Assembly: GCA_036160375.1 (NCBI GenBank)
Contig: JAYYDY010000109.1
Span: 1,677-65,676 of the forward strand
DNA length: 64,000 nt
DNA from: Thermoplasmatota archaeon
Lineage (GTDB): Archaea > Thermoplasmatota > Poseidoniia > Poseidoniales > Poseidoniaceae
Direction: 5' to 3'
Shown: positions 1 to 64,000 of the stretch, in pieces
Layout of the letters: each line of letters opens with the position of its first letter
How positions within the stretch are numbered: the stretch's first letter is position 1
Translations under genes and position numbers: made by a program
The notes under the pieces: model-generated
The model's database searches: none
What the model was told of the DNA's origin: nothing
The model's input: only the letters and a program-made list of their open reading frames with translations

Positions 1-174
1 AAGGAATTCGTTCGCTCGCACTACATCGAGACCGGTCATCAAGCCAACCTTCAGGCGGCTCGAGACGCCGGTACGGATGAGCCTCCTATTCCTGCTCTCC
101 CACAATCGGTCATTGACGAAACGGCTGCGCTCTATGCGTCGATGTTTGAGCGCCTGACATCCCAGGACTTCTGA
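1..174 (+). CDS. 3' end of a gene cut by the window edge; the C-terminus resembles SAICAR synthetase (PurC, long form)
   Basis: Frame 1 is open from base 1 to TGA at 172-174. The translation KEFVRSHYIETG...PPIPALPQSVIDETAALYASMFERLTSQDF resembles the PurC C-terminal tail (LP-evv-t-Y-e-yerLTG). Only 57 aa are visible. Confidence 0.45.
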   Translation, partial: KEFVRSHYIETGHQANLQAARDAGTDEPPIPALPQSVIDETAALYASMFERLTSQDF

Positions 175-175
175 G

Positions 176-913
176 TCAGCGGTGCGTGCGCAGCGCAAGA
201 CCGACCCTGCGTCGTTCTGCAGCCTTAAGCAGGGTTGTGAAATGCTTCGCTACGTCGGCAACGCCGCCGTCCAACGGCTCTTCGTAGGATGCTGTCCATG
301 CTCGGGTGGCGAGGTTCTTTCGTAGTTGACGTACTTCTTCTGCTCTCAAAAAACCATGAATCTGCATGCCACCAAATCCATCCTCGAATCGCTGGTGACC
401 CCGTTGCTGCTCTTCGCATCCGAACGCGAGTTGCTCGAGTTGCTCAATGATTTCATCGTAGATGCTCTGGCCGTCGTGGTCGGTGATGCTTCGGTTTGGA
501 CGAATGAATTCCAACAGGTAGCCTAGAGCAGAACCATTGCCGAATGGAAAGCGCCCGAAGCGTTCCCTCGTCATGGTTTCACCCAGCGGCAATGGACGAC
601 CATCATTGGTCAATTCAACGCATGATGTGAACAGGATCATCGCAGGGTCCCACTGGATGGATGAGTAAGAAGCAGGGTTTTGGATGCCCTGCTGTGTCAA
701 ACGCAGATGGAGATCTGGTTCGGCCTCCACGAGGTTGGTCCATCCATCTTCACCACCCTCCATGGCCTCCTCAATGGCCGTCATGACCCGGGATGCGAGG
801 TCCCCGTTGAATGCATCGAGCGTGAAGAACGCTGTCGTGGATGCTTGAGTCGCCTCGTCCATGCTTGTTGGCTCCGCCACAGCGAAATAAGGACTTGCAT
901 CACTCGTTGCCAC
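176..913 (-). CDS. hypothetical cytoplasmic protein, directly downstream of the giant surface protein gene
   Basis: A 245-aa ORF with no recognisable motif. The start is ambiguous: GTG at 913 overlaps the upstream stop by 14 nt, and the first ATG is at 862. Same strand as 900..6668 and probably co-transcribed with it. Confidence 0.55.
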   Translation of the reverse strand: MATSDASPYFAVAEPTSMDEATQASTTAFFTLDAFNGDLASRVMTAIEEAMEGGEDGWTNLVEAEPDLHLRLTQQGIQNPASYSSIQWDPAMILFTSCVELTNDGRPLPLGETMTRERFGRFPFGNGSALGYLLEFIRPNRSITDHDGQSIYDEIIEQLEQLAFGCEEQQRGHQRFEDGFGGMQIHGFLRAEEVRQLRKNLATRAWTASYEEPLDGGVADVAKHFTTLLKAAERRRVGLALRTHR

Positions 914-3900
914 CGAAGAACTTCTTCATTCGGTCCTCAATGCTGCCTTCTCGTTCATCGACATCGTCCCCACCCATTTCTTGGCGAAGGCTTGCAAGTC
1001 GGCCACTTGCTGTCTTATCAACGGGTTCTGGTGCAGTCTCAACCTCGTCAAACACCTCAATCATCGGCTGTGATTCTTTTGCATCCATATCATCCTCAAT
1101 CGCCGGTTCTTCTACCGGCGTCGTGTCAACTTCCAACTGCATGTCGTCCTCGTCTGCTGGGGCTTCCGAGCTTGATTCCTTTTCCACATGTTCTTCGGGT
1201 TTTGCCCGCTTCACCTTCTGCTTGGTTGGTGGTGTCTGAATTGGCTTCTTTTCTCCGAATTGAACAGCCCCCAGCAACCATGCGACGGCCACCAGCAAAC
1301 CGGCCACACCGATGATCCATCCGATGTCGCTTGAGGAAACAGCGAGGATGTTGGCGGGTTTGTAATACGTGCTCATGGTGTCGTCCTCGGGGGTGTCATC
1401 AACATCAAACGGCAGGCTGCAAGCAAGCGTGGCAGTCACTTTTTCATCCCGTTCAATGTTCTCTGGGTTCTTGATTTGGACCACGGGTGCGAATTCTGCA
1501 TAGGCCACATCGACGATGTAGGTTGTTGACCATCCACCCTCGGCCTCCACCAGCAGCTCACAAACGGCGTCTTCGAGGAGGCCGTAGCCACTGCGCTTGA
1601 TCCCGATGTTGATGTCGCCGTTGCTCGTGAGCGAACTGATACCTACGTTCCAACCCTGCTCACGTGCAACCACCGATGTTTGAATGTCGGCAAGGGTTCG
1701 TCCGTATTGATCGTAGCCTGTCAACATTACATCGAAGATCCCCGGATCGGGGTCCCATCCGGTGAGGGTGATGTTCAACGTCTTTTCTTGGCCTGCGGCC
1801 ACAAGAAGACTCTCTTCCTCGATTTCAATGCGTTCACCAATGGAATTCACCAGGGTGAACACCGCCCGGAGGTCCTCTGTTGCCCCCGCCGTCAGAACAC
1901 AGGTGGCCACCGGCCCCTCCAATTCAACCTGTCCGAGGCCATCGAATGCATCATCGAGGAATTGGCATGAAATGGTTGAATCAGGGTATTGTCGGGCGAC
2001 GATATAGACGGAGAGGTTCCCCTCTTTGCCTTCTGTTGACCATGTCAGGAGGTATTCTCCACTGGAGGATGGCTGGACGAACGACACGGCTTGGGATGTC
2101 GCTTCCACGTTCAATGGACCACCAAACGAGACGGTTTCACTCCCATCCTCTGAAACGAAAACAGACTGTTCGGTTCCGAGGTAGGCATCAACGATGGGGG
2201 AACTGGAGAAGGAAACATGACTGTACTCGACTTCAATGCTGTGGCTCTGAACCCCAAGCAATGGATGATTGACATTGATGGTCAGCAACATCCGTTGCTG
2301 GTTCCAGTCGCTTGCAGGAACGAGGCTCATGGGAATGCCTGCGACTTCTCCGGGAGCGAGGATCACCTGGCTGCCTTGCTGCGTTGACCAGCCTTCAGGG
2401 AGACCGTCAAGGTCCACGGTGAGCATGGCGATGTCGTTGCCTTGATTTTCAATCCAAGCCGTCGGGTATCCACCTTGCTCGTTGACGCTCCAGACGCCTC
2501 GATGGTCAATGACGATGTTTGGTGATGCGCCGACCCTGACAGGGATTTCTTCCACGACCAAGCCGCTGGTATCGTTACCCGTGATTCGAATACGCAGGAC
2601 GCCCACTTCACCAGCGATGGCGTTTTCCGGTGGTTGAACGTGAACATCAAACGAACTGATGGCATAGGGCGCCACTTCTGGTACGCTCTCGGGGAGGGTG
2701 ATGTTCCAACCGGCTCCTGCTTTTGCGAAGTAGGGGCGTTCGTAGGCGTTCCCCGTATGGACCAGCGTGAAGGTGAGGTTCTCACCCTCCGGATCGACTT
2801 CGAGGTCGGCGTTGGTCAAATTCAGTTTCCAACCCGATACAGCATCCACCTCGATGGAGAGCTCGGTTTCGCCGAGAACATAGCCGTTGGCAACGTGATG
2901 CAAACTGATGGTCACCGACGAAGTGGCCCAAGCGGTTTGCGGTACCAAGACAGAGAAGATCAGTTCCGTCGTGCCATTGACGACAACAGTGGTCGTTTCA
3001 ACCGCCGCAGCGTCCCATGCGGAGGCATCGTTTCCAAACGGATGTTGGTGGAGTTCTGGCTGGAGGGTGAGTGCATCAGCAGCGTTGCCAAGGTTGGTGA
3101 GGTTGAATCCGAACTCCAGCGTTTGACCGGGCGCTCCAATCACCGAGGTGGCGTTGATGGCCAACACCGACCACTCGTGGCTTTGTGCCGCTTGGACCTC
3201 AACAGTAACCACATCGTACACGTTATCACCGCCGAGCGAAGTCCACGTGAAATCGAGGAAAAAGGGTGCCAGAGCCGGAATTTCTGACGAGAGCACGACA
3301 TCAACCGTACCAATTCCCGTTGACAAGGCTCCCAAGGTTTTCTGCGGGTCGTAGTAGGTGAACTGCACCTCAGGCGCTGTGAATTCACCATCGCTGCGTG
3401 CTGCTGCACTGAGCAAGAACGTGTCCTCTCCGTTCCCTGGGTTTTCGAGCGAGAGCAAAAATCGATGGGCTTCACTGACGTTGAGGGAAATGGGCTGACC
3501 TGGCGTGCTCGCCGTCGGTTCAATCACGCCCACGCTGGCTCTGAATATTTGCAACACGTGAAGGCTGATGTTGAACTCAGCATCGCCGTCGGCAGCGTCG
3601 TTCGCGGCAAAGGTGTGGCGTTTTGGGACGGCGTTGGGTGGAAGTTGGAGGGTCAGTTCACCGATGAACACGTTCCCTGCAGTCCCTTGCGCCACCAAGC
3701 TCGTCCCGTTGATGCTGAGGTCGCCATTGGTTGTCCACATCCAATCGGTCTCAAGCATGCCCATCCCACTCATGCTCCAAGTGGCTGCGCCCGACGTCGG
3801 GATGATGCCTTGGATGCTCCATGTCAGTGTGGCGTCGGGGAGTGTGCGGTGATGCGTGGGTTCTGCCACCACTTTGTGGGCGATGAAGGTAAACGGCATG

Positions 3901-6668
3901 GATTCACAAAGTGCATCTTCTCCACTTCCCATGCACATCGTAAGCGTGGATTGCGTGCTGCTCCCGTAACTGGTGCTGGATGGTGTATCGAGATGTGCAA
4001 ACAGAACTTTCGTCTCGCCCGGATTCAATGCGATGCTGAACAGTTGCTGGCCGGTGGCGTCGTGAATCGACGGAGAACCCCCCCAAGAAGGGGCCGTCCA
4101 CGTAATGGAAGTGGTGCTCTCCGGAGCATTCCCTAGGTTTTCAACCATGAACCAGGCCTTGGCGATTTGGCCTGGTCGTCCATGACCTGTGGACGTGTTC
4201 ATGCCGCTGGCACCTGTCAAATCGAGTCCCCGTGTCCGAAACACATCGAGTTGCAAGTCGAGGGTCGAGTTGATGGAGGGGTCTGACACGAGTGCCATGG
4301 TCAGGGTGATCTGGCCAGATTCATCACCGAGCGCCGTGGACGGAACGGTGGCGTCAAAGGTGAGCGTTTCTGGAACGTTTGGCACCAGTTCACGGGTGAG
4401 CACGGCGTTGTTGGCGACCTCAAATGCCCAACCTTCAGGGAGTTGGCTGTCGTCATACGTCACCACCCAATCCGCTGTTTTTGACCCCGTTGCCAGCAGT
4501 TCCACCTGCACTTGTTGAGAGGTGCCGGGAGGGATTCGTGGAGGGTCAATGGGGCCGATGAGTTCTGCGAGGTATGGTTCCACGACGGAGAACTGCATGG
4601 ATTCATGGTTGTTGTCTTCTCGTTGTTCCGTGATGTTGTTGTTCACGTCCAACACCAATTCAAATTCGTGAACGCCGAGTTCCGCTACGAAATCGGCGGA
4701 GAATGTCAACGGTCCTCCTTCGCCAGAGGGAGCAACCGGGTCGCTGCTCGTGAATCGCTCCCTGTGCAATTCAACCCCGTTCATGATGATGGCAGCATCC
4801 ACGTCTTCGTCGGCTTCGCTGGTCCCAACGTTGGCAAATTGACCGGTTACGGTCACGGTTTGACCCGGGTCGGCTTGGGCAGGGTTGAACGAAAGACCTC
4901 GGTTGTCCAGGGCAGGGGTAAGGTCCACGCCACGGTTGGAAACGAGGGTGTCCCCGAAGAGAACATCGACGTGACCGTCGCCATCGATGTCGGCAACAGC
5001 GGGGGCGGTCCAGACTCGGTGGGGCATGCTCAGCGGTGTCGACCATGCATCGTTGATGTCGGCTGATGCTCCCGTGTCGCCATCGAAAGCCCAGAACCGA
5101 CGTCCAAAGCCAACGAGGATTTCCGGTGTCCCTTGCCCGTCGATATCAAGCCAAAACGGCGGAGATGCGGCGATTTCATCGTTGTCTGTCCCCGCCCCAC
5201 GCTGAAGGTCGCGGGTCCATTCGGTCACCGGTGTACTGTCCGAAATGTCCGTGCAGCCCAACATGCCTTTGCGGTTGAAGTTGAACGACTCTTCGGAGTA
5301 CCAGGTCACCCAGCAAAGGCGGTCGTCGACTCCATCGTCATCCGTATCAATGGCAAGGGGTTGTGCGTCAGCGTAGCCGTTTTGGGCTCGGAAGTTGAAC
5401 ACCTCGGTGGTTGAGGTCAATTCCATGCCGATGAAGCGAGCACCGCTTCCAGATGTTCGTCCGTTGGCATCGGTCGGTACGGTCAAGATCATCTCGGGGG
5501 CGGTGTCTTGGTCGAGCTGAACGATCACGGGGCCAGGGAGGCGAAGGCGTGGAGCATCCGAATCACTGTCCGTCCCTTGGACGGCGACCCTCTCCCAATC
5601 CAAGGAGCCAGAGCTGCCGTCGATTTTCCAAATCCACATATTACCCGAATCTCCGTCGATGGTGGTCAACACCACCGAGGTCGTGGTGCTGTCAAGTTGT
5701 GCCCATACCGGATCGGACGGGTGCGTTCCTCGGTCCAACGAAACGCTCCACTCCTCCTCATTGGGCTGGGACGAGGTCAGGCCGTAAGCGTTGACTTTGA
5801 CCAATGGATTGTTGTCAGGGTCATCCACCACGGCCACGACCAATTCCGGTGTTCCGTCCAGCTCTAAGTCGGCGAGGAGGGGTTGCGTCACCGCTTTGTG
5901 ATCGCTGTTCGCTGTCGGCCAATGCGGTGACGGCGAGCCAATGCGAACCTCGGCATCACTGTACGACCACATCAATTCGTTGCTGTGACCGGATGTTTGC
6001 CAGTTGGATTCTGTGCACGTCAAACGTGGCGACCACACATCGATGTTGAACGCACCTTGTGTGTCGTATGCCACGATGATTTCAGGCATGTCGTCACCGT
6101 CGATGTCGTGAATCATGGGCGTTGAGCGAATCGCTTCGGTCGCGCCAAGGCTCACCCGCCAGGCGATTTTGGCATCGTTTCCTGAGACGATGTTCAGAAA
6201 ACTCGTACGAGAACCGTCGGCGATTTCGCTGGATACAAGCACGGGAAACAGCGTTCCTTGACCACAGCGTTCGACCGCCGTTTCCGATGCGGTGATGCTG
6301 GTGGAAAAATCACCCACGACCGAGCCGTAAGCGTCGCTTTCCGTCGTATCCTCGAACACTTGCCAGTTGACTACGGGGTTCTCAAGCGTGGCGAGTGAAG
6401 TGATGTTCACAACGCTGCCCGCTCCAGGTCCTCCGTCGGGTCCGTGGTCAGGAACGGTTTGGTTGTGAGTGGGGGTCCTCGCATATTGCGGCCAGGGCTG
6501 CTCCCCGCCCTGCCAAGGGGTGGATTGTGTGCGGTTCACGGACGTTTCGCTCACCAGCGAGGTGGGTTGCAACAGAGGTGCGGAGAGAACGCTGACCATC
6601 AGCCAAACCATGAGCAACGCCAACGCCGATTGGCGGTCGTTGGACGGCTTGATGTTCTCCATCATCAA
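900..6668 (-). CDS. giant (1922 aa) type-I membrane-anchored surface protein with FG-GAP/VCBS-like repeats and multiple CARDB-like Ig modules
   Basis: N-terminal hydrophobic signal (ALALLMVWLMVSVLSAPLL). Integrin-alpha-like Ca-binding repeats: DIDGDDMPEIIV, DLELDGTPELVV, DIDGQGTPEILVG, DIDGDGHVDVLFG. A CARDB-like segment (GQTVTVTGQFANVGTSEADEDV) is followed by repeated NxGN modules (NLGNAPES, NPGNGEDT, NLGNAADA, HTGNAYER, NQGNDIAM). C-terminal TM helix (IGWIIGVAGLLVAVAWLLGAV) plus a 120-aa acidic cytoplasmic tail. Confidence 0.9.
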   Translation of the reverse strand: MMMENIKPSNDRQSALALLMVWLMVSVLSAPLLQPTSLVSETSVNRTQSTPWQGGEQPWPQYARTPTHNQTVPDHGPDGGPGAGSVVNITSLATLENPVVNWQVFEDTTESDAYGSVVGDFSTSITASETAVERCGQGTLFPVLVSSEIADGSRTSFLNIVSGNDAKIAWRVSLGATEAIRSTPMIHDIDGDDMPEIIVAYDTQGAFNIDVWSPRLTCTESNWQTSGHSNELMWSYSDAEVRIGSPSPHWPTANSDHKAVTQPLLADLELDGTPELVVAVVDDPDNNPLVKVNAYGLTSSQPNEEEWSVSLDRGTHPSDPVWAQLDSTTTSVVLTTIDGDSGNMWIWKIDGSSGSLDWERVAVQGTDSDSDAPRLRLPGPVIVQLDQDTAPEMILTVPTDANGRTSGSGARFIGMELTSTTEVFNFRAQNGYADAQPLAIDTDDDGVDDRLCWVTWYSEESFNFNRKGMLGCTDISDSTPVTEWTRDLQRGAGTDNDEIAASPPFWLDIDGQGTPEILVGFGRRFWAFDGDTGASADINDAWSTPLSMPHRVWTAPAVADIDGDGHVDVLFGDTLVSNRGVDLTPALDNRGLSFNPAQADPGQTVTVTGQFANVGTSEADEDVDAAIIMNGVELHRERFTSSDPVAPSGEGGPLTFSADFVAELGVHEFELVLDVNNNITEQREDNNHESMQFSVVEPYLAELIGPIDPPRIPPGTSQQVQVELLATGSKTADWVVTYDDSQLPEGWAFEVANNAVLTRELVPNVPETLTFDATVPSTALGDESGQITLTMALVSDPSINSTLDLQLDVFRTRGLDLTGASGMNTSTGHGRPGQIAKAWFMVENLGNAPESTTSITWTAPSWGGSPSIHDATGQQLFSIALNPGETKVLFAHLDTPSSTSYGSSTQSTLTMCMGSGEDALCESMPFTFIAHKVVAEPTHHRTLPDATLTWSIQGIIPTSGAATWSMSGMGMLETDWMWTTNGDLSINGTSLVAQGTAGNVFIGELTLQLPPNAVPKRHTFAANDAADGDAEFNISLHVLQIFRASVGVIEPTASTPGQPISLNVSEAHRFLLSLENPGNGEDTFLLSAAARSDGEFTAPEVQFTYYDPQKTLGALSTGIGTVDVVLSSEIPALAPFFLDFTWTSLGGDNVYDVVTVEVQAAQSHEWSVLAINATSVIGAPGQTLEFGFNLTNLGNAADALTLQPELHQHPFGNDASAWDAAAVETTTVVVNGTTELIFSVLVPQTAWATSSVTISLHHVANGYVLGETELSIEVDAVSGWKLNLTNADLEVDPEGENLTFTLVHTGNAYERPYFAKAGAGWNITLPESVPEVAPYAISSFDVHVQPPENAIAGEVGVLRIRITGNDTSGLVVEEIPVRVGASPNIVIDHRGVWSVNEQGGYPTAWIENQGNDIAMLTVDLDGLPEGWSTQQGSQVILAPGEVAGIPMSLVPASDWNQQRMLLTINVNHPLLGVQSHSIEVEYSHVSFSSSPIVDAYLGTEQSVFVSEDGSETVSFGGPLNVEATSQAVSFVQPSSSGEYLLTWSTEGKEGNLSVYIVARQYPDSTISCQFLDDAFDGLGQVELEGPVATCVLTAGATEDLRAVFTLVNSIGERIEIEEESLLVAAGQEKTLNITLTGWDPDPGIFDVMLTGYDQYGRTLADIQTSVVAREQGWNVGISSLTSNGDINIGIKRSGYGLLEDAVCELLVEAEGGWSTTYIVDVAYAEFAPVVQIKNPENIERDEKVTATLACSLPFDVDDTPEDDTMSTYYKPANILAVSSSDIGWIIGVAGLLVAVAWLLGAVQFGEKKPIQTPPTKQKVKRAKPEEHVEKESSSEAPADEDDMQLEVDTTPVEEPAIEDDMDAKESQPMIEVFDEVETAPEPVDKTASGRLASLRQEMGGDDVDEREGSIEDRMKKFFGGNE

Positions 6669-6917
6669 TCACCTGCTTCGGGGGGTTGTTATTGCTTATG
6701 GATGATTCAGCACCTAAAACACCTTTTCCGCTCTGCATCAAATCCCTCGAAACAAGGGGACGGAGGGGATGTCGAGGAACGGTGCGGCCGCTTGAATTAA
6801 ATAGGGGTCGTCGGTGGAAGGCATGACTTCGGTCGCATTCTCTCCTGAGGGTTCACCGGTGAAGGACGGAAGAGTCGCTTGACTTCCCGTCATAATCACC
6901 CCACGAGAGAAGGCTCA

Positions 6918-6925
6918 GAGGTGAT
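6918..6925 (+). promoter_or_regulatory. Shine-Dalgarno site (GAGGTGAT) for rpoE
   Basis: GAGGTGAT lies 3 nt upstream of ATG 6929 and is complementary to the archaeal 16S 3' end. The same AGGTGAT motif precedes rps24e (7690-7696), and GAGGTGGT precedes the MMPL gene start. Confidence 0.55.
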
Positions 6926-6928
6926 AAA

Positions 6929-7483
6929 ATGTACAAGGTCGTAACCAAGGAAGACACCATCCGCATTCCTGCGGAATACATGCGCAAGGGTCAATCACTT
7001 GACCAGCACATCGATCGCTTGTCGATGGATGCTTTCGAAGGCAAATTCGACGCTGAAAACCGTTTCGTGTTGGTGACCAACAACCACAAGACCATCGGCC
7101 GTGGCCGTATCATTCACGGTGATGGTGCCATTTACCAGCGTGTTCAATTCGACGCAGTCTTGTTCTGCATGGACGACCAAGAAGTGGTCGAGGGTGCTGT
7201 TTCTGAGGTCAACGAATTCGGTGCGTTTGTCCGCATTGGACCCATGGAAGCCTTGCTTCACAAGTCCCAAATCATGGACGAACCCGTGGACATCAACATC
7301 GGAGCGAACAAAATTACAGGTCGACAGAGCGGTCGTGAGCTCTCCATCGGGTCATTCGTCCGTGCACGCATCGTCTCGCTTTCACCCGACACGTCCGACC
7401 CCCGTCGCTCCAAGATTGGGCTGACCAGCAAGCAGGACGGCCTCGGCTCCCCCCAGTGGGAACGCAAAGGAAGTGGTGAGTGA
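6929..7483 (+). CDS. rpoE: DNA-directed RNA polymerase subunit E' (Rpo7) with S1 domain
   Basis: The N-terminus MYKVVTKEDTIRIPAEYM and the S1 fold segment VEGAVSEVNEFGAFVRIGPMEALLHKSQI are typical of Rpo7. First gene of the conserved rpoE-spt4-S24e-S27ae operon. Confidence 0.9.
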   Translation: MYKVVTKEDTIRIPAEYMRKGQSLDQHIDRLSMDAFEGKFDAENRFVLVTNNHKTIGRGRIIHGDGAIYQRVQFDAVLFCMDDQEVVEGAVSEVNEFGAFVRIGPMEALLHKSQIMDEPVDINIGANKITGRQSGRELSIGSFVRARIVSLSPDTSDPRRSKIGLTSKQDGLGSPQWERKGSGE

Positions 7484-7485
7484 AC

Positions 7486-7689
7486 ATGGCGAAGATGCCC
7501 TTTGCCTGCGGCGAGTGCCACATGATTCTCAACGATGACGTCGATCAGTGCCCTCACCACCCCTCGGCCCACGTGTCCTCGGATTGGACAGGCTACGTCA
7601 TTATTGTCAACCCTGAACGCTCGGAGATTGCCAAGCGACTCCAAGTAGAAAAACCAGGTCGCTACGCCCTGAAAGTAAACATTCGATGA
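7486..7689 (+). CDS. spt4: transcription elongation factor Spt4 (RpoE'')
   Basis: Zn-ribbon CGEC...CPHH followed by WTGYVIIVNPERSEIAKRL, the standard Spt4 signature. ATG at 7486 follows the rpoE stop. Confidence 0.85.
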   Translation: MAKMPFACGECHMILNDDVDQCPHHPSAHVSSDWTGYVIIVNPERSEIAKRLQVEKPGRYALKVNIR

Positions 7690-7699
7690 AGGTGATATC

Positions 7700-8032
7700 A
7701 TGGAAATCAAGGAACGAAAAGAAAACAAAATTCTCAACCGCGTTGAACTTTCATTCAGCTGGAAGCACGACAAGAAATCCACGCCTTCTCGCAAGGAAGT
7801 GATCGCCCTCGTCCAGACCCTCGAACCGGGTGCAAACAGCGACCTCATTGTGGTCAAGGACTGCAACACTCGATTCGGTCAACCACTGACCACCGGCACG
7901 GCCTACATCTACAACTCGGCTGAAGCCATGGCCGTTGAGCCAGGGTACATCCAAAAGCGCCATGAAGAACTGCGAAGTTCTTCTGCCGCTGATGAGCCCG
8001 CCGCAGATGAATCTGAAGGAGGCGATGAGTGA
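7700..8032 (+). CDS. rps24e: 30S ribosomal protein S24e
   Basis: [34 protein letters not shown]...[20 protein letters not shown] matches the S24e pattern, with an acidic C-terminal tail. Confidence 0.9.
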
Positions 8033-8199
8033 TGGGAGACGGACCGAACCCCAAGGCCAAGTGGTCAAAGTACAAGGTGGAAGACGGGAAACTCGTTCGA
8101 GCCGAGCACTGTCCGAACTGCGGCCCCGGTGTCTTCTTGGCCGTTCACAACAATCGAAAGTCGTGTGGCCGCTGCGGCTACACCGAATCGATTGAGTGA
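8032..8199 (+). CDS. rps27ae: 30S ribosomal protein S27ae (55 aa; absent from the ORF track because it is under 60 aa)
   Basis: Hand translation gives [55 protein letters not shown], with a C4 zinc ribbon (CPNC...CGRC). The ATG overlaps the S24e stop (TGATG). Operon position is canonical. Confidence 0.85.
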
Positions 8200-8202
8200 T
8201 GT

Positions 8203-9153
8203 TCATTCCTCGTTTGATACGTTGAACTCAAACGGGCTGTTCTCCCACGAACCGTCGTTGTAGAGCACCAATGCTCCACTCCCCATGACAACCATGTGAA
8301 CCGGCAATTCGTTCGTGGGTCGTCGCTGTTCATTCTCTCGGGTGATGACAATCTCTTCGCGCCATCCTGCAATACGCCAGCCGGGCGCTTGAGCATCGTA
8401 GACGGCGGATTGAACCGGTCCACTCAGACGTACCTGCTTGACCGGGTTCATTCCGTGGAGCCAAGTGACCGTTCCCTCCGTTGAGCAGATCAGGTCGTGC
8501 TCGCCGTGCTTGAAGTGATGTTCGACGGGAGCCTCGACTTGGGTGAGAAGGTGCTCCTCCAACAGTTGGCCGTCCGTGAGAGAACGACGCTGGACACGAC
8601 CACCACGTGAAGTGACCCAACACTCCTCCCCGAGGACGTTGAGGGCTACCGTTTCCTCGTTTCTTGGTCGCCGCTTCGGATAGGCCCACGTTGGTGGCGG
8701 CATGCGCCAGTGTTCGTCGGCGTTGATGCCGATGCCGTACACCCCTCGACGGTACAAGTCAAACACCACTGTGGTTCCATCGGTTGCCAGTGCCATCGGT
8801 TCTGCATCGAGTGCATGAGCCCACGTGTTTCCCGCAGGGTAATGGATGGTTTGCGAGCCGATGGAGGTTCTCAGTTCAGAGCGTTGTTTCCCCTCTTCGG
8901 CCGTACCCACAGGCATGGCTCCCATGCAGGCGAGCAGCAACTCACGGTCAAGCCACGTTGCAATGAGGTGCCCGTCGGTGATGGTGGCTTGACGCACCCT
9001 CATCGGATGGGGGGTTGATACGGGGGTCAAGGGTTGCATCTCGTTGTCGAGCCACAGAAATTCACCGTCCATCCCCGTGACCAAAACCCCTTCTGGATGG
9101 TGCACGAGGAGGTCGGGCAAGAACGGGATGCTGGGGGGCAATCCCTCGTCCAT
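8203..9153 (-). CDS. hypothetical protein, possibly a beta-propeller (PQQ/WD-like repeats)
   Basis: The ORF runs to 9438, but that N-terminal extension would overlap dtdA by about 210 nt. Met at 9153 (MDEGLPPS) gives a clean divergent arrangement. Repeated strand-like segments include GHLIATWLDRELLL, GTTVVFDLYRRGVYGI and GALVLYNDGSW. Confidence 0.5.
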   Translation of the reverse strand: MDEGLPPSIPFLPDLLVHHPEGVLVTGMDGEFLWLDNEMQPLTPVSTPHPMRVRQATITDGHLIATWLDRELLLACMGAMPVGTAEEGKQRSELRTSIGSQTIHYPAGNTWAHALDAEPMALATDGTTVVFDLYRRGVYGIGINADEHWRMPPPTWAYPKRRPRNEETVALNVLGEECWVTSRGGRVQRRSLTDGQLLEEHLLTQVEAPVEHHFKHGEHDLICSTEGTVTWLHGMNPVKQVRLSGPVQSAVYDAQAPGWRIAGWREEIVITRENEQRRPTNELPVHMVVMGSGALVLYNDGSWENSPFEFNVSNEE

Positions 9154-9228
9154 GTTCAAAACATATGGAACTGCTATGTCAATCCTCGTCTGAGTCACCT
9201 CAAAATAGGACGGTTCTGAGTTGGCAAC

Positions 9229-10182
9229 ATGGTCGCAGCCTCGGTGATTCTCATCGCAGTGAATCAACAGGACATTGCGAGTACCAATCAAGCCGATGCG
9301 CTCCGTCGTATCGTTGACTGGACCATCATGGATGCCTTTGAGGGCCATCCAACCTATGCACATCACCACCTGAGAATGGTCTACCTGCCGGATGGCCTCT
9401 TGTTTGAGGATCACCTCGACCAACGATGGGAGGCACAATCCGGCGAGTGCGTGCAGGAGATCATTTTCCCTTCACGTCACGTTGCAGCAAGCGGCCAGGC
9501 GTCCCTTACACTCCATCCCATTGGCGTACCCCACCTTCCGAGAAATGAGGTTGGCCCTTATGGTGGTCATGGTGGCATGGCTCCACCACCCTCCACGCGC
9601 CTGGCTTCGTGGTGGAAGCGCTTGCTGACGATGGCGCCATCCGATTCCAGCGTTGAAGGCTTCGACCTCTCGCTTGAAGTGACGCACCACGGGCCAACCG
9701 TCGGCGTACCCTGCCTGTTCATTGAGGTCGGTTCAACCGACGCAACCTGGGGGCATGAGGGGGCCGCTCGTTTGCTCGCCAAGATCATGCACGATGGGCT
9801 GCTGGGATCAGAAAACGATGCATGGGACGCTGACAAGCACGGCGGGCAACTCGTCCTCGTCACCCTCGGCGGCGGTCATTACGCACCGCGAGCGAACCAA
9901 CTGGCAGCGATGGAAGGTGTTTGGCTCGGCCATATGTTGGCCACGTACGCCCTTCCGTTCGAACAGGCGGAGAACGGGGATGTTTTGGGCACATGGAAAC
10001 AATCCATCGAGGCCGGCCTTGAAGCGACACGCACCTCGTTCCCCGGAGGTGATATCGTTTGCTCCATGGACAAAAAAGCGTTCAAAGGTTGGCAACGACA
10101 AGCGATACGAGCGTACCTCGAATCGGTTGGCGTACCGCTTCTCACGACACACCAAATCAAGCAACGAATCGGTCAGGCTTAA
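9229..10182 (+). CDS. dtdA: D-aminoacyl-tRNA deacylase, archaeal type (DtdA/DTD2)
   Basis: The motifs FPSRHVAASGQASLTLHPIG, LEVTHHGPTVGVPCLFIEVGSTDATW and LGGGHYAPRANQ align with the SRH / THHGP / IEIGS / GGGHYAP signature of Pyrococcus DTD2. Confidence 0.85.
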   Translation: MVAASVILIAVNQQDIASTNQADALRRIVDWTIMDAFEGHPTYAHHHLRMVYLPDGLLFEDHLDQRWEAQSGECVQEIIFPSRHVAASGQASLTLHPIGVPHLPRNEVGPYGGHGGMAPPPSTRLASWWKRLLTMAPSDSSVEGFDLSLEVTHHGPTVGVPCLFIEVGSTDATWGHEGAARLLAKIMHDGLLGSENDAWDADKHGGQLVLVTLGGGHYAPRANQLAAMEGVWLGHMLATYALPFEQAENGDVLGTWKQSIEAGLEATRTSFPGGDIVCSMDKKAFKGWQRQAIRAYLESVGVPLLTTHQIKQRIGQA

Positions 10183-10227
10183 CGGGACGCACAAAGGGTC
10201 AAAGAGCGCCTCCGTCGTGCGTTGACC

Positions 10228-11205
10228 ATGGTGGGCTGGTTCTCCAAGATGGTGGTCGCTACCACCGTTCGGATGCCCAAGTGGTTTGTCCGTTGGGTCA
10301 GTCGGCGCTACGTTGCAGGCGCCAGCCTTGACGATGCCGTGTCAGTCATGAAACGTTTGACTCATGAAGGCGCTTGTTTCACCATCGATGTCCTTGGCGA
10401 GGAAATCTCTTCGATGGATGAGGCTCAGTTTTTCCTCGAGGAATACATCCGAGTGATGGAAGCCATCAAAACCCACCAACTTGATGCCAATCTGAGCATC
10501 AAACCCACGGCCTTCGGACTCCTCATCGATCCTGAGCGGGGCATGGCCAACATCCGGCGCCTCGTGAAACTGGCTGCAGAGGAAGACATGTTTGTCCGAC
10601 TTGACATGGAAGATCATCGTGTCACCACCGATACCATCGATGTGGTGGTGGCGTTGCACGGAGAAGGCTTGACCAACGTCGGTACCGTGCTGCAGGGGCG
10701 ATTGTTCCGTACCCTTGGCGACATCGACGCTCTGGAAACGACCCTCGGTCCTGCAGCTGATTACAGGATTTGCAAGGGCATTTACCTCGAACCAGAGGAG
10801 ATCTCGTTCACAGGGTACCGGGACATTGTTGACGCCACGAACGCTGCCGTTGATCGCATGTTGGATGCAGGTGCGTACGTTGGAATTGCCAGTCATGACC
10901 AGCCGGTCATCGATCACGCCCTCTCTGCACTGTCGTCCCACGGCATGGGTCCGGGTGTCGATGACCCTCGCACCAATGCGGCCCCGGCCCGGCATCACAA
11001 AGGCCCCGGATATGAATTCCAAATGCTCCTCGGCGTCCGAGGACCGCTTCGTCGTCGTTTGTTGAGTGAAGGCCACCGAACCCGCGTCTACATTCCATAC
11101 GGAGAAAAGTGGTACGAATACAGCATTCGGCGTCTCAAAGAGAACCCAACGATTGGCACCCAGGTCGCCAAGGCGTTCTTGCTTCCTTGGACCAACCGAC
11201 CGTGA
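10228..11205 (+). CDS. proline dehydrogenase (Pro_dh family)
   Basis: FTIDVLGEE, LSIKPTAFGL, VRLDMEDH, TVLQGRLFRT, YRICKGIY, ASHD, EFQMLLGV and RVYIPYGEKWYEYSIRRLKENP appear in the canonical order of monofunctional ProDH. Confidence 0.85.
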   Translation: MVGWFSKMVVATTVRMPKWFVRWVSRRYVAGASLDDAVSVMKRLTHEGACFTIDVLGEEISSMDEAQFFLEEYIRVMEAIKTHQLDANLSIKPTAFGLLIDPERGMANIRRLVKLAAEEDMFVRLDMEDHRVTTDTIDVVVALHGEGLTNVGTVLQGRLFRTLGDIDALETTLGPAADYRICKGIYLEPEEISFTGYRDIVDATNAAVDRMLDAGAYVGIASHDQPVIDHALSALSSHGMGPGVDDPRTNAAPARHHKGPGYEFQMLLGVRGPLRRRLLSEGHRTRVYIPYGEKWYEYSIRRLKENPTIGTQVAKAFLLPWTNRP

Positions 11206-11976
11206 TCAGTTTCGCTTCTTCTTTTTCGAACGGCCTCGATTGGCGTTCGGGTTCACGCCTTTCTTGACGTGTTCTTTGGGTCGTTCTGGGTTGGGATTGA
11301 AACCCAACCGACCTTCTTTCCAGGCTTGACGACGTTCGCGTGGTGTCCGAGGAGCGAAGTGTTCCCCTTTGGGCGGTTCATGAAGGTACATTCGCTTGAT
11401 GTCAGGGGCTTGGACGGTGCCTCGCATCGTACGACCGGCGCCGGTGTGGATGGCACGAATGCGCCACGTTTCCCCGTTGTGCTCCATGAGATGAGAGCCG
11501 GTGAAGGTGGTCTCTTGAGGAACGACGAGAACGTCCGCTGTGGAATCTTCTCCTCGTGTCAGGGTCAATTTCACCCGAACCATATCGGTCCGGAGGGCCG
11601 TGATTCGTGCGATGTTGGCGGCCGTTTCTCCAGATGTGTGCTGTCCAGTTCGGAGCTCAATTTGGTGGATGCGCCACAGCATGTCGTCTTCTTCAAACAC
11701 ATCGCCAACGACGAACTCTTCGTCAGCATCCACCACCAAGACCACGCGGTTGGACTGCGGTCCATCGGTGAGGATGAAGGGGATGTTGGTTGGAGGTGGC
11801 GGTCGGAACACGACGGTGTGCACGCGTTCACATTCGGTGCAACGGACCTTGAAATCCGCACCGTCGCCGACTTTTTTCTCGTGAAGGATGTCGTGGGCCG
11901 TCATCTCTTCACACGAGGGGCAGTGCGTGGCATTGTCGAGGACTTCCTCTTCCTCCCACACTTCGTCATCGTCCAC
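11206..11976 (-). CDS. archaeal zinc-ribbon protein (COG1326 / HVO_0476-like) with a long basic C-terminal tail
   Basis: CPSC...HDIL...VRCTEC..VHTV Zn ribbon, then VVGDVFEEDDMLWRIHQIEL. The tail is RTPRERRQAWKEGR...RGRSKKKKRN. The ORF extends to 12132, but the R/S-rich N-terminus overlaps the divergent gene; GTG at 11976 is my preferred start (uncertain). Confidence 0.55.
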   Translation of the reverse strand: MDDDEVWEEEEVLDNATHCPSCEEMTAHDILHEKKVGDGADFKVRCTECERVHTVVFRPPPPTNIPFILTDGPQSNRVVLVVDADEEFVVGDVFEEDDMLWRIHQIELRTGQHTSGETAANIARITALRTDMVRVKLTLTRGEDSTADVLVVPQETTFTGSHLMEHNGETWRIRAIHTGAGRTMRGTVQAPDIKRMYLHEPPKGEHFAPRTPRERRQAWKEGRLGFNPNPERPKEHVKKGVNPNANRGRSKKKKRN

Positions 11977-12073
11977 GGGACTCCCTCGTTGTTTGCGCTG
12001 AACCCACTTGGTTTGAACCCTCCGACTTGGTTGGTGTGCAAGCCTTGATGTTGTGGGTGGGGAACGAAGTCCC

Positions 12074-12811
12074 ATGGCGGATGAGATGGATGGTCTTGAG
12101 CGGGGTGATGTCCTCGCCTTCCTTCTCTCCAAAGATGGGAACCAACCTCAGGACGAGCCCCTCATCGCTGCCAACATCCACGAACAACTCCAACACATGG
12201 GCCTCTCCACCTGGTCCATCTCCGTTCTGCGTCGATTGCGGGATGCCGTTGGTCGACTTGCTCCTGCTCGAGTCCTTGAAGTGGGCGCCAGCATCGGACA
12301 CCGAACGGCTTGGTTGCTTGATGAATTCGAGCGAAAGGAACGCACACCGACAGCGCTGACGTTGGTTGAACAGGGTGGCAAATTTGCCGTCATCTTGCAG
12401 CGGCTTCTGCAGCGCTATGAGGCCATGGACTGGGCTTCGGTCGTCGTGGGTGAGCCAGAACAACTCGCCGCCGAACATCAAGCATGGGCGTTGGCATCGG
12501 CCACCGGTACCGAATTGTCACAAACACCGTTTGAATCGGGGTACGATGTGATTGTGATCGACGGGCCCTCTCCCGTCCGGGCAAGCCTCGTGGCAACCTA
12601 CCTCGCGTTGCTCAATGACAACGGCGTTCTGTTCACCGTCGAACCAGACATGCCAACCGGGGACGTCGCAGAAGACGATGCTGAAGGCATGGCCATGGTC
12701 AACGGGTTCAATCGCTGGATTGAACTCGTCGGAGATACACAATCGACCCATCACGTTGCCTTCATGCCGCTCTTCGGGGGTACGCTTGTCGCCTGGCTTC
12801 CTCATGCCTGA
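12074..12811 (+). CDS. class I SAM-dependent (O-)methyltransferase-like protein
   Basis: VLEVGASIGHRTAWLL (motif I-like) and YDVIVIDG (post-I/II) match the family-3 O-methyltransferase layout. First ATG is at 12074. Confidence 0.6.
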   Translation: MADEMDGLERGDVLAFLLSKDGNQPQDEPLIAANIHEQLQHMGLSTWSISVLRRLRDAVGRLAPARVLEVGASIGHRTAWLLDEFERKERTPTALTLVEQGGKFAVILQRLLQRYEAMDWASVVVGEPEQLAAEHQAWALASATGTELSQTPFESGYDVIVIDGPSPVRASLVATYLALLNDNGVLFTVEPDMPTGDVAEDDAEGMAMVNGFNRWIELVGDTQSTHHVAFMPLFGGTLVAWLPHA

Positions 12812-13974
12812 GTGGCGAGGTCAATGAGCCCTGACACATTGAGCAAACCGTAGCCATAGTAATCGTCATGGGTGGTTTGACCTTCCTCAGGCACAGCACT
12901 GTCCATCAGCCAACGCTTGACCGTGTCAACGGTATCGGCACCGTTTGAAGCCTCGGGCTTTAGTTCAGGTTTTTCTTCAAGGAGAAGGCACAACGCGCCC
13001 GTGACATAGACCGTGGCAGCGCTGGTGCCATCGGCAATTCCCCAACCGCCGTCCTCTGTGAGAACCGGCACCCCTTCTGCAGGGGCCACCACTTCGGGCT
13101 TCTTGTTCGGGTCCCCTCTCGGCATCAAGATGGGGAGCGGGAGGAGCCGGCCATTGTTATCGCCCTTTGAAGAACCGGACCAGTGTGTCCCTTTGATGGT
13201 CACACCGCCTACAGAAATCACACCTGCTTCGCTGGAAGGGTGGGCCACATCACCGTCGTCATCCTCACCGTCATTTCCAGCGGCTGCGACAACGTACACG
13301 CCAGCATCGATGGCGTCGTTGGCCGCATCACCTGAAGTTCGTCCAGAACCGATGGAGAACGGAAGGATGTTTGGGGCTCCACCCAACGAGAGTGAAATGA
13401 CATCAGCCCCGTTTTCGACGCACCAATCAACAGCATCAGCGACGAGGGTGTCGCTGCCGCTTCCATCCGAACCCAGCGCTTTCGCCACCAAGAGGTCCAC
13501 TTCTTTTGCCATGCCTTTGAGCCACCCGTTGGCCACCAGCAACCCGGCCATGGATGTGCCATGACCGTGATCGTCGTAGGGTTCGCTGTTTCCGTTGATG
13601 AAATCCTTCCATCCTACCAAATTGACGCTCTCAAAGTCTGTATGGTCAAGAGCAATCCCCGAATCGACGATGCACGCCACAACGCCGTTGCCCGTCAAGG
13701 CTTCGGGGGCCGGTTGGACCAATTCGTGGTAGGTTGCATGCCGTTCGAGCGCGACCTCACTGGGCCTCAGCAAGATGGCACCATCGCTCATCAGCACCGC
13801 CCCCAGGTATCCAGCGGCGAGGACAAGCGTGATCCCGAGGGTGATGCTCACGACGAGTTTGATGGCCCTGATGTCCGACCCTTCATGGTCGATTTCTGCC
13901 TGGTAAGGCGGTGGAGCGGACCAAAATTTGGTCTGTTCTTCAATGGAAGCGTTGAGCCCGTCAACCGGTTCCAT
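12802..13974 (-). CDS. membrane-anchored subtilisin-like serine protease (S8)
   Basis: Catalytic triad motifs are in order: VACIVDSGI (Asp), DDHGHGTSMAGLL (His), DGTSAATVYVTGA (Ser). There is an N-terminal TM helix (VVSITLGITLVLAAGYLGAVL). Confidence 0.85.
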   Translation of the reverse strand: MEPVDGLNASIEEQTKFWSAPPPYQAEIDHEGSDIRAIKLVVSITLGITLVLAAGYLGAVLMSDGAILLRPSEVALERHATYHELVQPAPEALTGNGVVACIVDSGIALDHTDFESVNLVGWKDFINGNSEPYDDHGHGTSMAGLLVANGWLKGMAKEVDLLVAKALGSDGSGSDTLVADAVDWCVENGADVISLSLGGAPNILPFSIGSGRTSGDAANDAIDAGVYVVAAAGNDGEDDDGDVAHPSSEAGVISVGGVTIKGTHWSGSSKGDNNGRLLPLPILMPRGDPNKKPEVVAPAEGVPVLTEDGGWGIADGTSAATVYVTGALCLLLEEKPELKPEASNGADTVDTVKRWLMDSAVPEEGQTTHDDYYGYGLLNVSGLIDLATQA

Positions 13975-13978
13975 GGAA

Positions 13979-15193
13979 TCAACTCAGCGTGTGAACTATT
14001 TCAGTCAGTGTATCAACGAACCTTCGCACGTCTTCTTCGTTGTTGTAAAGGTAGGCCGATGCTCTGAGCGACCCTTGTGGGTGGCCACGGTCAGCAAACC
14101 AAGAGTGGACGCAGTGTTGGCCGCTGCGGACCATGACGCCTGCCGCTTCATCCAAGAGGAGAGCGACGTCATGGGCTGGCAGGCTGTCCATGAGAATGGA
14201 GCAAATGCCGCCACGTTTTGAGGCGTCTTCTGGACCGATGATGGAAAGACCAGGCAAATCCTTGACGCCTTGCGTCATGATGCGGTTCAAGCTGATTTCG
14301 TGCTCGTGCACTGCATTCATGTCCAGGTTTGACAAATACTCGATAGCAGCACCTGTGGCCATCATGCCGGAGAAGTTGCCCAGTCCACCTTCAAATCGCG
14401 CTGGGGGTGCTGCCCACGTGGCTTCGGTGTACGATGATGTCTGTACGGTTTGTCCTCCGGATTGGATGGTTCGGAGGTTCTCAAGCAGTTCGTAGCGGCC
14501 CCACAACCCGCCCATTCCGGACGGTCCGCACATTTTGTGGATGGAAAACGACAGGAAGTCGATGTCAAGCGCCTGTACGTCCACGTTCATGTGCGGTGTC
14601 GATTGAGCACCGTCAACCGCCACGAGTGCGCCGTGGTCGTGAGCAACTTTGGTGATCTCAGCAATGGGGATTTCGATACCGTCGAGGTTACCGACGTGGC
14701 TCATAGCCACCATTTTGAGGTTGCTTCCTGCTGCTGCGCATGCGGCTTCAAAGGCTTCCATGTCGAACGTGTTGTCCGGGTGACTGGCCACGACGCGATG
14801 GTCGATGCCCTGCTCTTGTTCAAGTTGAAGCCACGGTACGAGGTTCGAGTTGTGTTCACGGTCGGTCGTCAACACGACATCGCCTTTTTCCCACGAGAGT
14901 CCATGGGCGATTTGGTTGATGGAATGTGTCGCATTTCGCGTGAATACGATTTCGTTGGGCGTTCGAGCGTTGAGAAATTGCCCCAATTTGTTTCTTGAAT
15001 CAGCAACGGATTTTGATACGGCTGTTCCATAACGATGGACGGACCTTCCGCCACAGCCCGGCGTTTCGGTGTAATAGCGATGGATGGTGTCAATGACGGA
15101 TTGTGGCTTGAGCGTCACGCATGCGTTGTCAAGGTAAGCAGGGGGGTGCTCTCCACTGAGCGTTGGGAAATCTTCACGGTGTTGGCTGAACAT
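13979..15193 (-). CDS. cysteine desulfurase (class V aminotransferase, SufS/Csd-like)
   Basis: YLDNACVTLKPQ, FTRNATHSIN, TDREHNSN, SFSIHKMCGPSGMGGLWG (PLP Lys) and RSGQHCVHSW (active-site Cys loop). Start taken at MFSQHREDFP (ATG 15193), 1 nt after the upstream gene's stop. Confidence 0.85.
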   Translation of the reverse strand: MFSQHREDFPTLSGEHPPAYLDNACVTLKPQSVIDTIHRYYTETPGCGGRSVHRYGTAVSKSVADSRNKLGQFLNARTPNEIVFTRNATHSINQIAHGLSWEKGDVVLTTDREHNSNLVPWLQLEQEQGIDHRVVASHPDNTFDMEAFEAACAAAGSNLKMVAMSHVGNLDGIEIPIAEITKVAHDHGALVAVDGAQSTPHMNVDVQALDIDFLSFSIHKMCGPSGMGGLWGRYELLENLRTIQSGGQTVQTSSYTEATWAAPPARFEGGLGNFSGMMATGAAIEYLSNLDMNAVHEHEISLNRIMTQGVKDLPGLSIIGPEDASKRGGICSILMDSLPAHDVALLLDEAAGVMVRSGQHCVHSWFADRGHPQGSLRASAYLYNNEEDVRRFVDTLTEIVHTLS

Positions 15194-15194
15194 C

Positions 15195-16427
15195 TTACCA
15201 CGCTTCCTGGTCTGGCATGTAATCAAGTGCTGGGGCGTTAACACCACACGCAGAACACGCAATTCGACTTGGCATGGGTGCATCACAAGCCGTGCATGAG
15301 TTACCGACAACCACGCTCGTTCCACACCCGGGCGATTGGCAAGGGTGCGTCAATTCGCCTTTGTCGTTGAGGGAGAGGGGCGATGGTGCATTGCATTCGG
15401 GGCACGCAGCGATGGTTCTCACCCGCACTGGTGACGTCCCTGACATTTCCAACGATGCATCAACCGCAGCTCGGGTGCGAACACTGGCTTGGTTACCCAA
15501 CATTCGTTGCGGATACCAGAGAACAAAGATCAGGAGCGGGATGGCTGGAAGGCCAGTGAGGAGATGCAGGGTGAGGAAGCCAATGCTGTTGTCGCCGTAG
15601 GTTGCAACGTGTCGAAGGCCGGCCCACGATGAGAGAATGATGAGGAACACCCAACATCCCAGCATAGCGGTCCAGCCTCGGAGGGAATGCTCTGCAAGCG
15701 CTTCCTCCATGACGCGAACATCTTCGTGCAAATGATTCACTTCAACGTGCAAATCCCGAGTTTCAACCACGGCTTTCCAGAAGAAAAACAGAAAGAAAAA
15801 CACGACGAGAAGAATCAGCGTCCCTTCCATCATGCTGGCGAGGTCAAGGCCAAGCGGAAAACTTGGATTGGTCCGGAAGAAAAACACCTGAGCCCATACC
15901 ATGCCGTTCCACATCACCAAGAGGGAGATGGCGTGAATTCTCATCACGGGAAACAGCACCCACGCTTGGTAAGCGAACCAACCCCAACATATGAGCGAAA
16001 TCAGCATTTGAAAGAAATGAAAACCATCAATGGCGAGGACGCCGTCAACACCGGAAATCTTTGCATCTCCTCCGTTCCAGAGTTCAGTTGAGACCGATCC
16101 CAAGGCGAAGGCGACCAATCCAAATGCGATGGCAATAAGGTGGTTTTTTGTCCATTCGACCCTGAGTAATTTCCAATGAAACATCCACTCTCTTCTCACC
16201 GTGTTGATGGCTTCTGCCATCGGCAGATGGGCTGGGAGCGGAGATTGAAGCGTCATGTCCGCCATGCGAAATGGAAGGGTGGTCTCGTGGGTGGCAGCGC
16301 TCGCCTCTGCACCTCCCTCCCCGGCCATGGTAGAGGCTGGAGGTCGCCCCTTTGAGTCCTTTCGCTCCCCGCACTGAGCGGCTTGGTTTTGGAGGGTGAT
16401 GGTTAAACGAGAAAGGGGGGTCGCCAA
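15195..16427 (-). CDS. polytopic membrane protein with two C-terminal C4 zinc ribbons
   Basis: About 7 hydrophobic helices, then ACPECNAP...CQSPGCGT and CTACDAP...CSACG. The start is uncertain; internal Met at 16328 and others are possible, because the ORF top abuts tRNA-Ser. Confidence 0.55.
   Translation of the reverse strand: MATPLSRLTITLQNQAAQCGERKDSKGRPPASTMAGEGGAEASAATHETTLPFRMADMTLQSPLPAHLPMAEAINTVRREWMFHWKLLRVEWTKNHLIAIAFGLVAFALGSVSTELWNGGDAKISGVDGVLAIDGFHFFQMLISLICWGWFAYQAWVLFPVMRIHAISLLVMWNGMVWAQVFFFRTNPSFPLGLDLASMMEGTLILLVVFFFLFFFWKAVVETRDLHVEVNHLHEDVRVMEEALAEHSLRGWTAMLGCWVFLIILSSWAGLRHVATYGDNSIGFLTLHLLTGLPAIPLLIFVLWYPQRMLGNQASVRTRAAVDASLEMSGTSPVRVRTIAACPECNAPSPLSLNDKGELTHPCQSPGCGTSVVVGNSCTACDAPMPSRIACSACGVNAPALDYMPDQEAW
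16403..16408 (+). promoter_or_regulatory. weak TATA-like element (TTAAAC) upstream of tRNA-Ser
   Basis: Centred about 30 nt upstream of the tRNA 5' end, the expected archaeal TATA spacing. The box itself is weak. Confidence 0.3.
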
Positions 16428-16434
16428 GGTTAGA

Positions 16435-16521
16435 GCCGAGATCGCATAGCCTGGTAGTGCGCGCGACTGGAAATCGCGTGGGCCCGTTCCCTCGGGAGTT
16501 CAAATCTCTCTCTCGGCGCCA
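16435..16521 (+). tRNA. tRNA-Ser (anticodon GGA), genomically encoded CCA
   Basis: Hand fold: acceptor GCCGAGA/TCTCGGC, anticodon stem CGCGA/TCGCG with loop CTGGAAA, a long variable arm (about 15 nt, GGG..CCC), T-arm GGGAG-TTCAAAT-CTCTC, discriminator G, then CCA. Confidence 0.9.
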
Positions 16522-16571
16522 CCTCTTTTCACCACCACAACCTCCTTGATTGAGACGACACAGCCACAAGC

Positions 16572-18107
16572 GTGGACGACGACCATGGTAGCCGAAAGCG
16601 CTGGTATGCGCTCATGGCCTTGGCCATCCTCCTCCACGCCTTTGCGATGACCAACAGTGACCTTGGCCTTGATGCGCATGTTCGCTTGAACGCCGCCATG
16701 GACGGCCAGCACGATGGACAGGATTTGACCTGGGGTAAATTGCGAATGGCCGACAGTTCAGAGCAGGCCCCAACCCATGAACAGGTGTACGATGGCTACA
16801 TCGCACCCTGGTTTGAATCCGAGCTTGCTGCAAAATTCACGGCCTTTGTTGGTGTCCTCTGTGTGGCCTGCTTGGCTGGTCTGTCGCCTCGATGGGCGAA
16901 TCGTTCACAACCGTTCGACCCCGTGAAGCCAGCCTTGATCCTCTTCAGTCCAATTTTCTTGTTTGTGTCGGCACGCGGCTACGACGAGGGGATGCTGGCC
17001 ATCTTGGCGGGATTCGGAACAGTGGGCTTTCTTTTCAATCAGGGTGAGGAACGTGCTCAACGTGTGCTTCACATCGTGATGATGGCCGCCTCTGTGATGC
17101 TGGTGTTGGGGTGGAAGGGATTCAGCCCGATCACCAGCATCGGCGCTTTTCTGCTGACCGTTGCAGTGGGGGTCGGTTGGGTGGTCTTGGAAGAGAAGTC
17201 AACAGGCTCCTTGGGTGAATGGTTGGTGCATCCGTGGAAAATGGGAAGCTCGTGTGCTCTGCTCGTCTTCATCGGCGTGATGGCAGTAGGATCAACGGCG
17301 GATACCGGTACGTTTGCCGTCATTGGCCAACATCCTGTTGGTTTTATGTTCGCAACAACGGTAGCGGCCATCCATTCCGTTGCTCTGTTCCTTTTGGTCG
17401 GTTTTGTGCTTTGGCCGCTCATCTCGGTTCGGTGGTCATCGTTGTCCGGTTTGCGTGGAGCGGGTCCAACCATGCTGGCCACGTACATCGGTGTGCTGTT
17501 GGCTGGAATCGCAACATACATCGGGGCGCTTTGGACGCTGGAATCACAACTTTGGGGACGTTCCTTGCTCGAGACCATGTTGATTCTCGGGAATAACGGA
17601 AGGTACGCTACCGCCGTTTTGCTTCCTCTGGTGTTCCTCTTGACGTGGCCAACCGGCGAAGAACAACCTGATGTCGCACAAGAGGAAAACACTCGGGTCA
17701 AGTTGGGTTTGCTTGTCTTGCTTCCACTGACCCTGTTTGTTTCCTTTTACGGCCAGCAATTGTGGTCGGATGATGCGGGTGCGTGGCTGGCAGATTCCAT
17801 GGAAGAGGATGAAATGTGTTTCGTCATGGTCGCCCCAGAAACGTTGGCGATGCACCACCTCTACGTCGTCAAATCGAACGTCGACCTGACAGGTGAACGC
17901 GGAATTGACGGTTATTGGCGAACCGCAACCCTCGTGGATGACTTCATCACATCACATCCGGAATGCGCTGGGTTGATGCTCGTCGCGCCTGGTGAAGACT
18001 ACACGCCAGGCGATGCTTGGGTTCTGGTCAACGAGCAGGCTGCGCCCTACACGTTGAGCGGAGGTGCCAATGCAGGCAGTTGGAAGGTGTTCCGAGCCAT
18101 CGGGTGA
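16572..18107 (+). CDS. polytopic integral membrane protein with a C-terminal soluble domain (possibly a GT-C-like glycosyltransferase)
   Basis: A 511-aa ORF (GTG start) with more than 10 hydrophobic helices and a roughly 110-aa C-terminal non-membrane domain. No catalytic motif is securely recognised. Confidence 0.6.
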   Translation: MDDDHGSRKRWYALMALAILLHAFAMTNSDLGLDAHVRLNAAMDGQHDGQDLTWGKLRMADSSEQAPTHEQVYDGYIAPWFESELAAKFTAFVGVLCVACLAGLSPRWANRSQPFDPVKPALILFSPIFLFVSARGYDEGMLAILAGFGTVGFLFNQGEERAQRVLHIVMMAASVMLVLGWKGFSPITSIGAFLLTVAVGVGWVVLEEKSTGSLGEWLVHPWKMGSSCALLVFIGVMAVGSTADTGTFAVIGQHPVGFMFATTVAAIHSVALFLLVGFVLWPLISVRWSSLSGLRGAGPTMLATYIGVLLAGIATYIGALWTLESQLWGRSLLETMLILGNNGRYATAVLLPLVFLLTWPTGEEQPDVAQEENTRVKLGLLVLLPLTLFVSFYGQQLWSDDAGAWLADSMEEDEMCFVMVAPETLAMHHLYVVKSNVDLTGERGIDGYWRTATLVDDFITSHPECAGLMLVAPGEDYTPGDAWVLVNEQAAPYTLSGGANAGSWKVFRAIG

Positions 18108-18125
18108 TGTCCAATTCACGAAGCG

Positions 18126-18132
18126 ATTATAT
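18126..18132 (+). promoter_or_regulatory. TATA box (ATTATAT) upstream of tRNA-Thr
   Basis: Centred about 29 nt upstream of the tRNA 5' end. Confidence 0.45.
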
Positions 18133-18157
18133 CCATTTGTCCGGTGGGCGGACCACT

Positions 18158-18232
18158 GCCACCGTGGCTTAGGGGTATAGCACCTCATTGGTAATGAGGA
18201 GGTCGCGAGTTCAAATCTCGCCGGTGGCTCCA
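18158..18232 (+). tRNA. tRNA-Thr (anticodon GGU), genomically encoded CCA
   Basis: Hand fold: acceptor GCCACCG/CGGTGGC, D-arm GCT..AGC, anticodon stem CCTCA/TGAGG with loop TTGGTAA, T-arm GCGAG-TTCAAAT-CTCGC, discriminator T, then CCA. Confidence 0.9.
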
Positions 18233-18344
18233 CGCTCCGCTTCGTTCAACCCTCGATGAACGGCGCTGTTTGCGGTATCTTTACCTCAATGTATAAGAGG
18301 TGATTTTCAAAATCTCGCCATGAGAAGGCAACTTCTCAGATGGG

Positions 18345-18533
18345 ATGCACATGGAGCGTAAGCAACAAACAGAGGACATGCAACGACGGGTGAAGGAACT
18401 CCAGCACCAGGTCGACGAACTGAAAGAATTGGTCAACACGCTGTTGAGCGTGATTGTCGAGGAACCCGACGGCGTTCACAGCGGCGCCGCACCAACCCTT
18501 CCGGGTCAGGGTATGATGCAAGTTTGCATGTGA
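18345..18533 (+). CDS. small (about 60 aa) coiled-coil protein, hypothetical
   Basis: MERKQQTEDMQRRVKELQHQVDELKELVNTLLSVIVEE shows a clean heptad-like amphipathic pattern. A TATA-like ATGTATAAGA lies about 50 nt upstream. The stop abuts the rtcB stop as TGATCA, as at two other confirmed convergent pairs. Confidence 0.4.
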   Translation: MHMERKQQTEDMQRRVKELQHQVDELKELVNTLLSVIVEEPDGVHSGAAPTLPGQGMMQVCM

Positions 18534-20009
18534 TCATCCTTTGATGACGGTGAGCGGATTCATTCGAGCTACGGGCCGAGCGAGTCCCGCCTTTGCTGTC
18601 AATGCGATGACTTCGTCCACGTCCTTGTAGGCATCCGGTGCCTCTTCCGAAAGCACGTTCGGCGTTGAGGCATGGACCCGAATACCTCGCTCTTCCAGCA
18701 TCCGCTTCAGTGCCCTTCCATCTTGGGTTTTCTTGGCTTGGCTTCGTGAGAGCGCTCTTCCTGCTCCATGGCAAGATGAACCGAAGGCTGCGTTGCTCCC
18801 TTTTGAGGCACCAGCCATCAGCCATGAACCGTTGCCCATGTCGCCGGGGACGATGACCGGTTGACCTGTCGTCGCAAATTGGCTACCGATGTCGGGATGG
18901 TCGCCTCCGAACGCTCGTGTGGCGCCTTTTCGATGAACGCAACACGAACATGAGCGGCCGTGAATGACGTGCGTCTCCATCTTGGCGATGTTGTGTGCAA
19001 CATCGTACAGCGTCCTCGCTTCCCCGTCAACACCCATCTCCAAACGGAGAACGGTCCGCAAGCGTTCAGCCAAGACGGCTCGGTTGGCAAAAGCGAAGTT
19101 TGCAGCGGCATTCATTGAATCAAGGTAGGCTTGTCCTTCCGGTGAGTGGACGGGCGCGGCTGCCAGCTGCCGGTCGGGGAGTTCGTATCCCCATTGCTCG
19201 TTGTGCCAAACGCCTTCTTGGAGCTTGTACCCTGCCTCAAGTCGTCGAACATGGTCCGTGCAAACTTGATGGCCGAGTCCTCGACTTCCCGAGTGAATCA
19301 TGGCGACGACTTGGTCCTCAAACAACCCCCATGCCTTTGCCGTCTGTTCATCAACCACGTTGCCCACGGTTTGCAGTTCAAGGAAGTGGTTTCCACTTCC
19401 GAGCGTTCCAAGTGAACGCAGCCCACGCTCCCGTGCACGCTGAGACAGATTGGCTTCCTCTGTTTCGAGGAGGCCTTGCGATTCAAGATGGTTCAAGTCT
19501 TCGTGAAGTCCGTAACCCAAATCAACGGCGGCATGCGCACCTCGTTGAAGCAGTTCGTTGAGATCTTGATGACCGATGTCAACACCACCCTTTCCGGAGC
19601 CTCCGGCAGGGATTCTCCCCGCTAACCGTCCTGCGAGTTTCTTGAGGTTCGGAATGTCCTCAGCTGTCGCTTCAAGGGCGAGAAAGCGCACACCGCAATT
19701 GATGTCGAAGCCCACCCCTCCGGGCGATACAGCACCCCCAAGTTCGCCAGCCTCGGTGTCGGTGGCGACCACGCCCCCGATGGGGAATCCGTAGCCGTAA
19801 TGCCAGTCGGCCATGGCCCATGCTTCCCCAACGATGCCTGGGAGTGCTGCCGTGTTGACGAGTTGTTCAGGACCTCTGTCATCGGCGTGTCGTTTCATGT
19901 GGGCGGCATCCGTGACCAATCGGGCGTCGGTCTTCATCATGCCGTGGGCTTTGATGCGCATGGTACCGTCACCCTCGTCAACGAGGTGCTGGCGCCACGC
20001 ATCTTCCAT
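18534..20009 (-). CDS. rtcB: RNA-splicing ligase RtcB
   Basis: GGVGFDINCGVR, GSGNHFLELQ, IHSGSRGLGHQV and the C-terminal CHGAGR motif are the RtcB metal- and GMP-binding signatures. No intein is present. Confidence 0.95.
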   Translation of the reverse strand: MEDAWRQHLVDEGDGTMRIKAHGMMKTDARLVTDAAHMKRHADDRGPEQLVNTAALPGIVGEAWAMADWHYGYGFPIGGVVATDTEAGELGGAVSPGGVGFDINCGVRFLALEATAEDIPNLKKLAGRLAGRIPAGGSGKGGVDIGHQDLNELLQRGAHAAVDLGYGLHEDLNHLESQGLLETEEANLSQRARERGLRSLGTLGSGNHFLELQTVGNVVDEQTAKAWGLFEDQVVAMIHSGSRGLGHQVCTDHVRRLEAGYKLQEGVWHNEQWGYELPDRQLAAAPVHSPEGQAYLDSMNAAANFAFANRAVLAERLRTVLRLEMGVDGEARTLYDVAHNIAKMETHVIHGRSCSCCVHRKGATRAFGGDHPDIGSQFATTGQPVIVPGDMGNGSWLMAGASKGSNAAFGSSCHGAGRALSRSQAKKTQDGRALKRMLEERGIRVHASTPNVLSEEAPDAYKDVDEVIALTAKAGLARPVARMNPLTVIKG

Positions 20010-20129
20010 GGTGTGGGCTCTCCGGTATCGGATTTGAGACTTTTTGCTGATGATTCACGGTCTCCGGGAACACAGCCTTGAAGGGGGGCCTTTGCTTGGA
20101 GGGACTGTTCACCTTGTGGAGATGATTTG

Positions 20130-22976
20130 ATGTCCCTGCCTCCCATTGACCTTGCTGTGTTCCACGAGAACGGCTACGTTCGCAAGCAATGCCGGGTTAC
20201 CAACCTTTGGTTTTGGACCACCGATGATGAGCGGGACACCTGCGGTGATACCTCTGAAGACGAGTACACGTTCATCGGCGCTCCGCTGATCGCCGGCTTT
20301 GACCAGCGTGGAAAAGCCCTCAAAGACGCCATGCGTGAAGCGTTTCTCGGCTTTTTCGAGGCGGCTGACCACACCCGTATTGACCCCTACCCGGTGCTGG
20401 CTCGCTGGCGTGATGACATTCACCTCACCATCGCTTCCATCGCGGATTTTCAACCGCACGTGACCTCCGGCTCGGTTGACCCACCCGCCAATCCACTGAC
20501 CGTCTCACAGCCTTGCATTCGACTGACCGACGTCGACGCTGTGGGCCGCTCTGGTCGCCATCTGACCACCTTCGAAATGATGGCCCACCACGTGTTCAAT
20601 CGCCCAGATGAAGGGCTGGAAATCTACTGGATGGAAGCATGCGTCGAACACTGCCACCGAATGCTGACGGAGACCTTTGGGATTGACGCCAGCGAAGTCA
20701 CCTACGTGGAGAACCCTTGGTGCGGCGGTGGCAACGCAGGAGCCGCCGTCGAGGTCATTGTGGGCGGGCTTGAACTGGCCACCCTCGTCTTCATGGACAT
20801 GGAGGAGCACCCCGACGGGGATGTCGAACTCAAAGGTGACACCTACCGAACCATGCCACTGCAAATCATCGACACCGGCTACGGCTTGGAACGTTTTTGT
20901 TGGGCTGCGGCTGGAACGCCGACCATTTACGAAGCCATCTATCCGGAAACCGTCGACTGGCTGAAGGAACTCGCTGGCTTTGACCAGGTCACCAGCCGTT
21001 GGCCTTCCCTCGACCTGGACGAGCTGCTCGGTGAAATGTCCCGCTTGAACGGCATCATGAACATCGAAGCAGGGGTTGACGGCGACCAACTGGTCAACCT
21101 GTTTTTGTCCAAACTCAAGGAACGCGGCGTGGAATTGACGGCCGAGCAGTTCTCGTCGGTAACCGAGCCACTGGCCAACATCTATGCCATTCCCGACCAC
21201 CTTCACGCGCTGTGCAACATGCTCGGCGATGGTCTTGTTCCTTCCAATGCAAAGGCGGGTTACCTCGCACGCATGCTTGCACGAAGGGTCCTTCGCATGC
21301 GAGATGAACTCGGCATTGATGTTTCCCTTCCGGACCTTGCCCAGCATCATCTCGACATCAATCTGGGTGGTCACCTCAACAAACAGACCGAGGCTGGCTT
21401 GCTTACCATTCTGGCCTTGGAAGAGGAACGCTACGCTGAGATGTTGCGAAAAGGTACGAACGTCATCCAAACCCAACTCAAATCCGTTCCCAAGGACAGC
21501 GATCTTATTCCTGATGACCACCTGTTCACCATGAACGATTCTCACGGGCTTGCGCCCGACATGGCCATCACGCTGGCTCGCAACGCAGGTTGGAACAACG
21601 TCACTCTGCGAACAGGGTTCTCTGCTGAAATGGCAGAGCGGCATGCTCGGCTGGCGAAAGAAGCCGCCAGTGCAGATGCCACGGTCGTTAGTTCGCTTGA
21701 TGTCACTTCCCTCCCTGCCACAACTGCGCTTTACTACGATGCTGTGTATCAGCCCTCCTTCGACGCACACGTCCTCGCTTGCTTGCCCGCTGGAGGGCAG
21801 GGTCCGGAGGGTTCAACCCATGCCGTGGTGCTCGATGCTACGCTGTTCTATCCCGAGGGTGGAGGCCAAGAAGCCGACCGTGGGACCTTGGCTCAGGCCG
21901 GCACCACCGCCAACGTGCTCGACACACAGAAAATTGGCGATGTCATCGTTCACTTCACCGACCAACTCGTCGATGTTGATGCACCCGTCCAAGGTCACCT
22001 TGATTGGAAACGAAGGAAGCAACTCATGGACCATCACACGGCGGTCCACATCGTTGGCGGTGCTGCGCGTCGCCTGTTAGGGCCTCACATCTTTCAAGCA
22101 GGTTCCCACCTCTCTGTCGAGAGCGGCCGCCTTGATATCACGCACTACCACCGGCTCACGCGAGCCGATTTGGACGCCATGGAAGACATGGCGAATGCGG
22201 TGTTGGCAGACGTTCGCCATACGGAAAAAACCGAGCTCAATCGAAAAGATGCGGACTTGATTCACGGATTCGACCTCTATCAGGGCGGTGCGCCAAAGGG
22301 CGATTCCATTCGCATTCTGAAAATAGCCGAGCACGATATCCAAGCCTGCGGTGGTACGCATCACGACGAGCCGGGCCAAATTGGGTCCATCCGAATCGTT
22401 CGCTCCTCTGCCGTTCAGGACGGGGTGGAACGTCTCCACATCGTTGCGGGTGAAGCAGCCCTCAATTACGCCCGTTCACAAGACGCACTCGTTCGAGCCT
22501 CAAGCGAGGTGTTTGGTGTGCACAGTGACGATTTGCCAAAGGCTGCCGCACGCTTTTTCAAAGAATGGAAAGAGCAGCGCAAATTGATTGAGCAACTTGA
22601 ATCTGAAATCGTTCGTCTCCGAACATCGGGGGGCGGCGATGCGTCAACCGAGGTGGACGGTGTACGTGTGGTTGTGATGGAGATTGATGGTGACCTCAAA
22701 TCCATGACCACGATGCTTAAGGAATTGACATTGGATGCCTCCAAACCCACCTTGGCGGTGCTGGGCTCAAGGGATGGAGGCGGTAAACTCATGATTGCCG
22801 CCACCGAAAACACCGTCGCCAGCGAACGGTACAATGCCGTCGATTTGCTCCGTTCCATTTCGCCCCACATCAAGGGAGGAGGCGGTGGAAGACCGACGTT
22901 TGCTCAGGGCGGCGGTTCGCATGCTGATGGCTTGGACGATGCCCTCGATGCCGCACGGTCGGCGTTGGGTGTCTGA
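20130..22976 (+). CDS. alaS: alanine--tRNA ligase, archaeal type
   Basis: Archaeal AlaRS N-terminus (FHENGYVRKQC...WFWT), editing-domain HxxxH (HTAVHIV) and CGGTH, and a C-terminal DHHA1-like GGGGGRPTFAQGGG. ATG at 20130 follows an in-frame TTG. Confidence 0.95.
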   Translation: MSLPPIDLAVFHENGYVRKQCRVTNLWFWTTDDERDTCGDTSEDEYTFIGAPLIAGFDQRGKALKDAMREAFLGFFEAADHTRIDPYPVLARWRDDIHLTIASIADFQPHVTSGSVDPPANPLTVSQPCIRLTDVDAVGRSGRHLTTFEMMAHHVFNRPDEGLEIYWMEACVEHCHRMLTETFGIDASEVTYVENPWCGGGNAGAAVEVIVGGLELATLVFMDMEEHPDGDVELKGDTYRTMPLQIIDTGYGLERFCWAAAGTPTIYEAIYPETVDWLKELAGFDQVTSRWPSLDLDELLGEMSRLNGIMNIEAGVDGDQLVNLFLSKLKERGVELTAEQFSSVTEPLANIYAIPDHLHALCNMLGDGLVPSNAKAGYLARMLARRVLRMRDELGIDVSLPDLAQHHLDINLGGHLNKQTEAGLLTILALEEERYAEMLRKGTNVIQTQLKSVPKDSDLIPDDHLFTMNDSHGLAPDMAITLARNAGWNNVTLRTGFSAEMAERHARLAKEAASADATVVSSLDVTSLPATTALYYDAVYQPSFDAHVLACLPAGGQGPEGSTHAVVLDATLFYPEGGGQEADRGTLAQAGTTANVLDTQKIGDVIVHFTDQLVDVDAPVQGHLDWKRRKQLMDHHTAVHIVGGAARRLLGPHIFQAGSHLSVESGRLDITHYHRLTRADLDAMEDMANAVLADVRHTEKTELNRKDADLIHGFDLYQGGAPKGDSIRILKIAEHDIQACGGTHHDEPGQIGSIRIVRSSAVQDGVERLHIVAGEAALNYARSQDALVRASSEVFGVHSDDLPKAAARFFKEWKEQRKLIEQLESEIVRLRTSGGGDASTEVDGVRVVVMEIDGDLKSMTTMLKELTLDASKPTLAVLGSRDGGGKLMIAATENTVASERYNAVDLLRSISPHIKGGGGGRPTFAQGGGSHADGLDDALDAARSALGV

Positions 22977-23696
22977 TCACAACAAACTTCGAAGTGCCTC
23001 TCGGTCGAAGTGTGAAACGGCTTGACGGAATGCATCCTGTGGCGTGAACCAAGCGGCTTCCGAAATCTCCTCGGTTTGAAGGGTGAGTTGGTCGAGGTTT
23101 CCGCCCCACGTTGAACGATAGGTGAACGAGACAAACGAAATGCCTTCGTCGTTGAAGATGTTTTGCGTGATGACGGGGTCAACGTCATCAAGCACAATGG
23201 TGAGCCCAAGTTCCTCAAGTGTTTCTCGAACGCAGCCAACGGCCGGATGCTCATCGTGGTCCATGTAACCGCCGGGGAGTGTCCAGAACCCCCTGAAATG
23301 GCCTCGCTCAACTTTCGCCATCAGGACATGACCGGAATCATTGCACACCATGACCTTTGAAACAAGTCGATGGATGGACCGGTAGATGGCATCACGAGCG
23401 ACGGGATGGACGGCGTTGTCAGCGGCACAGGCGTCTTTCCATGCCCAATCCATTGGCCAGGCAATCTTCGGGTAGGCTTTCACCACGTTGAATTCAGCAC
23501 CGCTGTACCGGAGGCAGAGGAGGTTTTTTTCCTCAAATTCTATTCCCATGGTTTTCACTTCGGAACGCGTGGGAAACCGCAGGCTGACGTCGGTTTCGAA
23601 GCGCCCTTTGACGGGTTGGAGGGGGCCATTTCCACGTTCGTCGACCAACAGCACCTTCCCATCGTGCTCCAGGTAGACAACCTCGGAGGGGTGCAT
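22977..23696 (-). CDS. NUDIX hydrolase with an approximately 110-aa N-terminal extension
   Basis: Nudix box GFWTLPGGYMDHDEHPAVGCVRETLEELGL (GX5EX7REUXEEXGU). Confidence 0.8.
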   Translation of the reverse strand: MHPSEVVYLEHDGKVLLVDERGNGPLQPVKGRFETDVSLRFPTRSEVKTMGIEFEEKNLLCLRYSGAEFNVVKAYPKIAWPMDWAWKDACAADNAVHPVARDAIYRSIHRLVSKVMVCNDSGHVLMAKVERGHFRGFWTLPGGYMDHDEHPAVGCVRETLEELGLTIVLDDVDPVITQNIFNDEGISFVSFTYRSTWGGNLDQLTLQTEEISEAAWFTPQDAFRQAVSHFDREALRSLL

Positions 23697-23742
23697 GCCT
23701 CGTCCACATCTCCGTCGGTCAAGAACCCTCGCTCGTCATTGC

Positions 23743-24948
23743 TCATTCCTTGGGATGCTCAATTTCTGTCGGTTCAGGAAGCGTCGCTTGAAGGGTCTCA
23801 GCGACTTTGAGTTCTTCCAATCGTCGGGCTTGCGGTAAGACCATTCGTCCGTAGGATGACATGGTGGCGTTGAAGGCGGTGGCTGCTTTCGAGAGGTGCC
23901 CACCGACCTTGGTGAGGTGCTCCATGGTCTTGTTCATCCGCTTGTAGAGTTCGCGTGAGACTTCGTAGATTTCGTTAGCACCTTCGGCCAAAGCGTGTTG
24001 CTGCCAATACAGGGCCACGGTTCTCAGCAAGCCAAGCATCGTGACAGGTGTGGCAATGAGCACGGATTTGCTCATGGCGTAATCCATCAAATCCGCATCC
24101 ATCGAAAACGCAGCGGCCGCCATGGCTTCACTTGGGATGAACATGACAACATGATCGAATTCACCCTCGATGGTTTCTTGGTATGCCTTTTTGCTCAATT
24201 CTGCAATCCTGCCACGCATGGCCTTGGCGTGTTTGTTCAACAACACGGTCTGTTCCTCACCCGGCTCGAGTTCAGCCGCTTGAAGAAAATGAGCGCCGGT
24301 TGCTTTGGAGTCGATGGGAATGACGCCGCTGTCTGGCAATCGGACCACGAAATCCGGTCGACTGCCGTCAGCGAGGGTCGTTTGCTCATCAAAATCGATG
24401 TTTTCGCTCATTCCGGCCATTTCGAACAACCGTCGAAGTTTGACTTCACCCCAGTTGCCACGTGCTTGGCTCGAAGTGGTCAACGCAGTTGAGAGTGCCG
24501 TGGTGCGGGTGGACAGTGATTCTGTTTTTTCTCCCAGTTCCCTGAGGTGGCGCTTGATGCCCTCATAGGCTCCTGCACGCTCTTTTTCCATTTCTGCATT
24601 CATGATGGTGAGTTTTGCCATTTCCTCTTGAATGGGCTTGACAAGGTTAGCGACCTCGAGCTTGCGTAGCTCCAATTCATGGGCCGCCTCTTGTTGTTGA
24701 TTGACGAGCTTTGCTTGAGCCATTTCGAGAAATCGGGTGGAATTTTCCTTGCCGATTTTGATGGCGATGTTTTCCACCTCTGCTCTGATCCGTTGTTCGT
24801 TCCCTTCCGCACTGGCCTCGCTAGCCCGAAGTCGCTCCTCAGCCCGGATGAGTTGCCCCGAGAGGGATTGCTTGGCGAGCAGCCATCCAATGGAGGCACC
24901 GATAGCGAGGCCTGCGAGGAGGAGTCCGTATTCAACGAGCGCTGTCAT
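23743..24948 (-). CDS. rmuC: DNA recombination protein RmuC
   Basis: N-terminal TM helix, a long coiled coil, then the nuclease core RPDFVVRLPDSGVIPIDSKA ... VMFIPSEA. Start taken at MTALVEYGLL (24948). Confidence 0.85.
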   Translation of the reverse strand: MTALVEYGLLLAGLAIGASIGWLLAKQSLSGQLIRAEERLRASEASAEGNEQRIRAEVENIAIKIGKENSTRFLEMAQAKLVNQQQEAAHELELRKLEVANLVKPIQEEMAKLTIMNAEMEKERAGAYEGIKRHLRELGEKTESLSTRTTALSTALTTSSQARGNWGEVKLRRLFEMAGMSENIDFDEQTTLADGSRPDFVVRLPDSGVIPIDSKATGAHFLQAAELEPGEEQTVLLNKHAKAMRGRIAELSKKAYQETIEGEFDHVVMFIPSEAMAAAAFSMDADLMDYAMSKSVLIATPVTMLGLLRTVALYWQQHALAEGANEIYEVSRELYKRMNKTMEHLTKVGGHLSKAATAFNATMSSYGRMVLPQARRLEELKVAETLQATLPEPTEIEHPKE

Positions 24949-25027
24949 GCACAAACAATCACGACGACGGTATATGATGAATCCCCTGACATCAACGTTC
25001 AAATCATGCCTGCCCCTCGCAGTCACT

Positions 25028-25738
25028 ATGCGTTTTGAACAGTTGAACGAGGGTGTTTGGGCCATGACTTACCTCATTGTCGACGAAGCAACCAACCAAG
25101 CAGCCTTGGTCGACCCTGGGTACGATTTCATGCAACAGTATGTTGACCTCGTTGAGAAGGACGGTCTCACCTTGACGTACGTCATCGCAACGCACACCCA
25201 TGCCGACCACATCACGGCCTGCTTCACCCTGCAAGAACGGTACAACTGCGAATACGTCATGTCGACCGAAACGGCGAGTCTTGGCGTGACCATGCACGTT
25301 GAGGACGAGGAAAAGATCATGCTCGGTTCCATTCCCATTCAGTTCCATGCCGCCCCAGGGCACACCAACGATTCCATGATCGTCCACGTCCCCGGCTACA
25401 TGATGACAGGCGACTTCCTGTTCAATGGTGCCGGAGGTGTTGGCCGAGACGATTTGCCCAGTGGTCGGATTCACGTTCATTGGGACGCCCTTCAAGTTCT
25501 TTCGCGATTCGAAGGATCGACCGTGGTGTGTTCGGGGCACGATCCTCCCGGTACCGAGATGATGTCGTTGGATTGGAACAGAGACCACAACCCTATTTTG
25601 TCCATGACCTCCTATGAGGAGTTCAAAACCTGGCAGGATGAAACGGCGGCAAAACTCGGAAGCGTCTCCAAGATCAAAACGGCCATCCCAGCCAACCTGT
25701 TTGGCGAGTTGCCAGAACGCATTCCCTGGCTTGAATGA
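25028..25738 (+). CDS. MBL-fold metallo-hydrolase (glyoxalase II-like)
   Basis: ATHTHADH (HxHxDH), APGHTNDS and SGHD motifs. Start taken at MRFEQLNEGVW; the longer ORF from 24737 overlaps rmuC. Confidence 0.8.
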   Translation: MRFEQLNEGVWAMTYLIVDEATNQAALVDPGYDFMQQYVDLVEKDGLTLTYVIATHTHADHITACFTLQERYNCEYVMSTETASLGVTMHVEDEEKIMLGSIPIQFHAAPGHTNDSMIVHVPGYMMTGDFLFNGAGGVGRDDLPSGRIHVHWDALQVLSRFEGSTVVCSGHDPPGTEMMSLDWNRDHNPILSMTSYEEFKTWQDETAAKLGSVSKIKTAIPANLFGELPERIPWLE

Positions 25739-25740
25739 GC

Positions 25741-26976
25741 CTATTTCTTCAACGGATTTTCCGGTGCCTTGGTGTCCACCGGGATGCTGGGTAAATTTTG
25801 CAGGTCTTCGAAACTCATTTGTTGCCTTGCTGCCGTGTCAAACGCCGTGAGGCGCTCATCCATGCCCATTCGGACATTGAAATCAATGCGGCCTTTGGTC
25901 CGGGTGAGGTCGTAGGACAGCGGGTCCAGGTACTCGATCACTTGCACTTCGAAATCCTGACGAACGCGCGCTCCACGCCACGATGAATACCCCCACCGAT
26001 AGGAGATGCCAACAACGGCCGCACCGTAGAGAAGCGTGAGCACCACCGTGGCGAAGAGGACGGGGTTCCCGTCCACGTCTCGTGATTCCTCAAGCAGGTT
26101 GCGACCCAGCAAGAACAGCAACCCGATGCCCACCACCGGATTGAGCACACCTTCGAGCCACTGGTTGACCGGGACCAACCGCCCTTTGGCGGGATCGACA
26201 AAGACGAGGTCGGCTTCAAACGCGGTGTTGAGCACCGAGAGGATGGAGAGCAAGACCATGTAGAGCAGGGAGGACACGATCAGTTCCACGGTCCATGAAT
26301 CAAGGTCCAGCACCCAGTGTACGATCAGCCAAGCAAACAGGCCCAAAAATGCAGCTTGTGGAACATAGTTGAAATGTTCAATGTGTTGTGAGAATTCCGT
26401 CAGTGAACGCCGTTGCTCTTTGTTTCCTCGATGGGGTTTGGGGATGTGAATGACCTGCCAGTGCAGCAACCGCTCGATGGTTTTGAGCGCCAAAATAAGC
26501 AGGCGCTGCCGAATCAAGAGGTATTCCATGAACAACATGAAGGGGAAACCGATGAGGATGAGAGGCAAGGCCATGATGGCGGATAAGGGGAGAATCAGCA
26601 GGGCGGGAAGGAGCAAAAAGTGCGACAGCGTGAGCGGATGAAGCAATTCAGCTTCGATGAGCCGTTGCTTAGCGGGTGGGATGCGGAGGTTACGAGCGAT
26701 GTCGTCGAGGGTTTGCGAGAAGGATGCGACTTGGTGTCCCGAATCCACAATTTGTCGAACCACCGTTCGGTACTCCGAAACTTCATGCCCGACCCCGACC
26801 CAAAACTGCCAAGCAAGCCGCATTGGTAGGGCGAGAAGCAGGGGTAGAGCCAGAATACCTGCGCCCCACAGCAACTCTTGCAGTTCGGTTGCCACGGACC
26901 TTCCCCGTGCTTGCCACTCAGCAGGGGTTGTTGAAAACAGCGGTTCATTTCGTCCACAAACCCAATGTTCTAACAC
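25741..26976 (-). CDS. hypothetical polytopic membrane protein
   Basis: Multiple hydrophobic helices and no recognised motif. The ORF top to 27114 overlaps the serA-like gene. GTG at 26976 is a plausible start (uncertain). Confidence 0.5.
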   Translation of the reverse strand: MLEHWVCGRNEPLFSTTPAEWQARGRSVATELQELLWGAGILALPLLLALPMRLAWQFWVGVGHEVSEYRTVVRQIVDSGHQVASFSQTLDDIARNLRIPPAKQRLIEAELLHPLTLSHFLLLPALLILPLSAIMALPLILIGFPFMLFMEYLLIRQRLLILALKTIERLLHWQVIHIPKPHRGNKEQRRSLTEFSQHIEHFNYVPQAAFLGLFAWLIVHWVLDLDSWTVELIVSSLLYMVLLSILSVLNTAFEADLVFVDPAKGRLVPVNQWLEGVLNPVVGIGLLFLLGRNLLEESRDVDGNPVLFATVVLTLLYGAAVVGISYRWGYSSWRGARVRQDFEVQVIEYLDPLSYDLTRTKGRIDFNVRMGMDERLTAFDTAARQQMSFEDLQNLPSIPVDTKAPENPLKK

Positions 26977-26996
26977 CTTCGGAGGAGCCACGGTCC

Positions 26997-27980
26997 ATGG
27001 CCCGTATCGCCGTGACCGATGGGATGGATGAAAAGGCCGTTCAACGGCTCGAGAAAGCCGGACACGAGGTCGTGCTGGAGCACATCGCTGCCGCCGATCT
27101 TCTCGGTGGGGCACTGGATGCCTTCGATGCGATCATCATCCGTAGTGCCACCAAACTTCCTGCCGAGGTGCTCGAGGCCTCTGGCGACCGTCTCAAGGTG
27201 ATCGGTCGTGCAGGTGTTGGCGTCGACAACATCGATTTGGCGGCAGCCGGTGCGCGGGGCATCAGCGTCGTGAACGCCCCGCGTGCCAGCACCCAGTCGG
27301 TGGTTGAACTGACCCTCGGTCATCTCCTCGCGTCGATTCGACACCTGCCCCGGGCAGACCGCTCCCTCCGAGAAGGTAAGTGGGAAAAGAAGGCGATGAA
27401 GGGCTCAGAATTGTCCGGCAAAGCCCTCGGTCTCATCGGGTTTGGTCGAATCGCTCAGTCGGTGGGCCGTGTTGCGCAAGCGATTGGCATGGAAGTTCAC
27501 GCCTATGACCCGTACCTTCCACCTAAAATTGCGAAAGCACAGGGCACGCGGCTTCACAAAACCGTGGACGCCCTCTTTTCCAACTGCACGCACGTGTCCA
27601 TTCACTGCAACCTGACCGATGAAACACACCACTTGGTCAACGCTGAGCGACTGGCCTCCATGCCACACATTGGCAAAGATGGCGCCCGATGCGGCAGCCA
27701 CATCATCAATTGCGCCCGGGGTGGAATTGTGGACGAGCAGGCCGTGCTTGAGGCGCTGCAGTCCGGCACGCTCACCTCAGCCGCCCTTGATGTGTTTGAA
27801 CAGGAGCCGGTGGACCCAAATCACCCACTGCTCCAAATGGAACATTTTCACGGTACGCCTCACATTGGAGCGTCAACCGTTGAAGCCCAAGGGCGCGTTG
27901 GCATGGACATTGCGACCAATGTCATGGACGTGCTCAAGGGGCGAACCTGTGACTTCGTCGTGAATCGAGAGCACCTCTAG
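26997..27980 (+). CDS. D-isomer-specific 2-hydroxyacid dehydrogenase (short phosphoglycerate dehydrogenase-like, no ACT domain)
   Basis: MARIAVTDGMDEKAVQRLE, NAD motif GLIGFGRIAQSVGR, catalytic INCARGGIVDE and TPHIGAST. GGAGG lies 11 nt upstream of ATG 26997. Confidence 0.85.
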   Translation: MARIAVTDGMDEKAVQRLEKAGHEVVLEHIAAADLLGGALDAFDAIIIRSATKLPAEVLEASGDRLKVIGRAGVGVDNIDLAAAGARGISVVNAPRASTQSVVELTLGHLLASIRHLPRADRSLREGKWEKKAMKGSELSGKALGLIGFGRIAQSVGRVAQAIGMEVHAYDPYLPPKIAKAQGTRLHKTVDALFSNCTHVSIHCNLTDETHHLVNAERLASMPHIGKDGARCGSHIINCARGGIVDEQAVLEALQSGTLTSAALDVFEQEPVDPNHPLLQMEHFHGTPHIGASTVEAQGRVGMDIATNVMDVLKGRTCDFVVNREHL

Positions 27981-28045
27981 CACTTTCACTTTCATCCTCT
28001 GGGGTCTTGCATAAGCATCCCTTGCTTGTTGGCTCTCAAACGGTT

Positions 28046-28315
28046 ATGGGTCGAAGTGTGCCGTCGTGGAGAATGCGGGTTGAGAATGAATTGCAGAACT
28101 TGGCGCCGTACCGTCGCGCCTTGACTCCGATGGACCGTGAGGCCTTTGACGCCTTGCTCAACGAAGTCCGTGAACGGAGAACAGCGGGGGGGCTCCTTCC
28201 GACACTGAACACATGGCAACCGGCTGTGCTCAGCATGTTGGTCGGGTTGATGTCGGAATTGAACCGGGTTTCTGCTCGACTTGAAGCCCTTGAGGGACGG
28301 CATGGCGATGATTGA
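28046..28315 (+). CDS. small alpha-helical protein, translationally coupled to the family-B polymerase
   Basis: ENELQNLAPYRRALTPMDREAFDALLNEVRERR...LSMLVGLMSELNRVSARLEALE. The stop (28313-28315) overlaps the polB start codons (ATG 28302 or 28308). First ATG is at 28046; the ORF track starts at TTG 28007. Confidence 0.5.
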   Translation: MGRSVPSWRMRVENELQNLAPYRRALTPMDREAFDALLNEVRERRTAGGLLPTLNTWQPAVLSMLVGLMSELNRVSARLEALEGRHGDD

Positions 28316-30794
28316 GGGATGGCTTCTCGACGTGCATGCGAACAAGGACAACACCGGCATGACGGCGTGGGTGGTCGACGACGACGGTCGTGCTCATGCG
28401 TGCGCCGTTCCATGGCAGCCGGTCATTCACGTTCACGCATCGTACACCGATCTCAACCGGTTGGAGCATTGGCTTGAGCAGCCCGAAATCCGTCAGCGTT
28501 TCCGGCTCACTCAGCCCAACATGACTCGAGCGCGTTTGGATTTGGAGGCCACCGGCCAAAGCGACGTCCTCGAGGTTGGACTCGAATTGTTTCAGCATGT
28601 TCGTGGACTGGCAGAACACATTGAATCTCGAGGTGACTTTCACCGTTTCAAACTCTACTCCGTTGACGCTCATTTGGCCCAACGATTCCTCAACGACCAC
28701 GGGTGCATCCCTTTCGCTCGGGTGCAGTGGTCTGCCGATGAGCGGGCGCGTTTGCTGATGTGCTCAAACACATCGGAACATGAGGCCTATCCTCCGTTTC
28801 ACGTCGTCAAGTTGTCCGTGAAACGGACATCGGGACAGGGGTTGCCAACCCTTCAGGATACCGTTGAATGGTTCCGTTTTGAAACGGTCCATGAGCCTGG
28901 TCTCTCACCACGGCAACCAATTCAGTCGTTAACCGTCAAACGTGCCGAACACGACTCCATGTCATCCATGCTGGCCGCCGTTCAAGCAGCGTACGATGCG
29001 ATGGACCCGGACGTTCTTCTCACGGAGGGTGGCGACCAGCGCTGGTTTCCATGGTTGGTCGAACAGGGTCGGCTTCACGGCCAATCGATGGTGCTTGGCC
29101 GAACACCGGAACCGCTTCAGCAAACGACCAACCAGCGTACGGTCCATTCCTACGGTCAAACGCGCCACCGACACGGAGCGTTCTTCCTCAACGGGCGCCT
29201 TCACATCGACCTCAAGAACAGCTTCATTGTGAGCGAAGGTGGTCTTGCCGGCTTGTTTGAACTGGCTCAACATTCGCGTCAATCAGCACAAATCATTTCC
29301 CGACTTTCACCGGGCTCGGTCATCAGCGCCATCCAAATGCGAGTGGCCATGGACGACGGGGTGCTTGTGCCGTGGAAGAAAAATCGCCCGGAGGACACGA
29401 AATCAGCCCTTGACCTGCTTCAGGCTGACCGAGGAGGTCTCTACCTTGACAGTCGCCCTGGTGTTCATGCGTCGGTGATCGAACTTGATTTTGCGAGTTT
29501 GTTTCCAAGCATCATCGCCACGCGAAACATCTCGCCTGAGACGCTGAATTGTTCGTGCTGCCAGCCACCGAACTCGGTCTCCAAACGCGGCATTGTCCCG
29601 CTTCACCCTGAACAAGCGGCTGACGAATTTCGTCAGCGTTCGGTTCACGCTCGTTTCGGCCACGGCCTCTTCCCGTTGGCACACGAGAAGGCGCTTGCCG
29701 TACCGGGGCTCAACATGCACACCTGTGGGCGAACGCACGGATTTCTCGGGCGTGTCGTGGCCCCCATCATTGAGCGAAGACGTGAGTTGAAACAGCAGCG
29801 TCAACACAAAGGCGACGCCTTTGACCTGCGGCAAAATGCGCTCAAGTGGCTGCTGGTCACGTGTTTTGGTTACACGGGTTATCGAAATGCACGTTTCGGT
29901 CGGATTGAAGCGCATGAAGCGATTTGTGCGTGGTCCCGCGACCTTTTGCTCACCACCATTGAGGAAGCGCAAAAGGACGGGTGGGATGTTCTTCACGCCA
30001 TCGTTGACTGCGTTTGGCTTTCGGATCTCAAAGGACGGACACAGCATCAACAACGGGTGGACGCCGAGGCGTTTGGTCGTCGTATTTCTGAGCAGGTCGG
30101 CATCCCGCTTGAGTTTGAGGCTCACTACGATTTCATCGCGTTTCTTCCCAGCCGGGTCCACGGGTCCGGTTCGTTGACGAAGTACTGGGCGTACGATGGG
30201 GGTTCGTTCAAGGTACGTGGTATTGAGATGCGACAACATTCCACGCCAGTCTGGATTCAACGATTGCAGCAGGCTGGCTTGGAGTGTTTAGCAGCCGGTG
30301 AGCGGAACGACGGCCTTCCTTCGTTTGGCACACAGCGCGCTGTTCTGCAGCATTACAGAAGGGAGCTTCAACGGTTGTCGAAGGGTGAAATTCCATTGCG
30401 TGAACTCGTCATTACCCGGCGAACCAGCCGCTCGCTGGGAGACTATCGCGTCAAGAACGTGACGTACGCTGCCCTCATGCGGGCCAACGAACGTGGGTAC
30501 GAGGTCCCTGCTGGGGGGAAGGTTCGCTATGTGGTTATGGACCGTGAATCAGATGTTCTTCTGGACCGCGTCGTTCTTGCAGAAGAATTGGATGCATTCG
30601 AGGTTGGTGTTCATGCGTGTGTTGGCCACTACGCTGAATTGGCTGAACGTGCCATCTGGGCGATTCTCGCTCCGTTTGGTTGGACCACAGCACAACTGCA
30701 AAACGAAGGTCGGCAACCTTCGTTGTTGGCGTTCACGACTCCGTATGGTGCAACGCAAGAACCCCAACCGATGAGGCCACCTCGTGAGGATTGA
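28302..30794 (+). CDS. polB: family-B DNA polymerase, PolB2-like: exonuclease motifs absent and motif C non-canonical
   Basis: Motif A VIELDFASLFPSIIATRNISPETL (DxxSLYPS) is intact. Motif B-like is LRQNALKWLLVTCFGYTGY. Motif C reads VLHAIVDCVWLSD versus the canonical YxDTDS. At the Exo I/II/III positions I read HVVKLSVK, GGDQRWFPWL and LFELAQHS, with no DxE, NxxxFD or YxxxD. A PIP-like QPSLLAF lies near the C-terminus. Confidence 0.85.
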   Translation: MAMIEGWLLDVHANKDNTGMTAWVVDDDGRAHACAVPWQPVIHVHASYTDLNRLEHWLEQPEIRQRFRLTQPNMTRARLDLEATGQSDVLEVGLELFQHVRGLAEHIESRGDFHRFKLYSVDAHLAQRFLNDHGCIPFARVQWSADERARLLMCSNTSEHEAYPPFHVVKLSVKRTSGQGLPTLQDTVEWFRFETVHEPGLSPRQPIQSLTVKRAEHDSMSSMLAAVQAAYDAMDPDVLLTEGGDQRWFPWLVEQGRLHGQSMVLGRTPEPLQQTTNQRTVHSYGQTRHRHGAFFLNGRLHIDLKNSFIVSEGGLAGLFELAQHSRQSAQIISRLSPGSVISAIQMRVAMDDGVLVPWKKNRPEDTKSALDLLQADRGGLYLDSRPGVHASVIELDFASLFPSIIATRNISPETLNCSCCQPPNSVSKRGIVPLHPEQAADEFRQRSVHARFGHGLFPLAHEKALAVPGLNMHTCGRTHGFLGRVVAPIIERRRELKQQRQHKGDAFDLRQNALKWLLVTCFGYTGYRNARFGRIEAHEAICAWSRDLLLTTIEEAQKDGWDVLHAIVDCVWLSDLKGRTQHQQRVDAEAFGRRISEQVGIPLEFEAHYDFIAFLPSRVHGSGSLTKYWAYDGGSFKVRGIEMRQHSTPVWIQRLQQAGLECLAAGERNDGLPSFGTQRAVLQHYRRELQRLSKGEIPLRELVITRRTSRSLGDYRVKNVTYAALMRANERGYEVPAGGKVRYVVMDRESDVLLDRVVLAEELDAFEVGVHACVGHYAELAERAIWAILAPFGWTTAQLQNEGRQPSLLAFTTPYGATQEPQPMRPPRED

Positions 30795-31560
30795 GTCGTC
30801 GTTTTGGGAGCAAGAAAGCGGTTTGTGGGTCCCGGTGGAAGGGCTGCCACGTACCTTGGATGCCACTTCGTCGGTGGACAACATGCAGCAACCGTTGCCT
30901 CCGGCGGCCTCGCCACGTACCTTCGAGGTGGTTTTGTGAATGGCGACGTACGTACCTCACGTGGCGTGCAAGATCAGACGGTCCGTGTTCAAGGCCGGTG
31001 ATGGCGACAACGGCCGTGTGGTGTCGGTGTGCGAGGTGGCGCAAGATGTTCGTGTGCCTTCGCAGAAGGGTTCGTGATTCCAACGATGAGACGGCATCGT
31101 CGCTGTGCATGGCCAACAACCCGTCCACCACCACCATGGGGGAGCGTGTGATGGCCAATTCATCGGGAAGCCGTTCCAGTTGCCGGTCGAGTTGATGCAG
31201 CGTGAACCCTCGACTGAGGTAGAGCCTTGCCAGACACGGTTCAACCTCAGCGCCCAGCGCCTCGAGAAGCGGGATGAACCGTGCGGGATCGATTCTGCAG
31301 GCCCCGTCCACCCAGTGGACGGTTCGTCCCTGAACCAACGCATGCGCAACCCAATGCTCGGCAACACAACGCATGCTTTTGCCCGAACGACCAGGTCCGC
31401 TAAGGTGGTAGAGTTGGCCTGCTTGCGGTTGAATTTGAGCAGGATCAATGCCGTGCGTTCGGCGAACAAGGGCGAGGTGTTTTCCTGCGATGGGGTTGAG
31501 GTTCTGCTTCATATCAATCATCGAAGGTCGCTCTCGGAGGTCGTCTATGCTTGTGAACAC
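30733..31560 (-). CDS. RecA-superfamily P-loop ATPase (RadB / aRadC / ImuA-like paralogue)
   Basis: Walker A is GQLYHLSGPGRSGKS. This is followed by RTVHWVDGACRIDPARF (compare the RadB yiDtE..f..eR), Walker B PMVVVDGLLAMH, then HTAVVAITG. The 3' end overlaps the polB 3' end by 62 nt, in convergent orientation. Confidence 0.65.
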   Translation of the reverse strand: MFTSIDDLRERPSMIDMKQNLNPIAGKHLALVRRTHGIDPAQIQPQAGQLYHLSGPGRSGKSMRCVAEHWVAHALVQGRTVHWVDGACRIDPARFIPLLEALGAEVEPCLARLYLSRGFTLHQLDRQLERLPDELAITRSPMVVVDGLLAMHSDDAVSSLESRTLLRRHTNILRHLAHRHHTAVVAITGLEHGPSDLARHVRYVRRHSQNHLEGTWRGRRRQRLLHVVHRRSGIQGTWQPFHRDPQTAFLLPKRRLNPHEVASSVGVLALHHTES

Positions 31561-31613
31561 CCCTCAACTTGAACTGAACCATCATCAACTTCAAACACCG
31601 CTGGCGTGGATAA

Positions 31614-32750
31614 TTGGTTGTGGTTGAGGAGCCGAGGAAGGTTGAGGCAACGGGCCCTCGCGTGTTGATTCACTGCGACCTCGATGCGTTCTTTGCGGCG
31701 GTGGAAACGCTGCACCATGGATTTGATGACGATGTGCCGCTCATCATCGGTTCCGATCCAAAGCAAGGGCGTGGAAGGGGAATTGTCTCGACCTGCAATT
31801 ATGCAGCCCGGACCTTTGGTATACGCTCGGCGATGCCTGTATCCGAAGCATGGAGGCGCTGTCCGGCCGCCCCGTTTGGACCTGCCATCTACATACGGGG
31901 CACGCGTGGCCTGTACAGCCGTGCGAGTCGGAAGGTCATGGCGTGCTTGCGGGAACCAGCGGTGTTGTTTGAAAAGGCCAGCATCGATGAAGCCTACCTG
32001 GACGTGACCGAAACCGTCGGAGGAGATTGGGACGCAGCGTTAGCGCTGGCGAATCAGTTGCAACAGACGATCAAAGAACGGGTGAACCTGACGGCCTCGT
32101 TTGGGATTGGTCCCACACGAATCGTCGCGAAGATGTCCAGTGAAGTGAACAAGCCCAACGGGATTCATCGCGTCATGCCCGACGAGGTCGTATCGTTTTT
32201 CCAGGGTCGCTCGCTCAGGGACATTCCTGGCATCGGACCGAAGCGTGCGACCCAACTGGCTGAGTGGGGCTACACCACGGCTGATGAACTCCATGAACTC
32301 GGGGAACTCTCGTTGGCACGATTGGCAGGCGACCGTTTCGCGCATTGGTTCATGCGAGTGGTGGAGGGCGAGAGCAGCGCTGTGGTCAGTCCACTTCGCA
32401 GCAGGAAATCCATTGGCAAGGAGCACACGTTCGAACGGGATCTTGACGATCATGAAGACGTCCTTTCAAGGTTGGAGACGCTCGTGGACCTCGTCATGGA
32501 GCGTGCTCGCACTCTTGGGGTATCCGGACGATTGGGTGAGGTCAAAATTCGCTACACAGGCTTTGAAACGCACACAAGCGGGCGAAGCATTCCCGTGGCC
32601 ATGGACGACGAGTCCGTGTTCAAGCGGTTGGCCAGGCAGCTCTTCGCGACCAACATCCGTCCCGAGAGCCGGGTGCGACTGATCGGCTTTCGACTGGGTC
32701 AGTTGGAAATGCCACCTTCGCGCCAAACCACCCTCTTTGAGGAGGAATGA
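31614..32750 (+). CDS. dinB: Y-family DNA polymerase IV (DinB/Dbh/Dpo4-like), catalytic residues intact
   Basis: VLIHCDLDAFFAAVE, STCNYAARTFGIRSAMP, SIDEAYLDVT and IGPTRIVAKMSSEVNKPNG. C-terminal PIP-like QTTLFEEE. There is no upstream ATG; the start is TTG 31614 or GTG 31662. Confidence 0.9.
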   Translation: MVVVEEPRKVEATGPRVLIHCDLDAFFAAVETLHHGFDDDVPLIIGSDPKQGRGRGIVSTCNYAARTFGIRSAMPVSEAWRRCPAAPFGPAIYIRGTRGLYSRASRKVMACLREPAVLFEKASIDEAYLDVTETVGGDWDAALALANQLQQTIKERVNLTASFGIGPTRIVAKMSSEVNKPNGIHRVMPDEVVSFFQGRSLRDIPGIGPKRATQLAEWGYTTADELHELGELSLARLAGDRFAHWFMRVVEGESSAVVSPLRSRKSIGKEHTFERDLDDHEDVLSRLETLVDLVMERARTLGVSGRLGEVKIRYTGFETHTSGRSIPVAMDDESVFKRLARQLFATNIRPESRVRLIGFRLGQLEMPPSRQTTLFEEE

Positions 32751-32751
32751 C

Positions 32752-35244
32752 TCAGGACAACTGGTGCATTCGGGTCAATGTGGAGGCGAACTCCCTCAAT
32801 TCATCCGGGACCTGAACGCCTTCAATGGGTTGGTTCAGGGAGATACCTTGCTCTTTCTTCATCGCCCACGTCTGACCGTTAAACTCCTGAAGGCTGGTTG
32901 ACAGCCCGCAGAGCCGGAGGCCTTCCTCAGTACCGAAGGCCACCTCTGGGAGCGGTGAATGGGGGAAGGCATCGACGTCCACCGCCGAAGTACCGTACAC
33001 GGTGCTGCTGATGTGGTGGGCAAAGAAAGGACAGACCGGGCTGAAAGCGGCCAAGAAATCACGAACCATTCGGTGCAGTGTCCAAGCAGCGGCCTTGTCC
33101 TCGTCGTAGAGTCGAGACTTCACCATCTCAAGATAGTGGCTCGGAAGAAGCCCCGTGCCGAAGGTTTTGAGCGCTTGCGTGGCGGTGTAGATGTCCAGAT
33201 TCGTCCATGCTGCCTCGACCTGGCTCATCGTCTGCTGGAATTCAGCCAGCACCCACCGGTCCTCTGGCGCGAGGTGTTCGGGTGGTGTATCCAAATCTTC
33301 GGGCACCTCAAACTGGGAGGCAAATCGGGCGACGTTGAACAATTTGGTCAGCACGCCGAAATACTTCTTCTCAATTTCTTCAGGGTTGATGTGGAAATCA
33401 TCGCCGACTTGGGCATCACACGCCTTCCAAAGCCGGAAGCATTCGCTGCCAATTTTGTTCGCTCGTAGCTTCACGGAGCCGTCCGGTCCTTTGACTTGCC
33501 AAGAGCCGGTTCGTCCTCCAGCGCCACACTCGAGGACCGAGTCGGCGTCAATGCCGTTACCGAGGGACTTGCTCATCTTTCGGCCCCACGGGTCCATGCC
33601 GAGTCCGTCGATCCAGACGTGTTGGAACCCGGGTTGGTCAAGCACGAGCGTGGACTTGAGGAGGGTGTAGTACAACCATGTACGTACGATTTCCTTGCCC
33701 TGTGGTCGGAGGGCCGTTGGGAAGGCCTTCTCGAACACTTCAGGGTGGTTGAGGAAACCGCTGACGAAGAGGTTGGAGTTGGAGGAATCCATCCATGTAT
33801 CGAACACCTTTTCCTCACCAACGATGTTCCCGAGCATTGCTTTCACATCTTCAAACGCACCCAAATCCTCTCTGGATTCACGGTCGAGCACACGGCTGCC
33901 TGCCGGTGGCATATCTTTCCATGGTTGGACGTACGTTCCAGCGGGAGGGACGACGACCTTCGACTGGTCCTCACTGTACCAAATCGGGATTTCTGTGTGG
34001 TACCATCGGCGGCGGCTGATGGGCCAGTCGATGCTGATGTTGTCCATCCAGTCCAACAGGAACTGACGGTTCCGAACCGGGTGGAAGGTGATTGATTCGA
34101 TGTGCTCCCGCATGCGGTCTTGGATGTGCGTTTGGCGAACGTACCACTCTTTGAGCAAGATGATTTCAACGGGATTTTTTCCTCGCTCCGATACGGGAAT
34201 GTCTTGGTCTCGTTCAACGGCTTGCACCAACCTGCCCGACGCCTCAAGAAGTTCGATGGCTTTGGCGCGTGCCTCGAGCACGGGCATGCCCTGCAACGGC
34301 CCTGCCACCTCGGTCATGGCGCCGTCAAGGTCGATCGCTTGGAAGGGCGTAAGGCCGAGTTCTCGGAACACAGCGACGTCGTTTTGGTCGCCAAACGAAC
34401 ACACCATGAGGACACCGGTGCCGAAATCGGATTTGACCGACGGGTGCTGCTGTATCTCGACCGTGGTGGACCTCCCTTGCGTGTCCAACGGGAGGCTGAT
34501 CTGCTGCCCGACAAGGTGTTGGTAGCGATCATCCTCGGGGTGAACAACAACCACACCGCAGGCACAAATCAACTCGGGTCGTGTCGTGGAAATGACCAGT
34601 TCCGTTCCGTCTTCACAGGTCCATCGGACGTCGACCAATTTCGTCTTTCGTGGGAGTCGTTCAACCTCGGCATCGGCAATGGTTGTACCTTCGACTGGGT
34701 CGTAGATGTTGGGTCGGAGGTCCTCAACGATGTCACCTTTCTTGAACAGGTCAACGAAAATGGACTGAGTTACGCTTCTGTAGTCGGGTGCGTCGGTCAA
34801 GTATTCCCTCGAAAAATCACAAGAAAGGCCGACCCGCTTGGCCGTGCTTCGCATGGCTTGCGTGAACGATTCGATGGTGGTTTCGCAGAGTTTGAGAAAT
34901 TCTTCACGGTCATAGGTCTTCATTTTGCGTTTGGTGTTTTTCTCCACGGTGAATTCAATGTTGATGCCGTTTCGGTCCACACCCCAAGGGAAGTACACTT
35001 CTTTGCCCAAGAGACGTTGGCTACGGGCGAGGACGTCGATCATGGAATACTGGGCAACAGCGCCGATGTGCCATGTGCCAGACGGGTAGGGGGGAGGCGT
35101 GTCAATGACGAAGAATTCCTTTCCGCTGTGCGGATTGAAGGCGTAGCGTCCGCTGTACGCCTCTTCATCGGCATAGTGTGCTTCTTGGATGGATTTCTCA
35201 AGGTCAATCGACCATCTTTTTTCGGGAAGTTTTGGGGCTGGCAT
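32752..35244 (-). CDS. valS: valine--tRNA ligase
   Basis: VIDTPPPYPSGTWHIGA (HIGH region), FPWGVDRNGINIE, editing-domain TTRPELICACGVVVVHPEDDRY and KMSKSLGNGI. The size (830 aa) fits archaeal ValRS. ATG 35244 is preceded by AGGTGAGG. Confidence 0.85.
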   Translation of the reverse strand: MPAPKLPEKRWSIDLEKSIQEAHYADEEAYSGRYAFNPHSGKEFFVIDTPPPYPSGTWHIGAVAQYSMIDVLARSQRLLGKEVYFPWGVDRNGINIEFTVEKNTKRKMKTYDREEFLKLCETTIESFTQAMRSTAKRVGLSCDFSREYLTDAPDYRSVTQSIFVDLFKKGDIVEDLRPNIYDPVEGTTIADAEVERLPRKTKLVDVRWTCEDGTELVISTTRPELICACGVVVVHPEDDRYQHLVGQQISLPLDTQGRSTTVEIQQHPSVKSDFGTGVLMVCSFGDQNDVAVFRELGLTPFQAIDLDGAMTEVAGPLQGMPVLEARAKAIELLEASGRLVQAVERDQDIPVSERGKNPVEIILLKEWYVRQTHIQDRMREHIESITFHPVRNRQFLLDWMDNISIDWPISRRRWYHTEIPIWYSEDQSKVVVPPAGTYVQPWKDMPPAGSRVLDRESREDLGAFEDVKAMLGNIVGEEKVFDTWMDSSNSNLFVSGFLNHPEVFEKAFPTALRPQGKEIVRTWLYYTLLKSTLVLDQPGFQHVWIDGLGMDPWGRKMSKSLGNGIDADSVLECGAGGRTGSWQVKGPDGSVKLRANKIGSECFRLWKACDAQVGDDFHINPEEIEKKYFGVLTKLFNVARFASQFEVPEDLDTPPEHLAPEDRWVLAEFQQTMSQVEAAWTNLDIYTATQALKTFGTGLLPSHYLEMVKSRLYDEDKAAAWTLHRMVRDFLAAFSPVCPFFAHHISSTVYGTSAVDVDAFPHSPLPEVAFGTEEGLRLCGLSTSLQEFNGQTWAMKKEQGISLNQPIEGVQVPDELREFASTLTRMHQLS

Positions 35245-35406
35245 GTGCCTCACCTGGCCCCGCCTCGGTCAATGAGGTGGGTCCAACTCTGCGGATGTGG
35301 GACATCATTTCAACCCGTCGGCGTGGATGAGAACTCAAACGGTTTTGGGTCCCCACGAAGGTAAGCCTTTGAAGGGCCCACACCTCGGGGAGGTTGAGGT
35401 GGTCGC

Positions 35407-38400
35407 GTGAGTTCCGGAAACGACGCATCAAATCCCACTTCAGAAGATGCTCCAACGAAGGTGTCCTCGGGCAATCAGCGGCTTGAGGCCATCGCCGGGA
35501 AGAGCCGTGCGGTTCGAGACCAACTGGTTGGCCAGATGAAAACCATTGACTCAAAGCGGACCTTGGATGCCGTCCTCGAGGCCCCGAAGCGTTTCAAGCG
35601 TGAGTGGCAAAAAACCGGTGCGACGGGGGCCATCACAAAATTCCCCATTCCTACCGTGTTGGTCTTTTTGTTGCTCACGGCGTACTTTGTCTCGCAATCA
35701 GGCTTTCTTGACAACACTCGTTTTGATGACGATTTGAACAATCCAGCCTTGAACGTGAACGGCGACCTCGAGGTCTACTTGCCCGATGGGAGTCAGGTGG
35801 CGGAACTCATCGGCAAGGTTGAGGAAGATTGGTCCACCAACGTCATGGTCGTCTACATTGAATCCACAAAAGGAAACAACATCACCAATCAGCGAATCTT
35901 ACAAGAAATCAGTTATGTTGAGCGGTTACTCAATCCACAACTCTCCGATGATTCGGACGACGTGATTTACATCCTCTCCCTCTCGACCGTGCTCAAAGAG
36001 GTCAACTCCAGCGCTCCCCGTATTCGCGAGGCCGTCGTCACGGAGGTCGGCGAACTTGGGTGTTCAAACGACCCGGAGGATAATTGCCCATCACGTGAAT
36101 TTGCAAAGGAACTGAACGAAGCCTTTGCACTGACGGACGAACAATTCGGAGGTTCCTACGAAATTCCAAGCCAGACCACCATTGATCTGGTCATCGGAGA
36201 GATGTACACGGACGAGGGCCAACCTTCTGCCGGCATGAATAAACTGGCGCGAGACATCGAAGGAGGAGAAGACGGTGGACCCGACGGCGTGCTTGATCGT
36301 GCCATCATGGCCATCGCGGTCACGGAAGACCGTCCCGCCAAGGAAATCATTGCAGACACTCAGGATATCCTTGATGCCATATCAAAACTTGAACGCGCGT
36401 GCGAATTTGAGGACAACGGCGAACCCGATGAATCCGAGGGCATGTGCACGTGGGATGACCTGGGTCTCTCCATGGTCCTGACCGGTCCGGTTCCGATCAC
36501 CAACGCCGTCACAGAATTTTCATTCAAGCTGTTCTGGGACATCTTCCCCAACGCCGTGGTTTTGGTTGCTATTGGGTTGTTCATCTTCCACTCTGATCTG
36601 CTTCAGGCGGGCATCACCGGCATGCGTCCGCTTCAAGGCTTCAAGGTGGTCGTGATTGCAGGTCTACCGACGTTGTGCGCTGTGTTTTGGACCTTGGGTC
36701 TGATCGGCGCCACGAATTATGAAGTGACGATGACGGTCATCATCGTTGGACCGATTTTGTTGGCCCTCGGTGTATCGTATGGCCTTCACATTACCAATCG
36801 GTATGCGGAAGAGGAGGGGAGCAAGGACGAGAAGATGCGAGCATCCTTGACATCGACAGGACGTGCTGTGTTCCTCTCAGCTGTGACGACCGTCATCGGT
36901 TTCATCTCGCTGGTCTTCACGCCCATGGCGCCCATCCAAACCGTGGGTATTGCCCTGTCAGCGGGCATCGTCATCGTGTACTTCCTGACCATGTTCATGG
37001 TGCCCAACCTGACGCTGATTTTGGATTTGAAGAAACCGAAACATCCGCCCCTCAAGGCCTTCGACGTGCTGGTTGATGTTCCTGTCAAACGCAATCGAGG
37101 CGTCCTGGCTGTGTTTGCGCTGATGATTCTCCTATCGGCAACCGTCGGTCAAGCGAACGTTGAGGAAAACATTGACCTCTTGGGGATGGCTCCTGAAACA
37201 GAGTCTCCGGTTGTCAAAATGAAGCAATACAGCTCTGAGTTTGAGGCTGGGCAAGTTGGGATGATCTTGGTCAACGCCAATGTGAGCGGTGACTTCAACG
37301 ACGCTGAGCAATCAAACGACGACCCGGTTGAGATTTTACAGAAAATCGACAACCTCGAGGGGAAACTCAACACGGTGGAAAACACAACGGCTGTTTCCGT
37401 GGTGTTCTTGATGAAATCATCCGGTGTTCAAGTGACGGTTTCTGGCCAAGATGTCAACGAACTTCTGCAGTTGGTTCCATGTGCAGGCAATCAACAGTGT
37501 GAGGATGTCAAAACCACAGCTGATGTCCTCTTGAATCAAAGCCAATCCCTTGACGCCTCGTTTTGGGATTTGTTGAACGACCCTGACGCATTCGGATTGC
37601 CGGCCTCTCAGCAAAGCCAAATCTTCCTGCTCGATGTGTTCTATGCTTCACTGACCAAGGAGACTCGAGAGATTTTCGTCAGCGAGGATTTCAGTCGTTC
37701 CCTGATTTACGTTGACATGCCCTTTATTCCCGTGGCCGATACAGCGAAGAGCGTTGACATGGTCAACGAGATGGCCGGTACCTTCCAAGGGCGATACGGC
37801 GAAACCGCAGAGGATTTGACGGGCGTGGCAGCCACGGCGATTGAGGTCAACGAACTCATTGTCGGATCGCAATGGACCTCGCTCGGGTTTGCCATCATCC
37901 TGACCCTCATCACTTTGGCCGTGGTGTTCCGAGACATCCGATATTCAATTTGGACCACTTCACCAGTGATCGCCACCGTTGCGTTGCAGTGGCTCGTGAT
38001 GTGGCAGATGGATGTGCCGCTCTCGCTCGTGACCGTCATGATTGGCTCCATTTTGGTCGGCGTCGGTGTCGATTTCTCCATCCACATCGCCAACCGCATT
38101 CGAGAACTTGGCGGCGGCATAGAGGCCATCCGAACCGCTGCCGTTGGTACGGGCATGTCCCTGTTTGAAGCCGCCGTGGTCACCTCACTGGGCATGTACA
38201 CGGCCTATGATATTCCGATTCCTGAAATTACGCCGTTCATCACGGTCATTCTCATTCTGTTGTGGGTGGCTGCGGCCAGTGCGCTCGTGTTACTCCCCGC
38301 CATTTTCGTGACCCTGGAGAAAATGGGCATTGGTGCCGTCAGCGGTGGCAACAACATGGCGAAGAAACTCGGCCTCATCCGGACCGCTCAAACCAGTGAC

Positions 38401-38448
38401 GACGTCATGGAGGCGGCCTTGGTCGACGATATCGTCGATGCGTGGTAA
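35407..38448 (+). CDS. RND-superfamily exporter (MMPL / COG1033-like), two 6-TM bundles with large external loops
   Basis: 1013 aa with two blocks of about 5-6 TM helices (around aa 370-540 and 830-990), each preceded by a large soluble domain. GTG start is preceded by GAGGTGGT. Confidence 0.7.
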   Translation: MSSGNDASNPTSEDAPTKVSSGNQRLEAIAGKSRAVRDQLVGQMKTIDSKRTLDAVLEAPKRFKREWQKTGATGAITKFPIPTVLVFLLLTAYFVSQSGFLDNTRFDDDLNNPALNVNGDLEVYLPDGSQVAELIGKVEEDWSTNVMVVYIESTKGNNITNQRILQEISYVERLLNPQLSDDSDDVIYILSLSTVLKEVNSSAPRIREAVVTEVGELGCSNDPEDNCPSREFAKELNEAFALTDEQFGGSYEIPSQTTIDLVIGEMYTDEGQPSAGMNKLARDIEGGEDGGPDGVLDRAIMAIAVTEDRPAKEIIADTQDILDAISKLERACEFEDNGEPDESEGMCTWDDLGLSMVLTGPVPITNAVTEFSFKLFWDIFPNAVVLVAIGLFIFHSDLLQAGITGMRPLQGFKVVVIAGLPTLCAVFWTLGLIGATNYEVTMTVIIVGPILLALGVSYGLHITNRYAEEEGSKDEKMRASLTSTGRAVFLSAVTTVIGFISLVFTPMAPIQTVGIALSAGIVIVYFLTMFMVPNLTLILDLKKPKHPPLKAFDVLVDVPVKRNRGVLAVFALMILLSATVGQANVEENIDLLGMAPETESPVVKMKQYSSEFEAGQVGMILVNANVSGDFNDAEQSNDDPVEILQKIDNLEGKLNTVENTTAVSVVFLMKSSGVQVTVSGQDVNELLQLVPCAGNQQCEDVKTTADVLLNQSQSLDASFWDLLNDPDAFGLPASQQSQIFLLDVFYASLTKETREIFVSEDFSRSLIYVDMPFIPVADTAKSVDMVNEMAGTFQGRYGETAEDLTGVAATAIEVNELIVGSQWTSLGFAIILTLITLAVVFRDIRYSIWTTSPVIATVALQWLVMWQMDVPLSLVTVMIGSILVGVGVDFSIHIANRIRELGGGIEAIRTAAVGTGMSLFEAAVVTSLGMYTAYDIPIPEITPFITVILILLWVAAASALVLLPAIFVTLEKMGIGAVSGGNNMAKKLGLIRTAQTSDDVMEAALVDDIVDAW

Positions 38449-38486
38449 GCGAGGAGTCCATAGACCCCTTCGTTGTCCGGTATACC

Positions 38487-38960
38487 ATGAACCACTGGCT
38501 GATGAAGTCGGAGTTGGACGTCTACCCATATTCACAATTGGTGGCTGACGGCAAAACTCATTGGGATGGCGTTCGAAACTATCAGGCCCGTAACATGATG
38601 CGGGATGCAATGAAGGAGGGCGACCTCGTGTTGTTCTATCACTCCAACACCAAACCCCCACACGTGGCAGGAGTGGCGCGGATTGCCAAGGAAGGTTATC
38701 CGGATTTCACATCGTGGGATGCTGAATGCAAGTATTTTGATGAAAAATCAACGCCAGAAAACCCCCGATGGTTCATGGTTGACATTGAACCCGTTCTTGA
38801 ATTGAACATGGTCTCTCTGCACGACATGAAGGAGAACCCCAATCTTGAGGGGATGCCGCTTCTGCAACGAGGCCAACGGCTGTCCGTCCAACCCGTCGAA
38901 GCCACGCACTTTGAGGAGGTGCTGGCCATGGCCGGCGTGTCTCGTGATGACTTGAACTGA
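38487..38960 (+). CDS. EVE (PUA-like, DUF55) domain protein
   Basis: MNHWLMKSE...WDGVRNYQARNMMRDAMKEGDLVLFYHSN...HVAGVARIAKEGYPD...RWFMVDI is the EVE-domain consensus. Confidence 0.8.
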   Translation: MNHWLMKSELDVYPYSQLVADGKTHWDGVRNYQARNMMRDAMKEGDLVLFYHSNTKPPHVAGVARIAKEGYPDFTSWDAECKYFDEKSTPENPRWFMVDIEPVLELNMVSLHDMKENPNLEGMPLLQRGQRLSVQPVEATHFEEVLAMAGVSRDDLN

Positions 38961-38962
38961 GG

Positions 38963-40195
38963 GTGGAACAGATGTCCGGGCCCATTCCAGTTTCCTCCCG
39001 TGCAGCCAACATCGAATACGCCATACGCGATGTGGTCGTGCCTGCTGTTGAATTGGAGTCGCAGGGCCATGAGATCATCAAACTCAACATCGGGGATCCG
39101 ATTGCCTACCCTGGCCTGCCAACACCCCCGCACATGGTCGAGGCCTATGCCAGCGCACTGACGGACGGGCAGAATGGATATTCGCCCTCGTACGGGATAC
39201 CAGCGCTTCGTGAAGCCATCGCCCGTGATGAACAACGGAAAGGATGGCCGGCCACAGCCGACGACGTCTATGTTTGCCATGGCGTAACCGAAGCTTTGCA
39301 GTTGATTTTTGCCGCCGTCCTCGAGGAGGGCAGCAAGGTGCTCGCGCCCGGTCCTCACTACCCACCCTACATGGCCTATCCTCAGATGTACGGTGCAGAA
39401 ACCGTGGAATACCAACTTCACAGTGACGATGAGTGGAAACCTGACTTTAGCGATATTCGCGCAAAAATGGACGACGATGTTCGTCTTTTGGTGCTCATCA
39501 ACCCTAACAATCCGTGCGGCACGGTGTGCGGGCCGGCAGAGGTCGATGCCCTGCTGGCGATTGCGCGAGACCATCCCAACTGCATTGTCGTGGCGGACGA
39601 GATTTACGACGGACTCGATTTTACGGGAGAACATGTTTCGGTCGCCAGCCGAAGTTCGGACGTTCCCGTTATTTCGCTGAACGGTGTCTCAAAGGTGTAC
39701 TACGCACCTGGATGGCGCATTGGATACATGGCCTTGCACGACCCGACCAACCGTCTTGCACTTGTTCGGGACGGGCTTGAACGCCTGCTGCGTTCAAGAC
39801 TCTGTGCGTCAACACCGGCTCAACTTGGCTACCTCGCAGGCCTTGAGGGCGACCGCCAATGGATGGAGGATTATGCTCAACGGGTGCTCAACCAGCGAAA
39901 CCACTGCCTCAAACGCATTGAGGGCATTGAAGGCCTTGAGGTGGAACGACCAGGTGGTGCGTTTTACATGTTCATTCGTTTGACCGACGACCACTGGGCT
40001 GCTGATGACAAAGCCTTCGTTCTCAAACTCCTCCACGAGGAACACGTGTTGCTGGTTCACGGTAGCGGTTTTTCACCTGAACTTGGGAAAGGTCACGTTC
40101 GATTGGTGTACTTGGCCGATACCGATGTCTTGGATGTGGCCTTTGACCGGATGGAGCGGTTTTTGGAAAAACACCGCAGCGCCCGGATGTCGTAG
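38963..40195 (+). CDS. class I/II pyridoxal-phosphate aminotransferase (alanine/aspartate aminotransferase-like)
   Basis: IKLNIGDP, NGYSPSYGIPALREAIA, INPNNPCG, SLNGVSKVYYAPGWRIGY (PLP Lys) and RLVY. Start is GTG 38963 or ATG 38972. Confidence 0.85.
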   Translation: MEQMSGPIPVSSRAANIEYAIRDVVVPAVELESQGHEIIKLNIGDPIAYPGLPTPPHMVEAYASALTDGQNGYSPSYGIPALREAIARDEQRKGWPATADDVYVCHGVTEALQLIFAAVLEEGSKVLAPGPHYPPYMAYPQMYGAETVEYQLHSDDEWKPDFSDIRAKMDDDVRLLVLINPNNPCGTVCGPAEVDALLAIARDHPNCIVVADEIYDGLDFTGEHVSVASRSSDVPVISLNGVSKVYYAPGWRIGYMALHDPTNRLALVRDGLERLLRSRLCASTPAQLGYLAGLEGDRQWMEDYAQRVLNQRNHCLKRIEGIEGLEVERPGGAFYMFIRLTDDHWAADDKAFVLKLLHEEHVLLVHGSGFSPELGKGHVRLVYLADTDVLDVAFDRMERFLEKHRSARMS

Positions 40196-40229
40196 GAATT
40201 TTCATGAAGCATCGGGCCAAGCCGGCGCC

Positions 40230-43226
40230 ATGAGGCGGCTGAATCAGTGCACTATCGCATTGGTCTGCGCCATGATGTTTCTCCCAACCGTATCTGCTGC
40301 GACGGTCTCCACCTCCACGACCGTCTCATTGGAATCCGTGGGTCCGTTGCTGTTGGCGCTGGTCATCGCCTACTTCGTTCGCCGGTGGTTTATTCCCCAG
40401 CAATTGAAGAACTTGCAAGTCGCTTTTGAGATTGAGGACGACCTCTACGAAGTGCACCGTATCACTCGAACGCTCCGTGACTCTCGTCGTCTCCTGCGAG
40501 CCAAACGGGTGGGTTACGGCGTCCTTCTCTACATGATGGGTCTAACGGGCGTGTTGATTCTCATCGCTGAGTTGCTGTTCAACGCTGAGGTGTTTGCTCA
40601 GTTCAATCTCTACATCATTGCTGGATTGATTTTGATTCCAGTGGTCATTTCACCATGGGAATCTCTGAACAGTCAGCTCTCATCACGTCAACGTGACGTT
40701 CGATCGTCGGTGGGTACCGAGTTGATTCGGCGAGTGTTCTCCCTCGCCTTCTTGGTGATCATCACCCTGTTGGTGTTGGCGTACGGTATCCAAATCGAAG
40801 GGACACTGACGCCCACATGGCTCGCTTTCGCGATGTTAACCTTCATGGCGCCAACCATTTTTGCCTACGGGCGCATCATGGGTGCTTCTTGGAACATGCT
40901 GCTGATCAACAAATGGCGGACCACCCGAGGCAGAAAAAACCCCATCGATCCGGACAAAAACGGTTTCATCGGACGAATCTTCTCGTTTCTTCTCGTCTTG
41001 TTCCTGTTGACCATGCCCATCACGGCATTGAATGGCATCCTTACGGTGCTGTATGTCATGCTCAACAACCCACCCAACGCCGAAGAGGTGTTGAATTTCG
41101 GCGGCATCATCGGTTATTCCATCTACGTTCGAATTGATGTGATTTCTGAATTCCTGTTCCACTGGGAGTTCATCAAATCGCTTCCTCAGTTCTTGTCGCT
41201 CTATCTGACGCTGAACATCGCCATTGTAGGATTGGCGTTCATCTTTGAACTGACTCGGAACTTGATTCTTGGCGGTCAATCCTTTGGTGGAATGTTTGGC
41301 GTGGTGTTGGATACACCACGTGAAATACGAGCAGAAAAGGCCGCACAAGCACGACAATTGACGTTCGCATTTGCCGGCTTCTCTGGCTACACCGTGTTGT
41401 TGTTGATCTTGGTGTGCTACAAAGAATTCGGCGACCTTATGCCGTTCACGGCCACCTTGGAAGCCAATGATTTCGACGAAGAGATGCGCCTGTTGACCGT
41501 TTGGCTGTTCATTGCCGTTGGCCAACTGATCTTTTTGATGACCTGGTTGCTGTCGATCAGCAAATTTGGTCATTTGACCAAACTTCGATTTGATCTCAAT
41601 CCCGATGAGCGAAGAGAAGGTGCTGTTCTCCTCGAAGGTGGCGACCGACTTCAAAACCTCGTCGAAAACGCTGCCTACAACGAAGATTTGGACATGTTGA
41701 TTCGAATACAAACCCATGATTTCCCTGGCGACCAGGCCTTGATTCGACAGGAACAGTCCCGCGCTTCCATGTGGGAAAAAGCGCTTCGTGGTCTCTGGCC
41801 ACAAGCCATCGAAGAAAGCCGGAAACTTCTGGCTCAGTCCGGTGGCGACAACGACGAAGCTCGCATGCTGATTGCGACTGGATACATGGCGTTGAGGAGA
41901 CTGGATGCCGCACGGGAGGCGCTTCACGGGTTGCAACAACCTGAAGGCTACGACGAGCCCGAGATTTTGTCGTTCGTTTGTGAATGGCTGGACCCGTGGC
42001 GAGGAGCCGTCACCGAAGATGATTTGTGGGATTGGGAGAACAATTCAACCATCGATTACATCCAGCAGCTCCAACGTATGATGAAATCGTGGAAGCCGCA
42101 ACCGGCGGAAATGGCCCTCCACAATGACAAGTTGACGCAGACAGGGCAACTCACGATGGTGGCGCTCCTCCGTGCTCAACGTCGATACGACGAGGCCTTG
42201 GAGTTGGCCATGTCGTTGGTTCGGGGCGACCCCATTGGCGTCCGACCTCGCATTGCAGTTGCGTTGAGTTTGCTCGATACCGGGCAATGGCACGATGCGA
42301 AATCGGTCTTGGACGAACTCATCAAAAGCGACAGCAAGGACCCACGTGTTCAGGCGCTCGCCGTCATTTTTGGATACGGCACCAAGGGCCGTGAGCATCT
42401 CGAGGTCTCGCTCATTCTTGATGATGCAAAAGAAACCAAGAAGTGGTTGGATGTTGCCCCCGTGAACTCCTATGCGGCTGTTCTTCAAAAAGGTGGATTG
42501 GACGAGGCCATGAACGCCAACGTCTTGATTGCAGCCCACGAGGCGACGCGGCGGGCCGTTGCTCCACGTTATTCTCCAAGTATCTTGGCAAGCATTTTTC
42601 AGTACTTGGTGCTGATTCCCATCTATTTCGTGTTGGGGATCTTTGTCTACCAAGAGGTGGGAGACGCGCAGGGCCTCGCCGTTTTGGGAGGGCTCTTGTT
42701 CATCCACTACTCCTACCGCCGCGTAACACGCCAACAGGAGCATCAAATTCGCCATCGAGACCAACGTGGGATGATCAAGTATGCACGGCGACTCAAGCGG
42801 TTCAAAGCCGTTCCTGAGGCGAGCAACATCCCCATCGGAAACCACCTCCTGCTCGGTGGTATTTTGGTCACGGTGAACGGGGTTGTCCTGGACATCGGAT
42901 ACCCTGCGTGGATGTCTGAACGCTTGGCAAAAGAACCTGAGAAAAAGGTGCGTCAGCGCCTCAGAAAGCGCGCCGTGAAACTCGAGAAAGGCAAAACACC
43001 GAGGGTCTCACCCCTTGGGAAAGCTTGGTGGCTTAAGCGACCCAAAGAGCATGATGAAAGTGGTCCGGTCTTGGAGCGGACCATTGGTCCGGTCGCTTAT
43101 CGGGGTCGAACCAATTACACACGGAAGAAAGAGCCCCAGGCGCTCAATGATGCTGCTCAAGGGAAAGAAACCCCCTTGCAGAAGCGTTTCATTCCGCGGA
43201 ACACGATTCGAAGTGAGCGCGCTTGA
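40230..43226 (+). CDS. large membrane protein with a signal peptide, more than 10 TM helices, an internal TPR-like helical-repeat region and a basic C-terminal tail
   Basis: MRRLNQCTIALVCAMMFLPTVSAAT signal. TPR-like stretches include EARMLIATGYMALRRLDAAREAL and YDEALELAMSLVRGDP...DTGQWHDAKSVLDELI. The ORF-track start at 40005 overlaps the aminotransferase gene, so ATG 40230 is preferred. Confidence 0.7.
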   Translation: MRRLNQCTIALVCAMMFLPTVSAATVSTSTTVSLESVGPLLLALVIAYFVRRWFIPQQLKNLQVAFEIEDDLYEVHRITRTLRDSRRLLRAKRVGYGVLLYMMGLTGVLILIAELLFNAEVFAQFNLYIIAGLILIPVVISPWESLNSQLSSRQRDVRSSVGTELIRRVFSLAFLVIITLLVLAYGIQIEGTLTPTWLAFAMLTFMAPTIFAYGRIMGASWNMLLINKWRTTRGRKNPIDPDKNGFIGRIFSFLLVLFLLTMPITALNGILTVLYVMLNNPPNAEEVLNFGGIIGYSIYVRIDVISEFLFHWEFIKSLPQFLSLYLTLNIAIVGLAFIFELTRNLILGGQSFGGMFGVVLDTPREIRAEKAAQARQLTFAFAGFSGYTVLLLILVCYKEFGDLMPFTATLEANDFDEEMRLLTVWLFIAVGQLIFLMTWLLSISKFGHLTKLRFDLNPDERREGAVLLEGGDRLQNLVENAAYNEDLDMLIRIQTHDFPGDQALIRQEQSRASMWEKALRGLWPQAIEESRKLLAQSGGDNDEARMLIATGYMALRRLDAAREALHGLQQPEGYDEPEILSFVCEWLDPWRGAVTEDDLWDWENNSTIDYIQQLQRMMKSWKPQPAEMALHNDKLTQTGQLTMVALLRAQRRYDEALELAMSLVRGDPIGVRPRIAVALSLLDTGQWHDAKSVLDELIKSDSKDPRVQALAVIFGYGTKGREHLEVSLILDDAKETKKWLDVAPVNSYAAVLQKGGLDEAMNANVLIAAHEATRRAVAPRYSPSILASIFQYLVLIPIYFVLGIFVYQEVGDAQGLAVLGGLLFIHYSYRRVTRQQEHQIRHRDQRGMIKYARRLKRFKAVPEASNIPIGNHLLLGGILVTVNGVVLDIGYPAWMSERLAKEPEKKVRQRLRKRAVKLEKGKTPRVSPLGKAWWLKRPKEHDESGPVLERTIGPVAYRGRTNYTRKKEPQALNDAAQGKETPLQKRFIPRNTIRSERA

Positions 43227-43281
43227 GGTTGTTCAGCAGGGTTGACGAGGGTTCAAAGACTGACCCTTCCTTTCTCGGCTC

Positions 43282-44595
43282 ATGACACACCCTGCAGGTG
43301 GATGGCCGGCTGCTTCTGAGCATCTCAAATTGGCATCAACGGTTCGTGATGCCGTCAAATCAAGCGGGGAGTTGTACCGTCTCGGGTTGGGGATGATCGC
43401 TTCAGAAAACATCGTTTCCCCAGCGGTGCGGGACATCGTTTCCAGCGACCTTCACGGAAGATACGCAGAAGGGTTGCCCGGAAAACGCTACTACCAAGGG
43501 TGTGATGATTTTGACACGATTGAAGCCTTGGGAATTGACCTCGCACAGCAGGTCTTTGGGGCTTCGTTTGCCAACATCCAAAGCGTCTCCGGGACGGTCT
43601 CCAACATCGGGGCGCTCAAGGTGCTGGCCAAGCCAGGGGATGCCATCACGGCAGTATCCACTGCAGACGGCGGGCATATTTCTCACGCAAGAATGGGGGC
43701 GGTCGGTCTTCGAGACCTCAACCTCACCACCTATCCGTGGGACGAAGAGCGAATGGAACCCGATGTAGATGCTGCGTGCAAAACCATTCGCGAGGTCCAA
43801 CCCAAGGTGGCGTTGTTTGGACAATCTGTGTTTCTGTTTCCTACGCCGTTGGAGGAAATGGCGGCTGCGGCGAAAGAGGTCGGCGCATCGGTGATGTACG
43901 ACGGTGCGCATGTCCTCGGGCTCATCGCCGGCGGTCAGTTCCAAGATCCACTTCGAGAGGGTGCGGATTTGATGACAGGCTCAAGCCACAAGACTTTCCC
44001 GGGCCCCCAAGGTGGTTTCTTACTCTCTTCATCTGAAGACCCTACCTTCCAGCGTCGCCTGAACAATGCCATGTTCCCCGGCGTGTGTTCATCGTACCAT
44101 CTTCACCACGTCGCAGGCAAGGTCATGGCGCTTGCGGAATTCATGGAATACGGGGAAGCCTACGCCAGGGACACGGTCACCAACGCCCAAGCCTTTGCGG
44201 CGGCGCTGGCGAGCGAGGGTTTTGATGTCTTGGCAGAGAGCAGAGGCTACACCGCCTCACACCAAGTGTTGACCCGCCACGGCGACCTCGATTCCGGAGC
44301 CGGTGCCAAAGCGGCAAAGCTACTCGAGGATGCCGGCATCATCACAAACATGAACATGCTTCCGGGCGACACCAAAGCCCTGTCACCCTCCGGCCTGCGT
44401 TTGGGCGTCCAAGAATTGACTCGGGTTGGCTTCACGCCCGCCGACATGGAAGAAGTGGCTCGGTTTTACGCTCGGGTTTTGCTGGCCGGTGAAGACCCAA
44501 GCCATGTCCGCAAGGACGTTCACGCACTGAAACTCAATCACCAGACCGTACGTTATTGTTTCAACGAAGACGGTCGACCGGGTTATCCCGAATAG
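43282..44595 (+). CDS. glyA: serine hydroxymethyltransferase
   Basis: LGMIASENIVSPAVRD, RYAEGLPGKRYYQGC, GGHISH and GSSHKTFPGPQGG (PLP Lys). Confidence 0.9.
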   Translation: MTHPAGGWPAASEHLKLASTVRDAVKSSGELYRLGLGMIASENIVSPAVRDIVSSDLHGRYAEGLPGKRYYQGCDDFDTIEALGIDLAQQVFGASFANIQSVSGTVSNIGALKVLAKPGDAITAVSTADGGHISHARMGAVGLRDLNLTTYPWDEERMEPDVDAACKTIREVQPKVALFGQSVFLFPTPLEEMAAAAKEVGASVMYDGAHVLGLIAGGQFQDPLREGADLMTGSSHKTFPGPQGGFLLSSSEDPTFQRRLNNAMFPGVCSSYHLHHVAGKVMALAEFMEYGEAYARDTVTNAQAFAAALASEGFDVLAESRGYTASHQVLTRHGDLDSGAGAKAAKLLEDAGIITNMNMLPGDTKALSPSGLRLGVQELTRVGFTPADMEEVARFYARVLLAGEDPSHVRKDVHALKLNHQTVRYCFNEDGRPGYPE

Positions 44596-44596
44596 G

Positions 44597-45631
44597 GTGG
44601 TTCGAGTGCCGTCTAGCACGTGCTTGGATGGATTTGAATTTCGCGATGATGGTTTCTTCTTTGATGCGGAGGGGTCCGCCTGTGTGTTGGTCGGGACGAT
44701 TGAATTCAACGATTTTTGGAACGCCTTTGATGCGTGTTTCTCCTCCCCATTGGGGCGAAAACTCATCTACGCTGCCACGGATGCTGAAGAATCTCACTTG
44801 GCCACGACCCAACAGGCAAAATTCGGTAAGTGGTTTGGCCGTCGGCGTGTTGAGGCTTACCTGAACGGCCGTGCTGCTTGCATGGGTTGGGGTGTGTTCC
44901 AACATCTCCAGATCACTGCACCTGCTCATGACGCACTCACGGTCGGATTCTTGCTGGCCCATCAGGAACATCTCGCCAACGAGCGGTTGAACCTTGAATG
45001 GAGTCAACCCACGAACGATCAAATCCTGTTGACCTTGAGGCCAAACCAACGAGAGATGACGGCTCCACCGCCTATCCACGCCCTGGCATGGCTGGCTTCA
45101 AACGGTGAAGAGAACCGACCCTCCAATCCTCGTCTTCTCGACCTCGACCATCGAGGTGCGACGCTCTACGCTGGGGAGGCCAAGTCCTTCTTCCTCCCCG
45201 TTGCCGTCCTTCAGCGGCTTGTCGCCGACCTTCGTGGTCGGCCGATAGAGGTCGATGGAGCCGTGGCTCATTGGGAACTTGATGAGGCCATCGAAGACGG
45301 TGATTTGTTCAAAGCGGTCGCTCATGCAGCCCACATTGCTTACAACAACACCGACCGTTTGGTTTACCTGCAATCACGCAATGATTGGAGCGGTCATCTT
45401 TCTCTCCATCTCAGCGACCGTGGTTTTGGCCATGTTGAAATCATTCGGAGTCTCCTCGACGGCGATGATTGCACAGAATTTTTGATTCATTCTTCGCTTC
45501 CAGCCGTGGTGGCAGGCACCGTTTTCGGCATGTGGTGCAGAGCTCACGGACTTCGAGGGGAGGCTGCTTGTACGATGGCGGATGGGTGCCTCAGATTGGT
45601 CGTTCGGCCACCGAAAATGAATTACGATTAA
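44597..45631 (+). CDS. hypothetical protein; possibly two V4R-like small-molecule-binding halves (low confidence)
   Basis: GTG start 1 nt after the glyA stop. The pattern repeats in the two halves: ...ACMGWGVFQHL... and ...DRGFGHVEII...C.EF...S.LPAVVAGTVFGMW. This is a pattern match only. Confidence 0.55.
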   Translation: MVRVPSSTCLDGFEFRDDGFFFDAEGSACVLVGTIEFNDFWNAFDACFSSPLGRKLIYAATDAEESHLATTQQAKFGKWFGRRRVEAYLNGRAACMGWGVFQHLQITAPAHDALTVGFLLAHQEHLANERLNLEWSQPTNDQILLTLRPNQREMTAPPPIHALAWLASNGEENRPSNPRLLDLDHRGATLYAGEAKSFFLPVAVLQRLVADLRGRPIEVDGAVAHWELDEAIEDGDLFKAVAHAAHIAYNNTDRLVYLQSRNDWSGHLSLHLSDRGFGHVEIIRSLLDGDDCTEFLIHSSLPAVVAGTVFGMWCRAHGLRGEAACTMADGCLRLVVRPPKMNYD

Positions 45632-45740
45632 AATTTACATAAACGAGTCACGGGGATTGAATTTTCTGCCCATCTTTGGTCAAGGTTCATAACCGAAACA
45701 ACGCCTCGGTTGAGTCGCACAACAGTGCCGGGTGTCACCC

Positions 45741-48700
45741 ATGAGTCTAAATCACAACCAAATGGCGTACGTGGCGATTGTTTCAACCCTCATTTTTGGC
45801 TCTCTTTTCGTTGGTGTCTCCGGTTTTTTCCAAACAAGCGAAGACATCGGTGGATTTGAAAGCGCCGTCGAAGAAGACATCCGTGGCGACACGGTCCCCA
45901 TCGATGCTGCCATCGACTCAGACGGTGATGGTCTCTCAGACAAACTCGAGGAGACCCAATACGGCACCGATGTGAATGATCCGGATACGGATAACGACGG
46001 TATGAGTGATGGTTGGGAAGTTCAACACGGATTGAATCCACTCGATAACGGCGAATCAGAGGACCTTGAGGTCGATCCGACGCAGAACCAAGACTCCAGC
46101 GACGCTCAAGTTGAGAACGAAACCGAATCGTGGCCCGACCCCAGCCAAGGTCCAAACGGCGACCCTGACAGGGATGGCCTTACCAACCAAGCCGAGCAAG
46201 AACTCGGTACAGACCCCCAGCGCGCCGACACCGACAACGATGGTCTGAACGACCGTTGGGAGTCGCTCTACACCACCAGCGTCCAGACGCCAGGCGGTGA
46301 AGTCATTCTGTTCAACCCTCTTGACGGGAACTGGGATTGTCTGCTCCTCGACCAAGCCATGGTTGACGCCCTCGAAAGCCGATTCAACGGTGAAAACGGC
46401 ATGGCGGACTGGGATGACTTGGCTTCGAATGACCGCCACTCCTGTGACATGGTCCTCGATACGGACGACGACGGGCTCGCCAACTTCGAAGAGGAAGCCT
46501 TCGGAACAAACCCCACTGCGCGAGACTCCGACATGGATTTGATCGACGACATCGTCGAGGTTGCCAACAACGGAACCATCGCTCTCTTCACCGGCATGGG
46601 CGAGTCCTGCAACGAACCGTTGCTCCAATCGGTGCCACGTATCGGCCCCTTCAACGGCGTCGAGCGCAGCTGGTTCTTGATGGACATGGACGGCGATGGA
46701 TTGCTGAACGGCCCCTCTGATTGGGACACGGACGGCGACGGTATGCCCGACGGATTTGAGTACTGTTATTCGGACCCCACCATGGCGCCAAATGCTGCTT
46801 ATGTGCTGAACCCAGCCAACGCCTCCGACGGATACGGCGATTGGGACGAAGACGGCATGAACAACCTCGAGGAGTACCAAGTCGCCCAACTTTTCGGTGA
46901 GGGCAACTTTACCTCCCCGTGGTTGGAAGACACCGACCAAGACGAGATGCCAGATCAGTGGGAGGCCTCCAACGGACTTCACCCACGCTCGGCTTCCAAC
47001 CGAGACCAAGACCCCGACATGGACGGGTACGACCTTGATGGCGACGGCCATGTGATGTACAGTGAACTCGAGAACACCGCCATCGTTCACACGGTCGATG
47101 TCGTGCTTGGACAGCAAGTTTCTGAGAACCAACAAGTGGCCTCTGCCCGAATCACGCTCGCCGGTGGCAACCAGCAGGTGATTCCCATGCGTGCGCCCGT
47201 TGACGGCTACGTCTACGAACTCAATGTGGTCGTGGGACAAAGCATTGACTCTCGACTGTTTGCTTGGATGAACATCGTTGAGGAAGAAGAGCGGTTCACC
47301 AACGTCATGGAGTACAAAGCCAACGACCGAGATCAAGATGGCATCCTCGACGGACGAAGCACCAACCCGCTCAATGCAGATACCGACAACGATGGACTCA
47401 TCGACGGCATCGAAGTCATGGGTTGGGAAATCCTCGTGGTGAATCGAGGTGTCCAGCCCACTTGGGTCACCTCCGATCCAGGTCTCTACGACACGGATGC
47501 GGATGGTCTGTCCGATTACGCAGAATACTCCTCGACTTGCAACCTTGGCGGCTCCAATGCCTCCAACCCAGACACGGACTCTGATGGTTTGACAGACCTC
47601 GAGGAAGCCGGTGACAACTTCATGTGGGAAGGCGAGACCTATTCCACCAGCCCGTGCATGTTTGACACCGATAACGACGGTCTTGAGGACGGAGAAGAAG
47701 TTGTTGCAGGCGCTGATAACTTCTTGACGCACGCCAACAACTCGGACACCGACGATGACGGTCTCATCGACGGGCAGGAAGTCCTCTTTGTGCCGCGTCC
47801 GTTCCAGAACCCCACCAACCCGCTGTTGAACGATACGGACGGGGATGAAATGCTTGACGGATGGGAAATGCAGGTGAAGTCTGCTGAAGACAACACCAAC
47901 TCTCACAGTCTTTGGGTGGCGACGTCAACCTGGGAACGCCCCGGTTGCGAATCCACGCAAACCAACTCGTGTACGATGCAACCCGGTGGCTATGTTTGGC
48001 AAAACTGGTTGGGCGGATTCGCGCTTGAACCCAAATTCCAGGTCAGTGAAATGAACCTCACCGGTTTCCAGATGCCCACCAACCCACTCTGTGATGGCTG
48101 CAATGGACGATGGGCTCTTGATCCATCACTGAGTTCGTTGAAGGATGACACCTTCGACGTCGATAACGACACCCTCGCCAACGGCATGGAAGCGCCTGAC
48201 CGCTGGAACACCAACCCGGTTGACGACGACACCGACGGGGACATGCTGCCCGACGGTTGGGAAGTTTACTACTCGCAACTTGCCTTTGAAAACGGTCTTG
48301 CCGACAACGAGACCGTTGGTGTGTACGGCGCCCGCGGTGTCATGGACCCCGCCATGCCCGACAGTGACTTGGACGGCATCAATGACGGCCTCGAGGATCC
48401 GGACATGGATGGACTGAACCGAACAGGCCTCATCAAACGCTACTGCCCGGGCTACAACGATTCGACCAACTCTGAGTGCAACATTGATCCCGACTCGCCT
48501 GACGGCCAACGCTTCTATGACAATTTGGAAAATTACACCAACTTCGAAGAGATGCAGAACGGTACCAACCCGATCACCAACGACACGGACGGAGACGATT
48601 GGAACGACGGGCCTGAAGTCTACTACCAAGACCACGATGACGACGGTATGGCCACGGGATGGGAGTACCACTTCCAGTTTGATCCGTTCGACGGGGCGGA

Positions 48701-48824
48701 CAGAATGGTGGACACCGACGGTGACGGACACGTGAACTTCTGCGAATACAAGTGGGACACCAACCCGCGAAACCCTGTTTCCTACCCTGGTCAAGGTGAG
48801 TTGTGCGACCCGTTCAGTGACTGA
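45741..48824 (+). CDS. secreted/anchored protein built almost entirely of thrombospondin type-3-like Ca-binding repeats
   Basis: N-terminal hydrophobic helix (YVAIVSTLIFGSLFVGVSGFF), then dozens of DxDxDGxxDxxE units (DSDGDGLSDKLE, DTDNDGMSDGWE, DPDRDGLTNQAE, DTDNDGLNDRWE, DTDSDGLTDLEE and others). Confidence 0.85.
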   Translation: MSLNHNQMAYVAIVSTLIFGSLFVGVSGFFQTSEDIGGFESAVEEDIRGDTVPIDAAIDSDGDGLSDKLEETQYGTDVNDPDTDNDGMSDGWEVQHGLNPLDNGESEDLEVDPTQNQDSSDAQVENETESWPDPSQGPNGDPDRDGLTNQAEQELGTDPQRADTDNDGLNDRWESLYTTSVQTPGGEVILFNPLDGNWDCLLLDQAMVDALESRFNGENGMADWDDLASNDRHSCDMVLDTDDDGLANFEEEAFGTNPTARDSDMDLIDDIVEVANNGTIALFTGMGESCNEPLLQSVPRIGPFNGVERSWFLMDMDGDGLLNGPSDWDTDGDGMPDGFEYCYSDPTMAPNAAYVLNPANASDGYGDWDEDGMNNLEEYQVAQLFGEGNFTSPWLEDTDQDEMPDQWEASNGLHPRSASNRDQDPDMDGYDLDGDGHVMYSELENTAIVHTVDVVLGQQVSENQQVASARITLAGGNQQVIPMRAPVDGYVYELNVVVGQSIDSRLFAWMNIVEEEERFTNVMEYKANDRDQDGILDGRSTNPLNADTDNDGLIDGIEVMGWEILVVNRGVQPTWVTSDPGLYDTDADGLSDYAEYSSTCNLGGSNASNPDTDSDGLTDLEEAGDNFMWEGETYSTSPCMFDTDNDGLEDGEEVVAGADNFLTHANNSDTDDDGLIDGQEVLFVPRPFQNPTNPLLNDTDGDEMLDGWEMQVKSAEDNTNSHSLWVATSTWERPGCESTQTNSCTMQPGGYVWQNWLGGFALEPKFQVSEMNLTGFQMPTNPLCDGCNGRWALDPSLSSLKDDTFDVDNDTLANGMEAPDRWNTNPVDDDTDGDMLPDGWEVYYSQLAFENGLADNETVGVYGARGVMDPAMPDSDLDGINDGLEDPDMDGLNRTGLIKRYCPGYNDSTNSECNIDPDSPDGQRFYDNLENYTNFEEMQNGTNPITNDTDGDDWNDGPEVYYQDHDDDGMATGWEYHFQFDPFDGADRMVDTDGDGHVNFCEYKWDTNPRNPVSYPGQGELCDPFSD

Positions 48825-48833
48825 TGAAATCCG

Positions 48834-50414
48834 GTGATGTGCACTGTGTCTTTGAACAGCGACCGTTTTCCAAACGGGGTTCTTCTGGTCATTTTCTTGA
48901 TGCTGGTATCGGCCATGCCTCATGGCGTGGCTGAAGAGCCCCCGTCATCACCCGTACAGGTTGAGATTCTGTTCAATCAGCCACAGGGGACACACATGTT
49001 GGACATCATCCACCTCAACGGAACATCAAACGTTCCCCTTCGCAACGCCAGTTGGTCGGTCGTCAACATCTCTGGTTCAACACCAACCACTGTCATCTCT
49101 GGTCCCTACTTGACCACCGTCATGCCACTCTCAGAAGGGCTCTTTGCATGGAACCTCACCGTTGATGTCCTCGGCCTTGATTGCACGTGTTACGTGAGCA
49201 TTGAGATCATCGACGAGGGCGGAATTCATCGCCACTCGGACCTTTTGCTCTACCTTGGCGATGCCTTGCATCGACCCGTCATGGTTGGTGAATGGCGGCA
49301 GCAGTTTAGCCACGAAATGACGACTGAAAACGGTCAACAACCGCTGCTTCTCGTTGCTGACCGGACCGACTATGAAATTGACTTGGTCCTCGCACCTGAC
49401 AGTGGTTCCATCTCCATGGTCTCAGCGAACGTCTGTGAAGCACCGTACGGCGTATGTCTTGATGCTCCGGTGTCTCAAACCGTTCCGCATCAACTGGTCG
49501 ATTCGCAGTTGGTGGTCTCGTTGGAACCAACCAACCTGACCGCTGAAGAGGGTGTTTGGAAGGTCGTGTTCACTGCGACCGATTCACTCCTTCGTACCAC
49601 AGGACAGCACCATCTGCTTCTCGTTTACGACATTACGCCGCCTAAAGTGCTCCTCAGTGCAGAACAGACAACGCTTGAACGAGAGCCGATCAACGTCTAT
49701 GCAACCGTAGACGATGGCTACACGGGTGCTGAATTTACCTATACGTGGACCTTGATCGATGAACAGGGAATGAGGCGAGCGCCAACCGATTCGGAACAAC
49801 TCGCTCCAAACCACCTCCTGTTCAATCTCACGTCTCAGGGCCAGTACACCGTTGAGGTGTCGGTTCGAGACCTCGCAGGTCGAAGCGGGGAGGCTTCGAG
49901 CAATTTCACCGTCATGAATCAGCGACCAACTGCGCTGATCAGCAATGATGGAATGATTTTCGGTGAGGATGGACGGTTGACCGTGCAAGAGAATGATGGC
50001 TGGGCCATCACCGGCAACCTCAGCTACGACGACGAGCCAATCGAGTATTTGTGGGTCGTGAACGATGATCGCTCCTGGCGTGGGTTGACCTCCCTGAACC
50101 AAGAGCATTTTGAAGAACCCGGCACCTACACCATTGAACTGATCGTTTTTGATGACGATGGTGCGACACATTCCACCTTCTTGGAATTGGAAATCCTTGC
50201 GCAAAGCATCGATGAATCATCCTCATCGAACGGTTGGCTCGGGTTGCTCGTGTTCGTGTTCTTGCTTGGAATTGGTGTTGGTTTGAGCCGAAGGTCTGGC
50301 TCGGTTGATGAATTGCCCAAATGGAATACGACAGGGAAGTCCTCTGTCAAGGAAGAAGCGGCTCGTTCAATTGACGAAGATGCAACGGTTGAAGAAGACG
50401 AAGCGCGAGGGTGA
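48834..50414 (+). CDS. secreted PKD-domain protein with a C-terminal TM anchor
   Basis: Signal-like N-terminus; PKD-like modules (YTWTLIDEQG...YTVEVSVRDLAGRSG and YLWVVNDDRSW...YTIELIVFDDDGATHS); TM helix GWLGLLVFVFLLGIGVGL; acidic tail. Confidence 0.8.
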   Translation: MMCTVSLNSDRFPNGVLLVIFLMLVSAMPHGVAEEPPSSPVQVEILFNQPQGTHMLDIIHLNGTSNVPLRNASWSVVNISGSTPTTVISGPYLTTVMPLSEGLFAWNLTVDVLGLDCTCYVSIEIIDEGGIHRHSDLLLYLGDALHRPVMVGEWRQQFSHEMTTENGQQPLLLVADRTDYEIDLVLAPDSGSISMVSANVCEAPYGVCLDAPVSQTVPHQLVDSQLVVSLEPTNLTAEEGVWKVVFTATDSLLRTTGQHHLLLVYDITPPKVLLSAEQTTLEREPINVYATVDDGYTGAEFTYTWTLIDEQGMRRAPTDSEQLAPNHLLFNLTSQGQYTVEVSVRDLAGRSGEASSNFTVMNQRPTALISNDGMIFGEDGRLTVQENDGWAITGNLSYDDEPIEYLWVVNDDRSWRGLTSLNQEHFEEPGTYTIELIVFDDDGATHSTFLELEILAQSIDESSSSNGWLGLLVFVFLLGIGVGLSRRSGSVDELPKWNTTGKSSVKEEAARSIDEDATVEEDEARG

Positions 50415-50417
50415 ATC

Positions 50418-51791
50418 ATGTTCGCTGAAGCGTTGACCCGCTTGCCTCAACGGCCCGAACCAACGAGCGTCGAGGAATACGCTGAGCGCCAGACCCGTCT
50501 AACCAATCAGTTCCGTCAAAATGACGTCTTTATCCTCGCCTCGCCTCCACACGCTGTTCATTCAAACGATGTGGAATATCCATACCGTACGTCAAGCGAC
50601 CTGATTTACCTGACCGGATGGACCGAACCCGAGAGTGTGTTTGTGGTGCGCAACGTAGGAGGGGATTGGGTCTCCTCCCTCTTTGTTCAACCAAAAGACA
50701 CCCTGAAGGAAATTTGGGAAGGAAGGCGCCCGGGCGTTGAGGGTGCCACTTCCGATTTTGCTGTTGGCGAGGCCTACAACAACGATGAATTGGAAGACCG
50801 TCTCAACGACTGGCTGACCGATGCTCGTCGCGTGTTCCACCGCGGTGGCGTTCACGCCGGCCTCGACCGCTTGGTGGAATCAGCCGTAAGGCGCCGAGAC
50901 CGTGCTCGACAACACTTTGGAACAGGACCAGTGGCCGTTGAAGATCCCTCTGGAATTCTCGCTGAACTTCGCCTTCGCAAGTCGTCTTCTGAAATTGAAC
51001 AAATGGTGTTCTCCAGCAAGGTGGCCAGCATCGCTCACGAATTGGCCATGCGCCACAGTCGCTCAGGCATCACTGAATACCAGTTGCAATCGGTGATTGA
51101 GGGCTTCTTCTCCTATGCAGGTGCTTCTGGATGGTCCTACCCCTCCATCGTCGGATGTGGCGAGAACGCAACCATCCTGCACTACACCACCAATCAAGAT
51201 GTCTGCGGAGATGACGAGGTCATTCTCATCGATGCAGGTGCTGAATTCCGTGGCTATGCGAGCGATATCACCCGGTCATGGCCGATTTCTGGTAAGTTCA
51301 CGGATGCCCAACGTGAAATATACCAAATTGTCCTCGACGCACAAATCGCTGCCATCGAAGCCTGTCAAGTCGGCAACCTCTACACGGCCCCACACGATGC
51401 AGCTCGCATCGTTCTTGCCGAGGGCCTCATTCGGCTGGGCGTTATCTCGCAGTCGGTTGAAGAGGCCCTTGACATGGAACATGGTGACCTCAAAAAGTGG
51501 TACATGCACAACACCAGCCATTGGATCGGGCTGGACGTTCATGATGCCGGTGTCTACAAACCAGGTGGAACGCCACGTGTCCTCGAACCAGGCATGTGTT
51601 TAACGGTTGAGCCCGGTCTTTACTTCGGAGCATGGCGGCCAGATGTCGATTGCCCTGAACGGTATGCCAACATTGGCATTCGGATCGAGGATGATGTGTT
51701 GATCACTGCCGATGGACCGGTGGTGCTGACCGCAGATTGTCCGAAAACCATCGAAGACATTGAGCGCATCGTTGGCCACGACCTCGAGTGA
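50418..51791 (+). CDS. Xaa-Pro aminopeptidase (M24B, PepP-like)
   Basis: AMP_N-like N-terminus (YPYRTSSDLIYLTGW). Metal ligands are in order: LIDAGAEFRGYASDITR, HWIGLDVHD, LTVEPGLY, GIRIEDDVLIT. Confidence 0.9.
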   Translation: MFAEALTRLPQRPEPTSVEEYAERQTRLTNQFRQNDVFILASPPHAVHSNDVEYPYRTSSDLIYLTGWTEPESVFVVRNVGGDWVSSLFVQPKDTLKEIWEGRRPGVEGATSDFAVGEAYNNDELEDRLNDWLTDARRVFHRGGVHAGLDRLVESAVRRRDRARQHFGTGPVAVEDPSGILAELRLRKSSSEIEQMVFSSKVASIAHELAMRHSRSGITEYQLQSVIEGFFSYAGASGWSYPSIVGCGENATILHYTTNQDVCGDDEVILIDAGAEFRGYASDITRSWPISGKFTDAQREIYQIVLDAQIAAIEACQVGNLYTAPHDAARIVLAEGLIRLGVISQSVEEALDMEHGDLKKWYMHNTSHWIGLDVHDAGVYKPGGTPRVLEPGMCLTVEPGLYFGAWRPDVDCPERYANIGIRIEDDVLITADGPVVLTADCPKTIEDIERIVGHDLE

Positions 51792-51800
51792 GGTGATCAT

Positions 51801-52988
51801 GTGGACTGGCAAAGCATCCTCCAACGGCAGTCGCAGTGGACCCGTAGTAGCGCTGCATCGCTTCGATTGACGCCCGAAGAGGCTGTGACATTGTACAATG
51901 ATGCGCCTCTTCACGCATTGATGGCGGCCGCGCACCATCGGAGGCTTGTCATGCACCCAAGTGGACAGGTCACCTACCTTGTCGACCGGAACATCAACTA
52001 CACGAATGTCTGCACCATCAACTGTCAATTCTGTTCCTTTTATCGCCCCCCCGGTCATGATGAGACCTACACGCAAACCTACGAACAAATCTCGGAGCGA
52101 ATCGTCGAATTGGAGGCCATCGGAGGTTCAAGGATTCTGATGCAAGGCGGCGTCAACCCTGAGTTGCCGATGTCGTGGTACACTGACCTCTTGCGCCATC
52201 TCCGAACCCACCACCCCTCCATTGACTTGGACTGCTTCAGTCCAATTGAGATCGAGGGACTTGCAGAGGTTTGTGAGATGAGCACCCTTGAGGTTCTCAC
52301 GGTCCTCAAGGAGGCTGGCATGCACGGGCTGCCGGGCGGTGGCGCAGAGATGTTGGTGGACGACGTCCGCAAGGATGTCTCGCCGAAGAAGGGTGCTCCA
52401 GCCAACTGGCTTCGCGTCATGGGTGAAGCCCAATCCCTTGGCTTAACCACCAGCGCTACGAACGTCATTGGCTTTGGTGAAGACAACTCAGCGCGTGTTG
52501 AGCACATGCGTCGTATTCGTGCACTTCAGGATGAATCGCTGGAACATCACAGCATTGGGTTCACGTCATTCATCGCTTGGCCCGTTCAGTTGGAAGTAAA
52601 TTCGTTCGGCCGGCGAAACCGAGGCCAAAACAAGCACGTTCTCGGCGCAGGTTCCACCGAATATCTTCGCCACGTCGCTATTTCCCGTCTGTTCTTGGAC
52701 AACGTCGAACACATCCAGGCCTCATGGCCAACCATGGGGCTGGCCATCGCACAAATGGCGCTCTTGGGCGGGGCGGATGATGCGGGTTCAACCATGATGG
52801 AAGAAAATGTGGTCTCGGCTTCTGGAACCAGCAAACTGGACGCATCAGAGATTGAACTCCAATCCGCTATCGTACGGGCGGGTTTCACACCTGTACGGCG
52901 CAACAGCGATTACGATCACTTGGAAACAGAACTGGTCGTGCCGAACCGAGTCGACCTCGCCGCTCCTCCTCCAGCGATCACGTCGTAG
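51801..52988 (+). CDS. radical SAM enzyme of the MqnC/MqnE/CofH family (futalosine-pathway menaquinone biosynthesis is most likely)
   Basis: DRNINYTNVCTINCQFCSFYR (CxxxCxxC), ILMQGGVNPELPMSWY, and a GTG start after AGGTGAT. Confidence 0.75.
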   Translation: MDWQSILQRQSQWTRSSAASLRLTPEEAVTLYNDAPLHALMAAAHHRRLVMHPSGQVTYLVDRNINYTNVCTINCQFCSFYRPPGHDETYTQTYEQISERIVELEAIGGSRILMQGGVNPELPMSWYTDLLRHLRTHHPSIDLDCFSPIEIEGLAEVCEMSTLEVLTVLKEAGMHGLPGGGAEMLVDDVRKDVSPKKGAPANWLRVMGEAQSLGLTTSATNVIGFGEDNSARVEHMRRIRALQDESLEHHSIGFTSFIAWPVQLEVNSFGRRNRGQNKHVLGAGSTEYLRHVAISRLFLDNVEHIQASWPTMGLAIAQMALLGGADDAGSTMMEENVVSASGTSKLDASEIELQSAIVRAGFTPVRRNSDYDHLETELVVPNRVDLAAPPPAITS

Positions 52989-55900
52989 GTCCGTAGAAGA
53001 CGATCCACACCACGGCACGAATGTTTCGTCCACCATTACCGATGCCATCAGAAGGCACGTATTCTTGCCCGTTGTAATAGCCCCTGTACACCAGATGGTT
53101 GGTGTTGTTGGTGGAATTGTCAACCCAATCCGTGATGTCAAACGTCCATTGCTTGACATCTTGCCCTGCACACCAACCGGCCCTTCCGAACGGCCACGAA
53201 CCGAATTGGTTGGCGACCACACCGTTGTTGACTTCATTTTCACAGCCTTCGCTGCTGTAGACGATGGGGTGCCATTCGTAGGTCTGGTGTTGGCCCATGG
53301 TGTAGTAGTGCTGATGGTCGCAGAATTCTGCACAGTTGGCCGTGTCTTTGTTGAACCCGTGCCCTGTGATCGTCGCCACAATCTCAACGCTGGTAGCGTA
53401 CGAAGGCACGGTGAAATTGAGCTGGCGTAGGTACCGAGATTCGTTGTTGTATGTACCGTCAAATTGTCCCCCACTGAAGGCGTACGTGCCATCAACGGCT
53501 CTGGTTCCACTTCCCCAATTGCTGAACAGGAAGGTCACCGTCAAATCCCCTTTGTTGGCGCCGGCATACTTGAAACGCCGCTCCTCGCCGTCGTTGAGCA
53601 TGAACAGGTAGGGTGAGATGTCGGTCAACCACATCCCTTCTCGTCCGTAGGTGGTGATCCAACGTACCATTTCTGTGTCGCAGATGGAATCGTTGTCCTC
53701 ATCGCAGACAAACAAGTAGGCAAGGTAGTCCCACTCGTGGCATCCGCCATACGAACCGTCGGATTTCTGATACCGGTTGGTGCGTTCATAGCACGCATGT
53801 TCGTGGTACACTTCGAGGGTATCGTAGGATTCGAGGTCATTTGGGAGGTCGAACGTTGCATTCGTGAAGGAGGAATACCCACCACCCCAACCGCCGGTGT
53901 GTCGTTGAAAATCCATGACGGATACGGCGTGAACCGCCGGATCTTGTTCACGGACTTTGGTTGGGAATTCAGCGACCCATTGGTTGGGTTCGAAGGACAA
54001 ATGGTAGGGATCGTTGGATTGGGTTGTCCATGCGTAAAGGGAACCGGTTTCACGAGCCAGTTGGAAGCGGTCAATCCCCATGAAGAACGGGTTGTTGAAT
54101 GAGCTGATCATGGCACCGATGCCGCCTCCGAGGTTGCTTGCGTCAATGTCAATGTAGTGAATACGATCGTCCCAGTAGGCCTCCTCCGAGGTGGTCAGCC
54201 CCGCCAACACGGCGTTTCGTTGTTGGATGACATCGTTGTGGTAGCTGTTGTCAAATGAACCGTAGAACAGGTGCGTGTTGGCTGGCAGGTTCCGTATGAA
54301 TTTCCCGGGGTTTTGTCCCCATGTCGCACCGTTGTTGTTACCGTTGCTGTCCGTGTACTTGAACATGAAAAAGTAAACATCGTGACCCGTCCAACGGTTG
54401 TTGAAATTGAAGGTGCCGTTCAAGGTCGGGAAGGTAAATTGGGGTACTGCTTGCATGGGTCCGTTCAAACTGCCGGCGGATGTCCAAGGTACTGGGTTTT
54501 GAACCACGGCACAACCGGTGGAATCCACGCTCCAACGGTCCGGAGAATTCGCACACAGGTCCACGTTGGCAAACACACCATCGCCATCAATGTCTGCGCA
54601 TCCCACGGCGTTGACGGCAAGACCTGAGGGGGTGCCTTCGCATTGATCTTCCAGGTCGTTTACACCGTCGCTGTCTGTGTCCCGTTCCACGGCAGCGCAC
54701 CCGAATTCGTTCACGTCCGTGGCATTTTGAGGTGTTTGAGGGCACAGGTCCAAGATCTCCCCGGTGGCGTTGACATCGTTGACCCCATCGTTGTCATCGT
54801 CCTCATCCTCCGTGGCGTCCTGGCACCCGTCATTGTCCCAGTCCGTGGCGCTGTCGGACACCCAATTGGCCACACCCTTGGCGCACGCATCGAATTCATC
54901 GAGGTGGTCGTCGTTGTCGTCGTTGTCGTCCTCGTCCAAGTCTGAACAGCCGTCGTTGTCCCAGTCGCTGTACCGGTTGGAGTACCATCCCTTTCGGCCG
55001 ACAGGACACAAGTCATCCACGTCTTGGACGCCGTCATTGTCGTCATCGTCGTCCTCATTGGCATCGTGGCAACCGTCGTAGTCGTAATCTGCTGAAGGCG
55101 TGCTCACCCATCCGTACGATTCGGGACACAGATCGTAGGTGTCAACAATCCCGTCGTTGTCATCATCTTCATCCTCATCGTTGTCCCTGCATCCGTCCTG
55201 ATCGCCGTCGGTGGCAAGGGTGGACTGCCATCCTTCGTTGGCGCCAATGCCCGAGGGACATCGGTCATTGACATCTTGAATGCCGTCACCGTCTTCGTCA
55301 TCTCCTGCACCCTCAATCAGAATTTGCGTTGTCGATGTGTCACTGGCCACCGTGTATCGTCCACAGTTGGCCTGTGTCGTGATGGTGTGAGATTCCGTGG
55401 CCTCGGTGAAGTCGACCAGCACCTTCCACGCACCTTCGGTGTTGAGTGCGATGGAGCCCTCGTTGCCGTCGGAGATGGTGTAGGTCAAGGTGCAAGATTC
55501 GAGGTACCGGTGGTCAACACGCCCCTCAAACCATACCACGTTTGGCTCCTCGAGGACCAAACGTGCCGGCACCGTGATGATGGGGGCGGCTTCCTCGGGC
55601 GCCGTCACCATCAACGGGAGGACCAACGGCTGGAGTTGTGGGTCCATCGTTGAAGCACCGGTGTTCACGATGGAGATGGAAACGATGTGCTCACCAACCA
55701 CACGTGGCGTAAACACCAAAACAAATCCGACTTCATTTTCCGTCCGCTGCACCGCATCAACGGGGGTGAAGTCAGGTTGCAGGACATCGTAGTCCAATCG
55801 CCATTCACCGATGCCCGATTGCTGCACGCCGAGGGTAAAGGAGGCCACTTCGCCCAACTGAATTTCTCCTGGAGCTGCTATCCACGTGGTCTTGAGCTCG

Positions 55901-56013
55901 TAGGTATCAGGCATTGGCTCTTCAATTTCTGGAGCCGGTTCTGTGGCCCCTAAACAGCCGGCAAGTGCCATGACGGCGACCAAAAAGAGTGCAGAACATT
56001 GACGGGCTTGCAT
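52978..56013 (-). CDS. surface lipoprotein with TSP3 repeats and a C-terminal peptide-N-glycosidase F (PNGase F)-like domain
   Basis: Lipobox VMALAGC at aa 14-20. TSP3 repeats span aa 236-500. The C-terminal region aligns by eye with Elizabethkingia PNGase F: CHEWDYLAYLFV (CDEWDRYANVYV), ITGHGFNKDTANCAEFCDHQH (ISGWGHAK..GCAEWCFRTH), GRAGWCAGQDV (DRAGWCPGMAV). Confidence 0.8.
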   Translation of the reverse strand: MQARQCSALFLVAVMALAGCLGATEPAPEIEEPMPDTYELKTTWIAAPGEIQLGEVASFTLGVQQSGIGEWRLDYDVLQPDFTPVDAVQRTENEVGFVLVFTPRVVGEHIVSISIVNTGASTMDPQLQPLVLPLMVTAPEEAAPIITVPARLVLEEPNVVWFEGRVDHRYLESCTLTYTISDGNEGSIALNTEGAWKVLVDFTEATESHTITTQANCGRYTVASDTSTTQILIEGAGDDEDGDGIQDVNDRCPSGIGANEGWQSTLATDGDQDGCRDNDEDEDDDNDGIVDTYDLCPESYGWVSTPSADYDYDGCHDANEDDDDDNDGVQDVDDLCPVGRKGWYSNRYSDWDNDGCSDLDEDDNDDNDDHLDEFDACAKGVANWVSDSATDWDNDGCQDATEDEDDDNDGVNDVNATGEILDLCPQTPQNATDVNEFGCAAVERDTDSDGVNDLEDQCEGTPSGLAVNAVGCADIDGDGVFANVDLCANSPDRWSVDSTGCAVVQNPVPWTSAGSLNGPMQAVPQFTFPTLNGTFNFNNRWTGHDVYFFMFKYTDSNGNNNGATWGQNPGKFIRNLPANTHLFYGSFDNSYHNDVIQQRNAVLAGLTTSEEAYWDDRIHYIDIDASNLGGGIGAMISSFNNPFFMGIDRFQLARETGSLYAWTTQSNDPYHLSFEPNQWVAEFPTKVREQDPAVHAVSVMDFQRHTGGWGGGYSSFTNATFDLPNDLESYDTLEVYHEHACYERTNRYQKSDGSYGGCHEWDYLAYLFVCDEDNDSICDTEMVRWITTYGREGMWLTDISPYLFMLNDGEERRFKYAGANKGDLTVTFLFSNWGSGTRAVDGTYAFSGGQFDGTYNNESRYLRQLNFTVPSYATSVEIVATITGHGFNKDTANCAEFCDHQHYYTMGQHQTYEWHPIVYSSEGCENEVNNGVVANQFGSWPFGRAGWCAGQDVKQWTFDITDWVDNSTNNTNHLVYRGYYNGQEYVPSDGIGNGGRNIRAVVWIVFYGPTT
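54514..55308 (-). repeat. coding tandem Asp-rich TSP3-type repeats (low-complexity GAC/GAT-rich DNA)
   Basis: Reiterated D-x-D-x-D-G-C/V-x-D-x-x-E/D..C units (DGDQDGCRDNDEDEDDDNDGIVDTYDLCP, DYDYDGCHDANEDDDDDNDGVQDVDDLCP, DWDNDGCSDLDEDDNDDNDD, DWDNDGCQDATEDEDDDNDGVNDV). Confidence 0.8.
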
Positions 56014-56050
56014 AGCAAATGGACCGCTTCGCTGTCCTTCAATGTGTTGT

Positions 56051-57193
56051 TCATGTTATGTCAAGTTCGCTTCGCCCGTCATGAAGCGGGAGGTCATTCA
56101 ATTCACTGAACACAGTTGAATGCGCGACTTTCAATGGTTGCACCCAGAGCAACGCACCTCCGCGTTGACGGTCGATTCGGAAGATGCATTCCCAGTGCAC
56201 GCGCAAGAGGTCGGTGTTCACCGAACCCGGCCATGTTGGTGAGGGCGGCCGAAGTGTCAGTGGTTCCCCCTCTCTCCATCGCTGTGGCTCACCTTGAACC
56301 ATCAACCGCATGGGCCTGAGAAACAGCCCTCCCTTGACTTCCTTGAGTTCCATGGGCGCATCCTCGCCTCCAGCCGTGCCGTCATCGAGGCCCACTTCCC
56401 AGTGGTGAGGGAGTTCGGTGGAGAGTCCAGGAGGTGGTTGACGTGTGGGGTCAATGTCAAGCGTGCGAAGGAGGGATTCTCTACCCGGCGGCAAGACACC
56501 CACTCGTAAAATGGCGTCAACGTGGTTCCATGTTGGATCCCACTCGGGAAATTCAACGTTCAAGATGAGATTCTCGTCGGCTTTACTTGGTTGGAGAAAA
56601 TCAATCTTGGGGGTTTTCAGATTTCGTTTGAGAAAGAGGTTTTGCCGTCGAAGTTCCGACAAATTAGCCAGCACCCGAATGAACAGGGGTGCAAAAATGA
56701 GTGGCACAACAAACACGGCCAGGGCCGGATAATCAAGCAAGCCCCACCTGACCGTGTCCAGGCCGTAAACGGGGATGCTCAGCAGTTCCAAAATCGGTGA
56801 GATGAACAGGTAAAACAGACTTGCAAGCAAAACGATGACAACGCCGTTGATGAACTGACGCAAGATGTTGTGAATCGGATTGGGAATCAGGTACCAACCT
56901 CTCCGTTGGCGTTTAACAAGGCGAACATAGGACTCCTGTTCTTGATGATGCCCGTTCATTTCCTGACTCACCGGTTCCCCGTCCAAAAGATAACGTCGTT
57001 CCATCAACCAACCGTCTTCACCTCCTAAACGAAAGGCAGGGGGTCGATTTCCAAGCGATTCCTTGGCAGCGTCCTTCGACTCGAATTCGCCGAGGTCAAT
57101 GTCTTGTTCCGCAATTGGAAGGGCGTCAGGTTGCCACCGGGCAGCCTCAAAAGGCGGGTAACGAATGCGGTGCTGTTCGATGAGCCGCTTCAT
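56051..57193 (-). CDS. hypothetical membrane protein (central TM bundle, soluble N- and C-terminal regions)
   Basis: A 380-aa ORF with about 3 central helices (GVVIVLLASLFYLFISPILELL, ALAVFVVPLIFAPLFIRVL) and no recognised motif. Confidence 0.55.
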   Translation of the reverse strand: MKRLIEQHRIRYPPFEAARWQPDALPIAEQDIDLGEFESKDAAKESLGNRPPAFRLGGEDGWLMERRYLLDGEPVSQEMNGHHQEQESYVRLVKRQRRGWYLIPNPIHNILRQFINGVVIVLLASLFYLFISPILELLSIPVYGLDTVRWGLLDYPALAVFVVPLIFAPLFIRVLANLSELRRQNLFLKRNLKTPKIDFLQPSKADENLILNVEFPEWDPTWNHVDAILRVGVLPPGRESLLRTLDIDPTRQPPPGLSTELPHHWEVGLDDGTAGGEDAPMELKEVKGGLFLRPMRLMVQGEPQRWREGEPLTLRPPSPTWPGSVNTDLLRVHWECIFRIDRQRGGALLWVQPLKVAHSTVFSELNDLPLHDGRSELDIT

Positions 57194-57202
57194 GGTCTCA
57201 CC

Positions 57203-58417
57203 TCACGACAGGAGCAGCCGAACGCCAGCTTTGAGGGCGAGTGGTCGAAAGGCTGGGACCTGCTTGAGAAGGGCCATGCCCAACGGGACAGGTTTTTCGA
57301 TATCTCCAATGGCGTTGATCAAACTCAGGGTATCGGGGTGTGCGAAATTGACGAAATGCTTGTCGAGAACTTCATCGGTGCAATCACTCACCAACAGGTT
57401 TCGAAGGGTTCGGGCCCGGTCTTGTTCCTTTTTCATGGCGTTCCAAGGTTGTTTGGTGATGGCCTTGAGGTCTTTTTCCGTGAGTTGATTTGATTTGACG
57501 GCCGTTGCAAGTTCTTCGTGAATGCATTGAATTTGATGGAATCCTGGACCGATGCCACCACCTGTGGTGGGTTTTGCCATGCCGGCAGCATCACCAAGAA
57601 GCATAACTCGGTCTTTGACCGTGTGTTTGACCATGCCGGAGGGAACGGGGCCACAGTATCTTGCAATTTCCTGGGTGTGCTCAAATCGGTCTTTCCAGAG
57701 CGGATGGTCCATCAAATCTTGATAGCATGATTCAATGCTTCGCCCGTCAAGTCGGTCGGCTGTCGACCACAAACCGATGCGGTGCGTTCCAAATCCAGAT
57801 GGGATGACCCAAGCAAAGAAACCTGGTGCAATCGCACTTCCGCTGTACATTTCGAGCCAGCGATCACGCCCCTCATACCCAACCACTTCGGTTTGAAATC
57901 CAATCATGAGCTCCTTTGGCCGTCCCATCTTGAACGTTCGACGGGTCCAACTGTGAGCACCATCGGCTCCGATGAGAAGTTTGGTCGTGACGTGAACGGA
58001 TTCGCCACCACGAAGAACAGTCAAGCGGACACCTCCATCCTCTCGGTCTGCAGCGGTCGGAACGGTGTTCAGCCACAATTCAGCACCTGCTTCCATCCCT
58101 TGTTGGACCACGAATTGGTCGAATCGCTTCCTGCACACGACATAGGTCCGCAGCGTGCCTTCTGTTCCAACGGGTACCAGGGTGCCGCTTGGTCCATGAA
58201 TCAAGGCGCCGTCCACCTCCTCAAGCACCGTGTGGTGGCCTTCAACGACGTCCATGGCGCTTGGAGTGACGAGCCCTGCGCATTGGAACGGTCGACCGAC
58301 TTCCTCGTGTTCTTCGAGCATCAAGACCTTCAATCCATCTTGGCTTAGGAGGGTTGCCGCCCTTCCGCCGACAGGCCCGGCTCCAACGATGACAACATCG
58401 TAGTCCCAACGGTCCAT
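57203..58417 (-). CDS. geranylgeranyl reductase family FAD-dependent oxidoreductase (archaeal lipid saturation)
   Basis: YDVVIVGAGPVGGRAATLLSQDGLKVLMLEE (GxGxxG) and LLGDAAGMAKPTTGGGI. Start taken at MDRWDYDVV (58417). Confidence 0.85.
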   Translation of the reverse strand: MDRWDYDVVIVGAGPVGGRAATLLSQDGLKVLMLEEHEEVGRPFQCAGLVTPSAMDVVEGHHTVLEEVDGALIHGPSGTLVPVGTEGTLRTYVVCRKRFDQFVVQQGMEAGAELWLNTVPTAADREDGGVRLTVLRGGESVHVTTKLLIGADGAHSWTRRTFKMGRPKELMIGFQTEVVGYEGRDRWLEMYSGSAIAPGFFAWVIPSGFGTHRIGLWSTADRLDGRSIESCYQDLMDHPLWKDRFEHTQEIARYCGPVPSGMVKHTVKDRVMLLGDAAGMAKPTTGGGIGPGFHQIQCIHEELATAVKSNQLTEKDLKAITKQPWNAMKKEQDRARTLRNLLVSDCTDEVLDKHFVNFAHPDTLSLINAIGDIEKPVPLGMALLKQVPAFRPLALKAGVRLLLS

Positions 58418-58469
58418 GAAAATCCCTTGAGAGGGATGTGTTTCAACCTTCCTTCGCTGACGGTCCTGT

Positions 58470-61214
58470 TCACGAACGTTTTGCAAATTTGTAGCCAACC
58501 GACTGGTTCTTTTTCAGGTACAACGATGCGCTGAAGGGATTGCTCGTTTTCTTGGATACAAAGTCGTCAAACGGTCCGACTGAGCCGGTTTCGATCAGTG
58601 TCTTGGCTTCATCACGTGTCAGGTCGCGCTTCGAGATGCAACGTTCAATGTGAATCTTGCAGTCAGATGAACTGTCCTCAACCGTGTAATGGGTCTCGGT
58701 TTCAATGATGTTCGCTTTGGTTTTGGGGCACACGGCCACCACGCCCGGTACAACGGGAAAGCGTTTGGCGTCGGCAGCCGCTGCTCGAGGTGGGAAGTCG
58801 TACTTGACTCGGTTTTTGTCAAGTTTCAGGTAGGCGTTGAACGGCTTGTTTCGCCGAGAGGTGAAATCCTCAAGCAACGTTGACTTCCCCTCAGTGAAGA
58901 TGGGTTTGGCTTCTTCGGGCGTGACAACCCGCTTGCACATGATGTTCTGCATGCCTCTGAACGTGCACTCTGGGTTGTCGCATAGGTAGGCTGTTTTCGT
59001 GATTCGAATGGAGCCGTGGTCGCACACAGGACACGGGCAGAGGATTTCATCGTCTTCGCTCGCCTCGCCAGAGCCCGAGCCTTTGCTCACGACCTTCCCG
59101 TCTTTTTTGAGCTCAACCGATGCTTCGTAGCCTTCGCCTGTTTGAGAAAAGAAGCCGTGGAGGTTCTCAAGGCTCCCTGTTTCGATGAGTCGGGTAGCCG
59201 TGGTACGGTCAAACCAACGGCCGGAGGTGTCTTTCCAAAACACGAACGAACACCCTTTGTCTCGGCCTTCGTTGTGTTCGCATTGGTAGGCGAGGGTGTT
59301 TTCCATGATGTTCCCGCTGCATGAGGGACATGCACCGAGGGACGTCTCATTGAGGTAGAGCGTGTTGCGGTCGTGGTCGCGAATTCGATCAACCATGGTT
59401 TTCGTTTGTTGAATGATCTTCTCCATGTAGTCCTGCATGGGCGTCTCGCCGCGTTGAACAGAGAGGAGCGAGGCTTCCATGTCACCGGTTAATTCAGCGG
59501 ACGTGATCCACTCCACGGGAATTCTACGCAACACATCGATCATGCGGATGCCGTGGGGTGCAGCACTGATCGTACCGTTTCTTGAGCGGCGGATGTAGTT
59601 CCGATTGAGCAGTTTTTCGATGGTGTCGGCTCGGGTGGCGGGTGTTCCAAGCCCTTTTTCCTTCATGGCGTCGGCGAGATCATCGTCTTCGATGTGCTTC
59701 CCTGCGTGTTCCATCAACTGAAGCAGACTGGCTTCCTTGAGACGATTCTTGGGCTTGCTGAGTTCTTCAGAGAACTCGTGCGATTCAAGGGCAGCTGGAC
59801 ATGGATTGCCTGGGAGCGTGCCCCATCCTTCGGGCACCTTGTCCTTCTTGGGCACGACGGCTCGCCAGCCTGGCGTAGACAAGGCTTCTGCATCCTTGAG
59901 AAATTGGTGGCCGCCTTTGGTTGCCGTGCGCTTCGTGACCGTCCATTCGGAAAGCGGATGCCAGGATGCCAGGAAATTTCGTGCAATGAGGTCGTACAGT
60001 TTCGCGTGGTCGCCACCGAAGTTTTTGGGTGGTGTTTGACCGGTTGGCACGATGGCGTAGTGGTCGGAGACCTTGGCGTTGTTGAAGTTCCGCTTGGCGT
60101 TGGAAAGGCCCTCGGATTGGAGACGCTTGACATGCTCAGCATAATCGGGTTGGCCGCCAAGTTGGTCGAGTGTTTTGGCAACGGTTTCGTGCATGTCCTC
60201 GGGCAGATGCTTCGAATCGGTTCTCGGATACGTCGTCAGTTTGAATTTGTCGTAGAGGTCTTGCGCAACCCCGAGGGTCCGTTTGGCGGACCACGACCAC
60301 ATGCTGTTTGCGCGCTTCTGCAAGGTTGTGAGGTCAAAATTGAGTGGAGGCTGTTCCTTTTTGGTTCGACGTTGCTCTTCTACCGTGAAGTCTCCCTCGG
60401 ACGAGAGCATGTCTTCGATGGATTCCTTTTCGGTAGTGTCCATGATCCGGTGTGCTTTGTACTCTGGACGCTCGGGGTCATCTTTGTGGCCCGTGCGTTC
60501 CCAACGACCGACCCAGCGGGCATCTCCTGCGGCAAACGTTGCGTTGAGTTGCCAGTACGGCACCGGAACATGAGACAAGACCTCAAGTTCATGGTCAACA
60601 ACCATGGCGAGGGTGGCGGTTTGGACCCTGCCAAGTGAATTGGCAGAACGATCACGATTCTGTGGAAGTCGTGTTGCAATTCTGGAACCGTTCATGCCAA
60701 TGATCCAGTCGGCTTGAGAGCGGGAATACGCTGCATCACTGAGCGCTTGGTAGGCTTCCCCGGCTTCTCGGTTCTCGAAGGCCTGCAGCATAGCGTCATA
60801 CGTCATCGATTGCATCCACATGCGGGACGTCGGGGTTTTCACCTTCGAATGCTGAACGATGGTTCGGAAGATCAGTTCGCCCTCCCTCGCAGCGTCACAA
60901 GCGTTCACGATTTCCGTGACCGATTTGTCTTTCACGAGCTTCAAGATGGCGGAGAGTTGTTTTTTGGCTCGCCCGCTCTTGGGTTTGTACTGAAAAGAAT
61001 CCGGAATGTAGGGCAAACGGTCCACTGTTCCTCGCCAATTCTTGAACGCCTCGTCATAATCATCCATGTACTTGAGTTCAAGCAAATGGCCGATGGCCCA
61101 CGTAATGATGATGTCGTCGCTTTGCCAGTGTGTATCGGTTTTTTTTCCGACGCCAAGGACGTTGGCAAGGTCCTCGGCAACGCTGGGTTTCTCAGCAATG
61201 ATGACGATGGACAT
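58470..61214 (-). CDS. topA: type IA DNA topoisomerase (TopA/Topo III-like) with C-terminal Zn ribbons and repeat domains
   Basis: TOPRIM MSIVIIAEKPSVA and NACDAAREGELI. The active-site region is TTYPRTDSKHLPED. The C-terminus carries CPSCSGN..C, CPCPVCDHG..C and repeated F(T/V)S(R/K)..KPF.A.L.L modules. Confidence 0.9.
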   Translation of the reverse strand: MSIVIIAEKPSVAEDLANVLGVGKKTDTHWQSDDIIITWAIGHLLELKYMDDYDEAFKNWRGTVDRLPYIPDSFQYKPKSGRAKKQLSAILKLVKDKSVTEIVNACDAAREGELIFRTIVQHSKVKTPTSRMWMQSMTYDAMLQAFENREAGEAYQALSDAAYSRSQADWIIGMNGSRIATRLPQNRDRSANSLGRVQTATLAMVVDHELEVLSHVPVPYWQLNATFAAGDARWVGRWERTGHKDDPERPEYKAHRIMDTTEKESIEDMLSSEGDFTVEEQRRTKKEQPPLNFDLTTLQKRANSMWSWSAKRTLGVAQDLYDKFKLTTYPRTDSKHLPEDMHETVAKTLDQLGGQPDYAEHVKRLQSEGLSNAKRNFNNAKVSDHYAIVPTGQTPPKNFGGDHAKLYDLIARNFLASWHPLSEWTVTKRTATKGGHQFLKDAEALSTPGWRAVVPKKDKVPEGWGTLPGNPCPAALESHEFSEELSKPKNRLKEASLLQLMEHAGKHIEDDDLADAMKEKGLGTPATRADTIEKLLNRNYIRRSRNGTISAAPHGIRMIDVLRRIPVEWITSAELTGDMEASLLSVQRGETPMQDYMEKIIQQTKTMVDRIRDHDRNTLYLNETSLGACPSCSGNIMENTLAYQCEHNEGRDKGCSFVFWKDTSGRWFDRTTATRLIETGSLENLHGFFSQTGEGYEASVELKKDGKVVSKGSGSGEASEDDEILCPCPVCDHGSIRITKTAYLCDNPECTFRGMQNIMCKRVVTPEEAKPIFTEGKSTLLEDFTSRRNKPFNAYLKLDKNRVKYDFPPRAAAADAKRFPVVPGVVAVCPKTKANIIETETHYTVEDSSSDCKIHIERCISKRDLTRDEAKTLIETGSVGPFDDFVSKKTSNPFSASLYLKKNQSVGYKFAKRS

Positions 61215-61281
61215 ATGGAGAAAGCGCACCGACGACCATACTTGAACCCTCCTTCGTGAATCAAAGACAGTCTCACACGTG

Positions 61282-61302
61282 CATGAAATGTATCATTTCA
61301 TG
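61282..61302. promoter_or_regulatory. perfect 9-bp inverted repeat CATGAAATG-TAT-CATTTCATG
   Basis: Read directly from the sequence. It lies 68-88 nt upstream of the topA start and overlaps the stop codon of the upstream hypothetical gene. It could be a terminator hairpin or a dimeric-regulator site. Confidence 0.35.
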
Positions 61303-61738
61303 AGGCGTCTTGTCGGTGATTCATCATGGCTTGCCGGCTTGAACGCTCGTCCCACATCCCTTCGGTATGAGGTCCACCGCAGCCCAAACACCCCGGATAA
61401 CCTGCCCTGAGCAAATCATCGGCAATGGTTGAAATCGCCGCCCAGGCTTCGCTAGGCTCCATGAAGAGCCAGACCGTTTCGGTTCCCGGCTCGTCAAGGG
61501 AGCATCGTCCAAGCACGGCACCGGTTTCGGGTACAATCATCGCAATGGCGTCGGGGTTTCCAAGAACGAATTGTGGAAACATCGTTCGAGCGGGCTGAAC
61601 ATCGGACAATCGAAGGCTGAGGTCCTCGACGGATGCTCGCAGCCAATCTGGGCCCTCTACGACCAGGTCCTCGGTGCGAAGAACGATTCGAGCCAATTCT
61701 CGGACGGCAGGCCATCGCGGGTCCGATATTCTCATCAT
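61298..61738 (-). CDS. hypothetical protein
   Basis: The ORF runs to 61792, but that start overlaps the pyrD start, so Met-Met at 61738 is preferred. No motif is recognised beyond a C-terminal GCLGCGGPH. Confidence 0.45.
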   Translation of the reverse strand: MMRISDPRWPAVRELARIVLRTEDLVVEGPDWLRASVEDLSLRLSDVQPARTMFPQFVLGNPDAIAMIVPETGAVLGRCSLDEPGTETVWLFMEPSEAWAAISTIADDLLRAGYPGCLGCGGPHTEGMWDERSSRQAMMNHRQDAS

Positions 61739-61790
61739 TCTGCCGCAGGAGAGGCAAGTCTTGAAGGATGTCCTTTGGAACCTTAACCAC

Positions 61791-62912
61791 ATGGGCCTCG
61801 GCTATCGTTGGTTTGGACGCCCATTGCTTCGGTTTCAAGACTCGGAAAAGGCACATGGGCGTTCGCTTTCGATGTTGCGTTTTGCCTCGAACAATCCTTT
61901 CACTCGCGGACTGCTGCGGGTACTGTATCGACCGAAGGTCTCGATACCTGTAACGCTCTTTGGCACGGAATACGCCCATCCCTTCGGATTGGCGGCCGGG
62001 ATGGACAAAAACGCGAAAGCCCTTCGTGGATGGGAAGCAACGGGGCTCTCGTTCGTTGAGATCGGCGGCGTGACGATGCTCGAACAAGCGGGGAATCCCA
62101 AGCCCAGGATGTTTCGAGCGTCGCAATCACAAGCCCTGGTCAATCGGATGGGTTTCAACAACGACGGGAGCGAGAAGATCCAAAGGGCGCTCCAAAACCA
62201 TGTCAACAAGTACGGGCACCCAGGGATCCCAATATGGGTGAATCTCGGCAAATCGAAGGTGACCCCACTCGCTGAAGCGCATCTCGACTATGGAACCACC
62301 TTCGAACGGCTGTGGTCTTTTGGCGATGTTTTCGTGGTCAACGTGTCCTCTCCAAACACGCCGAATCTTCGGGAATTGCAAGACGATGAAGGCCTCGTGC
62401 GGATTCTCTCCCATTGCAAAGCAGTGAATCTTCGATGTTCAGAGACGCACGAATCCCCGCCCAAACCCGTGTTGGTCAAAGTCGCACCCGACATGACCGA
62501 TGAGCAACTGATTCACATCGCACAAACGGCTCGAGCCAACGGCGCAGATGGCATGGTGGTGTCCAACACCACCATCGAGCGTCCAGATACAACCAACGGA
62601 AAGGACCTCGCCGTGTTCCAAGAAACCGGCGGCATGAGCGGTCGTCCTCTACGGGAACGCTCTACCGCGATGATTGCTACCGTACGGCGTGCAACGGCAC
62701 CTGATTGGCCCATCATTGGGGTAGGGGGCATCTCCAGTGCGGAGGATGCTTGGGAGAAAATTCGAGCGGGTGCGACCCTGGTTCAGGCCTATTCTGGTTT
62801 TGTTTTCGAGGGTCCAGCCCTCACCAAGGCGGTTGTTCACGGACTTGCGAAACGGCTGGCTCAGTCGGGGTTCTCCACCGTTGAAGAGGCGATTGGTACT
62901 GGTCTCGCTTGA
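61791..62912 (+). CDS. pyrD: dihydroorotate dehydrogenase, class 2 (quinone-dependent)
   Basis: FGLAAGMDKNA, NRMGFNNDG, NVSSPNTPNLR (class-2 catalytic Ser), VKVAPD, GGMSGRPL and IGVGGISSAEDA, plus the N-terminal extension typical of class 2. Confidence 0.9.
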   Translation: MGLGYRWFGRPLLRFQDSEKAHGRSLSMLRFASNNPFTRGLLRVLYRPKVSIPVTLFGTEYAHPFGLAAGMDKNAKALRGWEATGLSFVEIGGVTMLEQAGNPKPRMFRASQSQALVNRMGFNNDGSEKIQRALQNHVNKYGHPGIPIWVNLGKSKVTPLAEAHLDYGTTFERLWSFGDVFVVNVSSPNTPNLRELQDDEGLVRILSHCKAVNLRCSETHESPPKPVLVKVAPDMTDEQLIHIAQTARANGADGMVVSNTTIERPDTTNGKDLAVFQETGGMSGRPLRERSTAMIATVRRATAPDWPIIGVGGISSAEDAWEKIRAGATLVQAYSGFVFEGPALTKAVVHGLAKRLAQSGFSTVEEAIGTGLA

Positions 62913-62948
62913 AAGAGGATTGTTAAGGGTGCACGAGGTGGAAACACC

Positions 62949-63344
62949 ATGTGGGCAAGGCGCACGAGGATTCTCGTCATCGGCGCCGTGCTGACCTTAG
63001 GGTTGTTGGCAACCGTTCTGCTTCAATCACCCGCTCCCACACAGACTGTAGACGAATTGATGGCATCTCCTGGCGACCATGTCGACCGAGAAGTCGCCGT
63101 CCGAGGTGAGGTTCGTGACGGGACCATTGACAACAACACCATGACCTTCATCCTCGAGGGCGGGACATCCTCACTGACCGTTCGATTCACCGATGCGATG
63201 GTGTCCAATGGCCTTGATGACAACCGTACGGTCTACGCTGAGGGCATCTTGCGATACGAGGATGAGGCCTATGTTTTTGATGCAAACATCATCAAAACGT
63301 CATGCCCCTCCAAGTATGAAGAAGCAGCGGGCGACGAGGAATGA
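62949..63344 (+). CDS. ccmE: CcmE-like haem chaperone, archaeal CxxxY variant
   Basis: N-terminal TM anchor (ILVIGAVLTLGLLATVLL), an OB-fold-like body (REVAVRGEVRDGTI...LTVRFTD...VYAEGIL), and C-P-S-K-Y where bacterial CcmE has HDENY. Confidence 0.7.
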   Translation: MWARRTRILVIGAVLTLGLLATVLLQSPAPTQTVDELMASPGDHVDREVAVRGEVRDGTIDNNTMTFILEGGTSSLTVRFTDAMVSNGLDDNRTVYAEGILRYEDEAYVFDANIIKTSCPSKYEEAAGDEE

Positions 63345-63358
63345 CGGCCTGCGCTGCC

Positions 63359-63366
63359 TTGATATA
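63359..63366 (+). promoter_or_regulatory. TATA box (TTGATATA) for the SRP RNA gene
   Basis: Centred about 28-30 nt upstream of the predicted SRP RNA 5' end. Confidence 0.5.
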
Positions 63367-63390
63367 GGCTGGCAGACGGGCGGTAGGTGG

Positions 63391-63692
63391 GATAGGTGGG
63401 GAGCTCGGCGTACCCTGAATCACAAATCGTCGTTATGGTGGACCGAACGCCTTGGGGCGGCGGAAGCGGCCGTAGGGTTCCCGTAGGCGGACGTTGATGT
63501 CTCGCCCCCACATGACTCGGGTGTCATGAACCGTCTCCGGAAGGAAACGGGGAGTGAATAACCGGGGGACTAGGTCAGGCCGGGAACGGAGCAGCCCTAC
63601 CTGGGGCCATGGGTGCTGTGGGGATCCGGGATGGAGGAAGCCTGCGGATTTGGCCTTGCGAAGCGCACGTCCACCCTTGGCTCTCCCACCTC
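63391..63692 (+). ncRNA. signal recognition particle RNA (archaeal 7S/SRP RNA, about 300 nt)
   Basis: The 5' GGUGGGGAGC pairs with the 3' GCUCUCCCACC as the closing helix. Helix-6-like CCGUCUCC-GGAA-GGAAACGG is present. The helix-8 core is AGGUCAGGCCG-GGAA-CGGAGCAGCC, with a GNRA tetraloop and conserved AGCA/GGUCA loops. No plausible ORF; ends are approximate by about 5 nt. Confidence 0.85.
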
Positions 63693-64000
63693 AGATGTCA
63701 AACACAACGTCGGCGTACCAGCCGGGGCCATCAAATGCCGGCACATCGTCCCACGGGCTGGACAACGTTTGACCTGCATGAACCTCGCCTACCACCAATC
63801 GATGTGTGGTGACCGCTTTGATCTCGATTTCACGCTCGATTTCATCCGCGTTGACGTACGAAACCTGTGCCACGGCCGTCAATCCGCCATCATCGTCGGT
63901 TGTGATTTTCACCATCCCGTCCACGTACCATTGCCTTTTCACCTCGGCCCGGTAGAGGATTTCATCCAACCAAGCCAGGTAGAGAAATTCTGCATCGGCG
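63691..64000 (-). CDS. 3' part of a hypothetical gene that continues beyond the window edge
   Basis: The frame stays open through base 64000 (..ADAEFLYLAWLDEILYRAEVKRQWYVDG..), with the stop at 63691-63693. No motif is recognised. Confidence 0.5.
   Translation of the reverse strand, partial: ADAEFLYLAWLDEILYRAEVKRQWYVDGMVKITTDDDGGLTAVAQVSYVNADEIEREIEIKAVTTHRLVVGEVHAGQTLSSPWDDVPAFDGPGWYADVVFDI

Follow-up and report, generated by a model that had tools for sequence, protein, structure and literature searches.

Most probably (probability about 0.8) the locus represents, in Poseidoniales (Marine Group II), the translesion PolB2 "mutasome" already known from archaea. The PolB2-arCOG07300-inactivated RadA operon was reported by Makarova and Koonin in 2013/2014 (PMC4104785), and Timinskas, Timinskas & Venclovas named and modelled the PolB2 mutasome in 2025 (PMC11791011), with a dataset that includes Poseidoniales operons as group 3b. 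The initial annotation had proposed a four-gene, mutasome-like damage-tolerance unit and was aware of no such archaeal cassette. The unit holds for the small ORF, the PolB and the RadA-like gene but is not shown for dinB, and the two papers precede the claim of novelty. The new detail of this analysis is a conserved tandem ANTTTC-like element, similar to the DNA-damage response element of Orc1-2 in Sulfolobus.

All four ORFs were confirmed in the window, the whole stretch of 64,000 nucleotides that was analysed:

28046-28315, + strand: PPB2, small ORF, 89 aa counted from the ATG
28302-30794, + strand: PolB2, B-family polymerase, 830 aa from ATG 28302
30733-31521, - strand: iRadA, RadA-like gene, 262 aa
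31614-32750, + strand: DinB/Pol IV, Y-family polymerase, 378 aa

The mechanical ORF start of PolB2 is TTG 28281, and ATG 28302 was used instead; that of iRadA is GTG 31560, and ATG 31521 was chosen to match the homolog lengths. The PPB2 stop (28313-28315) and the PolB2 start overlap by 14 nt, the convergent PolB2 and iRadA genes have 62 nt of their 3' ends in common, and the divergent spacer between iRadA and dinB is 92 nt (from ATG 31521) or 53 nt (from GTG 31560). The packed, interlocking gene boundaries described earlier are therefore real. The GC content of the locus (0.57) equals that of the remaining window, so the locus forms no compositional island.

The small ORF is PPB2 (arCOG07300; Pfam PF26485, DUF8156). 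Its N-terminal arm, MGRSVPSWR, is followed by three helices, which the AlphaFold model (pLDDT 74) places at residues 7-25, 28-47 and 57-88. The diagnostic arm MGR[ST]VPxWR was found in all 76 loci containing the PPB2 N-terminus, and it matches the MGRT motif with R3/R9 described for PPB2 in PMC11791011. A precomputed PF26485 match exists on all PPB2 homologs with E <= 1e-12 (53/54 hits), and profile comparison with Sulfolobus PPB2 gave a probability of 69% (E 4.4e-5). Public PPB2 annotations, including MBN29952 of PMC11791011, begin at an internal Met and lose the MGRS arm.

The synteny sample comprised 80 Poseidoniales species loci and two more distant loci. PPB2(+), PolB2(+) and iRadA(-) occur together wherever the contig reaches far enough: 76 of the Poseidoniales loci carry the full trio, and the three without the PPB2 side and the one without the iRadA side each lie at a contig end. 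Both more distant loci carry the same arrangement. The proposed gene neighbourhood is thus syntenic in related loci for these three genes, while synteny of dinB is limited to one clade.

The polymerase is PolB2, an exonuclease-dead B-family translesion "extender". It matches Pfam DNA_pol_B at 3.5e-20 and, by BLASTP, S. islandicus Dpo2 with 28% identity (E 1e-30), every PolB2 motif being aligned. In the alignment with Thermococcus PolB structures, Exo I FDIET and Exo II D215 are not conserved, motif A D395 is retained, and motif C has changed from DTD to IVD. Its D(K/R) motif is QADRGG. The C-terminal RQPSLLAF aligns to the PolB C-terminal motif RQVGLGAW. The earlier observation of PIP-like C-terminal motifs on both polymerases proved correct: QPSLLAF of PolB2 and QTTLF of DinB are present and kept in relatives.

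The supposed RecA-fold ATPase is iRadA, an inactivated RadA/Rad51 paralogue consisting of the core without the N-terminal domain. The RadA fold was borne out: Foldseek with the AlphaFold model (pLDDT 82) returned RAD51/RadA/DMC1 (E about 1e-11, TM 0.6-0.7), although the Pfam Rad51 match is weak (1.3e-3). The ATPase part was not. The DTE of PDB RadB/RadA aligns to DGA of iRadA, and the catalytic Glu position is Ala in the window copy (VHWVDGACR) and Ala or Ser in 78/78 relatives. The P-loop is kept in 40/74 relatives and degenerate in 34/74. The window copy has a relic P-loop, GPGRSGKS, that is a perfect Walker A, and it also keeps the Walker B Asp, so it may still bind nucleotide. It is 67% identical to MBN29950, which was modelled as iRadA in PMC11791011.

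The promoter regions contain the following features:

27981..27994, + strand: tandem hexamer CACTTTCACTTTCA made of two ANTTTC units, at about -65 to -52 relative to the PPB2 ATG
28002..28018, + strand: GGGTCT box (28002-28007) and A/T-rich ATAAGCAT (28011-28018), conserved in anchored upstream sequences
31543..31599, - strand: iRadA promoter region with conserved blocks, inside the iRadA/dinB divergent spacer
31599-31583, - strand: block GGTGTTTGAAGTTGATG of the iRadA promoter region
31580-31568, - strand: degenerate tandem element GGTTCAGTTCAAG of the iRadA promoter region
within 31543..31599, - strand: block GGGGTGTTC of the iRadA promoter region
31553-31543, - strand: block CAAGCATAGAC of the iRadA promoter region

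CACTTTCACTTTCA is a candidate DNA-damage-response promoter element, and the GGGTCT box with ATAAGCAT is a putative BRE/TATA-like core promoter of PPB2-PolB2. With up to 4 mismatches, the tandem hexamer precedes PPB2 in 75/76 loci, 31 of which have the exact sequence. A PWM of the tandem element (about 18 bits) was scanned over 2.9 million positions, with >=12 bits taken as strong. There were 179 strong hits in total, 86 upstream of PPB2 and 126 upstream of PPB2 or iRadA; in the 64-kb window the sole strong hit is CACTTTCACTTTCA itself, at 25.3 bits. In more distant loci, 40 iRadA-oriented hits of 12-22 bits place the canonical element upstream of iRadA, where it also stands in L081 and L082, and the element precedes iRadA in about half of the loci. 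The iRadA-side element of the window's clade scores <9 bits, with a period of 5 rather than 6; the blocks around it are conserved in the 32 loci aligned among L001-L039. The tandem element probably co-regulates the PPB2-PolB2 and iRadA transcription units, with DNA damage as a plausible trigger. Such co-regulation would be weaker in the window's clade because the iRadA-side element is degenerate.

Two other readings of the three genes were considered. That the RadA-like gene is the lineage's ordinary RadB or RadA paralogue, next to PolB2 by accident, is scarcely credible. Its best PDB sequence match is indeed RadB 2cvf (E 1.2e-5, against 1e-4 for RadA 4a6p) and the window copy keeps Walker A, but no NCBIfam RadB/RadA model matched at E <= 0.1 except RAD51 at 0.057. 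The universal replacement of the Glu and the frequent P-loop decay also speak against it, as do the promoter element in common with PPB2 and the convergence of the gene with PolB2 in 81/81 loci reaching it, in two different genomic contexts. It is very improbable, too, that the complex is catalytically inert and has a regulatory or structural role at origins or stalled forks, the view put forward in 2014 (PMC4104785). This reading draws on the lost first Asp of motif C, on the substituted Asn and Tyr of motif B (KWLLVTCFG versus KILANSLYG), and on the loss of both the exonuclease site and the iRadA catalytic Glu. However, S. islandicus Dpo2, with the same kind of substitution (IID), polymerises robustly and is needed for targeted mutagenesis (PMC8764526), and the PolB2s compared here all keep the Asp of motif A, the second Asp of motif C and the Lys of motif B.

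The third reading, that all four genes form one damage-tolerance module with DinB as inserter and PolB2 as extender, a shared control region and possible physical contact, is unlikely. DinB is a separate, catalytically intact Pol IV of bacterial type. It has the Pfam domains IMS (2e-36), IMS_C and HHH, passes the cut-off of NCBIfam Pol IV NF002677 (264.5 bits versus 256), falls below that of archaeal Dpo4-type NF002292 (148 bits versus 339), keeps its DLD...DE residues and ends in RQTTLFEEE, a motif conserved in clade 1. In favour of the module, every clade-1 locus reaching that far has dinB immediately next to iRadA in divergent orientation, and a 2.3-kb insertion in L040 separates PolB2 from iRadA and spares the iRadA-dinB pair. 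Both polymerases have conserved clamp-binding-like C-termini, and in Sulfolobus insertion by Dpo4 followed by extension by Dpo2 is documented (PMC8721586). Co-regulation of dinB and iRadA is possible because the 92-nt spacer is fully conserved, with the tandem-like element between two putative core promoters. However, of 69 informative loci 49 have dinB and 20 lack it in their flanks, as do the two more distant loci. Its presence follows that of two unrelated neighbours, a class I aminoacyl-tRNA synthetase (coinciding in 47/47 of 60 loci) and a 2-hydroxyacid dehydrogenase (both in 44 loci, neither in 16, mixed in 0). Group 3b in Table S1 of PMC11791011 shows the same pattern (IMS 46, 2-Hacid_dh_C 45 and tRNA-synt_1 42 of 95), and a Y-family neighbour accompanies only 56 of the 1823 operons there, of which 46 belong to this group. 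Since dinB is perfectly collinear with housekeeping neighbours, its adjacency amounts to one evolutionary event. The PWM scan gave no hit in dinB orientation, and the S. islandicus Y-family polymerase is not damage-induced (PMC6061795). These results indicate that the adjacency is explained by the chromosomal context of one Poseidoniales clade; no sign was seen that DinB belongs to the PPB2-PolB2-iRadA unit, and its proposed place as fourth member is not borne out.

The three-gene unit has no essential difference from the published PolB2 mutasome operon of group 3b. The three families with all diagnostic sequence features, the order PPB2-PolB2-iRadA and the flanking Pfam families of Table S1 are the same, and MBN29950 with its partner proteins was modelled as a heteropentamer (ranking score 0.81). 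Four details are absent from the discussion in PMC11791011: the convergent iRadA with its 3' end overlapping PolB2, the Walker A kept in about half of Poseidoniales iRadAs, the tandem ANTTTC-like element before PPB2 and often before iRadA, and the loss of the MGRS arm from annotated PPB2 proteins. The S. islandicus Dpo2 system (SiRe_0614/0615 and iRadA), induced via Orc1-2 and the ANTTTC element, likewise has a PolB2 that lacks proofreading and carries IxD in motif C and a D(K/R) motif, an MGRT arm on PPB2, and an ANTTTC element before the start codon, a candidate in the window. It differs in polymerase identity (28%) and in the element, which in Sulfolobus is one hexamer located between -23 and -55 rather than a tandem pair. 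Profile comparison detected no similarity between the two iRadAs, whose orthology is based on gene context and common RadA descent. No orc1/cdc6 lies near the Poseidoniales operons (0/95 in group 3b).

The likeness to bacterial ImuA-ImuB-DnaE2 drawn initially stands as an analogy only. Both arrangements join a RecA-like accessory, a non-proofreading replicase-family polymerase and a Y-family protein in damage tolerance, but the cassettes are not homologous: DnaE2 is C-family and PolB2 B-family, ImuB is a catalytically dead adaptor whereas the window DinB keeps its catalytic Asp/Glu, and the bacterial cassette has no PPB2 equivalent. PMC11791011 draws the analogy with E. coli Pol V (UmuC-UmuD'2-RecA), which also combines a polymerase, a small oligomeric accessory, one RecA/RadA-family subunit held through an oligomerisation-like motif and a clamp-binding motif. 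In Pol V, however, the polymerase is Y-family, RecA is the active cellular recombinase and UmuD' is unrelated to PPB2.

How the Poseidoniales proteins assemble, polymerise and are induced is extrapolated from published AlphaFold models and from Sulfolobus. On this reading PPB2 and PolB2, whose stop and start codons overlap, are co-transcribed, and iRadA is read convergently from its own promoter; in Sulfolobus, induction of dpo2 needs the ANTTTC binder Orc1-2 (PMC6061795). According to the published AlphaFold models, a PPB2 trimer would join one copy each of PolB2 and iRadA in a heteropentamer, in which the MGR(S/T) arm of PPB2 is wedged between PolB2 and iRadA and the PolB2 loop ending in QADRGG grips iRadA in the manner of RadA-RadA subunit binding. 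These models and Sulfolobus biochemistry suggest that the C-terminal QPSLLAF of PolB2 tethers the complex to PCNA. DinB may serve as a lesion inserter ahead of PolB2, the part that Dpo4 plays for Dpo2. The proofreading-deficient PolB2, like the extender Dpo2 of Sulfolobus (PMC8764526), would extend mismatched or lesion-paired primer ends.

The four genes that the initial annotation described, with their interlocking boundaries, were all found. By Pfam and NCBIfam models, one is a B-family polymerase, one has a weak match to Rad51, and one is a bona fide Pol IV. The genes are arranged as follows:

28046-28315, + strand: PPB2, small ORF of 89 aa, start ATG
28302-30794, + strand: PolB2, B-family polymerase of 830 aa, start ATG 28302 (mechanical ORF from TTG 28281)
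30733-31521, - strand: iRadA, RadA-like protein of 262 aa, ATG start fitting the homolog lengths (mechanical ORF from GTG 31560)
31614-32750, + strand: DinB, 378 aa, start TTG

The stop of PPB2 and the start of PolB2 overlap by 14 nt, which suggests translational coupling. PolB2 and iRadA are convergent with a 3' overlap of 62 nt, and iRadA and dinB diverge from a spacer of 92 nt, or 53 nt if the GTG start is used. Within the antisense overlap (30733-30794), the conserved C-terminal tail of iRadA, VGVLALHHTES, lies opposite the poorly conserved tail of PolB2 beyond the PIP-like motif. A positive PolB2/iRadA overlap of 4-167 nt is present in most Poseidoniales loci. The composition of the four-gene region is that of the remaining window. 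A mobile element or island was considered and rejected, because the GC content is uniform and the synteny with housekeeping genes is stable.

PPB2, PolB2 and iRadA are members of the families that form the heteropentameric "PolB2 mutasome", in which iRadA is an inactivated RadA (Timinskas, Timinskas and Venclovas 2025, PMC11791011). Makarova and Koonin had described the operon in 2013/2014 (PMC4104785), and Poseidoniales operons are included in the PMC11791011 dataset as group "3b (PPB2-PolB2-iRadA)". The archaeal cassette had been put forward as possibly undescribed, and this claim of novelty falls, as the three-gene unit is already published with this lineage included (PMC4104785, PMC11791011). 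The core finding is an independent rediscovery of the PolB2 mutasome, which supports the reasoning of the initial annotation and adds nothing new.

PPB2 is described as a three-helix PolB2 partner of about 90 aa, formerly arCOG07300, whose N-terminal arm is the key interaction element (PMC11791011). The window protein begins with MGRSVPSWR, matching the published MGRT arm, Arg3 and Arg9 included, and MGR[ST]VPxWR was found in 76/76 related loci that include the PPB2 N-terminus. Its AlphaFold model consists of a free arm and three helices (7-25, 28-47 and 57-88). According to precomputed annotation, 53 of 54 PPB2 homologs carry PF26485 (DUF8156), these being all homologs with E <= 1e-12. Profile against profile, hhalign matched it to Sulfolobus PPB2 with a probability of 69% and an E-value of 4.4e-5. 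Many public PPB2 gene calls begin at an internal Met, so that the invariant MGR(S/T)VPxWR arm (28046-28072 in the window) is lost. Such arm-less calls include the 80-aa proteins P0192 and P0193 and others, the gene at 11116-11343 of the distant locus L081, and MBN29952, which is the protein modelled in PMC11791011. These annotations are frequent in the lineage and could harm structure modelling.

PolB2 matches Pfam DNA_pol_B at 3.5e-20 and PDB PolB entries down to 1e-49, and is 28% identical to S. islandicus Dpo2 (E 1e-30). In the PDB PolB alignment, ELDFASLFPSII pairs with YLDFRSLYPSII, and the motif A Asp is retained. Motif C reads IVD (HAIVDCV, versus YSDTDGF in Thermococcus PolB and HSIIDSL in Dpo2); thus, the first Asp of DxD is substituted, as it is in Dpo2 (IID). 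Exo I FDIET and the Exo II Asp of Thermococcus PolB face non-conserved, non-acidic positions of PolB2, the Exo III region could not be aligned with Thermococcus PolB structures, and the Pfam scan gave no match to an exonuclease domain. The D(K/R) motif is QADRGG, and the putative iRadA-binding loop before it is almost wholly invariant: within VLVPWKKNRPEDTKSALDLLQADRGG, which aligns with IPKIVPRVEKLRRLENIMMADKGG of Dpo2, 25/26 positions are invariant or near-invariant among 16 sequences. At the C-terminus, the alignment places RQPSLLAF opposite the PCNA-binding-type motif RQVGLGAW of Thermococcus PolB, and this PIP-like end of PolB2 is kept throughout the relatives as [QK]xx[ST]Lxx[FY]. Polymerase activity with extension of mismatched or lesion termini is known only from the Sulfolobus enzymes (PMC8764526). 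Compared with S. islandicus Dpo2, about 45-50 aa are inserted in PolB2 between motifs A and B (window about 29544-29726, residues about 415-475). The invariant C416, C418, C419, H472 and C474 lie beside this insertion and may form a metal-binding site.

iRadA is a RadA/Rad51 ATPase core that lacks an N-terminal HhH domain; of its 262 residues, the core begins at about residue 18. Its profile matches RadB and RadA structures at 1e-5 to 1e-4, and its structural model (pLDDT 82) matches RAD51/RadA/DMC1 cores with E of about 1e-11. The Walker A motif is perfect in the window protein (GPGRSGKS), which prompted the reading of iRadA as an active ATPase. This reading was rejected, because GxxxxGK[ST] is retained in only 40/74 relatives and the P-loop has decayed in the other 34/74, and because the catalytic Glu of RadA DTE is gone in all, its position being Ala or Ser in 78/78. 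We take this Glu to be the equivalent of RecA E96. The Walker B Asp is invariant. Judged from these residues, ATP hydrolysis has very likely been lost, and the iRadA of some species may still bind nucleotides. The initial annotation had also named an ordinary RadB as an alternative. The profile matches include RadB structures, but no TIGR RadB model matched iRadA at E <= 0.1, the catalytic Glu is lost, and the gene is always found with PolB2; therefore iRadA is not RadB. No profile-profile signal was obtained between iRadA and Sulfolobus iRadA (hhalign E 0.77), which is expected because the three iRadA arCOGs have diverged beyond mutual similarity (PMC4104785). This protein is assigned to the iRadA family by its fold, its genomic context and its place in the published dataset.

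To see whether DinB belongs to the unit, 80 loci from GTDB species representatives, all of them Poseidoniales MAGs, were compared by mapping ten window proteins onto them. PPB2 (+), PolB2 (+) and a convergent iRadA (-) occur together in all 82 related loci, two more distant ones included, wherever the contig reaches the partners. The trio lies in two genomic contexts, and the window belongs to the first:

Clade 1, 52 loci, PolB2 48-97% identical: RmuC, Lactamase_B, membrane protein, 2-Hacid_dh, PPB2, PolB2, iRadA, DinB, class I aaRS, MMPL transporter
Clade 2, 28 loci, PolB2 47-50% identical: trio amid ABC transporters, histidine phosphatase and unknowns, no DinB

In 69 loci the contig extends 1.5 kb or more past iRadA; DinB was present in 49 of these and absent in 20. 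Where it extends 4.5 kb or more (60 loci), DinB and the aaRS were both found in the same 47. In the 60 loci with both flanks, 2-Hacid_dh and DinB were both present in 44 and both absent in 16, and neither occurred alone (0 loci). The two distant loci (61% and 41% GC) contain PPB2-PolB2 with a convergent iRadA and lack DinB. A search of clade 2 for repair genes in the position of DinB yielded nothing but ABC transporters, a histidine phosphatase, DUF454 and unknowns. In the published neighbourhoods, IMS occurs in 56/1823 operons, 46 of them in group 3b (PMC11791011 Supplementary Table S1), and the latter count accords with those of 2-Hacid_dh_C (45), tRNA-synt_1 (42) and Lactamase_B (32) in the same group (PMC11791011 Table S1). 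The presence of DinB tracks the clade 1 neighbours, and therefore its adjacency is a property of one clade's chromosomal context and amounts to a single evolutionary event, not a conserved feature of the module. The proposed four-gene unit is real for the trio, which is conserved in related loci, but the membership of DinB, confined to clade 1, is unsupported. In one species (L040, 12401-14732), a 2.3-kb insertion separates PolB2 from iRadA, and iRadA is still directly divergent from dinB. At 3-5 kb upstream in the window (22977-25065) are genes for a NUDIX hydrolase and a DNA recombination protein of the RmuC family; RmuC is part of the block kept in clade 1, and DNA-metabolism genes are loosely clustered.

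DinB scores 264.5 bits against the Pol IV equivalog NF002677 (cut-off 256) and carries the IMS (PF00817), HhH (PF11798) and little-finger (PF11799) domains. Its score against the archaeal Dpo4-type model is 148 bits, far below the Pol IV score. The protein is catalytically intact by sequence, with the acidic residues of DLDAFF and SIDEAYLD kept, and ends in a conserved RQTTLFEEE, which in appearance is nearer to the bacterial beta-clamp motif QLxLF than to a canonical PIP box. The Pol IV score and the C-terminus suggest that the Poseidoniales DinB is of bacterial origin with a re-targeted clamp motif. The mutasome-like interpretation holds for PPB2, PolB2 and iRadA as a unit, and its parallel with ImuA-ImuB-DnaE2 is an analogy only: DnaE2 is a C-family polymerase and ImuB is catalytically dead, whereas PolB2 is a B-family polymerase and DinB keeps its acidic residues and passes the Pol IV cut-off.

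Upstream sequences were aligned by anchoring on the PPB2 start codon. The sequence CACTTTCACTTTCA (27981-27994, + strand, about -65 to -52) contains two ANTTTC units, here ACTTTC in tandem, which are conserved across 75 loci; GGGTCT and an A/T-rich box come after them. The element is kept in both clades despite different upstream genes. A PWM of about 18 bits built from it, with the consensus CAyTTTCAsTTTCA, was used to scan 2.9 million positions, with at least 12 bits counted as a strong match. There were 179 such matches: 86 upstream of PPB2, 40 upstream of iRadA in the iRadA orientation, and 53 elsewhere. Chance would account for about 0.3 matches upstream of iRadA. The element lies upstream of iRadA in about half of the loci (L034, L040-L064, L066-L080 and the distant L081/L082), and L081/L082 carry variants at both the PPB2 and iRadA promoters. 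In the sub-clade of the window, the iRadA-side copy is conserved but degenerate (GGTTCAGTTCAAG, period 5, <9 bits). The convergent iRadA has its own promoter, and the element is common to PPB2 and iRadA. The sole strong match in the window is the PPB2 copy (25.3 bits); three of the four weaker ones are inside long ORFs. No copy in the dinB orientation was detected by the PWM scan. When additional regulon members were sought, the 53 non-promoter matches were scattered, mostly inside ORFs or without a downstream ORF.

To our knowledge, the Sulfolobales DNA-damage response element is the only one known in archaea. It reads 5'-ANTTTC-3', is located upstream of the start codon of damage-induced genes, and is bound by Orc1-2, which needs to be present for dpo2 induction (PMC6061795). 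The Poseidoniales element has the same hexamer, and by this analogy it may be tied to DNA damage and an Orc1/Cdc6 regulator. The element is unmentioned in the PolB2 mutasome paper (PMC11791011). The window has no ORF of at least 150 aa with a Walker A motif (GxxxxGK[ST]) except iRadA, and thus no Orc1/Cdc6 gene by this search; orc1/cdc6 neighbours number 0/95 in group 3b (PMC11791011 Table S1). An AsnC/Lrp-type HTH protein could be an alternative regulator. Such a gene divergently adjoins iRadA in the 61%-GC locus (L081, 7461-7907), and a similar one lies about 5 kb away in L082. In the clade of the window, the iRadA-side element sits between the putative core promoters of the divergent iRadA and dinB. 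With a probability of roughly one in four, the element marks a DNA-damage regulon of marine Thermoplasmatota that is mechanistically related to Orc1-2 and its response element, and that in clade 1 also controls the bacterial-derived DinB. If so, the inclusion of dinB would yield an inserter-extender pair linked in the genome.

Published models and Sulfolobus biochemistry point to a complex of a PPB2 trimer, PolB2 and iRadA. In the models, the PPB2 arm would enter between PolB2 and iRadA, close to DNA, and PolB2 would contact iRadA via a loop like that of RadA oligomerisation. The complex was modelled for MBN29950, MBN29951 and MBN29952 (PMC11791011), and the iRadA of this set is 67% identical to that of the window. 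PCNA would tether the complex, which, as the Sulfolobus enzymes suggest, would extend termini set opposite lesions, possibly by DinB.

What remains of interest, at modest value, are two test cases: the conserved tandem element and the clade-specific linkage of dinB. The split Poseidoniales operon appears to be held together by a common, highly conserved cis-element. The dinB adjacency is a natural test case for the inserter-extender model outside Sulfolobus, and the cis-element offers a concrete starting point for testing how damage responses are regulated in an uncultured lineage that is abundant in the sunlit ocean.
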